In this document: piece after piece, positions 1 to 32,000 of the stretch
Numbering within the stretch: the first letter of the stretch is position 1
Layout: each line of letters begins with the position of its first letter
From: Telmatocola sphagniphila
GTDB lineage: Bacteria; Planctomycetota; Planctomycetia; Gemmatales; Gemmataceae
Reading direction: 5' to 3'
DNA: 32,000 bases
Assembly: GCF_018398935.1 (NCBI RefSeq)
Contig: NZ_CP074694.1
Coordinates: 6,360,001 to 6,392,000, forward strand
Notes under the pieces: model-generated
Database searches by the model: none
What the model saw: only the letters and a program-made list of their open reading frames with translations
Told to the model about the DNA's origin: nothing
Program-made: the position numbers and the translations under genes

Positions 1-146
1 AACACCAGGGGAAGAATGCGCATAGTGACTCCTGCGGTGCATGAGAAACGGCATCGAATATCTTAGTGAGGCTGGGGAGTAGGAAAAAAATGCGGAATGC
101 AATTCTCATGACCCTTTCATGGAAAGAGTCAGGGAAGAAGAAAAAA

Positions 147-1199
147 TCAGTCGCCGTAGCGGGATTCCACGCGATCCAGTAATCGATCTTCGAATTTGTC
201 GAGTTCGGTATCCGTGGCTCGCGGGGGCTCGACGGGTGGTCGAGCGTGCTGATTCGGGCGAGGGTTGGGTGCCGGATTTCTTTGCGACGGCGGCGGATTA
301 ACTCCCGTGCCGCGGGGGGCCACTGGGGTGGTGGGACGAGTTGGCCGCGGGCCGTTGCTCTGAACGACCGGTTGAGGCAGAATAATTCGCTCTTGCTTCA
401 TTTCCTCGCCAAAGCGAGTGACCACATAGGTGCCGCTGGTTTTGTGTTTCTCCAGCTCAATGAAGCCCTGCTGCGCGGCGTCTTCCAGCAGTGCTGTGAA
501 AGTTCTATAGCCGTGATATTCTTCGTTGAAGCTCGGCTTCTTCCGCTTCATCGTGTCCTTGATCATGGAAGACCATAGGACTTCCTTATTTTCGCGGCGA
601 AGGGCCAGAAGTGATTCCATGAGAAGGCCCATAACCTTCTTTTTGCTTTCCGGAATCGATTGGCTTAACGAGGCCGAGAGGGTCGGCTTATCGAGATCGT
701 CGTAATAGATGAATTCATCGCAGTTGTCGCGCAGAAGGTCGCTGGTAGCCTCGGCCAAACCGATACCGATAACATGCTTGCCGAGTTCCTTGAGCTTGGA
801 AACCAGTGGTGAAAAATCGCTGTCTCCGGAGACGATACCGAAAGTGTCGATATGGTCCTTGGAGAAGGCGAGATCCATGGCATCGACGCAAAGTCGGATG
901 TCGGCTGAGTTCTTACCGATCTGCGAGCGCTTGGGAATCTCGATCAACTCGAAGGCGGCTTCGTGGAGCATGCCGGTGAAGTTGCCGAATCGAGACCAAT
1001 CGGCGTAGGCCTTCTTGGCTACGATCTTGCCCTTTTCCACCAGCCGTTCCAGGACTTTGGAAACCTGAAAGGTGTCTCGGCGGTTCTTAAGGCCGATACC
1101 GATATTTTCAAAGTCCAGGAATACCGCCAGCGTACGCTCGCCATCCGCCATTCGAGGTGATTTCACAGCATATCTCGTCGAGTGATTGACTTCTGCCAT
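147..1199 (-). CDS. NYN (LabA-like, PIN-fold) nuclease-domain protein with OST-HTH/LOTUS domain and proline-rich C-terminal tail
   Basis: 350-aa ORF. NYN-type motifs are present: LAVFLDFENI, KNSADIRLCVDAMD, IVSGDSDFSPLVSKLKELGKHVIGIG. A central OST-HTH/LOTUS-like segment spans aa ~186-262 (LWSSMIKDTMKRKKPSFNEEYHGYRTFTALLEDAAQQGFIELE). A ~50-aa Pro/Arg/Asn-rich tail follows (nt 219-377). Met17 (nt 1151) is a possible alternative start. Confidence 0.85.
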   Translation of the reverse strand: MAEVNHSTRYAVKSPRMADGERTLAVFLDFENIGIGLKNRRDTFQVSKVLERLVEKGKIVAKKAYADWSRFGNFTGMLHEAAFELIEIPKRSQIGKNSADIRLCVDAMDLAFSKDHIDTFGIVSGDSDFSPLVSKLKELGKHVIGIGLAEATSDLLRDNCDEFIYYDDLDKPTLSASLSQSIPESKKKVMGLLMESLLALRRENKEVLWSSMIKDTMKRKKPSFNEEYHGYRTFTALLEDAAQQGFIELEKHKTSGTYVVTRFGEEMKQERIILPQPVVQSNGPRPTRPTTPVAPRGTGVNPPPSQRNPAPNPRPNQHARPPVEPPRATDTELDKFEDRLLDRVESRYGD

Positions 1200-1347
1200 T
1201 CTACAAAAATTTGATGGGTTTCATCAATGTTCCCGGGCAGGAATTAGCGAAGCCGCACTTTTCGGGGAACGCTTAATCGATTCGACGGGAGTTCTTCAGG
1301 GGCTACAATGGCTACTTCTGGAGCGGAATGCCATATAAGGAAGTAGC

Positions 1348-2199
1348 GTGATACGATATTTGGTAGTACTGGCAGGACTGCTATCTCCCGGCTATGTGCT
1401 GGCCCAGGGAAATTCCACGGAGAGGAAGTATATCTCGACTCCCTGGCATCTGGTCGACACCTGGTGGGATCTCGGCAAAGAAATGCCGTTCGAGAGCTAC
1501 AGCGTCGATGTTACCCTCAGCGATACGGTTAATCCGAAAATTCCCTTGTATATCGCGCCTATCGGACTGGGGCATTTGAACAAAATCCCCTTTTATGGTG
1601 GAATCCAGACTCAATTGGATGGAAATACCAAAAAGGACACCCGGCTGCGCAAGCTGGGACCTGGATTTCTCTTTTCAATGTGGGAAGAACGTCGGCTCGA
1701 GGCAATTCGCCCGGCGGACGGCGGTTTCTGCCAGAGTTCCGGCCACGAAGGAGATTTCGTCAGTGTCCGCCGACCTTATGAGTGGACGAAAGGGAAATAT
1801 ACCTATCGTCTCACCAAAATGGATAAAGAAATGGTCGATGGCCAGCCCGCCACCTGGGTGGGAGCATTCGTCTACAGCCATGAAAAGGACGAAAATATTT
1901 TCGTCGGGGCGCTGCGGTTCAAAGGGGAAAACCTGGTCCTGGATCGCAAAGTCGCCAATTTCGTGGAAATCTACGGACGGGTAATTCCCACCACCGATAT
2001 CCCCCACGTGCAGATTACTTTCGGTAACCTGAAAGTGAACGGTGAAAAAGTGCTTAATCCTACCGCCAGGGCCATTTATCCCAAGGGAGTGCCTGATTTT
2101 GCGGAGGCGACAACCGTGGGTCAATCGCTTCAGGTCACGCTGGGCACGGAAGTAACCAATCGCGAAAAAAGAGACATCAAATTACAATTCAAGGATTGA
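1348..2199 (+). CDS. secreted hypothetical protein (signal peptide; family not confidently recognised)
   Basis: 283-aa ORF with a GTG start and AAGGAAG 5 nt upstream. Sec-type signal peptide MIRYLVVLAGLLSPGYVLAQG. There is only a weak resemblance to DUF3472-like beta-sandwich proteins (GGIQTQ...FLFSMWE). Confidence 0.65.
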   Translation: MIRYLVVLAGLLSPGYVLAQGNSTERKYISTPWHLVDTWWDLGKEMPFESYSVDVTLSDTVNPKIPLYIAPIGLGHLNKIPFYGGIQTQLDGNTKKDTRLRKLGPGFLFSMWEERRLEAIRPADGGFCQSSGHEGDFVSVRRPYEWTKGKYTYRLTKMDKEMVDGQPATWVGAFVYSHEKDENIFVGALRFKGENLVLDRKVANFVEIYGRVIPTTDIPHVQITFGNLKVNGEKVLNPTARAIYPKGVPDFAEATTVGQSLQVTLGTEVTNREKRDIKLQFKD

Positions 2200-2209
2200 G
2201 ACCGAATCT

Positions 2210-2647
2210 ATGAGCCTACTTCCGACTCGAATTTCCATCCTGGCGGCGGAATTCAATAAGTCGATCATCGACACAATGATTTCAGAAGCTCAAAAAACCG
2301 CTCGGGAAGCTGGGATTACGGATATTCGCGTTATCAAAGTTGCCGGCTGCTACGAAATTCCCTTAATCGCGGAACTGGAACTGTCGCAATCCGATACCGG
2401 TATCGTGGTCGCGCTGGGTTACATCGAACGTGGGGAAACTCTGCATGGCGAGGTGATGGGAAACGTGGTGCATCAGGCCTTGGTACAGTTGCAATTGAAG
2501 CATCGCAAGCCGGTGGGAATCGGAATTATCGGCCCGGGGGCGACCGAAGAACAGGCGCAGGCCCGCAAAGTTGACTATGCCCAGGCAGCAGTTAGGGCTT
2601 CGCTTAAGAACTGGTCGCTCCTTCAGGGAAGTCAGAAAAAATCGTGA
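2210..2647 (+). CDS. ribH: 6,7-dimethyl-8-ribityllumazine synthase family protein (divergent)
   Basis: 145-aa ORF that aligns end to end with the DMRL synthase family. Matches: ISILAAEFN (canonical IV..RFN), VKVAGCYEIP (canonical VPGAFE[IL]P), VVALGYIERGETLHGE (canonical LG.VIRG.T.H), KPVGIGII (canonical PV.FGVLT). Several normally conserved positions are substituted. The ATG lies 10 nt after the preceding stop, with AAGGA upstream. Confidence 0.7.
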   Translation: MSLLPTRISILAAEFNKSIIDTMISEAQKTAREAGITDIRVIKVAGCYEIPLIAELELSQSDTGIVVALGYIERGETLHGEVMGNVVHQALVQLQLKHRKPVGIGIIGPGATEEQAQARKVDYAQAAVRASLKNWSLLQGSQKKS

Positions 2648-2675
2648 TTTTGGACCTTCGAAGAAAGAGTGCAGT

Positions 2676-2963
2676 ATGGAATGGAGCTATATCCTCCTGG
2701 GCGCTATCCTCTTCATAGCGGTTAGTTCCTACGGGCAGTTGACCTTCCGACTTGGTCGGTTGGAGAAGAAGCTCAACCTCTTATTGGTGCAATCGGGCAT
2801 CGATCCGAATATCGGCCCTGCACTTTCCGAGAAGGTTCAGGAAATTGCCAGAGATCCGAGCCGGAAGATTGAAGCCATCAAAGCCTACCGGGAAGAAACG
2901 GGCGTTGGACTGGCGGAGGCCAAAGAGGCGGTAGAAGAATTTATGCGGGGCAGTAATCGGTAG
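2676..2963 (+). CDS. small single-pass membrane protein with ribosomal L7/L12 C-terminal-like domain
   Basis: Start placed at ATG 2676; the longer ORF from 2571 overlaps ribH and is rejected. There is an N-terminal TM helix (WSYILLGAILFIAVSSYGQL). The C-terminal KIEAIKAYREETGVGLAEAKEAVEEF matches the hallmark L7/L12 CTD motif (K..VIK.VRE.TGLGLKEAK..VE). Confidence 0.7.
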   Translation: MEWSYILLGAILFIAVSSYGQLTFRLGRLEKKLNLLLVQSGIDPNIGPALSEKVQEIARDPSRKIEAIKAYREETGVGLAEAKEAVEEFMRGSNR

Positions 2964-2984
2964 GGGCTGCGCGAATTGAGTGAA

Positions 2985-3015
2985 CTCACAGGCGGCTGGT
3001 TAGCTCACCTGTGAG
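2985..3015. terminator. stem-loop between convergent genes (possible terminator)
   Basis: CTCACAGG (2985-2992) pairs with CCTGTGAG (3008-3015): an 8-bp stem and 15-nt loop, with no clear U-tract. It sits between the convergent 2676..2963(+) and 3038..3502(-). Confidence 0.25.
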
Positions 3016-3037
3016 GCAGGACGGACTATCGTTCGAT

Positions 3038-3502
3038 TTATTTGGCCTTTTCAACCTTCACCGAGTGGAGGTAAAAGTTCCTGTCGTATTCGTTCTCCTT
3101 GTATTCATCGTTGGTGTAGATCACGCTCAGGCTTACATCGCCCTTTTTCAGCTTGGCGGTCACTTTGTAATCTTTCTGGCTTTCTTCTGGAATTTCCAGA
3201 TTCTCCTTGAGAGTATCCTTGTCGGCTTTGAGAGTGATCAAGGCACCCTTCTTCATGGCTTTGTCGCACGAGGCGCCGAGCGTTATGGTGTATTCGCCAT
3301 CTGCAGGTACTTGGATTTTCAGGATGGCCGAGCCGTTGACGTAGTAGGAGATTTTGCCATCGTCGAATTTCAGGAGATCGGTTGAGGCTCCATTCGCTGG
3401 CTTCAGTTCCGCTTTGCTGAGATCGACCATAATGGCCTCCTCTGCTTTGGTCGAAGCTAAACCCAAAAGCATCGCACAGCACGTAATCAAAAATCGCTTC
3501 AT
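3038..3502 (-). CDS. small secreted hypothetical protein (beta-rich)
   Basis: 154-aa ORF with signal peptide MKRFLITCCAMLLGLASTKA and GAGGGA about 8 nt upstream of the ATG. Alternating beta-strand-like segments are present (YTITLGASCD, VSLSVIYTNDEY, FYLHSVKVE). No family recognised. Confidence 0.65.
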   Translation of the reverse strand: MKRFLITCCAMLLGLASTKAEEAIMVDLSKAELKPANGASTDLLKFDDGKISYYVNGSAILKIQVPADGEYTITLGASCDKAMKKGALITLKADKDTLKENLEIPEESQKDYKVTAKLKKGDVSLSVIYTNDEYKENEYDRNFYLHSVKVEKAK

Positions 3503-3520
3503 AAACGTCCCTCAGAGAGA

Positions 3521-3539
3521 AGTGATTCGGAGAATCACT
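3521..3539. repeat. inverted repeat AGTGATTC-GGA-GAATCACT in divergent promoter region (possible operator or 5'-UTR hairpin)
   Basis: The arms at 3521-3528 and 3532-3539 are perfectly complementary and flanked by direct CTCAGAGA copies (3511-3518 and 3538-3545). The 11-mer GAATCACTCAG recurs at 3673-3683, and AATCACTC recurs again at 3688-3695. Confidence 0.3.
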
Positions 3540-3854
3540 CAGAGATGGTTGAACCTGCAAGAAGTCTAGTAACTCAGGATGCGAAATACCAGAAAAGAGT
3601 CGAATTAAGGGATGGAGCGAATGACGGGATTTGGCTTTACAGTGATCGAAAAAAGTTGCGGAAGACTCTCTCGAATCACTCAGCGGCAATCACTCTTTGC
3701 TGGGCTAGTAAAGCGAATTTTATTTTACATTGGGACTAAAACGCAAAAATTTCACCCGGGGCCTAGAATAACCGGAAAAATTCATAAAAAAGAAGCTCTG
3801 GAATCCGCCCAAGTTCCTGATTATGCCTTCTTCTCCCGTGAGGTTCAGCACAAG

Positions 3855-5597
3855 ATGCTTTCCATTTTTCGCAAGCTGTCTTTAGCAGGCTTGCTCCTAG
3901 TAACTGCTAATTCTGCAAGTAAAGCCACGGACTACACTTGGAATGGTACTTCCGGAAATGGCACTGCTGTCCCCAATCAGGCCAACTTCAGTCAAGCCTC
4001 AAATTGGCTGGGTACGGGAGCTGTGCCGGTCAGCGATGTGAATAACACCCAGCTCTATTTTGGTGGGCCAGGTACTTACACGAACATCAACTGGGATGCA
4101 GGTCCGTCTTTCAGTGCTTATTCGTATATCGTCAATAATCAGGCACCGGGGGACTACAACCTCAACGCAAACACCACAAAGAATCTCGGTATTGGTGCGG
4201 GGGGCATCGCGATTCAGTCCACGGGGACGAGTTCTAACTATCGTCAATTCATAATCGGGAATGGCTTTCTGGGATTGACCGCGGAAGCCACGCAAACCTG
4301 GTCGGCTTCTGCTGCCTACTCAATTATCAATGTTCAGGGCAGCTATAACAATGCGGGCTTCAATACGACGCTCAGCACCGGGTATAACACCTCCTCCATC
4401 GTTTTCGGTCTGGGTTCCGTCATCTCCGGCAGCGGGGGCCTGACGGCGACCGGGCCCGGAACTGTTCAAATCCAGGGCACCTCGAATACTTACACCGGCA
4501 GCACAATCGTTCAGGGCAATGCGATTCTCGATATTTACAATATCGCGAATGGCGGTTCGGTCAGCTCGATCGGGGCCTCCGATTCCAGTGCCAGCAATCT
4601 GGTCCTCCTCGGTGGAACGCTGCAAATTCGCCGGCAGGATCCGGTAAACGCTACCATGTCATCGGATCGCAGTTTTTCCGTGGCCAACGGATCCAGCACG
4701 ATCCTGATCGATGCGAATTCCTATTCCAGCTTTTCTGTATTCCTGACGGGAAATCAGACCACGATTGCTACTGGCAGTACCCTGGTGAAATCGGGTAACG
4801 GTGATCTTTACCTGGGATCGATCAATGCGGCCAGTTCTTCCCCGACAGGGTCCATCGTAGTCACCGGTGGCACGCTTCACATTAGCGGAAATACTGTAAA
4901 TGCGAACTTAACTGTGCAGGGAACGACCGGGGTGCTGGCCGGAGGTAACACAGGCGGTCAAGGCTACAACGGTACCATCTACCCCAATGTCGGAAGCATC
5001 CCCGCTTCGTACTACAGTCCCTCGGCTGGTGAAAATGTCATTTACGGGACGGTCTATGTTAACGGTGGCACGTTGGCTCCCGGGAATATCGGATCGGGTG
5101 CCTCCAACCATCTGACAATGAGCGTGGCAAACAGCGTAACTTTCGCGAATGCGAATGCGACCTTTGCCGTGGGGCTGGGCGGCAACTCACCCCAAGGAGG
5201 TTCCGGCTCGGATTTTTACAGCCAACTCCGCGTTTACAACTCCGCGGTCTCGCTGGGAAATGCAACCTTGCAGGCGATTCTCTACTACACGCCAGGTGTC
5301 AACGATCAGTTGTACATCATCAACAATCGCGGGGGCACCACGACTGGAACTTTTAACGGCTTGCCCCAAGGCGCGACCATCACGATCTCTGCCGTCGGGG
5401 CGGCGGCCAGCGCTTATACGGCACAGATTTCCTACACGGGGAATGAAGCTCTGGGCACTCTAACCGGGGGTAACGACGTGGTTCTGTATAACTTCAGCCC
5501 GGTTCCTGAACCGGCCATGCTGCTGTCGGTTGTGGCCCTGGGAGCTGGCTTCTTTGGGATCCTGCGCCGTCGTCGAACAGCCACCGCCTCGATCTGA
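3855..5597 (+). CDS. PEP-CTERM sorting-domain protein with autotransporter-associated beta-strand (PATR-type) repeats
   Basis: Start placed at ATG 3855, which yields signal peptide MLSIFRKLSLAGLLLVTANSASKA; the in-frame upstream 81 codons are rejected. The body is Gly/Asn/Ser/Thr-rich with repeats GGLTATGPGTVQIQGTSNTYTGSTIVQGNAIL and LVKSGNGDLYLGS...GSIVVTGGTLHISGNT. The C-terminus is VPEP (5502-5513) + AMLLSVVALGAGFFGIL + RRRR, a PEP-CTERM signal. Confidence 0.9.
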   Translation: MLSIFRKLSLAGLLLVTANSASKATDYTWNGTSGNGTAVPNQANFSQASNWLGTGAVPVSDVNNTQLYFGGPGTYTNINWDAGPSFSAYSYIVNNQAPGDYNLNANTTKNLGIGAGGIAIQSTGTSSNYRQFIIGNGFLGLTAEATQTWSASAAYSIINVQGSYNNAGFNTTLSTGYNTSSIVFGLGSVISGSGGLTATGPGTVQIQGTSNTYTGSTIVQGNAILDIYNIANGGSVSSIGASDSSASNLVLLGGTLQIRRQDPVNATMSSDRSFSVANGSSTILIDANSYSSFSVFLTGNQTTIATGSTLVKSGNGDLYLGSINAASSSPTGSIVVTGGTLHISGNTVNANLTVQGTTGVLAGGNTGGQGYNGTIYPNVGSIPASYYSPSAGENVIYGTVYVNGGTLAPGNIGSGASNHLTMSVANSVTFANANATFAVGLGGNSPQGGSGSDFYSQLRVYNSAVSLGNATLQAILYYTPGVNDQLYIINNRGGTTTGTFNGLPQGATITISAVGAAASAYTAQISYTGNEALGTLTGGNDVVLYNFSPVPEPAMLLSVVALGAGFFGILRRRRTATASI

Positions 5598-5623
5598 CCG
5601 AGCATTCGCAAATTCGAATTTCC

Positions 5624-5660
5624 AACGGCAGATTCCGATCGGAATCTGCCGTTACTTTTT
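5624..5660. terminator. strong stem-loop terminator shared by convergent genes
   Basis: AACGGCAGATTCC (5624-5636) / GATC loop / GGAATCTGCCGTT (5641-5653) form a perfect 13-bp stem, followed by ACTTTTT on the + strand. The right arm overlaps the stop codon of the minus-strand gene by 2 nt. Confidence 0.6.
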
Positions 5661-6794
5661 GGGCAGTGGCTTGTTCGTTTGATTCAGAAGCGTTTCGTAA
5701 AGTTTTAAGAAGTCTTTGAGCGGTACGGAAAAAACACCGGAGACGGTGGAGTAGCCGAACTTGATTCCGTCCGGCCCTTTGGGTTCCAGTTTATTGCCCC
5801 AAGGATTCCAGAGTGTCACCATATCCGTGGCAGTGTTGTAATCCACAATCCCGTAGGCATGTCCCGTGGCGATACCGGGAGTCGCGTCCTCCTTTTTAGT
5901 ATGCGAAGTCGTGGCACATGCGATGATCTTATCCTTGTGCACGGCCGTCAAAACGCGGCGCACCTCGGCCTCCACTTTTGCACGCTCTTTCGTATCCGCC
6001 GGCTGCAGATGAGTTGATTCCACACTGTGCCCGGTCAGCATCTGAATGATTTTTGCCGTGGTGCCGCCCGAACTGATCAGGTCCATGGCGACCGCGGATT
6101 TCTTTCCCGTCAGCGTCCTCAACTCCATGGCGCAAGCTTCTTCCATCATATTTAGCCAGAGACCTTGCTCACCCGCTGAAGAACCGAGTGCGATTTGCAC
6201 CTCGGTCAGCTTCGGCACGCGCACCGGTTTCACGCCCGGAAAGTTCACCAGACAACTGCCGTCAATAATTTGATCGATCATCCCCTTCAGTCGATTGGGA
6301 TGCTGAGTGACGAATATCCCGATGGGGGCAATGACGAAGCAATCGCCCAGCCGACCCTGGCTGATTCCCTCTCGTTTGGGGGCATCTTTAGCGAAGAGTT
6401 CCTTCGGGGCATTCTGAATGTGTTTTCGATAGCGGGAAAAGGCCTGCTCCAGATTTACGGGTTTTGTCAACTGATCGCGCCGTTCGTCAGAATCCATGAT
6501 TTTGCTCGTTTGAAGCAGTGCGGATTCCTCCACGGAAGTGACATTATTCTGGGCTCTAAAGTAAAGGTGCAAGGCCGCGACAGCCGCGGCGTCATCGCCA
6601 TGAATCCGAGGGTTATTCACGAGAGAATTCACTCGATCCGCGGTGATTTTTCCCGTGGGTAGATCTTTGGTCCAACTTTCGTAACGGGCTTTTAGAACAT
6701 CCTCGAAGCTAACCTTCGGTTCTTTCGCGGCCTGAGCATAGAGGAGGCTGGGATAAAAAACAAATAGTAATGCCAAAGTAGGAGACAGCTTCAT
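5652..6794 (-). CDS. secreted calpain-like cysteine peptidase (peptidase C2 family core)
   Basis: 380-aa ORF with signal peptide MKLSPTLALLFVFYPSLLYAQA and GAGGA upstream of the ATG. A calpain-type triad is present in canonical order and spacing: GRLGDCFVIAPIG (Cys152), ATGHAYGIVDY (His312), LWNPWGN (Asn330). Confidence 0.8.
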   Translation of the reverse strand: MKLSPTLALLFVFYPSLLYAQAAKEPKVSFEDVLKARYESWTKDLPTGKITADRVNSLVNNPRIHGDDAAAVAALHLYFRAQNNVTSVEESALLQTSKIMDSDERRDQLTKPVNLEQAFSRYRKHIQNAPKELFAKDAPKREGISQGRLGDCFVIAPIGIFVTQHPNRLKGMIDQIIDGSCLVNFPGVKPVRVPKLTEVQIALGSSAGEQGLWLNMMEEACAMELRTLTGKKSAVAMDLISSGGTTAKIIQMLTGHSVESTHLQPADTKERAKVEAEVRRVLTAVHKDKIIACATTSHTKKEDATPGIATGHAYGIVDYNTATDMVTLWNPWGNKLEPKGPDGIKFGYSTVSGVFSVPLKDFLKLYETLLNQTNKPLPKK

Positions 6795-7137
6795 GATGTC
6801 CTCGACGGAAAATGGTCAGGAGCAGCCGCTTGAAGATTCGGATTCCATTTGATTTCGGCGGGCCGTTATTCGAGAACGATTTAATTTCGTTTACTTGCGA
6901 ATTAACTCGCCGCTGAGATGGCCTTAGCCTGAAAAATACGAACGATCCACCTCAATTGTTCCGGTATGAGCTTCGAGTGACGAAAATTGGAATCGATGCA
7001 ATCGCGAGAAGAAGCTCCCGCGAGCTCCCCCGCGGATCCACTTGCAGACTCTCATAATTCGCTTTTCGATTGCATCCTCCCGAACGATTCGCTACGCTTG
7101 AATTCACACTCCTTAGGCTTTTTTCGGGAAGAATTTC

Positions 7138-8382
7138 ATGCATCAGCGATGGCTTTTGGGTCTGCTCCTCTGGGCGGGGTTTGGGCTGACCGTTTCAGCC
7201 TCGGACTGGCCCCGTTTTCGCGGACCTAACGGAACAGGAACTGTTGCCGATAAGGATGTGCCGATCACCTGGTCCGCCACCCAGGGCGTGAAGTGGAAAC
7301 TCGATTTACCGGGTAATGGCAACTCGTCCCCCATTGTCTCCCGGGGCAAGCTCTTCCTGCAGGCCGCTTCGGAGGATCAATCCAAGCGTTATCTGATCTG
7401 CATAGATGCGAGCAAGGGAACCATCGACTGGCAAAAGGAATACAAAGGCGGCCGGGTGGCTATTCATAAGCTGAATTCCCCCGCTTCCTCGACTCCCGCT
7501 GCTGATGGCGAAAAAGTCTACGCGGTTTTCTGGGACGGCAAAAACCTTTATTTGACCGCCTGGAGTTACGGCGGCGAGATGGTCTGGGAACATGATCTCG
7601 GCGAATTCCGGAGCGATCATGGCGCGGGACTCTCACCGATTGTGGTGGGCGATCAAGTGATCATCAATAACGACCAGCAGGATTTCGCGGAGATTCAGGC
7701 CTTCAGCGCCAAAACCGGCTCTCCCACCTGGAAGAAAGCCCGGCAGGCCTACCGCGCCTGCTACTCAACACCGTTTGTGATCCAGAAACCTAAAGGACCT
7801 TCGGAACTGATCGTCACCAGTACGGCCGGGTTGACCAGCTACAATCCCGATACGGGGGCCGTGAACTGGAACTGGATGTGGAAGTTCGACAAGAAAGGTT
7901 TGCGAACAGTCGGCTCGGCCATCGCCCAGAATGGAATCATTATCGCCGCTTCGGGGGACGGCGGCGGGGATCGCCACATGATTGCACTGAAAGAGGGGGC
8001 ATCTGGCACTGTCCCCGACAGTAGTGTGCTCTGGCAGAAGAAAAAGGGGACCCCGTATGTGCCCACGGTCATCGGTGATGGCAAATACATCTACTGGGTG
8101 CTCGATAAGGAGGGAACGCTGGTTTGTGCCAACCCGAAAACCGGTGCCGAGGTTTGGAGTGAGAGATTAGGCGGCGGCGCGGTAACCGCTTCCCCCGTGA
8201 TCGCCGATGGTAAGCTCTACATTGTGACCGAAAAAGGCACCACCTACGTCGTTAAAACGGGCGATAAGTACGATTTGCTAAGTAAGAATACACTCAATGA
8301 AACGGTGTACGCGACACCGGCTATCGCCGATGGGCATCTCTTCATCCGCGGGATGAAGTCCCTGTATTGCCTCGGAAAGTGA
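7138..8382 (+). CDS. PQQ-like beta-propeller repeat protein (BamB-like fold), secreted
   Basis: 414-aa ORF with signal peptide MHQRWLLGLLLWAGFGLTVSA followed by SDWPRFRGPNGTG. Propeller blade motifs repeat: LICIDASKGTIDWQ, LTAWSYGGEMVWE, IQAFSAKTGSPTWK, LTSYNPDTGAVNWN, LVCANPKTGAEVWS, SPVIADGKLYIV, TPAIADGHLFIRG. Confidence 0.85.
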   Translation: MHQRWLLGLLLWAGFGLTVSASDWPRFRGPNGTGTVADKDVPITWSATQGVKWKLDLPGNGNSSPIVSRGKLFLQAASEDQSKRYLICIDASKGTIDWQKEYKGGRVAIHKLNSPASSTPAADGEKVYAVFWDGKNLYLTAWSYGGEMVWEHDLGEFRSDHGAGLSPIVVGDQVIINNDQQDFAEIQAFSAKTGSPTWKKARQAYRACYSTPFVIQKPKGPSELIVTSTAGLTSYNPDTGAVNWNWMWKFDKKGLRTVGSAIAQNGIIIAASGDGGGDRHMIALKEGASGTVPDSSVLWQKKKGTPYVPTVIGDGKYIYWVLDKEGTLVCANPKTGAEVWSERLGGGAVTASPVIADGKLYIVTEKGTTYVVKTGDKYDLLSKNTLNETVYATPAIADGHLFIRGMKSLYCLGK

Positions 8383-8392
8383 GTAAAGAGCA

Positions 8393-8424
8393 GGGCGATG
8401 CGATCTCGGAGGAGGGCATCGCCC
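8393..8424. terminator. stem-loop between convergent genes (possible terminator)
   Basis: GGGCGATGC (8393-8401) pairs with GCATCGCCC (8416-8424): a 9-bp GC-rich stem and 14-nt loop, with no U-tract on either strand. Confidence 0.3.
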
Positions 8425-8449
8425 ACACGTCACTCAGAGCAAGTCCAGG

Positions 8450-9214
8450 TTACTTCAATTCTTTCAGGTAAATGTTTTTGAACCAAAGCTTATCGCCGTG
8501 GTATTGCAGTTCGATGGGGCCAGTCGCGGGTAGCGGTTTGGTTCGATCGAAATAAGGATCCAGGGCTTTGTCGTCCACAACCAGCTTTCCGTTCAGGTAA
8601 ACCGTTACCTTGTTGCCGACCATTCGAATGTGAAAAGTGTTCCATTCGCCGACCGGCTTATCGGCTTTGACCAGTGGAGTCTTACCAATGCTTTTCGGAT
8701 CTACGCCGGTTTTAAGATTGTTATTCCAGAGGCCGCCGGAACCGGTGCCCCAGTCTGCCTTTAAGCTTTCGTCCAGATTATCGGAGTCCCAGATCTGAAT
8801 CTGCGGCGTGCCGCGGACATAGATGCCGCTGTCCCCGGCCTTCTCTATTTTCCAGTCCACGTACATTTCGAAGTTCCCGTAGTCCCGAACCGTTTGCAGG
8901 CTGCAGCCTATCTTTTTTCCCGTTTTATCGATTTTGGGTTTGTGATTGATGACGCCTTCTTTGACGGTCCAAGTTTCAGCCATCAAGCCGTTCCGCATAT
9001 CCTGGACTTCTTTGAGCCGTTTGGCTCCCAGGGTGGCCCGTTCTTTCAGATCGGTGTGCCCCTGCCAGCCAGTGAGGTCCTTGCCGTTGAACAGAGCAAT
9101 AAAGCCCTCGGGAGGGATATTATCTTTGGGGCCGGCTTTCTCGTCGTCCGCGCGGGAAGTGCTGGAGGACAGGCTGAAGAGCGAAAGAAAAAGCAGAAAA
9201 CTCGTTACTCGCAT
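8450..9214 (-). CDS. DUF1080 (3-keto-disaccharide hydrolase-like) domain protein, secreted
   Basis: Start placed at Met16 of the ORF (nt 9214), giving signal peptide MRVTSFLLFLSLFSLSSSTSRA. DUF1080 hallmarks are present: EGFIALFNGKDLTGWQGH, WTVKEGVI, YGNFEMYVDWKI, GDSGIYVRG, NTFHIRMVGNKVTVYLNGKLV, IELQYHGDKLWFKNIYLKEL. Confidence 0.85.
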   Translation of the reverse strand: MRVTSFLLFLSLFSLSSSTSRADDEKAGPKDNIPPEGFIALFNGKDLTGWQGHTDLKERATLGAKRLKEVQDMRNGLMAETWTVKEGVINHKPKIDKTGKKIGCSLQTVRDYGNFEMYVDWKIEKAGDSGIYVRGTPQIQIWDSDNLDESLKADWGTGSGGLWNNNLKTGVDPKSIGKTPLVKADKPVGEWNTFHIRMVGNKVTVYLNGKLVVDDKALDPYFDRTKPLPATGPIELQYHGDKLWFKNIYLKELK

Positions 9215-9391
9215 CGAAAAACTCCAGGAGAGAACATGCTGATCGACTACGATTGGCATGAATGAGCATTTTAGTGGAACTTTCCTCGAGTGAATCGGCC
9301 GAATGTACGGATTTCGCTTCCCCTGAGGCTTTCGAGTAGTTACATTTTTTCTTCACGGAATGGTTTGATCCCTCCTTAGAAAGTGGCTGGT

Positions 9392-10756
9392 ATGCGCACA
9401 AAACTCTCGATCATGATGTTTTTGGAGTTTTTCATATGGAGCTCCTGGTTTGTCTTGAACTTCGGCTATGCTCCGCAAGTGATCGGGGAGAAGCATGTTT
9501 ATACCGAAATCAAACTGTCGGCCGACAGTGACCCGATCATGGTCATCGATAAACCCTTCGTCATTAACAGTGCTTTTCCGATTGCTTCGCTTCTTGCCAT
9601 GTTCGGTCTGACAGCTCTCGTCGACCGGAAGATGTCCGCGGAAAAATATATGTTCATTGCTCACATGATCGGCGGATTAGCCATGCTGGGTTTGGGTTTT
9701 GCCAGTGATTATGTGCCGCCCGATCAAATGTATCTGGTCTTTGCCGCCTTGATGTACATCCACTGTATCGCTTATGTGCCGACCATTTCGGTTTCCAATT
9801 CCATTGCATTCACCCACTTGAAGAATGCTTCGCACGATTTCGGCCGCGTTCGACTTTGGGGGACCATCGGTTGGATTGCCGCCAGCCTTCCTTTCACTTT
9901 CCTGCTAACCGACTGGAGCAAAATTCAGGGTGCGGACACTTTCTCGTCGGGATGGTTCAAAATGGTGTTCGACCCGGCCAACGGTAAAACGGGCGATGCC
10001 TGGCTCCACGGTGTAAAGTATGCCTATGTCGCAGCCGGAGTGGCCTCGCTACTGCTGTCCATGATCAGTCTTGTTTTGCCACACACCCCGCCAAAGCAGA
10101 GCTCAGAACCGCAAAAATCGGCCATGGGAGAAGCGATCGGCTATCTGGCCAAACCTTTTATCTTCGTTTTGTTCGTGGTCACCTTTGTCGACGCCATGAT
10201 CCATCAGGGATACTTCCTCGTCACGGAAGGATTTTTGAAAGAGAAAGTGGGCATTCCAGCCGGTTTCGTATTGCCGGTAATGAGTTTGGGGCAGGTGGCG
10301 GAAATTCTGACGATGGCCGTGCTGGGCTGGTTCTTAAAATCATTCGGCTGGCGCTTCACAATGATTCTCGGCGTGATGGGACACGCCATCCGATTCGGCG
10401 TTTTCGCATTCTATCCTCAGCAGGTTCCTGTCATTGCTTCGATTATGTTGCACGGGATTTGCTATGCGTTCTTTTTCGCCACAGTTTACATCTTCATCGA
10501 TGCCTACTTCCCTACCGATGTGAGAACGAGTGCTCAAGGGCTTTTCAACTTCCTAATCCTCGGCTTTGGGCCGTTCGTGGCTAATGCTCTCTGGCCCACG
10601 CTAGTCAAGAACACCAGCGTTAATGGCGTTGTGCAGTGGGACAAATACTTCGTTTATCCCTCTGCCACAGCCCTTGGCGCGGCCGTGATTCTGCTCTTGT
10701 TCTTCCACCCACCCAAGCAAACGGCCACCGGTAACGCCGGGGCGCTGCCTCACTAG
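9392..10756 (+). CDS. MFS transporter, nucleoside:H+ symporter (NHS/NupG-like) family
   Basis: N-terminus MRTKLSIMMFLEFFIWSSWF resembles the NupG/XapB-type start. Also seen: VDRKMSAEKYMF, RLWGTIGWIAAS and about 12 hydrophobic helices. The ORF opens at GTG 9383; ATG 9392 is preferred but the choice is not certain. Confidence 0.8.
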   Translation: MRTKLSIMMFLEFFIWSSWFVLNFGYAPQVIGEKHVYTEIKLSADSDPIMVIDKPFVINSAFPIASLLAMFGLTALVDRKMSAEKYMFIAHMIGGLAMLGLGFASDYVPPDQMYLVFAALMYIHCIAYVPTISVSNSIAFTHLKNASHDFGRVRLWGTIGWIAASLPFTFLLTDWSKIQGADTFSSGWFKMVFDPANGKTGDAWLHGVKYAYVAAGVASLLLSMISLVLPHTPPKQSSEPQKSAMGEAIGYLAKPFIFVLFVVTFVDAMIHQGYFLVTEGFLKEKVGIPAGFVLPVMSLGQVAEILTMAVLGWFLKSFGWRFTMILGVMGHAIRFGVFAFYPQQVPVIASIMLHGICYAFFFATVYIFIDAYFPTDVRTSAQGLFNFLILGFGPFVANALWPTLVKNTSVNGVVQWDKYFVYPSATALGAAVILLLFFHPPKQTATGNAGALPH

Positions 10757-10761
10757 TCGAA

Positions 10762-11544
10762 TCACGGAAGGTTGGAGTAGCCCACCACCTTCCGGAAATA
10801 ATGATACTCCCGACTGACCTCGGGAATCGGGGCCAGCTTCCAGATCCACTCGGTGTCCGCGAGAGGCAAAGACACTCCGTAAGTCAGATCCAACCGCTCG
10901 ATGATGCGGTTGGTTTGGTCCAGCATCTGTCTTTCGATATCGGTAATCAGCACTTTTATACCGGGTAAAAGCCTAAGCCAGTCGACATGCCGCTGCATGA
11001 CCTTGTGTGCGAAATCTTCCATCCAAGGCCTGCCATATCCCCACTTCTTCAGGAAGTTCATTGGCATGCAGGGAAGTTGAGAAAACAGATTGATGGAGAT
11101 CGTCAGATCGAGATCTTCCCGATCCCTCAGCAGATGCGGAATCGGGCAGTGAAAGGGCTGTTCGGGATTCGGCAGCTTATACAGCAATTCGATTGATTCC
11201 GTCACATCGGCCACATACTCTTCCACGTTCGGATAATGTGAATACTGCTTACGGCTGGCGACCGGATGACAGATATCAACTAATAGCACCTTTTGGAAGC
11301 GTTCCGAAAGCTCTTTTAAGGGAACATCGTGGATGAGCCCAGCTCCCAGCACGGCCACGGTTCGATGCCCGGAGCAATTCGCCATTCCCTGCTGAATAAT
11401 TTTGTGGCAGTGCTCGATGTGCTCTTTCCAGGCCGCACCGACCCGACGAAATCGGCCTTCAATGCCAGTCGCTTCGTCTAGGTACCCCATAGCCCGAGCG
11501 GCTTTGGGACAGACGGCCCGCATCTTGTTCAGAAAGAGAAACAT
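10762..11544 (-). CDS. hypothetical protein, possibly class I SAM-methyltransferase-like Rossmann fold
   Basis: 260-aa ORF. TVAVLGAGLIHDVPLKELSERFQKVLLVDI resembles methyltransferase motif I plus the acidic post-I residue, and LTISINLFSQL resembles motif IV. The assignment is weak. Confidence 0.5.
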   Translation of the reverse strand: MFLFLNKMRAVCPKAARAMGYLDEATGIEGRFRRVGAAWKEHIEHCHKIIQQGMANCSGHRTVAVLGAGLIHDVPLKELSERFQKVLLVDICHPVASRKQYSHYPNVEEYVADVTESIELLYKLPNPEQPFHCPIPHLLRDREDLDLTISINLFSQLPCMPMNFLKKWGYGRPWMEDFAHKVMQRHVDWLRLLPGIKVLITDIERQMLDQTNRIIERLDLTYGVSLPLADTEWIWKLAPIPEVSREYHYFRKVVGYSNLP

Positions 11545-11603
11545 GTCATCAGATTAGGATGAAGTCGCAAGGCTGAAAAGGGAAAGCATGGGGCGTTTGA
11601 CGT

Positions 11604-11640
11604 CAAAAAAATAACCACGGGTTTTCGCCCGTGGTTATTG
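11604..11640 (-). terminator. Rho-independent terminator of the 11661..12209 gene
   Basis: AATAACCACGGG (11610-11621) / TTTTCG / CCCGTGGTTATT (11628-11639) form a perfect 12-bp stem. On the minus strand the hairpin is followed directly by a T7 run (plus-strand A-run 11605-11611), 20 nt after the stop codon. Confidence 0.75.
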
Positions 11641-11660
11641 AAAATCGTTAAGCAATCCGC

Positions 11661-12209
11661 TTATTTCAAAATAGTGGGAATAGCGGACAGGACTTTTTCG
11701 ATACTGGTATCGTTGAGTTCATCTTTGCCAAAGGCGAAGTTAGCTTCGACTTTGCGGTCGTTGTAAAGAACGACGGTCACAGCGGCATCAGGAGCCACTT
11801 TGTAACCCTTGGGGCCAGAGGGATTGTCGATCGCCAGAACGGTGGTTTCAATCTTTTCGGTCTTGGCCAGTTCCTTCAGCTTGCCTTCCAGGCCTTCTTT
11901 ATCCGAGCAGAACACAACGAAGCTGCCCATTTCCTTAGCGGAATTCTTCTTGGTGGCTTCGTCAATTTTCTTGATGAGCTTGGTCAGATTTGCATCGACA
12001 TCGCGAGCGAAGATCATGGCAACCGGGTTGCCCCCGTTCTTGCAGACCAGACAAGCTTTTTGTCCGGCGCTCTCGCCATTAATGTTCAGAGGATGGAAAG
12101 CACCAGGAATCTTTTCGCCCACTTGGATGCTGGACTTGATTTCGGCCGCCGCTGCATAACTGAACATCACGGCAACAGCTGCGACTGCAGCAAACAGAAC
12201 ACGCTTCAT
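11661..12209 (-). CDS. secreted thioredoxin-fold-like protein with CxxC motif
   Basis: 182-aa ORF with AGGAG upstream of the ATG and signal peptide MKRVLFAAVAAVAVMFSYAAAA. KACLVCKNGGNPVAMIFA places a CxxC before a beta-strand, as in redoxin/AhpC-TSA-like folds. It has its own strong terminator. Confidence 0.6.
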   Translation of the reverse strand: MKRVLFAAVAAVAVMFSYAAAAEIKSSIQVGEKIPGAFHPLNINGESAGQKACLVCKNGGNPVAMIFARDVDANLTKLIKKIDEATKKNSAKEMGSFVVFCSDKEGLEGKLKELAKTEKIETTVLAIDNPSGPKGYKVAPDAAVTVVLYNDRKVEANFAFGKDELNDTSIEKVLSAIPTILK

Positions 12210-12444
12210 GAGAGATCTCCTCGTTGAGAGAATTGAGTTACTCGTCTAATACCATAAGGCTAAGACGATCTTACACTTCTCTGGTACAAAAGGAAAGAGC
12301 GCTGAAAGTAATATAAGCGTTCAAGTCTACTCTAAATATTGCAAAACATCCCTGCGGAAAATCGGCCGCAACTCTTGAATGGAAAAGATCTTGCAGTGAT
12401 TTCGCAAACCGAATTATTTGGATAATCTTAAGAGAATTGTTTCA

Positions 12445-13344
12445 TTAGCGTGATGATACTACGTTTGCAGGAATGTTTTTTGAGCGTTGGCGAATGGCGT
12501 GAAATAAAGCGATTCTCATCATTTCAGTCTTCTGCCGTTTTTCAATCATCTGGCTGAAGTTCAAAAGTCCCCACAGAACGAAGTTGGTGATGAGCAAACC
12601 AATATGCGCGAACCCGACAGCCATCGCGGCAGGGATCGACCCGCAAGCGTGAATCAATCCGTTGAGTAAGAGGAAATCCCAGCCGCGACGACCCCCTAAA
12701 TGTCGGGCGGCGCTTCCAGCATTCAGCTCGGTTGATCGCAACAGAGTTTCGATGGTGCCGTCCGCTTCTATGCTTCGGCCTTGCTTGCGAGTCACTTCTA
12801 CGGCGGCCTGATGGAGGATCTCGAGTTCCTGGAGGTCGAAGCAGATTTTTCCCTGGCGGATGAATTCAAGTTCGAAATCGGGACGGCTATTTTGCGTATT
12901 ATCGCTCAGCAGCAGCCCACCATCCGTATAACAAGCCGCGAAATGCGTGGAGTACCAGACGGCTCTTGGGGCACGGAGACGTTGCAGGAAGAGGTAAGAT
13001 TGTTGCGATTTATTCCAGAACATCCGCACGTCGGTTCGCTGTTCCCATATCGGGCCATCGAAACGTATCCGCATGAATCCCTGGCCGATCGGTTTGTAAC
13101 CCAATTGTGTGGCCTGGTCGTACCAGAACTGGTAGTCCTCATCGCCTCCGGTGGGTTCCAGATTCGTCGGATCCGTGTCGCCGCCGTTCTCGTAGCGGGT
13201 TCCCCCGAGCGCCGCGATCAGGGCGGGGAGCCAGGTCCAGGACATCAGCAGGACAAGCAACCCCCACAATACCACCAGTAAAGTATTCGGGTCAATTGGC
13301 GGCATCGGCAGAGGTCCTCGCACGGGAAACAGATACATTAACAT
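12445..13344 (-). CDS. hypothetical membrane protein
   Basis: 299-aa ORF with an N-terminal TM (LLVVLWGLLVLLMSWTWLPALIAAL) and two C-terminal TMs (FLLLNGLIHACGSIPAAMAVGF, IGLLITNFVLWGLLNF). Met14 (nt 13305) has GAGGA about 10 nt upstream and may be the true start. No family recognised. Confidence 0.55.
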   Translation of the reverse strand: MLMYLFPVRGPLPMPPIDPNTLLVVLWGLLVLLMSWTWLPALIAALGGTRYENGGDTDPTNLEPTGGDEDYQFWYDQATQLGYKPIGQGFMRIRFDGPIWEQRTDVRMFWNKSQQSYLFLQRLRAPRAVWYSTHFAACYTDGGLLLSDNTQNSRPDFELEFIRQGKICFDLQELEILHQAAVEVTRKQGRSIEADGTIETLLRSTELNAGSAARHLGGRRGWDFLLLNGLIHACGSIPAAMAVGFAHIGLLITNFVLWGLLNFSQMIEKRQKTEMMRIALFHAIRQRSKNIPANVVSSR

Positions 13345-13371
13345 TATAGTCGTGGACCAGAGGAGCCTGCC

Positions 13372-15114
13372 TTGCGAGGACCAGTATTACTTTGCGGACT
13401 GGGGACGATTGGCTGGCGTATCCTCGATTTCCTCAGGGCGGCTGGCGTTTCCGTAGTAGCCATCGACACGACATGCCGATCCGACGACACCCGGTTGTCA
13501 GGTATTCAATTCATCTCCGGCGATTTCCGCGAAGAAGCTATACTCCGTCAGGCGAACATAGCCCAGGTGCAAGGAGTGCTGATCGTCACTTCCGACGATC
13601 TCATCAATATCTCCACCGGGTTGTTGGCACGCCGTTTAAATCCGGACGCCCGCATTGTGCTTCGGATGTTCAATCAGAATCTGGTGAACCGGCTCGGAAA
13701 AACGGTCAAGAATATGACCGCGCTTTCGGTATCCGCTCTGTCCGCTCCGATCCTGGCGATCTCCGCACTTAGCGGCGATGTCATGGCCGCTTTCGCGCTT
13801 CGGGAAGAGCGACGGCAGGTGGCGGAAATCGAAATCACCGAAACTTCCAGCCTGGCGAATCGGGCCTTCGGGCTGATCGATCCCACCGAAAAGCTCGTGC
13901 TGATCTCCCATCAGAAAAAAGACTCTTCACAGCAAAAACAGGAAGTGGCCTCCCGTCAGGTGGCTTTGAAGCCGGGCGATCGAATAGTCGTCTGTGGCGT
14001 ACCATCCGATGTGCAGCGACTTCGCGAGCCCAGTTCCGAACAATTGCGAGAACTCCTCTGGGCCGGGAAGGTTCGTCGATTTTTTCGAGTGATTCATCGG
14101 ACTTTTCGCGAACTGGAACGCCCTGTACAAATTTGTCTGGCCGTGCTGGTAACCGTTGTGGTGGCAAGCACGATGGTCTACCACTGGGGAGTGAACGACT
14201 CCTGGCCCGATGCACTTTATCACACCATCAGCTTGATCACCACGGGTTCCGAACTTGGTGCGGAGAAGACGGAAGGGTGGTTCAAGGTCTTCGTCAGCCT
14301 TCTGAAAATTTTCAGCATCGCGCTGATTGCCGCATTCACGGCGATAGTCACCAATTACCTTATCAAAATCCGATTGGGAGCCGCACTCGAAGCGAGGCGC
14401 ATACCCGACGGCAATCATATCGTCATCTGCGGTTTGGGGAATGTCGGTTTTAGAGTTCTCGAAGAACTGCTGAGAATCGGCGAAGAGAGCGTGGTCATAC
14501 TCGAGAAAAAGGCCGATAATCCGTTCATCACTGCTGCTCGCCGGAAGGGGGCGGTGGTAGTGATCGGGGACGGTACCTTACCGGATGTGTTGAAGCAGTG
14601 CAAAGTGGAGACCGCACGGTCGGTGATCGTCGCCACATCGTTGGAACTCGTTAATCTGGAAATCGCCCTGATCGTTGCCGAACTGAACCCGAAACAGCGA
14701 ATAGTTATCCGGCTGGGAGATTCTCTGGCTACCGATACCGTGCGACAAGCGGCCAATGTCGGGTTGGCCCTATCGGTTACGGAATTGGCTGCCCCCGCCT
14801 TTGTAGCGGCTCTATTCGGCGATCGAGTGATGTCTATCTTCCCACTTGAAGGCAAACTTCAGGCAGTGATGGAATGGAAAATTGCCGATGAACAGGATAT
14901 GTTTCACAAACAACGGCCTCGGGATCTTGCACAAGAGTATCATTTGACACTTTTGGAACGAACCACGGCGGACCTCAAAAAATCGACGTGGGATTCGGGC
15001 CGGGCGCTAGAAGTGGGAGAAAGCATCACTTTCATCCTGCCGCTGCAGCAGTTGGAGCAGTTGCTGCAAACGGCCGTGGAAAAGATCGTCGCCGTCTCCG
15101 ATTCTAAGCCATAA
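13372..15114 (+). CDS. ion channel with two RCK (TrkA-N/TrkA-C) modules flanking a 2-TM pore domain; non-canonical filter
   Basis: TTG start with AGGAG 6 nt upstream. The first RCK module has VLLCGLGTIGWRILDFL plus a TrkA-C-like segment (ALKPGDRIVVCGVPSDVQRL). The pore (aa ~250-335) comprises M1 ICLAVLVTVVVASTMVY, pore helix WPDALYHTISLI, filter TTGSELG (14239-14259) and M2 WFKVFVSLLKIFSIALIAAFTAIV. The second RCK module has IVICGLGNVGFRVLEELL plus a TrkA-C-like tail. Confidence 0.85.
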   Translation: MRGPVLLCGLGTIGWRILDFLRAAGVSVVAIDTTCRSDDTRLSGIQFISGDFREEAILRQANIAQVQGVLIVTSDDLINISTGLLARRLNPDARIVLRMFNQNLVNRLGKTVKNMTALSVSALSAPILAISALSGDVMAAFALREERRQVAEIEITETSSLANRAFGLIDPTEKLVLISHQKKDSSQQKQEVASRQVALKPGDRIVVCGVPSDVQRLREPSSEQLRELLWAGKVRRFFRVIHRTFRELERPVQICLAVLVTVVVASTMVYHWGVNDSWPDALYHTISLITTGSELGAEKTEGWFKVFVSLLKIFSIALIAAFTAIVTNYLIKIRLGAALEARRIPDGNHIVICGLGNVGFRVLEELLRIGEESVVILEKKADNPFITAARRKGAVVVIGDGTLPDVLKQCKVETARSVIVATSLELVNLEIALIVAELNPKQRIVIRLGDSLATDTVRQAANVGLALSVTELAAPAFVAALFGDRVMSIFPLEGKLQAVMEWKIADEQDMFHKQRPRDLAQEYHLTLLERTTADLKKSTWDSGRALEVGESITFILPLQQLEQLLQTAVEKIVAVSDSKP

Positions 15115-16492
15115 TCCCTTGGACCACTTCACCGGCAATATCGGTCAGTCGCATATCCCGGCCACCGAACCGATAAGTCAGTTTTGTATGCTCCATCCCC
15201 AGGAGGTGCAGAATAGTCGCATGCAAATCGTGCATGTGGACTTTGTCCTGAATGGCGTGATAGCCGTACTCATCAGTTGCCCCATGAGCATAGCCGCCTT
15301 TGGTGCCGCCACCGGCCATCCAGACGGTGAAGCCGAACGGGTTATGGTCACGGCCATCGGACCCCTGAGCCATCGGCGTCCGGCCGAATTCGCCACCCCA
15401 AACCAAAAGGGTCTGGGAGAGCAGGCCGCGAGCCTTCAAATCCTTGATCAATCCGGCGATCGGTTTATCGGTCGCGAGTGCGTTAGCCGCATGTCCATTG
15501 ACCAGGTTGGAATGCTGGTCCCAGCGATCGTGCCCGACGTTGGGGCAAAGTAATTCGATGAATCGGACCCCGCGTTCGACCATGCGTCGGGCGATCAGAC
15601 ACTGTCGGCCGTAAATGTCGGTGGGAGCCTCATCGACGCCATAAAGCGCTTTCGTGGCGGCCGACTCTTTGCTGAGATCGAACAGTTCCGGCACGGCCGA
15701 TTGCATCTTATAAGCCAGTTCATAATTCCGAATGGCGGATTCCAAGGCATCGGAACTGCCGGTTCGAGCTAGCGATTGCTGATCGAGTTTGTTGATCAGG
15801 TTCAGCTTCTTTTTTTGTTCCTGAGGCGTTTTCTCCTGAGCCTTAAGATCCTCGACAGGTATTTTGCCGCGCTGAAATAAACTGGCCTGATAGTTGGCGG
15901 GGAGAAAACCGGAATTGAAATTATCTCGACCTCCCGGAGGAATCAGCCCGCTACCTAACACGATAAAACCGGGCAGATCCTGGCACTCGCTTCCCAACCC
16001 GTAAGTCACCCAGCTGCCGATGCTAGGCCGGCCCTGCTGGCCAGTGCCGGTGTGCAGAAAGTAGTTGGCGTTGGTATGCTCCGAAAAGTCGGCATGCATG
16101 GACCGGATCACGCAGAGGTCATCGGCGCATCCCGCGATATGAGGAAGCAAGTCACTGACTGGCAGTCCGCTCTGACCTCGATTCTTGAATTTCCAGGGAG
16201 ATTTCAGCACCATGCCGACATTGTTAAACTGCGTCGGTTCGACTTTCATTTTGATCGGCTGGCCGTGCTCTTTGTCCAGGCGCGGCTTGGGATCAAAGGT
16301 GTCCATACCGCTAGGGCCGCCATCCATATAGAGGAAAATGACCGATTTCGCGCGGGCCGGGAAGTGCGGCGGCTTTGTTGGAGAACTCGGCTCGGCGTAG
16401 GCCCGATCCTGAAGCAAGCCAGACAGTGCCAGCGAGCCGAAACCGGCAGAAGCCCGAAGGAACGAACGGCGTGTGAATGGTGACTGGTTCAT
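15104..16492 (-). CDS. DUF1501 domain protein (sulfatase/alkaline-phosphatase-like), Tat-exported
   Basis: Twin-arginine signal FTRRSFLRASAGFGSLAL. Typical DUF1501 blocks are present: VIFLYMDGGPSGMDTFDPKP, LVWGGEFGRTP, GRDHNPFGFTVWMAGGG. The ATG overlaps the upstream stop as ATGA (16489-16492). Confidence 0.9.
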   Translation of the reverse strand: MNQSPFTRRSFLRASAGFGSLALSGLLQDRAYAEPSSPTKPPHFPARAKSVIFLYMDGGPSGMDTFDPKPRLDKEHGQPIKMKVEPTQFNNVGMVLKSPWKFKNRGQSGLPVSDLLPHIAGCADDLCVIRSMHADFSEHTNANYFLHTGTGQQGRPSIGSWVTYGLGSECQDLPGFIVLGSGLIPPGGRDNFNSGFLPANYQASLFQRGKIPVEDLKAQEKTPQEQKKKLNLINKLDQQSLARTGSSDALESAIRNYELAYKMQSAVPELFDLSKESAATKALYGVDEAPTDIYGRQCLIARRMVERGVRFIELLCPNVGHDRWDQHSNLVNGHAANALATDKPIAGLIKDLKARGLLSQTLLVWGGEFGRTPMAQGSDGRDHNPFGFTVWMAGGGTKGGYAHGATDEYGYHAIQDKVHMHDLHATILHLLGMEHTKLTYRFGGRDMRLTDIAGEVVQGIMA

Positions 16493-19392
16493 GGTATGAA
16501 AATGAACTCCTTGGTATTCAACACGGCGTGTGCCAGCTGGGTCCAGCTATCCAGTTCGGATTGGGCCGTACCCGCTTCGCTCAGGAAGTCCTTCGCGATT
16601 TTCAATTCATCCAAGCTGGGGAGCCGGGCGTAGGCCATCCGGTAAAGCAGTTGCAGTCGATTTTCGGGATTGGTTTCCGTTAATAGTCGTTTAGCCCAGG
16701 CGGTAGAAAGCTGATGCACGAGGGGGTTGTTCAATAGTATCAGAGCCTGGCTGGGAACATTAGAAACGCCCCGCCGTCCCATGGTGCTGAAGGGAGTGGG
16801 GTAATCGAAGGCGGCCAGCATGGGATTCATGAAGTTCCGGCGAACTTGCAGATAGATGCTCCGCCGACCATCGGCATCCAACGGCCCTGAAGCCCCCGGT
16901 CGGCCACGTCCGATCATGCTATCCGATAGATATGGGGCGACTCCGGGACCTTCCATCGTCAGGTTCAGCCTGCCCGCCATCTGGAGCATGCTATCCCGAA
17001 CGCACTCGGCCTCAAGACGTTTGAGAGGGAAGTGATGCAGCAGTCGATTTTGAGGATCCGCCGTCACAATCGCTTCCATTCGGCTGCTCTGCTTATAAGC
17101 CTCTGTGGTGACAATCTGACGAATCAGCTTCTTAATCGACCAACCCTGTTGGGAGAAATCCTCCGCCAGCCAATCCAGCAATTCCGGATGACTGGGCCGT
17201 TCGCCCTGCACTCCAAAATCATCGACCGTTCGGACAATTCCTTCACCGAAAAGATGCTGCCAGACTCGGTTGACGATGACCCGGCGAATCAGGGGATTCT
17301 CGGCACTACAAAGCCGATCCGCCAATTCCAACCGTCCGCTACCCTGATCGAAAGTCGGCTCATGCAACACTTCGAATAGGCGGTGCGGTACTTCCTCGCC
17401 CAGTTTTTTATAATTGCCGCGAATGAAGACTTTTTCGTTCTGCGGGGAGCCTTCAATCAAAGTCATGGCCTGACGTATCGGCGGAAGTTTCTTCGCCAGT
17501 TCGTCCATTCCTTTGTCCGGCTCGATTTTATTGAGCTCCGCCGACGTCCTCAGCCAGCCATTCAGGGCCTCAATAGCGACGGCGTCCCGGAAGTGTTCCG
17601 GATCTTTGGACCAAGCCTTCTGCGTTTCCGGCAGATCGACTTTGACCTTGTCGAATTGCAGCGGTTTGTCGGTAAAGCGGATATCATCGAGAACGATTTC
17701 TCCATTACCGCTATCGATCAGTTCCAGGTAGGCACTCCGGCCCTTCCACATGGAAGTGTTGATCGTGTGCCATTGCGGTTCGGCGGGCGAATGGATGCCA
17801 TATTGCAGGCCACCGTAAATGGGCTCTTGAATCAGCTGAAAATGTTCGACGATCAGGCGGGCAGTTATGTGATTTCCCTGGCTCCGAATGAAAATGTAAT
17901 CGCTATCGATGCTGAAAGTTTTGGATCGTCGTGCCCCGGGAAATCGCTTCGGCAGGTGGCCACCGGCCACGGCATCGGGTGGCAAGATTTGCCAGGCTTT
18001 GTCCAACTTTATGAGTTCACCCGAAGCAGGCGTTAGTGTAAAGGCCGGGCCTTCGCCACTATATCTCTGATTTTCGTCCGGGAGCCGATTCTGAAAAAGC
18101 TCGGAGACCAAGTTGGTTCCCGCATCTTTCGGAACACGAATCTCCACAGGTTGTTTGGGCAGATCTTTGAAGGCAGCGATTTGATTTCGCAGTTTGTCAC
18201 TCTGCCCTTTCCTGACAGCGTCTATCTGGTGCAGCACGGGAAGCACGCGAGCCGGATCGTCGATGAAGCCTTTAGCGTAGCGGGCACTTTCCAGAACACC
18301 CATTAATGAATAATAATCCCGCATGGTGATGGCATCGAATTTATGATCGTGACACTTCGCGCAGGAGAGAGTGCTCGCCAGAAAAGTTTTGCTGAAAACA
18401 TCCAGCTGATTATCGAATCGATCAGCCATATCCTGTCGGATATCGACGGGACTATGCTTGGCTTCATAAAGATGCCAGAAGGCGGTCCCCAGAATCGATT
18501 CATTCCAGTTATTTTTGACGTTAATGCGCGGCTGAGGCAAGAGATCGCCGGCGAGGTGTTCTTTGACAAACTGATCGTAAGGCAGATCCTCGTTAAATGC
18601 TCGAATTACATAATCCCGGTATCGCCAGGGTTCGAACATGTCGAAATCGAACTCATGTCCCATAGTCTCGGCGTAACGCGCCAGATCGAGCCAGTGCCGG
18701 GCCCAGCGTTCGCCGAAGCGTGGGGAGGCCAGTAACCGGTCCACCTGTCGAGTGTAGGCATTCGGGGATTTGTCATTTAAGAAGGCGTCGAGTTCCCCAA
18801 TCGTAGGCGGTAGCCCCGTGAGATCGAATGACAGCCGACGCAACAGTGTCGCCTTGTCGGCTGGGGGCGCGTAGTGCAGATTTTTCTCTTCCAGCTTGGC
18901 CAGTAAAAAACAATCGATGGGAGATTGGACGGCTTTCACGGTCGGTACCGGAGTCGACTTGATTTGCTGGAGTGACCAGTGCCCGGCCCGTTTTTGAAGA
19001 TCGAATTTTTCCACTTTGGCAGTCGTCGAAGCGGCTGCCCCGGCCGGCCATGGGGAACCCATTTTCACCCACTGATTCAGTAGTGCGATCTCTTCGTCTT
19101 TGAGTTTGGCTTTAGGCGGCATTTTGGTGTCATTCTTGTAGGAAATGACATCCAACAACATGCTCTTCTCCGGGTTTTTTACATCCAGGACGGGACCGCC
19201 TTCGCCGCCTTTGATAAGGGCTTCCTTGCTATCCAAGCGCAAGTCCGCCTTCTGCTTTTGCACACCGTGACAGCTGATGCAATTATCGAAAAGTATCGGG
19301 CGGATCTTCTTTTCAAAGAATTCCGCATCCTCGGCTCGAACGGAGCCGACCGAGAATACCAGAGCCGCGAAAAGGAAAAAAAATCGCGTCAT
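16489..19392 (-). CDS. PSCyt1 (planctomycete cytochrome c) / DUF1549 / DUF1553 (PSD1) domain protein
   Basis: 967-aa ORF with signal peptide MTRFFFLFAALVFSVGSVRA. The heme-c motif CISCH lies at 19267-19281. The DUF1549 block is IDCFLLAKLEEKNL...LLRRLSFDLTGLPPT. The DUF1553 block is CAKCHDHKFDAITMRDYYSL. Confidence 0.9.
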   Translation of the reverse strand: MTRFFFLFAALVFSVGSVRAEDAEFFEKKIRPILFDNCISCHGVQKQKADLRLDSKEALIKGGEGGPVLDVKNPEKSMLLDVISYKNDTKMPPKAKLKDEEIALLNQWVKMGSPWPAGAAASTTAKVEKFDLQKRAGHWSLQQIKSTPVPTVKAVQSPIDCFLLAKLEEKNLHYAPPADKATLLRRLSFDLTGLPPTIGELDAFLNDKSPNAYTRQVDRLLASPRFGERWARHWLDLARYAETMGHEFDFDMFEPWRYRDYVIRAFNEDLPYDQFVKEHLAGDLLPQPRINVKNNWNESILGTAFWHLYEAKHSPVDIRQDMADRFDNQLDVFSKTFLASTLSCAKCHDHKFDAITMRDYYSLMGVLESARYAKGFIDDPARVLPVLHQIDAVRKGQSDKLRNQIAAFKDLPKQPVEIRVPKDAGTNLVSELFQNRLPDENQRYSGEGPAFTLTPASGELIKLDKAWQILPPDAVAGGHLPKRFPGARRSKTFSIDSDYIFIRSQGNHITARLIVEHFQLIQEPIYGGLQYGIHSPAEPQWHTINTSMWKGRSAYLELIDSGNGEIVLDDIRFTDKPLQFDKVKVDLPETQKAWSKDPEHFRDAVAIEALNGWLRTSAELNKIEPDKGMDELAKKLPPIRQAMTLIEGSPQNEKVFIRGNYKKLGEEVPHRLFEVLHEPTFDQGSGRLELADRLCSAENPLIRRVIVNRVWQHLFGEGIVRTVDDFGVQGERPSHPELLDWLAEDFSQQGWSIKKLIRQIVTTEAYKQSSRMEAIVTADPQNRLLHHFPLKRLEAECVRDSMLQMAGRLNLTMEGPGVAPYLSDSMIGRGRPGASGPLDADGRRSIYLQVRRNFMNPMLAAFDYPTPFSTMGRRGVSNVPSQALILLNNPLVHQLSTAWAKRLLTETNPENRLQLLYRMAYARLPSLDELKIAKDFLSEAGTAQSELDSWTQLAHAVLNTKEFIFIP

Positions 19393-19443
19393 GGAATGAA
19401 GCCAAATAGGAAAATACAGGTAGGAAATCGCAAAGGATCAGTT

Positions 19444-19462
19444 ACTCGCTGAGGAAGCGAGT
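19444..19462 (-). terminator. weak stem-loop between the ferredoxin gene and the PSCyt/DUF1553 gene
   Basis: ACTCGCT / GAGGA / AGCGAGT form a 7-bp stem, with no U-tract on the minus strand. It may mark only partial termination, or none. Confidence 0.2.
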
Positions 19463-19478
19463 TAAAGACCTCTCCTAA

Positions 19479-20531
19479 TCATAACCCTAAAGCATCCAAG
19501 TCGTCCATCAATTTGTCGAGATCATCGGCCGGCTGGTTGGTCCGATTTTCCTGCCGTTTGGGAATTCCGACAGCAGTTCCGACTGCGTTTCGGCCATCGG
19601 CGACGAGTTCCCGATCGCGTTCGGCCACCGCTTGCGAGAGTGGGTCACTCACTTCGCCGCCGAATAAGCGGGTGAGGTCGATTTTCAATCCGGAAACGCT
19701 GCCCACATCAGCACCGGCGATGGCGGGGCTTTTATATTCTGGGAATATAATCGCCTGTTGCGGGCAAACTCTTGAACAGGCTGGGCATCCTTTTTTGCAA
19801 TTATCCTGATTGGCCACCAGAATCGTATCGGCCTTGTCGACATCGTAGACGCCGAAGAGACAGAAATCGAGACATTCGAGGCAGTTGGTACAACGCGAAT
19901 AATCGATCACCGGGTACCAGCGACGACCGGGTGGGGCGAGCAGTTGTTCCTTGCTGAACGGATTGGCGTTTGTCGGAGCTTCGGCCGGTTCATTCTTGAC
20001 GGGAGTCAACAATCCTAACTGAACGAAGCTCGGCTTGAATTCAGTGGTGGTTTTCTGTTCCCGGCGGGTCTTACACTCCTGATAGATCCGGCGGATTTCC
20101 TGGACGTAAGCCTCCGGTAAATTCGAATCCCGCAAATCGAGGCAATAAATGTGTCGATCCGGAACAGGTCCCTGCACGCCGATCGCTTTATTTTCTTCGG
20201 GACTATCCGTGGGCGTGTCTTCTTCGTCTTCGCGATCCTCGGCCGCTTTAAGTTGAATTTCGCCGAGATTCCCCTTGATACCAATGCGATCCAACAGCCA
20301 GAAGGCCGCCCGGGAGTAAAGCCAGGACAGCACGACCATATCACCGGCGACATTGCCCAGAAATAGCCGACCCGTATGATCGGGGGACAGATCGTACAGG
20401 TTGGGGATAATCGAAACTTCCAGGCCCGGTTCCATAATCAGCGCGGCGGCTATGCTCTCTTCGAGCGAGCGCTTGGCGGGATGTTTACCGGGGGCCTGAG
20501 AAAGAATAACGTTGAGCTTATAGCGACTCAT
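19479..20531 (-). CDS. 2x[4Fe-4S] ferredoxin-domain protein with uncharacterised N-terminal region
   Basis: 350-aa ORF. The cysteine clusters are CTNCLECLDFC (C214/217/220/224) and CKKGCPACSRVCP (C245/249/252/256), at nt 19737-19919. The N-terminal ~200 aa have no recognised family and contain an acidic linker (EDREDEEDTPTDSPEE). The C-terminal tail is acidic (DDLDKLMDDLDALGL). No signal peptide or TM. Confidence 0.8.
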   Translation of the reverse strand: MSRYKLNVILSQAPGKHPAKRSLEESIAAALIMEPGLEVSIIPNLYDLSPDHTGRLFLGNVAGDMVVLSWLYSRAAFWLLDRIGIKGNLGEIQLKAAEDREDEEDTPTDSPEENKAIGVQGPVPDRHIYCLDLRDSNLPEAYVQEIRRIYQECKTRREQKTTTEFKPSFVQLGLLTPVKNEPAEAPTNANPFSKEQLLAPPGRRWYPVIDYSRCTNCLECLDFCLFGVYDVDKADTILVANQDNCKKGCPACSRVCPQQAIIFPEYKSPAIAGADVGSVSGLKIDLTRLFGGEVSDPLSQAVAERDRELVADGRNAVGTAVGIPKRQENRTNQPADDLDKLMDDLDALGL

Positions 20532-20582
20532 AATTTCATTGTAGTTGGCCGATTACAACCTGTTAAGTGAAAACGGTAGTTC

Positions 20583-22169
20583 TCATTCCCCGTCCGGGAC
20601 CGCCCAGGGACAGGTGTTATACAACTCGCGGGCGAAGGCAACCGTGAATTTGGTCAAGGTCTTGCGGGTGGTTTCCAAGGGACCGGTGGCCGGCATGCCT
20701 ATCAGGATTCCGATTCTCGGTACTTGATCCTGTTGGGAAGTCGTCCGAAACTGTTTGAGAATCCATTCGCTGGTACTGAGCTGATTTTGTTGAGCTACCT
20801 CTTCCTCGGTCACGAAATGGTGACCGTCCTGAGTCCAATAGTGCAGCATCTGGTCCTGATTTTCGCGTCGAAACAACTGTTCGATGAGGACGATCTGCTG
20901 GCGGTCGCCAATTTTCAGATGTTCGACCGATTTCGACACCGGTTTAAAGCCGCGATTGGGCAGGCAGACCTCGGGATGATGGCCCCGTTTAACGAGGCTG
21001 CTGGCGGGCCAATACATCACCCAGACATGGACCTGATGGCCGATGGGGTTCGAATAGACCCGGCGAATGATCTGATCGGCCCCTAAAACTTGAGAAATCT
21101 CCTTGTCGACGAATTGAGCTTCTCCTTGCCACTCGCCGATCTTTAAGGGCAGGTTTGCCAGGGAGACAGTTTCGTCCTGCATCCAGATGCGCGAGTAACT
21201 CTTCCAGCCCAGATAGCCGGAGGCCGCCACGCTCGAGAGGATTATCAGAAGGCAGCTTATGCCCGAAAGAATTCGTTCCGGGGAATGCTCTGGAATAGGA
21301 ATGACAATAACCGGTTGAGTGCCGGTTCGTTTGGTCGCCAGCAGATTCGAAATCAGGATCGTGATAAACAGGGCGAGCAGAGCCATGCCATAACCGAGCA
21401 TTTCGTGATAGATGCCCGTGGTCACTACCGTACCGAAGTTTTCCTGCAGAATCCCGGTCACCACTATGCGCATCGTATTGCAGAATATCACGATCGGAAT
21501 GCTGAAGAGGAAAAGCAATACTCCTCTGCCAAAACTAAATCGGCGGTAATAAGCCACGAATGCGGCCATAGCCGGGATGGTAGTCATCGAACGAATTCCA
21601 CTGCAGGCTTCGACAATTTCCAACGGGCCGCTGGGGATGTGAATTTCAAAACCCTTGCGAACTACCTCGCAGCCCGAGAGCTTGAGGCCTTGAGTTGCCA
21701 AACCGGTGACCAACTCCTGCAGATAAGTGCGAAACGAGAAGAAAATCGCATCGGGTAACGGCAGCGAGAAAAAGATAAACAAAATCGGGAAAAATAGAAT
21801 TCGAGTTCGAGCCCAACCCCAGGTGCACAGAGCCAGCGAGAGAGTCGCCAGGCTGTAACCGAGGGTCAGCCACCAGAAGACAAAAGTGCTTTCGCTCACT
21901 TGCGAAAGGATGTACCAGGCGGGAACTATGCTGGCCATGCCGAGCAACAGGGGCAGGTAGCCAAGTAATGAAGTACCACCATCAGCCGACTTGAAACGCT
22001 CGCGATCGTGAAAAAAGATCAGCCAGCAGGAACCCAATGGTATGACGTAATGGCTGGAATAATCGGGCGAGCCGCTCCAGAGCAGGAACAGATGATAGAT
22101 CAGCCCGGCCCAGGCCAGGCCCAAAAGTACCCAAGCCGCCTGAAAGTATCGGTTTACGAAAATATTCAT
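20583..22169 (-). CDS. exosortase fused to EpsI-family periplasmic domain
   Basis: 528-aa ORF with a polytopic N-terminal ~290 aa. Exosortase catalytic motifs are intact: IVEACSGIRSM (Cys189, codon 21603-21605), CNTMRIV (Arg234), GIYHEMLGY (His255). An extra TM follows (ILSGISCLLIILSSVAASGYL), then EpsI-type motifs PLKIGEWQGE, IIRRVYSN, VMYW, HHPEVCLPNRGF. Confidence 0.9.
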   Translation of the reverse strand: MNIFVNRYFQAAWVLLGLAWAGLIYHLFLLWSGSPDYSSHYVIPLGSCWLIFFHDRERFKSADGGTSLLGYLPLLLGMASIVPAWYILSQVSESTFVFWWLTLGYSLATLSLALCTWGWARTRILFFPILFIFFSLPLPDAIFFSFRTYLQELVTGLATQGLKLSGCEVVRKGFEIHIPSGPLEIVEACSGIRSMTTIPAMAAFVAYYRRFSFGRGVLLFLFSIPIVIFCNTMRIVVTGILQENFGTVVTTGIYHEMLGYGMALLALFITILISNLLATKRTGTQPVIVIPIPEHSPERILSGISCLLIILSSVAASGYLGWKSYSRIWMQDETVSLANLPLKIGEWQGEAQFVDKEISQVLGADQIIRRVYSNPIGHQVHVWVMYWPASSLVKRGHHPEVCLPNRGFKPVSKSVEHLKIGDRQQIVLIEQLFRRENQDQMLHYWTQDGHHFVTEEEVAQQNQLSTSEWILKQFRTTSQQDQVPRIGILIGMPATGPLETTRKTLTKFTVAFARELYNTCPWAVPDGE

Positions 22170-22228
22170 GACGTCTTGGAAAGGGGATAGTTGCTCGAGC
22201 CGCCCGCGGAACGGTCGAGCGGAACCAA

Positions 22229-23677
22229 CTACTTCTTCTTTTCGCCTTCCGGCTCTTTCTTCGAATCCTTCGGTTCTTCCTTCTTGGGATAGCGGGAATT
22301 CAAATCGGTTAGCATGCGCACCGCGTCGGCCCGATGGATAAACGCCGATTCGGCGGCGATGGCCCCTTCGAGGTATTTCCGAATTTCATCCGAGAACTTC
22401 TTTTCATCCTTCTTTTTCAGGACCGACGCAATGAAGTAAGCGGTGTCGGGGGCTACTTGTTTATTCGACAGAGTAATACTGGTATTCAAAGCCTGCTCGG
22501 CATCCGATTCTTTACCGACCTTCAGCAATACCCAGCCCAGCGTGGACCAGGCTTCCGGATTGCGCGACAGGCGATCTTTGTTCACTCCGGCGATTTGAAG
22601 TGCACGCTGCTGCTGGGAGGGGGAACTGGTCTGCTCCGCCAGAACCTGAGCCAACTGGTTCGAAGCGAAAAAGTTCGCCGGTTGCGATCTCATCAGGTCT
22701 TCGAAAATTTTCTCGGCTTCATCGAGCCGATTTTCGTATCGAGCGAGTAATCCCAAAAGAGATTGCGTTTCCGGGGCCATCGGATCGAGCGTTTTCGCTT
22801 GATTAATCGAGATTTTCGCGGCGGCGAGATTACCGGTATCCAGAAGCCAGCCCCCATAGGCCTGATGAACGCGAGCCAGCTTGGGATTTTTCGTGATCGC
22901 TTTCTGGAACCACTCCTCGGCCTTGGCCTTATTCGGTTTATTCGCCCACAGCAAGCCCATGGCGACTTCCGGGGGATCGAGAGTGGGGTCTTCGGCCTTG
23001 GCCTGGGTCAGTTCGACGAAGGCTTCATCCGCTTTATTCAGATTGAAATAAACTTTGGCCAGTCGCTGCATCAGCGGGGCTGATTTGGGGTCGAGAATTT
23101 TCCAGGCCAGATAATGAGTTTTGGCCGATTCCCAGTCTCCTCGATCATCGAATGCCGTCGCCAAGCCTGCATTGGCTTCCTTTTCAAAGATCTTTTTCTG
23201 GTCCGAGCTCCATTTGTCCGACTTCGCGAGTGTGAGAGCTGTCTGGCAAGCCAGAATGGTTTCGGTAAATCGGAATTCCGAAAGAGCGATGCTGGCGATT
23301 TCCAGGTAGCATTCGGGATGGTTGGGATTTTCTATGACCGCCCGTTCCAGGTTGGTTCGCGCCATCTGAAAAACTTGCAAGCGGGCATTCTGATCGATTT
23401 GATTACTGCGAAGAACCGTGAGGAAAAATCGCGCCAGATTCAATCGCGCCGGTGCGATTTTCGGATCTTTCTTCTCGGCATCTTGCAGGAACTTCAGGCA
23501 TTCATCGAACTGACCTTTGTTGAAGGCTTTCTCCGCCTTGTCGACATCTTCGTTTTTCTTCTCCGCAGTTTTAGTATCCCCCTGAGCGTACAACTGCTGA
23601 TTCGGGGTGGCGAACCCCGCGAGGGTGATCGTACCCAGAAGAGCCACTCCGACTCGGGAGAGAATAAACGAGCGCAT
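22229..23677 (-). CDS. secreted TPR-repeat protein with Lys/Glu-rich C-terminal tail
   Basis: 482-aa ORF with signal peptide MRSFILSRVGVALLGTITLAGFA. TPR-like helical repeats run throughout (for example AEKAFNKGQFDECLKFLQDAEKKDP and WESAKTHYLAWKILDPKS). The tail is YPKKEEPKDSKKEPEGEKKK. The ATG (23675-23677) directly abuts the upstream TAG. Confidence 0.85.
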   Translation of the reverse strand: MRSFILSRVGVALLGTITLAGFATPNQQLYAQGDTKTAEKKNEDVDKAEKAFNKGQFDECLKFLQDAEKKDPKIAPARLNLARFFLTVLRSNQIDQNARLQVFQMARTNLERAVIENPNHPECYLEIASIALSEFRFTETILACQTALTLAKSDKWSSDQKKIFEKEANAGLATAFDDRGDWESAKTHYLAWKILDPKSAPLMQRLAKVYFNLNKADEAFVELTQAKAEDPTLDPPEVAMGLLWANKPNKAKAEEWFQKAITKNPKLARVHQAYGGWLLDTGNLAAAKISINQAKTLDPMAPETQSLLGLLARYENRLDEAEKIFEDLMRSQPANFFASNQLAQVLAEQTSSPSQQQRALQIAGVNKDRLSRNPEAWSTLGWVLLKVGKESDAEQALNTSITLSNKQVAPDTAYFIASVLKKKDEKKFSDEIRKYLEGAIAAESAFIHRADAVRMLTDLNSRYPKKEEPKDSKKEPEGEKKK

Positions 23678-25843
23678 CTATTTCACCTTTTTCATGTTTT
23701 CGAGGATTTTGTAGCCGACATCCAGTTCAAATGTTTCCCAGGTCGCCTTCGACATCTTACCGGCGATTTGAAAGTTCTCCCGAGCTTCCGATTTTCTATC
23801 CATTTTGAGGTAGGCCATCCCCAAATGAATGTAATAGATCGGCACTTTAGGATTGATTTCGATCAATTGCTTCAGAATCTCACGAGCCTGCTCGGGATGC
23901 CCGTTTTCGAGCAGAATTCGGGCAAGAACGTTGCGGGCGCTGGGTGGGAGAGCGTGACGTTCTTCCATTTCCTTCAGTAAACTGGAACTCTGGTCGGCCA
24001 GCGCGGGCAGATTCATTCCCCGCAGTTGAAGCCAGGCGCGGCGTTCGATACAGCTAAGATCCTGCGATTCCTTCAGAAGATAGTTGTCGTAGGCCCGTAC
24101 CGCCTGATCCGCGGCTACGGAATCCCAACCCAGTGTAGTGGATACCGGTTCCGCCTGACGGGCGTAGGCGTCTCCTTTGAGTTTCCAAGCGTTGTTGTAA
24201 TCGGGCCAACGTTGCAACATCTTTTCCGCTGCCGTAGCCACGTAATCAGTCGCCTCGCCTTCACAGGCCGTCCTCAAGCCCTCATAAATAACATCCGGCT
24301 TGGTGGCATCTTCCAGGACCTTATCCAGGAACTTCTGGATGGCCGTGTGAGCAGCGGCTTTATTCAGAGCTCGAATGTAGACATTGATGGCTCCGGCATC
24401 CGTCGGAATCTGGTCTTCCACTAGACTCATAGAGGCGATCGCCCGGGAAGATTGGCCTTGATCCAGATAGATGGAAGCCTCCTCTCGTGCGATCCACAAA
24501 GTCGCCTTCGACAATTGTTTGAATCGCTGACAAGCTTCCAGAGCAATGTCGTTTCGATTGGCCGCTCGGGCATTCTCGATGAGTAAGGCGATCAGCGTGG
24601 GATCGTTGGGTTTTCGTTCGACCGCTTGCTGGATGATCAACAGGCCGGTTTTGGTATCCACAATTCGGACGAGACGAGTCAGCGCGGCCAGCAGTTCGGG
24701 TTTATCCTCCCCGCAGGCAGTGATCCCTTTATCGATCAGAGCGATGGCTTCCTTCAATTCCTGTCGGCGAATGTGGATCAGAGCCAGCCCGACGTAGCCG
24801 ATCGGATTTGATGGCTCGCGCTGCATCACATTCTTCCAGCATCGCTCGACCCGATCTTCCAGTTCCTTTTTGAGCTCGTCGCTCTCCTCGGCATTAAATT
24901 TCTTCTGTTGAATCAGTTCGTCCAGAATCGCTAACTGACGAAACTGGCACTTACCGAATTCGGTATAAATGAAGTTGGGAATGTCCTCTTCACCCAGAAA
25001 AATCCTGGCCATATTGGAGTATGGAACCCAATAGCCTTTGAGATCGGGATATTGGTCGAAGAATTCGAGGGCGGTGAGGTAGCAGTTGTAATACTGAAGT
25101 TTGATGGCCGGGGGCCAGCGGTCCGAAAAGGCCTTCTTTTTGACCTGAAGTAGCATGTCCAACACCATGTAATCCCGCAACCCTTCAAAAGGCATATTCA
25201 GATTGCGGTGAAGTTGGATGGCCAGGCAAAGCAAATTGGGATTGGGCGAAGGTGTGGCTTGCTGGGGCGGAGGGAGTGATTTCAGGATCTCCCGAGCCTC
25301 TTCTTTATTTCCATTCTGTACGGAATCCTCCGCCAGCAGGCAGATGCACAGCCAATCGCCTTTGGCATAATCGAGTCGCTTTTTGGCTTCGCGACGCATT
25401 TCGGGCAGCTTGTTCAACTGCCGGTTTTTCAAGATGCAGTAGATGAGCATCGTCTGATCGTGCGGATCGGCCTCCAGAGTTTCCATGGCCTTCAAGCGGT
25501 TGCTTACCCGGGAATCCTCCGAACGGAATTTAGCGAGCTTTTCTAAAGTACTCTTCATCTTGTCCGTGTCGAGGGTCAGAGCCGCGACTTCAAACTCCCG
25601 CCAGGATTCCATGGCTTCGTTTGAGTGCATCTCCCCGCGGACTTCTTTCAAGCCGTAGTAGCCAACGAAAGTCAAAACTCCGGCGAAAAGAATCAGAACG
25701 AGGGAAATACCGCGCCGGGAAAGCCCGAATCGGTGGGCAAATTCGACGGGCATTTCTTCGAATTGGTATCTCAGCGCATTCCATGGGGAGAGGACGATGG
25801 AAGTGAGAATAGGAGGGGAAGCAGTTTCTCGGTATGCACTCAT
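23678..25843 (-). CDS. membrane-anchored TPR-repeat protein
   Basis: 721-aa ORF with a ~45-aa N-terminal segment, one TM (ISLVLILFAGVLTFVGYYGL) and then ~650 aa of TPR-like repeats (for example GHPEQAREILKQLIEINPKVPIYYIHLGMAYLKMDRKSEARENFQ). Confidence 0.85.
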   Translation of the reverse strand: MSAYRETASPPILTSIVLSPWNALRYQFEEMPVEFAHRFGLSRRGISLVLILFAGVLTFVGYYGLKEVRGEMHSNEAMESWREFEVAALTLDTDKMKSTLEKLAKFRSEDSRVSNRLKAMETLEADPHDQTMLIYCILKNRQLNKLPEMRREAKKRLDYAKGDWLCICLLAEDSVQNGNKEEAREILKSLPPPQQATPSPNPNLLCLAIQLHRNLNMPFEGLRDYMVLDMLLQVKKKAFSDRWPPAIKLQYYNCYLTALEFFDQYPDLKGYWVPYSNMARIFLGEEDIPNFIYTEFGKCQFRQLAILDELIQQKKFNAEESDELKKELEDRVERCWKNVMQREPSNPIGYVGLALIHIRRQELKEAIALIDKGITACGEDKPELLAALTRLVRIVDTKTGLLIIQQAVERKPNDPTLIALLIENARAANRNDIALEACQRFKQLSKATLWIAREEASIYLDQGQSSRAIASMSLVEDQIPTDAGAINVYIRALNKAAAHTAIQKFLDKVLEDATKPDVIYEGLRTACEGEATDYVATAAEKMLQRWPDYNNAWKLKGDAYARQAEPVSTTLGWDSVAADQAVRAYDNYLLKESQDLSCIERRAWLQLRGMNLPALADQSSSLLKEMEERHALPPSARNVLARILLENGHPEQAREILKQLIEINPKVPIYYIHLGMAYLKMDRKSEARENFQIAGKMSKATWETFELDVGYKILENMKKVK

Positions 25844-25981
25844 GGTGTAATGGCGTGGATTGAGAATTTCCCACTATTTAGAGCAGTGGAAATCTCCCTC
25901 TATTCTACCTGCCGCACTTCGGTCAGCCCAATAAATTGCGCCAGAAAATGAGAGCCAGGATCGCTACAACCGGAAATTGAC

Positions 25982-26392
25982 CTACTTGCCGGCTCCCAAT
26001 TCCTGGATCTTCCCCCAAAGTTCCTCGGAAACGGGCATGACACTGAGTCGACCGATCCGTACCAGTTCCCAGTTCGCGAAAATCGGATCGGCTTTGATGG
26101 TCTCCAAGGTTACCGGCACGCTCAAGCGACGTTGCGGCTTCACTTCCACCATGACGCTCTTCTGGTCGCCGGCCTCCGGATCTTCCGTCGGACCTCGGCT
26201 GACCACCATCTCCCCCACGATCTGCTTCTCTTTTCCGGTGTGATACAGCAGAACCTGGTCCCCCTTGGCCACGCTCCGAAGATGTTTTCGAGCCAGCGCG
26301 TTCGTGACGCCGGTCCACCAGGTTTTCTTGTCGTGGAGCAGTTGATCGTAGCTGTACTCTTCCGGTTCCGATTTGAACAACCAGTAAGCCAT
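25982..26392 (-). CDS. EVE (PUA-like) domain protein
   Basis: 136-aa ORF. MAYWLFKSEPEEYSYDQL...TWWTGVTNALARKHLRSVAKGDQVLLYHTGKEKQIVGEMVV is a typical stand-alone EVE domain pattern. AGGAG lies 5 nt upstream of the ATG, 24 nt after the preceding stop. Confidence 0.85.
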   Translation of the reverse strand: MAYWLFKSEPEEYSYDQLLHDKKTWWTGVTNALARKHLRSVAKGDQVLLYHTGKEKQIVGEMVVSRGPTEDPEAGDQKSVMVEVKPQRRLSVPVTLETIKADPIFANWELVRIGRLSVMPVSEELWGKIQELGAGK

Positions 26393-26416
26393 GTAAACTC
26401 CTAGCGCGAGTGAATG

Positions 26417-28645
26417 CTAGTCCTTTTCGAACATCGGTTTAAGAATGTCGATGACGTTGGAAAAATCATCCGTCCATAGAGGAGTACTCGGGCCAAAACG
26501 GGTGGGGATCCAGGGGCTTCTGCGCAGCTCCTTAAGGTCTTCGACATTCCGGAGGACGATGACCCACTGACAGGGAAACTGCCCCTTTTGAAGATCCGAA
26601 TCTCCCTGATTGTCGCGCACTTCCAAAGGTGGATCGAAGCTCGAGCCAATTTTTGCGAGTACTGGCGGCAAATCGAGATAGCGATTAGACACGTGGAACA
26701 GAAGCATGCCGCCCGGCGCCAATTTCGACAAATACATCTCGACTGCTTCCCGGGTGATCAGATGAATCGGTATGGAATCGGAAGAGAAGGCATCGAGGAT
26801 CAAAAGGTCAAATTTTCCATCCGGTTCTTCCTTCAGACGCAGTCGGGCATCGCCGACGTGGAAAGTCTGGGAGTTCGCCGGAGAATTTTTGATGAAGTGG
26901 AAATATTTCTCATTCTGAGCGATTTGAATCACTGCCGGATCGAGTTCGTACAGAATCCAATCCTCATTGGGCTTGGCGTAGCTTAGCATTGAGCCGATCC
27001 CCAAACCGACCACGCCGACCGTCTTGATCGGTTGGCTGACATCACTCCTTCGCCAGCGCAACATAACGCTTCCAGCAGGTCCGCGCGGATGGTAGTAGGT
27101 CAGAGGTTCATTTATCCGAGCCGGGTCGAGCCACTCCTGGCCATGGATTGTTCGACCGTGCACCAGACGGATGAACGGATAATCGGGATCCAGAGTGACC
27201 TTCAAAACTCCCAGATAATTTCGTTCGCGGAGCAGCACATTTCCAGTGGCGCCGGCATCGAAGGCGCTCAGGGCGGATACTACCAGCAGCGCCAGCATAA
27301 ACCGGAGGGGCCGATCCACCAGTGTGAAAATATAGATCATCGGCAAGCCGTAGAGCAAGGCTCCTCGGAGACTCACCAGGGGGAGGCCGGACGATTCGTG
27401 CAGGGAATGGATAATACTCTGTATGGCAGCCAGTTTCAGCAGGGCCATGATTGCACCGATAGCCACAGCAAGGGCAGTCGGAATCAGCACATCTTTCCAA
27501 TCGAATTTTGCCGTTTCCGGCGTTGGGCGGATCCGACTCGCGAGGATCAGCATCATGGGATATTCGATCAAGCCTAAGCGCTGGAAAATGAATGGAGCGA
27601 GGAGGGCGTTGAAAGCACTGCCGAGCACTCCGCCAAGCGCAATCCACAGAAAGTAGGCAGTTAAATGATCCGGCGTCGGCCGGTCTTTCGCTAATACGCC
27701 GTGACATAAGAGGCAGATCAAAAAAAATGTGATGAGATGAATGCCCAGAACGACAAAAACCGGATCGGCGGCTTCGATTAATAGGACAAAAAATAACGCA
27801 AGGATAGAGATCGATGTGGCCGTGGAAACGAATTTGAGTGGGACTCGAATTATTGAACTGAAAGCCCAAATAAAAGACAGGAAGTAGAGACCCAGGGGAG
27901 CCATCCAGAGCAGGGGCATGGAGGCAATGTCGGTGGTAATGCAGGTCGTCACGCCTTGCAACAGACTGGAAGGAAGGAAAGCCAACCCAATCCAGCGAAG
28001 TATCCGGGACGTCGTCAGAGGTTCCGATTTTTCCGGGACGGCTTCTGTGGCATGCGTTTTTCCTCCCGCAAAGATACCGCAAAAGAGAATCAGCCCAATC
28101 AAAATGTAAAAGGCATACCGCCAGGTCTCGGCTTGTTCCGCCAGTCGCAGTTTCGGTTCTATCCACAGCGGATAAGCGATGAGTAGGGCCAGGCTTCCCA
28201 GGTTACTGGCCGCGTACAGAAAGTAAGGATCGTTCGCAGAGGAATGATCCGTCTGGCTAAACCAGCGTTGCAACAGCGGGGCAGTCGTCGAAACCGCAAA
28301 AAAGGCCGGTCCCACTCCAAAGAAAAGTGTTTTCAGCAACCACAGAATGGGAGACTCGTTTTCGGACGGCGACTGGTTTTGGAGCGAAATCGGAACGGTC
28401 ATCGCCGCCACTACCAGGACAACGAGATGAAGAATCATCTGACGGTTGGCCGGTACGTTCCGAGTCATAAAGTGGCTGTAGAGGTACCCCAGAAGCAGAA
28501 CGGCCTGAAAGAAGACCAGACAGGTGTTCCAGACCGCCGGGGACCCGCCTACCGAGGGCAGTAACATCCGGCCCACGAGCGGTTGGATGGCCATTAAGAG
28601 ACCAGCACTTACCAGCAGAGTGAGGGAGTAGAGAATCGGCGCCAC
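26417..28645 (-). CDS. fused polytopic membrane (MFS-like) / spermidine-synthase-like methyltransferase-fold protein
   Basis: 742-aa ORF with a GTG start and AGGGGA 5 nt upstream. The N-terminal ~480 aa carry about 12 hydrophobic helices. The C-terminal domain has aminopropyltransferase-like blocks VGVVGLGIGSM, ILYELDPAVIQIAQ, FDLLILDAFSSDSIP, GGMLLFHVSN. Confidence 0.85.
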   Translation of the reverse strand: MAPILYSLTLLVSAGLLMAIQPLVGRMLLPSVGGSPAVWNTCLVFFQAVLLLGYLYSHFMTRNVPANRQMILHLVVLVVAAMTVPISLQNQSPSENESPILWLLKTLFFGVGPAFFAVSTTAPLLQRWFSQTDHSSANDPYFLYAASNLGSLALLIAYPLWIEPKLRLAEQAETWRYAFYILIGLILFCGIFAGGKTHATEAVPEKSEPLTTSRILRWIGLAFLPSSLLQGVTTCITTDIASMPLLWMAPLGLYFLSFIWAFSSIIRVPLKFVSTATSISILALFFVLLIEAADPVFVVLGIHLITFFLICLLCHGVLAKDRPTPDHLTAYFLWIALGGVLGSAFNALLAPFIFQRLGLIEYPMMLILASRIRPTPETAKFDWKDVLIPTALAVAIGAIMALLKLAAIQSIIHSLHESSGLPLVSLRGALLYGLPMIYIFTLVDRPLRFMLALLVVSALSAFDAGATGNVLLRERNYLGVLKVTLDPDYPFIRLVHGRTIHGQEWLDPARINEPLTYYHPRGPAGSVMLRWRRSDVSQPIKTVGVVGLGIGSMLSYAKPNEDWILYELDPAVIQIAQNEKYFHFIKNSPANSQTFHVGDARLRLKEEPDGKFDLLILDAFSSDSIPIHLITREAVEMYLSKLAPGGMLLFHVSNRYLDLPPVLAKIGSSFDPPLEVRDNQGDSDLQKGQFPCQWVIVLRNVEDLKELRRSPWIPTRFGPSTPLWTDDFSNVIDILKPMFEKD

Positions 28646-28660
28646 GAAGGTCCCCTGAGT

Positions 28661-29650
28661 TTAGACGGAAATCGGCTGCTTCAGAAATCCGCTTGCCTCG
28701 CGTACCTGTTCCATGGTAGCGATCGCTTCCGCACGAGCTTTCCGGGCCGATGTCCGGAGGACATCTTCCACATAATCGGGCCGGGACGCTAGCTCTTTTC
28801 GCTTTTCCCGGAATGGACCGAAGTAGCCATTAACCTTCTCGAGCAGCATCTTTTTCGAGTCGCCGTAGCCGAGGCCTCCCGCCCGGTAGCGGTTGGCCAG
28901 TTCGGCAATTTCAGTTTCGTACGCGAACAGGCTGAAAAGGGTGAAAATCGTATCGTTTTCCGGGTTCTTGGGAGCTTCGACCGGAGTGGAATCTGTGACA
29001 ATTCCCATGATGGTCTTCTTAAGCGGATTCCCTTCGGCGAAAATTTCGATGGTGTTCCCGTAAGATTTGCTCATTTTCTGGCCGTCGACTCCGGGAACTT
29101 TAGCCCCGACGTCCAGGCGATGCTCTGGCAGCGGAAAAACTTCCTTCCCGTACGCTCGATGGAACTTCTCGGCCAGATCGCGGGTAATTTCGATGTGCTG
29201 CACCTGATCCTGGCCTACAGGCACCAGATTGGATCGGTAGATCAGAATATCGGCCGCCATCAGAACCGGATAAGTGAACAGGCCGATACTGGCTTCGATA
29301 CCCTTGGCAATTTTATCCTTGTAGGAATGGGCTTTTTCCATCAGGCTCATGTTGGAAACCGTGCCGAGAATCCAGGCCAGCTCGCAAACCTCTGGCACGT
29401 CCGATTGCCGGAAGAGCAGGGCTTTGGAAGGGTCGAGGCCGAGAGCGAGATAGTCCAGCGCAACGTCCCGAACATGTTCCAGACGCGTTTTGGCGTTCTG
29501 AATAGTTGTCATCGAGTGGTAATCGGCAATGAAGTAGAAGCATTCCCCCTCATTTTGAAGAGCGATATGCTGGCGAATGGCACCAAAATAGTTGCCGATA
29601 TGCAATTTGCCGGACGGCTGGACGCCGCTGAGTATGCGTTTCAATTTCAT
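28661..29650 (-). CDS. trpS: tryptophan--tRNA ligase
   Basis: 329 aa from ATG 29650 (MKLKRILSGVQPSGKLHIGNYFGAI...). Class I HIGH-type motif (KLHIGN) and KMSKS motif (QKMSKSYGN) are present. The overall TrpRS pattern includes FIADYHSMT and GQDQVQHIEITRDLAEKF. Confidence 0.93.
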   Translation of the reverse strand: MKLKRILSGVQPSGKLHIGNYFGAIRQHIALQNEGECFYFIADYHSMTTIQNAKTRLEHVRDVALDYLALGLDPSKALLFRQSDVPEVCELAWILGTVSNMSLMEKAHSYKDKIAKGIEASIGLFTYPVLMAADILIYRSNLVPVGQDQVQHIEITRDLAEKFHRAYGKEVFPLPEHRLDVGAKVPGVDGQKMSKSYGNTIEIFAEGNPLKKTIMGIVTDSTPVEAPKNPENDTIFTLFSLFAYETEIAELANRYRAGGLGYGDSKKMLLEKVNGYFGPFREKRKELASRPDYVEDVLRTSARKARAEAIATMEQVREASGFLKQPISV

Positions 29651-29726
29651 GAGATCGATATTCCCTGTTTTCAAACGAAATGTTAGATTAGTCGCGATTC
29701 TCCCGGAAACAACGGAAGGACAAGCT

Positions 29727-30491
29727 ATGGATGGCCCGGTTCGCGACGATCGCATGTTCAAGATGGAAACCATCTTGCTGGATGCGCTGAAGGTCGCACT
29801 AGCGAATCCGCAGGAACATCGCCTGTTCCGATCAGGAAAACTCGATGGACTTTTCCCATCCAAAATGGGACTGTCCCTGGAGGCGTCCAACCACGCTCTG
29901 CGCAATGAATTGCTCGAAATTACCCGCACCGAAGCACGCGGGCCCATTAGCCTGGAATGGGTTCGAATAACGCCGCGCGGTGTGGAATTCGTTTATTCCC
30001 ACGATGCTCCCCGGGCCGTGCTGGGGGAGATTCGTAACGTCCTGATCTCCGCCAAGTCGGGGGTACCGGGCCTGGTCGCCGATATGCGAAATAAGCTCGA
30101 AGCAATTTCGCAAAAATTTTCCCAAGAAATTGAAAGTTATGTGAGTCGGCTCGATTCTCTGACGGCCCGCGTGGAAGAGACGATTCGGCGGATGGATGCG
30201 ACGGGGCCGTTGCTGGCCGATCCTCTTCAGGCGCTGATTCCCTGGGGCTACGATGCCCTCGCTTATCTGGAACAGCGCAAGCAGATGACCGGCAATTCGG
30301 TCTGTCCGATGCCGGAACTCTTCGATGCCATCCATCCCAAGCACCCGAGCCTGACTATTCCCGCTTTTCACGATGGGCTTAGACGCCTCGCTGATAACCG
30401 GGCTCTGAGAATGCACCCGGCTCGCGAAATTCCGAAACCGGAGTTTGCGCTGCTGGACGGCTCCCGGATGCTTTACAGTCTCGAGCGTTGA
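29727..30491 (+). CDS. hypothetical protein (helical; central coiled-coil-like segment)
   Basis: Start placed at ATG 29727, with GGAAGGA 6 nt upstream; the ORF extension back to 29592 overlaps trpS and is rejected. 254 aa with no signal peptide or TM. The central heptad-like stretch is MRNKLEAISQKFSQEIESYVSRLDSLTARVEETIRRM. No family recognised. Confidence 0.55.
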   Translation: MDGPVRDDRMFKMETILLDALKVALANPQEHRLFRSGKLDGLFPSKMGLSLEASNHALRNELLEITRTEARGPISLEWVRITPRGVEFVYSHDAPRAVLGEIRNVLISAKSGVPGLVADMRNKLEAISQKFSQEIESYVSRLDSLTARVEETIRRMDATGPLLADPLQALIPWGYDALAYLEQRKQMTGNSVCPMPELFDAIHPKHPSLTIPAFHDGLRRLADNRALRMHPAREIPKPEFALLDGSRMLYSLER

Positions 30492-30645
30492 GAGAAATTG
30501 CCCGCTTTACTCTACCTGACCGTCTTCCCTAAATTTTCGGTCGGGCTTTTCCTGCAATTCCCCTCAAACTTGCCCAAATCCACGTCAAATTCTCTTTTAG
30601 GGTCTTGTAACCTCTGTGTATGATGGGAATTAGCGAGAAATGCCA

Positions 30646-30673
30646 TTGACGACCTGAATACAAGCGTTATAAG
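30646..30673 (+). promoter_or_regulatory. candidate sigma70-like promoter for the 30800..31690 gene
   Basis: TTGACG (30646-30651), a 16-nt spacer, then TATAAG (30668-30673). This would give a ~120-nt leader ending in GGGAGG 7 nt before the ATG. The prediction rests on pattern only. Confidence 0.3.
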
Positions 30674-30799
30674 CACCCGCAGCCGAAGGGGGATATTGCA
30701 TCCTCCACGTAGGTTACCATTTGCATAGAAGGATACTGCCGTGTCCTGTGGGGGACCGTATCGGGGGATTCGGTCGGCAGTTTATCGGGAGGTTTCGAC

Positions 30800-31690
30800 A
30801 TGCGACCCGTAGGTATTATTTTTGTTTTTCTGAACTTGATACTCTCCATTGCTACCTGCGCGCTCATCGTGGTCGTCTACACCACTCGCACGAACTGGAA
30901 GAAAGAATACGACCGGGCCAAAGACCTGGCCTTGGTAGCCGAGGCCGCTTACAAGAGTGAAAAACAGACTCACGATAACGATTTGAAAGGTCGCGAAGAA
31001 CGAATCTCGGCTCTCAACAGCCAGATCGATTCCATGAAGAACGCGGTTTCGACCGCGGAAGCCGCCAAGGTTCAGGCTTTGAAAGACCTGGCCGATTACA
31101 AGAAGACGACGACCGGGGACAATTCCGACAAGGCCAGCATGACGGCCCAAATCACTCAGCTGGGCAAAGAACTCGAATCTCTGAAGGCGGAGCGGCAGAA
31201 TCGCGAGGCGATGATCATTCAGCTCGAAAAGGAAAAGAACGTCGAGCGGAAGGATCGCGTCGAAGCGGAGCAGAGATTGGCTGGCTTGCAATCGCGCAAC
31301 CAGAAACTCGCAAATGACTTTGCCGATCTGACGAACAAATATCAATCCATTGAAAAACAGATGGGTAAGTTGGGGCTTTCGAATCCGAGCATTCTGAATA
31401 ATGATGCTCCGCCGCCGCCGAAGGGAGTCGCTGGCTCAGTGACGGCTGTGAATGATCGCGGTCTCACCGAAATATCCATCGGATCTGATTCGGGAATCAA
31501 GGAAGGCAACGAATTGTTCGTGGCCCGGTTTAACGAGAAAAATCCTTCCGCTTCTACGCTACTGGGAACGCTGCGGATCAGCCGTTCGGAGCCGAAGAAA
31601 GCCATTGGCTACTTTACTCCTGCAGCGACTTCCAACATCAAGAAGCCGAGCGTGGGGGACACGATTCTGACCTCACTGGCCTCGAAATAA
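30800..31690 (+). CDS. membrane-anchored coiled-coil protein with small C-terminal beta-rich domain
   Basis: 296-aa ORF with a strong SD (GGGAGG). It has an N-terminal TM (VGIIFVFLNLILSIATCALIVVVY) and ~170 aa of heptad-rich Lys/Glu/Gln/Ala sequence (for example ITQLGKELESLKAERQNREAMIIQLEKEKNVERKDRVEAEQRLAGLQSRNQKLANDF). A PPPP linker follows, then GSVTAVNDRGLTEISIGSDSGIKEGNELFVAR...VGDTIL. Confidence 0.75.
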   Translation: MRPVGIIFVFLNLILSIATCALIVVVYTTRTNWKKEYDRAKDLALVAEAAYKSEKQTHDNDLKGREERISALNSQIDSMKNAVSTAEAAKVQALKDLADYKKTTTGDNSDKASMTAQITQLGKELESLKAERQNREAMIIQLEKEKNVERKDRVEAEQRLAGLQSRNQKLANDFADLTNKYQSIEKQMGKLGLSNPSILNNDAPPPPKGVAGSVTAVNDRGLTEISIGSDSGIKEGNELFVARFNEKNPSASTLLGTLRISRSEPKKAIGYFTPAATSNIKKPSVGDTILTSLASK

Positions 31691-31802
31691 TTCAAGTCTT
31701 AAGCGATTAATGTTAGTAGAAGCGAACTCTAGTGTTCCCTCGAGTTGAACGAAGCGTCCGACCGTACAAGGGATTTGGACATCGGTATTCTGGAGATACT
31801 CC

Positions 31803-32000
31803 ATGGCGAAGGTTAAAGAAACGGTCAAACCGGGTAACGACGTCTATACAGGCTTGCAAGGCCTGACCCTGCTGGCCTCGGTTATCGGATGCGTGCTGTT
31901 GGCGCTCGATCTGAATTCCTACGAATCTCGGACTCCGCCGCCGCTGCCCACGCTGCAGATTCCCAGCGCTCAGAAAACGCAGTCGGCCCCGGCGGCTCCG
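31803..32000 (+). CDS. hypothetical membrane protein, 5' partial (runs off the window)
   Basis: ATG 31803 has GGAGA 6 nt upstream, and the frame stays open to the window end (66 codons). The sequence is MAKVKETVKPGNDVYTGLQGLTLLASVIGCVLLALDL (a TM helix) followed by a Pro-rich stretch. It is not in the ORF track because no stop is reached. Confidence 0.5.
   Translation, partial: MAKVKETVKPGNDVYTGLQGLTLLASVIGCVLLALDLNSYESRTPPPLPTLQIPSAQKTQSAPAAP

What the first reader, a model, noticed from the sequence alone, without database searches (positions are those of the whole stretch)
20583..25843. Compact TM-TPR / secreted-TPR / exosortase-EpsI module lacking any polysaccharide or PrsK-PrsR context: possible distinct protein-sorting system
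Seen: the 528-aa ORF joins an exosortase core with all three catalytic residues intact (Cys189 in IVEACSGIRSM, Arg234 in NTMRIV, His255 in IYHEMLG), an extra TM, and an EpsI-type domain (PLKIGEWQGE, HHPEVCLPNRGF). Directly upstream on the same strand lie a 721-aa single-TM protein with ~650 aa of TPR and a 482-aa signal-peptide TPR protein with a KE-rich tail. The first gene's TAG (23678-23680) abuts the second's ATG (23675-23677), and the spacer to the exosortase is 59 nt. Established: in the original PEP-CTERM/EpsH description (Haft et al. 2006) exosortase A sits in EPS biosynthesis loci with EpsI, a TPR lipoprotein (PrsT) and the PrsK/PrsR two-component pair. Many later exosortase subfamilies have their own dedicated neighbourhoods. 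Here no glycosyltransferase, Wza/Wzc-type or PrsK/PrsR gene occurs anywhere in the 32 kb. Neither TPR protein has a lipobox, and both TPR domains and the EpsI domain are predicted to face the periplasm. Inference: this is a self-contained periplasm-facing sorting module in which two TPR proteins could act as cargo receptor or scaffold for the fused exosortase-EpsI. It may be a subtype whose accessory proteins have not been described. The PEP-CTERM protein at 3855..5597 is a candidate substrate.
Basis: partly seen in the sequence, partly recalled or inferred. Interest (0 to 1): 0.7.

Follow-up and report, generated by a model that had tools for sequence, protein, structure and literature searches.

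The report
Gemmataceae exosortase-EpsI with two TPR partners
This is a lineage-specific version of the known PEP-CTERM/exosortase surface-protein sorting machinery, with two previously undescribed TPR partner proteins; in relatives it sits inside an ordinary exopolysaccharide gene cluster, so it is not a new polysaccharide-independent system.

Summary
The 528-aa protein is a true exosortase fused to EpsI. It fails the cutoff of every named exosortase subfamily (XrtD 194 bits against 400). It belongs to a distinct clade found only in Gemmataceae-type genomes.

The two TPR proteins (here T1, membrane-anchored, and T2, secreted) are conserved families. T1 and T2 form a tight, translationally coupled pair. 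They lie next to this exosortase in about half of the informative loci.

In relatives the same T1-T2-exosortase block runs straight into a priming glycosyltransferase, a Wzc-like kinase, a CpsB phosphatase and Wza. More distant XrtD-like exosortases also sit directly upstream of that glycosyltransferase. Telmatocola has only lost the physical linkage. PrsK/PrsR were described only in Proteobacteria. The ferredoxin-like gene downstream is not conserved.

Verdict: an unnamed exosortase subfamily with two PrsT-like but distinct TPR partners. It is a new variant of a known kind, of moderate interest.

The parts
23678..25843 (-). T1: membrane-anchored TPR protein (721 aa by longest ORF; NCBI aa). 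It has a basic N-terminal tail, one TM helix at about residues 41-66, and a large helical/TPR domain predicted to face the periplasm.
   Evidence: ORF. TM segment. TPR Pfam hits at residues 621-699. Homologues at 23-29% identity over nearly the full length lie next to the exosortase or T2 in Gemmataceae loci. T1 residues 332-691 align to T2 residues 98-425 (hhalign probability 97.9%, E 4.8e-13). PrsT score is 59.8 bits against a cutoff of 312.2.
22229..23677 (-). T2: secreted (signal peptidase I type) periplasmic TPR protein of 482 aa with a lysine-rich C-terminal tail. Its ATG directly abuts the stop codon of T1.
   Evidence: ORF and junction. Alignment A2 has 10 homologues with 49% mean column identity, a conserved signal peptide ending ...A|Q and a K/P-rich tail. 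The family has about 18 clusters above 230 bits and then a sharp drop. PrsT score is 80.4 bits against 312.2 and PilW 81.4 against 154.
21330..22169 (-). Exosortase (EpsH) multi-pass membrane core, residues 1-280 of the 528-aa protein, with Cys189, Arg234 and His255.
   Evidence: PF09721 at 151.5 bits and TIGR02602 at 118.1 against 105.55. The catalytic residues are invariant in A1. The AlphaFold model has pLDDT 90.7.
20583..21329 (-). Linker, an extra TM helix (about residues 297-329) and the EpsI domain (about residues 321-528, with invariant H397 and C402 and a clade-specific C-terminal ELYxxCPWAxP tail), plus the stop codon.
   Evidence: PF11984 at 77.5 bits and TIGR02914 at 62.8 against 42.8. 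Clade members align through to residue 525, whereas XrtD-like proteins stop near residue 456. The model shows a beta-rich domain at residues 347-519.
3855..5597 (+). Candidate substrate: a secreted beta-strand-repeat protein with a C-terminal PEP-CTERM signal (VPEP, a hydrophobic helix, then RRRR; signal at about nt 5502-5576).
   Evidence: Translation. TIGR02595 scores 17.6 against 16. PEP-CTERM proteins above the TIGR02595 cutoff lie within 10 kb of the exosortase in L031 and L032, and an unscored regex-level VPEP tail in L016. The L031 and L016 proteins carry the same autotransporter-type beta-strand repeat.

Best explanation
The locus encodes the protein-sorting arm of a PEP-CTERM/exosortase system of a Gemmataceae-specific, so far unnamed subtype.

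Proposed mechanism:
- The 528-aa enzyme sits in the inner membrane.
- Its Cys189/Arg234/His255 site cleaves the VPEP motif of PEP-CTERM proteins at the periplasmic face and passes the protein on to an acceptor. This step is inferred from the sortase/exosortase paradigm.
- The fused EpsI domain is brought to the periplasm by the ninth TM helix.
- T1 (membrane-anchored) and T2 (soluble, periplasmic) are a co-translated pair of related TPR solenoids. They occupy the genomic and probably the functional niche of PrsT, as a periplasmic scaffold or adaptor linking cargo, exosortase-EpsI and the polysaccharide export apparatus.

The inferred ancestral arrangement is T1-T2-exosortase/EpsI-(NusG-like)-priming Glycos_transf_4-Wzc-like kinase-CpsB, with Wza nearby. 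Telmatocola keeps only the first three genes together. Its polysaccharide genes must lie elsewhere in the 6.6 Mb genome.

Shown: family membership, conservation of catalytic residues, gene-order conservation, EPS linkage in relatives, and PEP-CTERM proteins nearby.

Inferred: the catalysis, the topology, the role of the TPR pair, and the ancestral order.
For: Identity of the exosortase:
- It passes the exosortase and EpsI family models but no named subfamily. Eight other clade members also fail every named subfamily.
- An exhaustive HMMER scan finds a separate clade at 29-40% identity aligned over residues 1-525. Scores then fall away (through some fragments) to XrtD-like proteins at 28% identity or less whose matches mostly end near residue 450-460.
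- The catalytic residues are invariant in the clade.
- All the genome loci that match at about 28% identity or more over most of the protein's length are Gemmataceae, Fimbriiglobus or Gemmata, apart from two probably mislabelled MAGs.

Linkage to T1 and T2:
- T2 lies directly upstream on the same strand in 10 of 26 informative exosortase-anchored loci.
- T1 is upstream of T2 in 8 of those 10 loci (3 of them cut by a contig end); the other 2 have too little upstream sequence to tell.
- T1 is divergently adjacent in 4-5 further loci.
- In the reciprocal search from T2, T1 is directly upstream in 15 of 16 informative metagenome loci. The exosortase is directly downstream in 6 of them.
- The T1 stop and T2 start abut or overlap in the window, L123, L124 and L125.

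Linkage to polysaccharide genes:
- Glycos_transf_4 lies within about 1.3 kb downstream on the same strand in 12 of 22 informative loci.
- The Wzc-like kinase and CpsB follow it in L006, L024, L028, L032 and L088.
- L125 and L126 have proper gene calls showing T1 > T2 > Exosortase_EpsH+EpsI > Glycos_transf_4 > Wzz/AAA_31 > CpsB_CapC, with Poly_export on the opposite strand.
- Outgroup XrtD-like loci also show exosortase followed by Glycos_transf_4.
- A rough neighbour-joining tree places the window protein basal. T1/T2 and Glycos_transf_4 linkage are scattered over the clade.

Comparison with PrsT and substrates:
- Bona fide PrsT (326-590 bits against 312) sits near fused exosortase-EpsI genes in other phyla, whereas T1 and T2 score 50-80 bits.
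- PEP-CTERM proteins lie near the exosortase in L031 and L032 and in the window; L016 has a regex-level VPEP tail that was not scored by the model.
Against: - Linkage is not universal. Twelve of 26 exosortase-anchored loci show neither T1 nor T2 within 10 kb.
- About half of the T2-anchored lineages, including the closest relative of the Telmatocola T2 (63% identity, L123), have no exosortase downstream.
- Genome-level co-occurrence could not be tested.
- No experiment or co-folding result links the TPR pair to the exosortase.
- The candidate substrate lies 15 kb away and scores barely above the cutoff.
- The model of the enzyme has no significant structural neighbour that could inform the chemistry.
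- The tree is a simple neighbour-joining tree without support values.
Confidence: 0.65

Rival explanations
1. One reading: a self-contained, polysaccharide-independent periplasmic protein-sorting system. The two TPR proteins act as cargo receptors for the fused exosortase-EpsI.
For: In this window, and for 10 kb beyond its high end, there are no EPS genes. L011 and L013 also show T1-T2-exosortase without EPS genes within 10 kb.
Against: The same block is contiguous with Glycos_transf_4, Wzc-like and CpsB genes (and Wza in L125/L126) in L006, L015, L030, L032, L088 and L125/L126. The exosortase-to-Glycos_transf_4 adjacency is shared with outgroup loci. Loss of physical linkage in a 6.6 Mb genome does not show functional independence.
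Confidence: 0.1
2. T1-T2 is an independent envelope or polysaccharide-export accessory pair, for example a periplasmic scaffold for the Wzc/Wza export route. It is not a partner of the exosortase. The adjacency only reflects shared residence in cell-surface gene clusters.
For: The T1-T2 pair is much tighter (15 of 16) than T2-exosortase linkage (6 of about 17). T1-T2 stands alone in L123, L124, L090, L095-L097 and L099-L100. A glycosyltransferase-like gene (by N-terminal sequence, not scanned against a family library) lies divergently upstream of T1 in L095 and L097.
Against: Where other conserved neighbours are present, T2 is always immediately upstream of the exosortase and not of the EPS genes. 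T1 remains adjacent to the exosortase, in divergent orientation, in L007, L009, L012, L014 and L021, where no EPS gene is nearby. In the window, L011 and L013 the pair is with the exosortase and without EPS genes.
Confidence: 0.2
3. The exosortase here is an ordinary member of XrtD (VPLPA-CTERM specific) that merely scores low because of planctomycete divergence.
For: XrtD is the best-scoring named model and shares the fused exosortase-EpsI architecture.
Against: The score is 193.9 bits against a cutoff of 400, and clade members score 102-189. Nearby tails read VPEP, not VPLPA. The clade separates from XrtD-like proteins in score and in C-terminal coverage.
Confidence: 0.05

Closest known systems
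PEP-CTERM/EpsH (exosortase) system of Haft et al. 2006 (PMC1569441), XrtA type with EpsI and PrsT
   Same: Exosortase core with a Cys/Arg/His site. An EpsI domain fused to it, a fusion already noted in 2006. A TPR protein encoded nearby. PEP-CTERM (VPEP) substrates. Residence in an exopolysaccharide locus in relatives.
   Different: XrtA scores 116.5 bits against a cutoff of 208. There is no PrsK/PrsR. There are two smaller TPR proteins (one TM-anchored, one soluble, neither a lipoprotein) instead of the roughly 900-aa lipoprotein PrsT (59.8 and 80.4 bits against 312.2). In Telmatocola the EPS genes are not adjacent.
XrtD, VPLPA-CTERM-specific exosortase (NCBIfam TIGR04152)
   Same: It is the best-scoring named subfamily. 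It has the same fused exosortase-EpsI architecture of about 490-530 aa. The distant, unclassified exosortase-EpsI relatives examined (L003-L005, 23-24% identity; not themselves scored against TIGR04152) are followed by the same Glycos_transf_4 gene.
   Different: The score is 193.9 bits against 400. The alignment to the XrtD model stops near residue 459, whereas clade members share a further 70-aa conserved C-terminal part. The neighbouring sorting signals are VPEP. The clade is restricted to Gemmataceae.
PrsT (TIGR02917), the XrtA/PEP-CTERM system TPR-repeat lipoprotein
   Same: It is a TPR solenoid encoded beside exosortase genes, and the best or near-best NCBIfam hit for both T1 and T2. True PrsT is found beside fused exosortase-EpsI genes in Acidobacteriota, Desulfobacterota and Nitrospirota loci.
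   Different: T1 and T2 fall far below the cutoff. They are 480 and 720 aa rather than about 750-900 aa. They have no lipobox. They are split into a membrane-anchored and a soluble protein that are translationally coupled.

Membership tests
Exosortase/EpsH (TIGR02602, PF09721) | Score above the family cutoff | tested here: met
   TIGR02602 scores 118.1 against 105.55. PF09721 scores 151.5 against 25.7.
Exosortase/EpsH (TIGR02602, PF09721) | Conserved Cys, Arg and His of the proposed active site | tested here: met
   C189, R234 and H255 are present and invariant in 40 clade members.
EpsI (TIGR02914, PF11984) | Score above the family cutoff, located C-terminal to or adjacent to an exosortase | tested here: met
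   TIGR02914 scores 62.8 against 42.8. PF11984 scores 77.5 against 26.1. The domain is fused after an extra TM helix.
XrtD (TIGR04152) | Score above the curated cutoff of 400 bits | tested here: not met
   The window protein scores 193.9 bits. Eight other clade members score 102-189 bits.
XrtD (TIGR04152) | Cognate VPLPA-CTERM substrates | tested here: not met
   The tails found in the window and near related loci read VPEP and match PEP-CTERM TIGR02595. Whole genomes were not surveyed.
XrtA system (TIGR03109 with PrsK/PrsR/PrsT) | XrtA score above 208 bits | tested here: not met
   The score is 116.5 bits.
XrtA system (TIGR03109 with PrsK/PrsR/PrsT) | PrsK histidine kinase and PrsR sigma-54 regulator in the genome or locus | tested here: not met
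   No such family was hit in the window or in the next 10 kb. The rest of the genome was not searched.
XrtW, XrtV, XrtB, XrtC and other named exosortase subfamilies | Score above the respective curated cutoff | tested here: not met
   XrtW 134.1 against 425. XrtV 95.8 against 313. XrtC 67.6 against 300. XrtB 62 against 275. All others score lower.
PrsT (TIGR02917) | Score above 312.2 bits | tested here: not met
   T1 scores 59.8 and T2 scores 80.4. Gemmataceae homologues score 50.6-61.3.
PrsT (TIGR02917) | Lipoprotein signal sequence | tested here: not met
   T2 and its homologues have an A-x-A type signal ending ...A|Q, with no cysteine at the cleavage site. T1 has an uncleaved TM anchor. This rests on sequence inspection; no dedicated predictor was run.
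PEP-CTERM sorting domain (TIGR02595), for the protein ending at 5597 | Score above 16 bits; PEP motif, hydrophobic helix and basic cluster at the C-terminus | tested here: met
   The score is 17.6 bits. The tail reads VPEPAMLLSVVALGAGFFGILRRRR.
PEP-CTERM/EpsH system as defined in 2006 | Exosortase gene embedded among exopolysaccharide biosynthesis genes | tested here: inconclusive
   Not met in this window or in 10 kb beyond it. Met in 12 of 22 informative related loci and in L088 and L125/L126.

The most novel reading that the evidence does not exclude
T1 and T2 are dedicated, obligatory partners of a Gemmataceae-specific exosortase-EpsI. They form a membrane-tethered periplasmic TPR receptor that captures PEP-CTERM cargo and hands it to the enzyme. 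This would be the first defined accessory complex for any exosortase, replacing PrsT, and it would work even when unlinked from polysaccharide genes.
Probability: 0.3. Interest if true: 0.55.

Novelty: new variant of a known kind. Interest (0 to 1): 0.35.

Why it matters
To my knowledge no exosortase has been characterised biochemically, and I found no solved structure related to this one by sequence or fold. The roles of EpsI and of the TPR protein PrsT are unknown. A compact, conserved three-gene block gives a defined set of candidate interaction partners that could be tested by co-folding, pull-downs or genetics in planctomycetes. It would also justify a new curated exosortase subfamily and two new TPR protein families for annotation. 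At present these genes are labelled only 'TPR protein', 'hypothetical' or generic exosortase. The locus does not change the general picture that exosortase sorting is tied to exopolysaccharide production.

Tried and rejected
1. The word-indexed homology search with T1 returned only the protein itself, which suggested an orphan. tblastn against fetched loci showed this was a sensitivity artefact.
2. The word-indexed search with the exosortase gave only one hit at 33% identity. The exhaustive HMMER scan revealed the real clade.
3. The ferredoxin-like 350-aa gene was considered as a fourth member. It is never found near related loci. A sigma-70-like site lies in its own upstream spacer. It was rejected.
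5. The Rfam scan of the window found no RNA family. No intergenic terminator-like site was found within the T1-T2-exosortase block.
6. Extending the locus beyond the low end of the window failed, because the NYN protein is not on record.
7. Haft et al. 2012 on exosortase subfamilies is not held in the library.

Full report
OBSERVATION

The window comes from Telmatocola sphagniphila (Planctomycetota, Gemmataceae). T1 and T2 are 100% identical to proteins of that 6.59 Mb genome. The surrounding genes are typical planctomycete families such as PSCyt1/PSCyt2/PSD1 and DUF1501.

The three minus-strand ORFs are exactly as described: 23678-25843 (721 aa), 22229-23677 (482 aa) and 20583-22169 (528 aa). 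The TAG and ATG abut, and the spacer to the exosortase gene is 59 nt.

The 528-aa protein passes the generic exosortase models. PF09721 scores 151.5 bits and TIGR02602 scores 118.1 against a cutoff of 105.55. It also passes the EpsI models, with PF11984 at 77.5 bits and TIGR02914 at 62.8 against 42.8.

Pfam and NCBIfam scans of the other ORFs of the window gave no glycosyltransferase, Wza/Wzc or PrsK/PrsR hit. Neither did the called genes in the next 10 kb beyond the high end. The protein ending at 5597 carries a PEP-CTERM tail (VPEP, a hydrophobic helix, then RRRR) that just passes TIGR02595 at 17.6 against 16.

WHAT THE EXOSORTASE IS

No named subfamily model is satisfied. XrtD is best at 193.9 bits against a cutoff of 400. 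XrtW scores 134.1 against 425 and XrtA 116.5 against 208.

The word-indexed search found almost no relatives. An exhaustive HMMER scan of 1.84 billion representatives then showed a discrete clade. Several dozen representatives at 29-40% identity align over residues 1-525. Below them the scores fall away (through some fragments) to XrtD-like proteins at 28% identity or less whose matches mostly end near residue 450-460.

An alignment of 40 clade members has several invariant residues: C189, N231, R234, H255, H397 and C402. It also shows a conserved C-terminal ELYxxCPWAxP tail. Eight further clade members also fail every named subfamily cutoff.

In species-representative genomes, the loci that match at about 28% identity or more over most of the protein's length are all Gemmataceae, Fimbriiglobus or Gemmata. 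The exceptions are two MAGs labelled Alcaligenaceae that look mislabelled.

An AlphaFold model built from the alignment is confident (pLDDT 90.7, pTM 0.88). It shows the helical membrane core, a long extra helix at residues 297-329 and a beta-rich EpsI domain. It has no significant neighbour among solved structures, by fold or by sequence.

THE TWO TPR PROTEINS

T1 looked like an orphan in the word-indexed search. That was an artefact of the search method. tblastn against the fetched loci finds T1 homologues at 25-30% identity over nearly the full length, and T2 homologues at 32-42% identity, beside the exosortase gene.

Among 26 exosortase-anchored loci with enough upstream sequence:
- T2 is directly upstream on the same strand in 10.
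- T1 lies upstream of T2 in 8 of those 10 loci (3 of them cut by a contig end); the other 2 have too little upstream sequence to tell.
- T1 is divergently adjacent in L007, L009, L012 and L021, and partially in L014.
- Twelve loci show neither T1 nor T2.

T2 homologues share a signal peptide ending ...A|Q, 49% mean column identity and a lysine/proline-rich tail. T1 homologues share a basic N-terminal tail followed by one TM segment. T1 residues 332-691 align colinearly to T2 residues 98-425 (hhalign probability 97.9%, E 4.8e-13). T1 therefore looks like a membrane-anchored, extended relative of T2.

A reciprocal scan of metagenome contigs with the T2 profile gave 20 true T2 loci. T1 is directly upstream in 15 of the 16 informative ones. 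The exosortase is directly downstream in 6 of them (L088, L092, L093, L094, L103, L105); the remaining loci with downstream sequence (at least 1.5 kb; eleven loci) show none.

In loci with proper gene calls, the T1 stop and the T2 start abut or overlap, as they do in the window. T1-T2 is thus a tight, probably translationally coupled pair, and it is often but not always next to the exosortase gene. The closest T2 relative (63% identity, L123) has no exosortase downstream.

A profile search shows about 18 T2 clusters above 230 bits and then a sharp drop to generic 800-aa TPR proteins. The sources name them only 'tetratricopeptide repeat protein' or 'hypothetical protein'.

THE POLYSACCHARIDE QUESTION

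Clustering the neighbours of the 30 related loci showed recurrent genes downstream of the exosortase that are absent from the window:
- a Glycos_transf_4 priming transferase (PF00953, 119 bits);
- a Wzc-like P-loop protein (AAA_31);
- a CpsB/CapC phosphatase (PF19567);
- a NusG-like protein.

Glycos_transf_4 lies within about 1.3 kb downstream on the same strand in 12 of 22 informative loci, plus two partial cases.

The full string T1 > T2 > exosortase > Glycos_transf_4 > Wzc > CpsB occurs in L006, L032 and L088. L125 and L126 have real gene calls and precomputed Pfam hits. They read T1 (723 aa), T2 (481 aa), Exosortase_EpsH+EpsI (541 aa), Glycos_transf_4, Wzz/AAA_31 and CpsB_CapC, with Poly_export (Wza) on the opposite strand.

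More distant fused relatives at 23-25% identity are also immediately followed by Glycos_transf_4, inside classical EPS clusters. A rough neighbour-joining tree places the Telmatocola protein at the base of the clade. Both kinds of linkage are scattered across it.

The simplest reading is an ancestral T1-T2-exosortase-EPS arrangement from which Telmatocola (like L011 and L013) lost the physical link to the EPS genes.

Haft et al. 2006 link PrsK/PrsR/PrsT to a DNA motif found in Proteobacteria. Their table gives the planctomycete Rhodopirellula baltica an EpsH and 12 PEP-CTERM proteins but no EpsI, PrsK, PrsR or PrsT. They also already described EpsH-EpsI fusions and a TPR partner (PMC1569441).

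In Acidobacteriota, Desulfobacterota and Nitrospirota loci fetched here, true PrsT (326-590 bits against 312) sits near fused exosortase-EpsI genes. T1 and T2 score only 50-80 bits. They are therefore positional analogues of PrsT, not members of that family.

SUBSTRATES AND THE FERREDOXIN-LIKE GENE

PEP-CTERM tails occur within 10 kb of the exosortase in L016, L031 and L032. In L031 the PEP-CTERM gene lies directly upstream of T1 on the same strand. The L031 and L032 proteins pass TIGR02595 at 21.2 and 21.4 bits. The L016 tail was found only by the motif search: the model returned no PEP-CTERM hit for it at E <= 0.01. The L031 and L016 proteins hit the autotransporter-type beta-strand repeat model, which the window's candidate just misses (19.3 bits against 19.85). 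This is weak but consistent support for the window's candidate substrate.

The 350-aa ferredoxin-like gene downstream is never conserved near related loci. Its upstream spacer holds the best sigma-70-like match of the region. It is not part of the module.

MECHANISM (INFERRED)

- The exosortase core cleaves at the VPEP motif on the periplasmic face through Cys189 and transfers the protein to an unknown acceptor.
- The ninth helix places EpsI in the periplasm.
- T1 (N-terminus in the cytoplasm, C-terminal domain outside) and T2 (secreted) form a periplasmic TPR scaffold in the role assumed for PrsT. This scaffold would link cargo, enzyme and the polysaccharide export apparatus.

None of these steps is shown experimentally for any exosortase of this type.

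VERDICT

The sequence observation is correct, and the idea of a distinct subtype with undescribed accessory proteins is supported. The headline idea of a polysaccharide-independent sorting system is not supported.

This is a new variant of a known kind. It is worth curating as a new exosortase subfamily with two partner TPR families, and it offers a convenient three-gene set for interaction studies. It is not a surprise to specialists. Interest is 0.35.

Noticed in passing
window 19479-20531 (-): A 350-aa protein has a 4Fe-4S dicluster domain only at residues 203-262 and an unassigned N-terminal 200 aa. It lies directly downstream of the exosortase gene but is never conserved there. The best sigma-70-like site of the region (20566-20538, minus strand) lies in its upstream spacer.
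   Followed up: partly
L011, L013, L024, L028 (for example L024 6375-9473): A WD40 beta-propeller protein of about 1000-1100 aa with a signal peptide recurs within a few kb of the exosortase in four related loci. In L024 and L028 it lies directly upstream, where T1/T2 are missing. It may be an alternative accessory protein.
   Followed up: partly
L053, L059, L061, L064, L065, L072, L075, L080 and others (Desulfobacterales): In these loci the EpsI-like match lies upstream of the exosortase-core match and in a different frame. EpsI is therefore a separate gene placed before the exosortase, the reverse of the fused order seen here.
   Followed up: no
L010 and L025: Two MAGs labelled 'uncultured Alcaligenaceae' carry the Gemmataceae-type exosortase clade, and L010 also carries a planctomycete DUF1501 gene. 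They are probably mis-binned or mislabelled.
   Followed up: no
window 5652-6794 (-): A 380-aa protein carries a calpain-family cysteine protease domain (Peptidase_C2, 58.5 bits). The gene begins about 55 nt beyond the end of the PEP-CTERM gene, on the opposite strand (convergent).
   Followed up: no
window 26417-28645 (-): A 742-aa polytopic membrane protein has a C-terminal spermidine-synthase-like domain (NF037959, fused MFS/spermidine synthase, 53.3 bits against 40). It lies just upstream of an EVE-domain gene (25982-26392) and of T1.
   Followed up: no
window 23678-25843 and 20583-22169: Start-codon calls disagree between sources. NCBI's T1 is 691 aa against 721 aa for the longest ORF. 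One gene caller's exosortase is 513 aa against 528 aa. Alignment with the nearest homologue, P0026, supports the 528-aa start.
   Followed up: partly
L123 (Logan SRR10663368 contig, 4358 bp): The closest relative of the Telmatocola T2 (63% identity) has the end of an upstream ORF abutting its start (not checked against T1). It is followed by MJ0711_N and Peptidase_M24 genes, not by an exosortase. Linkage therefore varies even among close relatives.
   Followed up: partly
window 3038-3502 (-) and 1348-2199 (+): Small proteins with CBM60 (carbohydrate-binding) and DUF3472 domains lie near the PEP-CTERM gene. They may be secreted glycan-binding proteins.
   Followed up: no
window 22193-22220: A GC-rich imperfect palindrome (GCTCGAGCCGCCCGCGG / CCGCGGAACGGTCGAGC, 76% complementary) lies in the 59-nt spacer between T2 and the exosortase gene. 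Its function is unknown.
   Followed up: no
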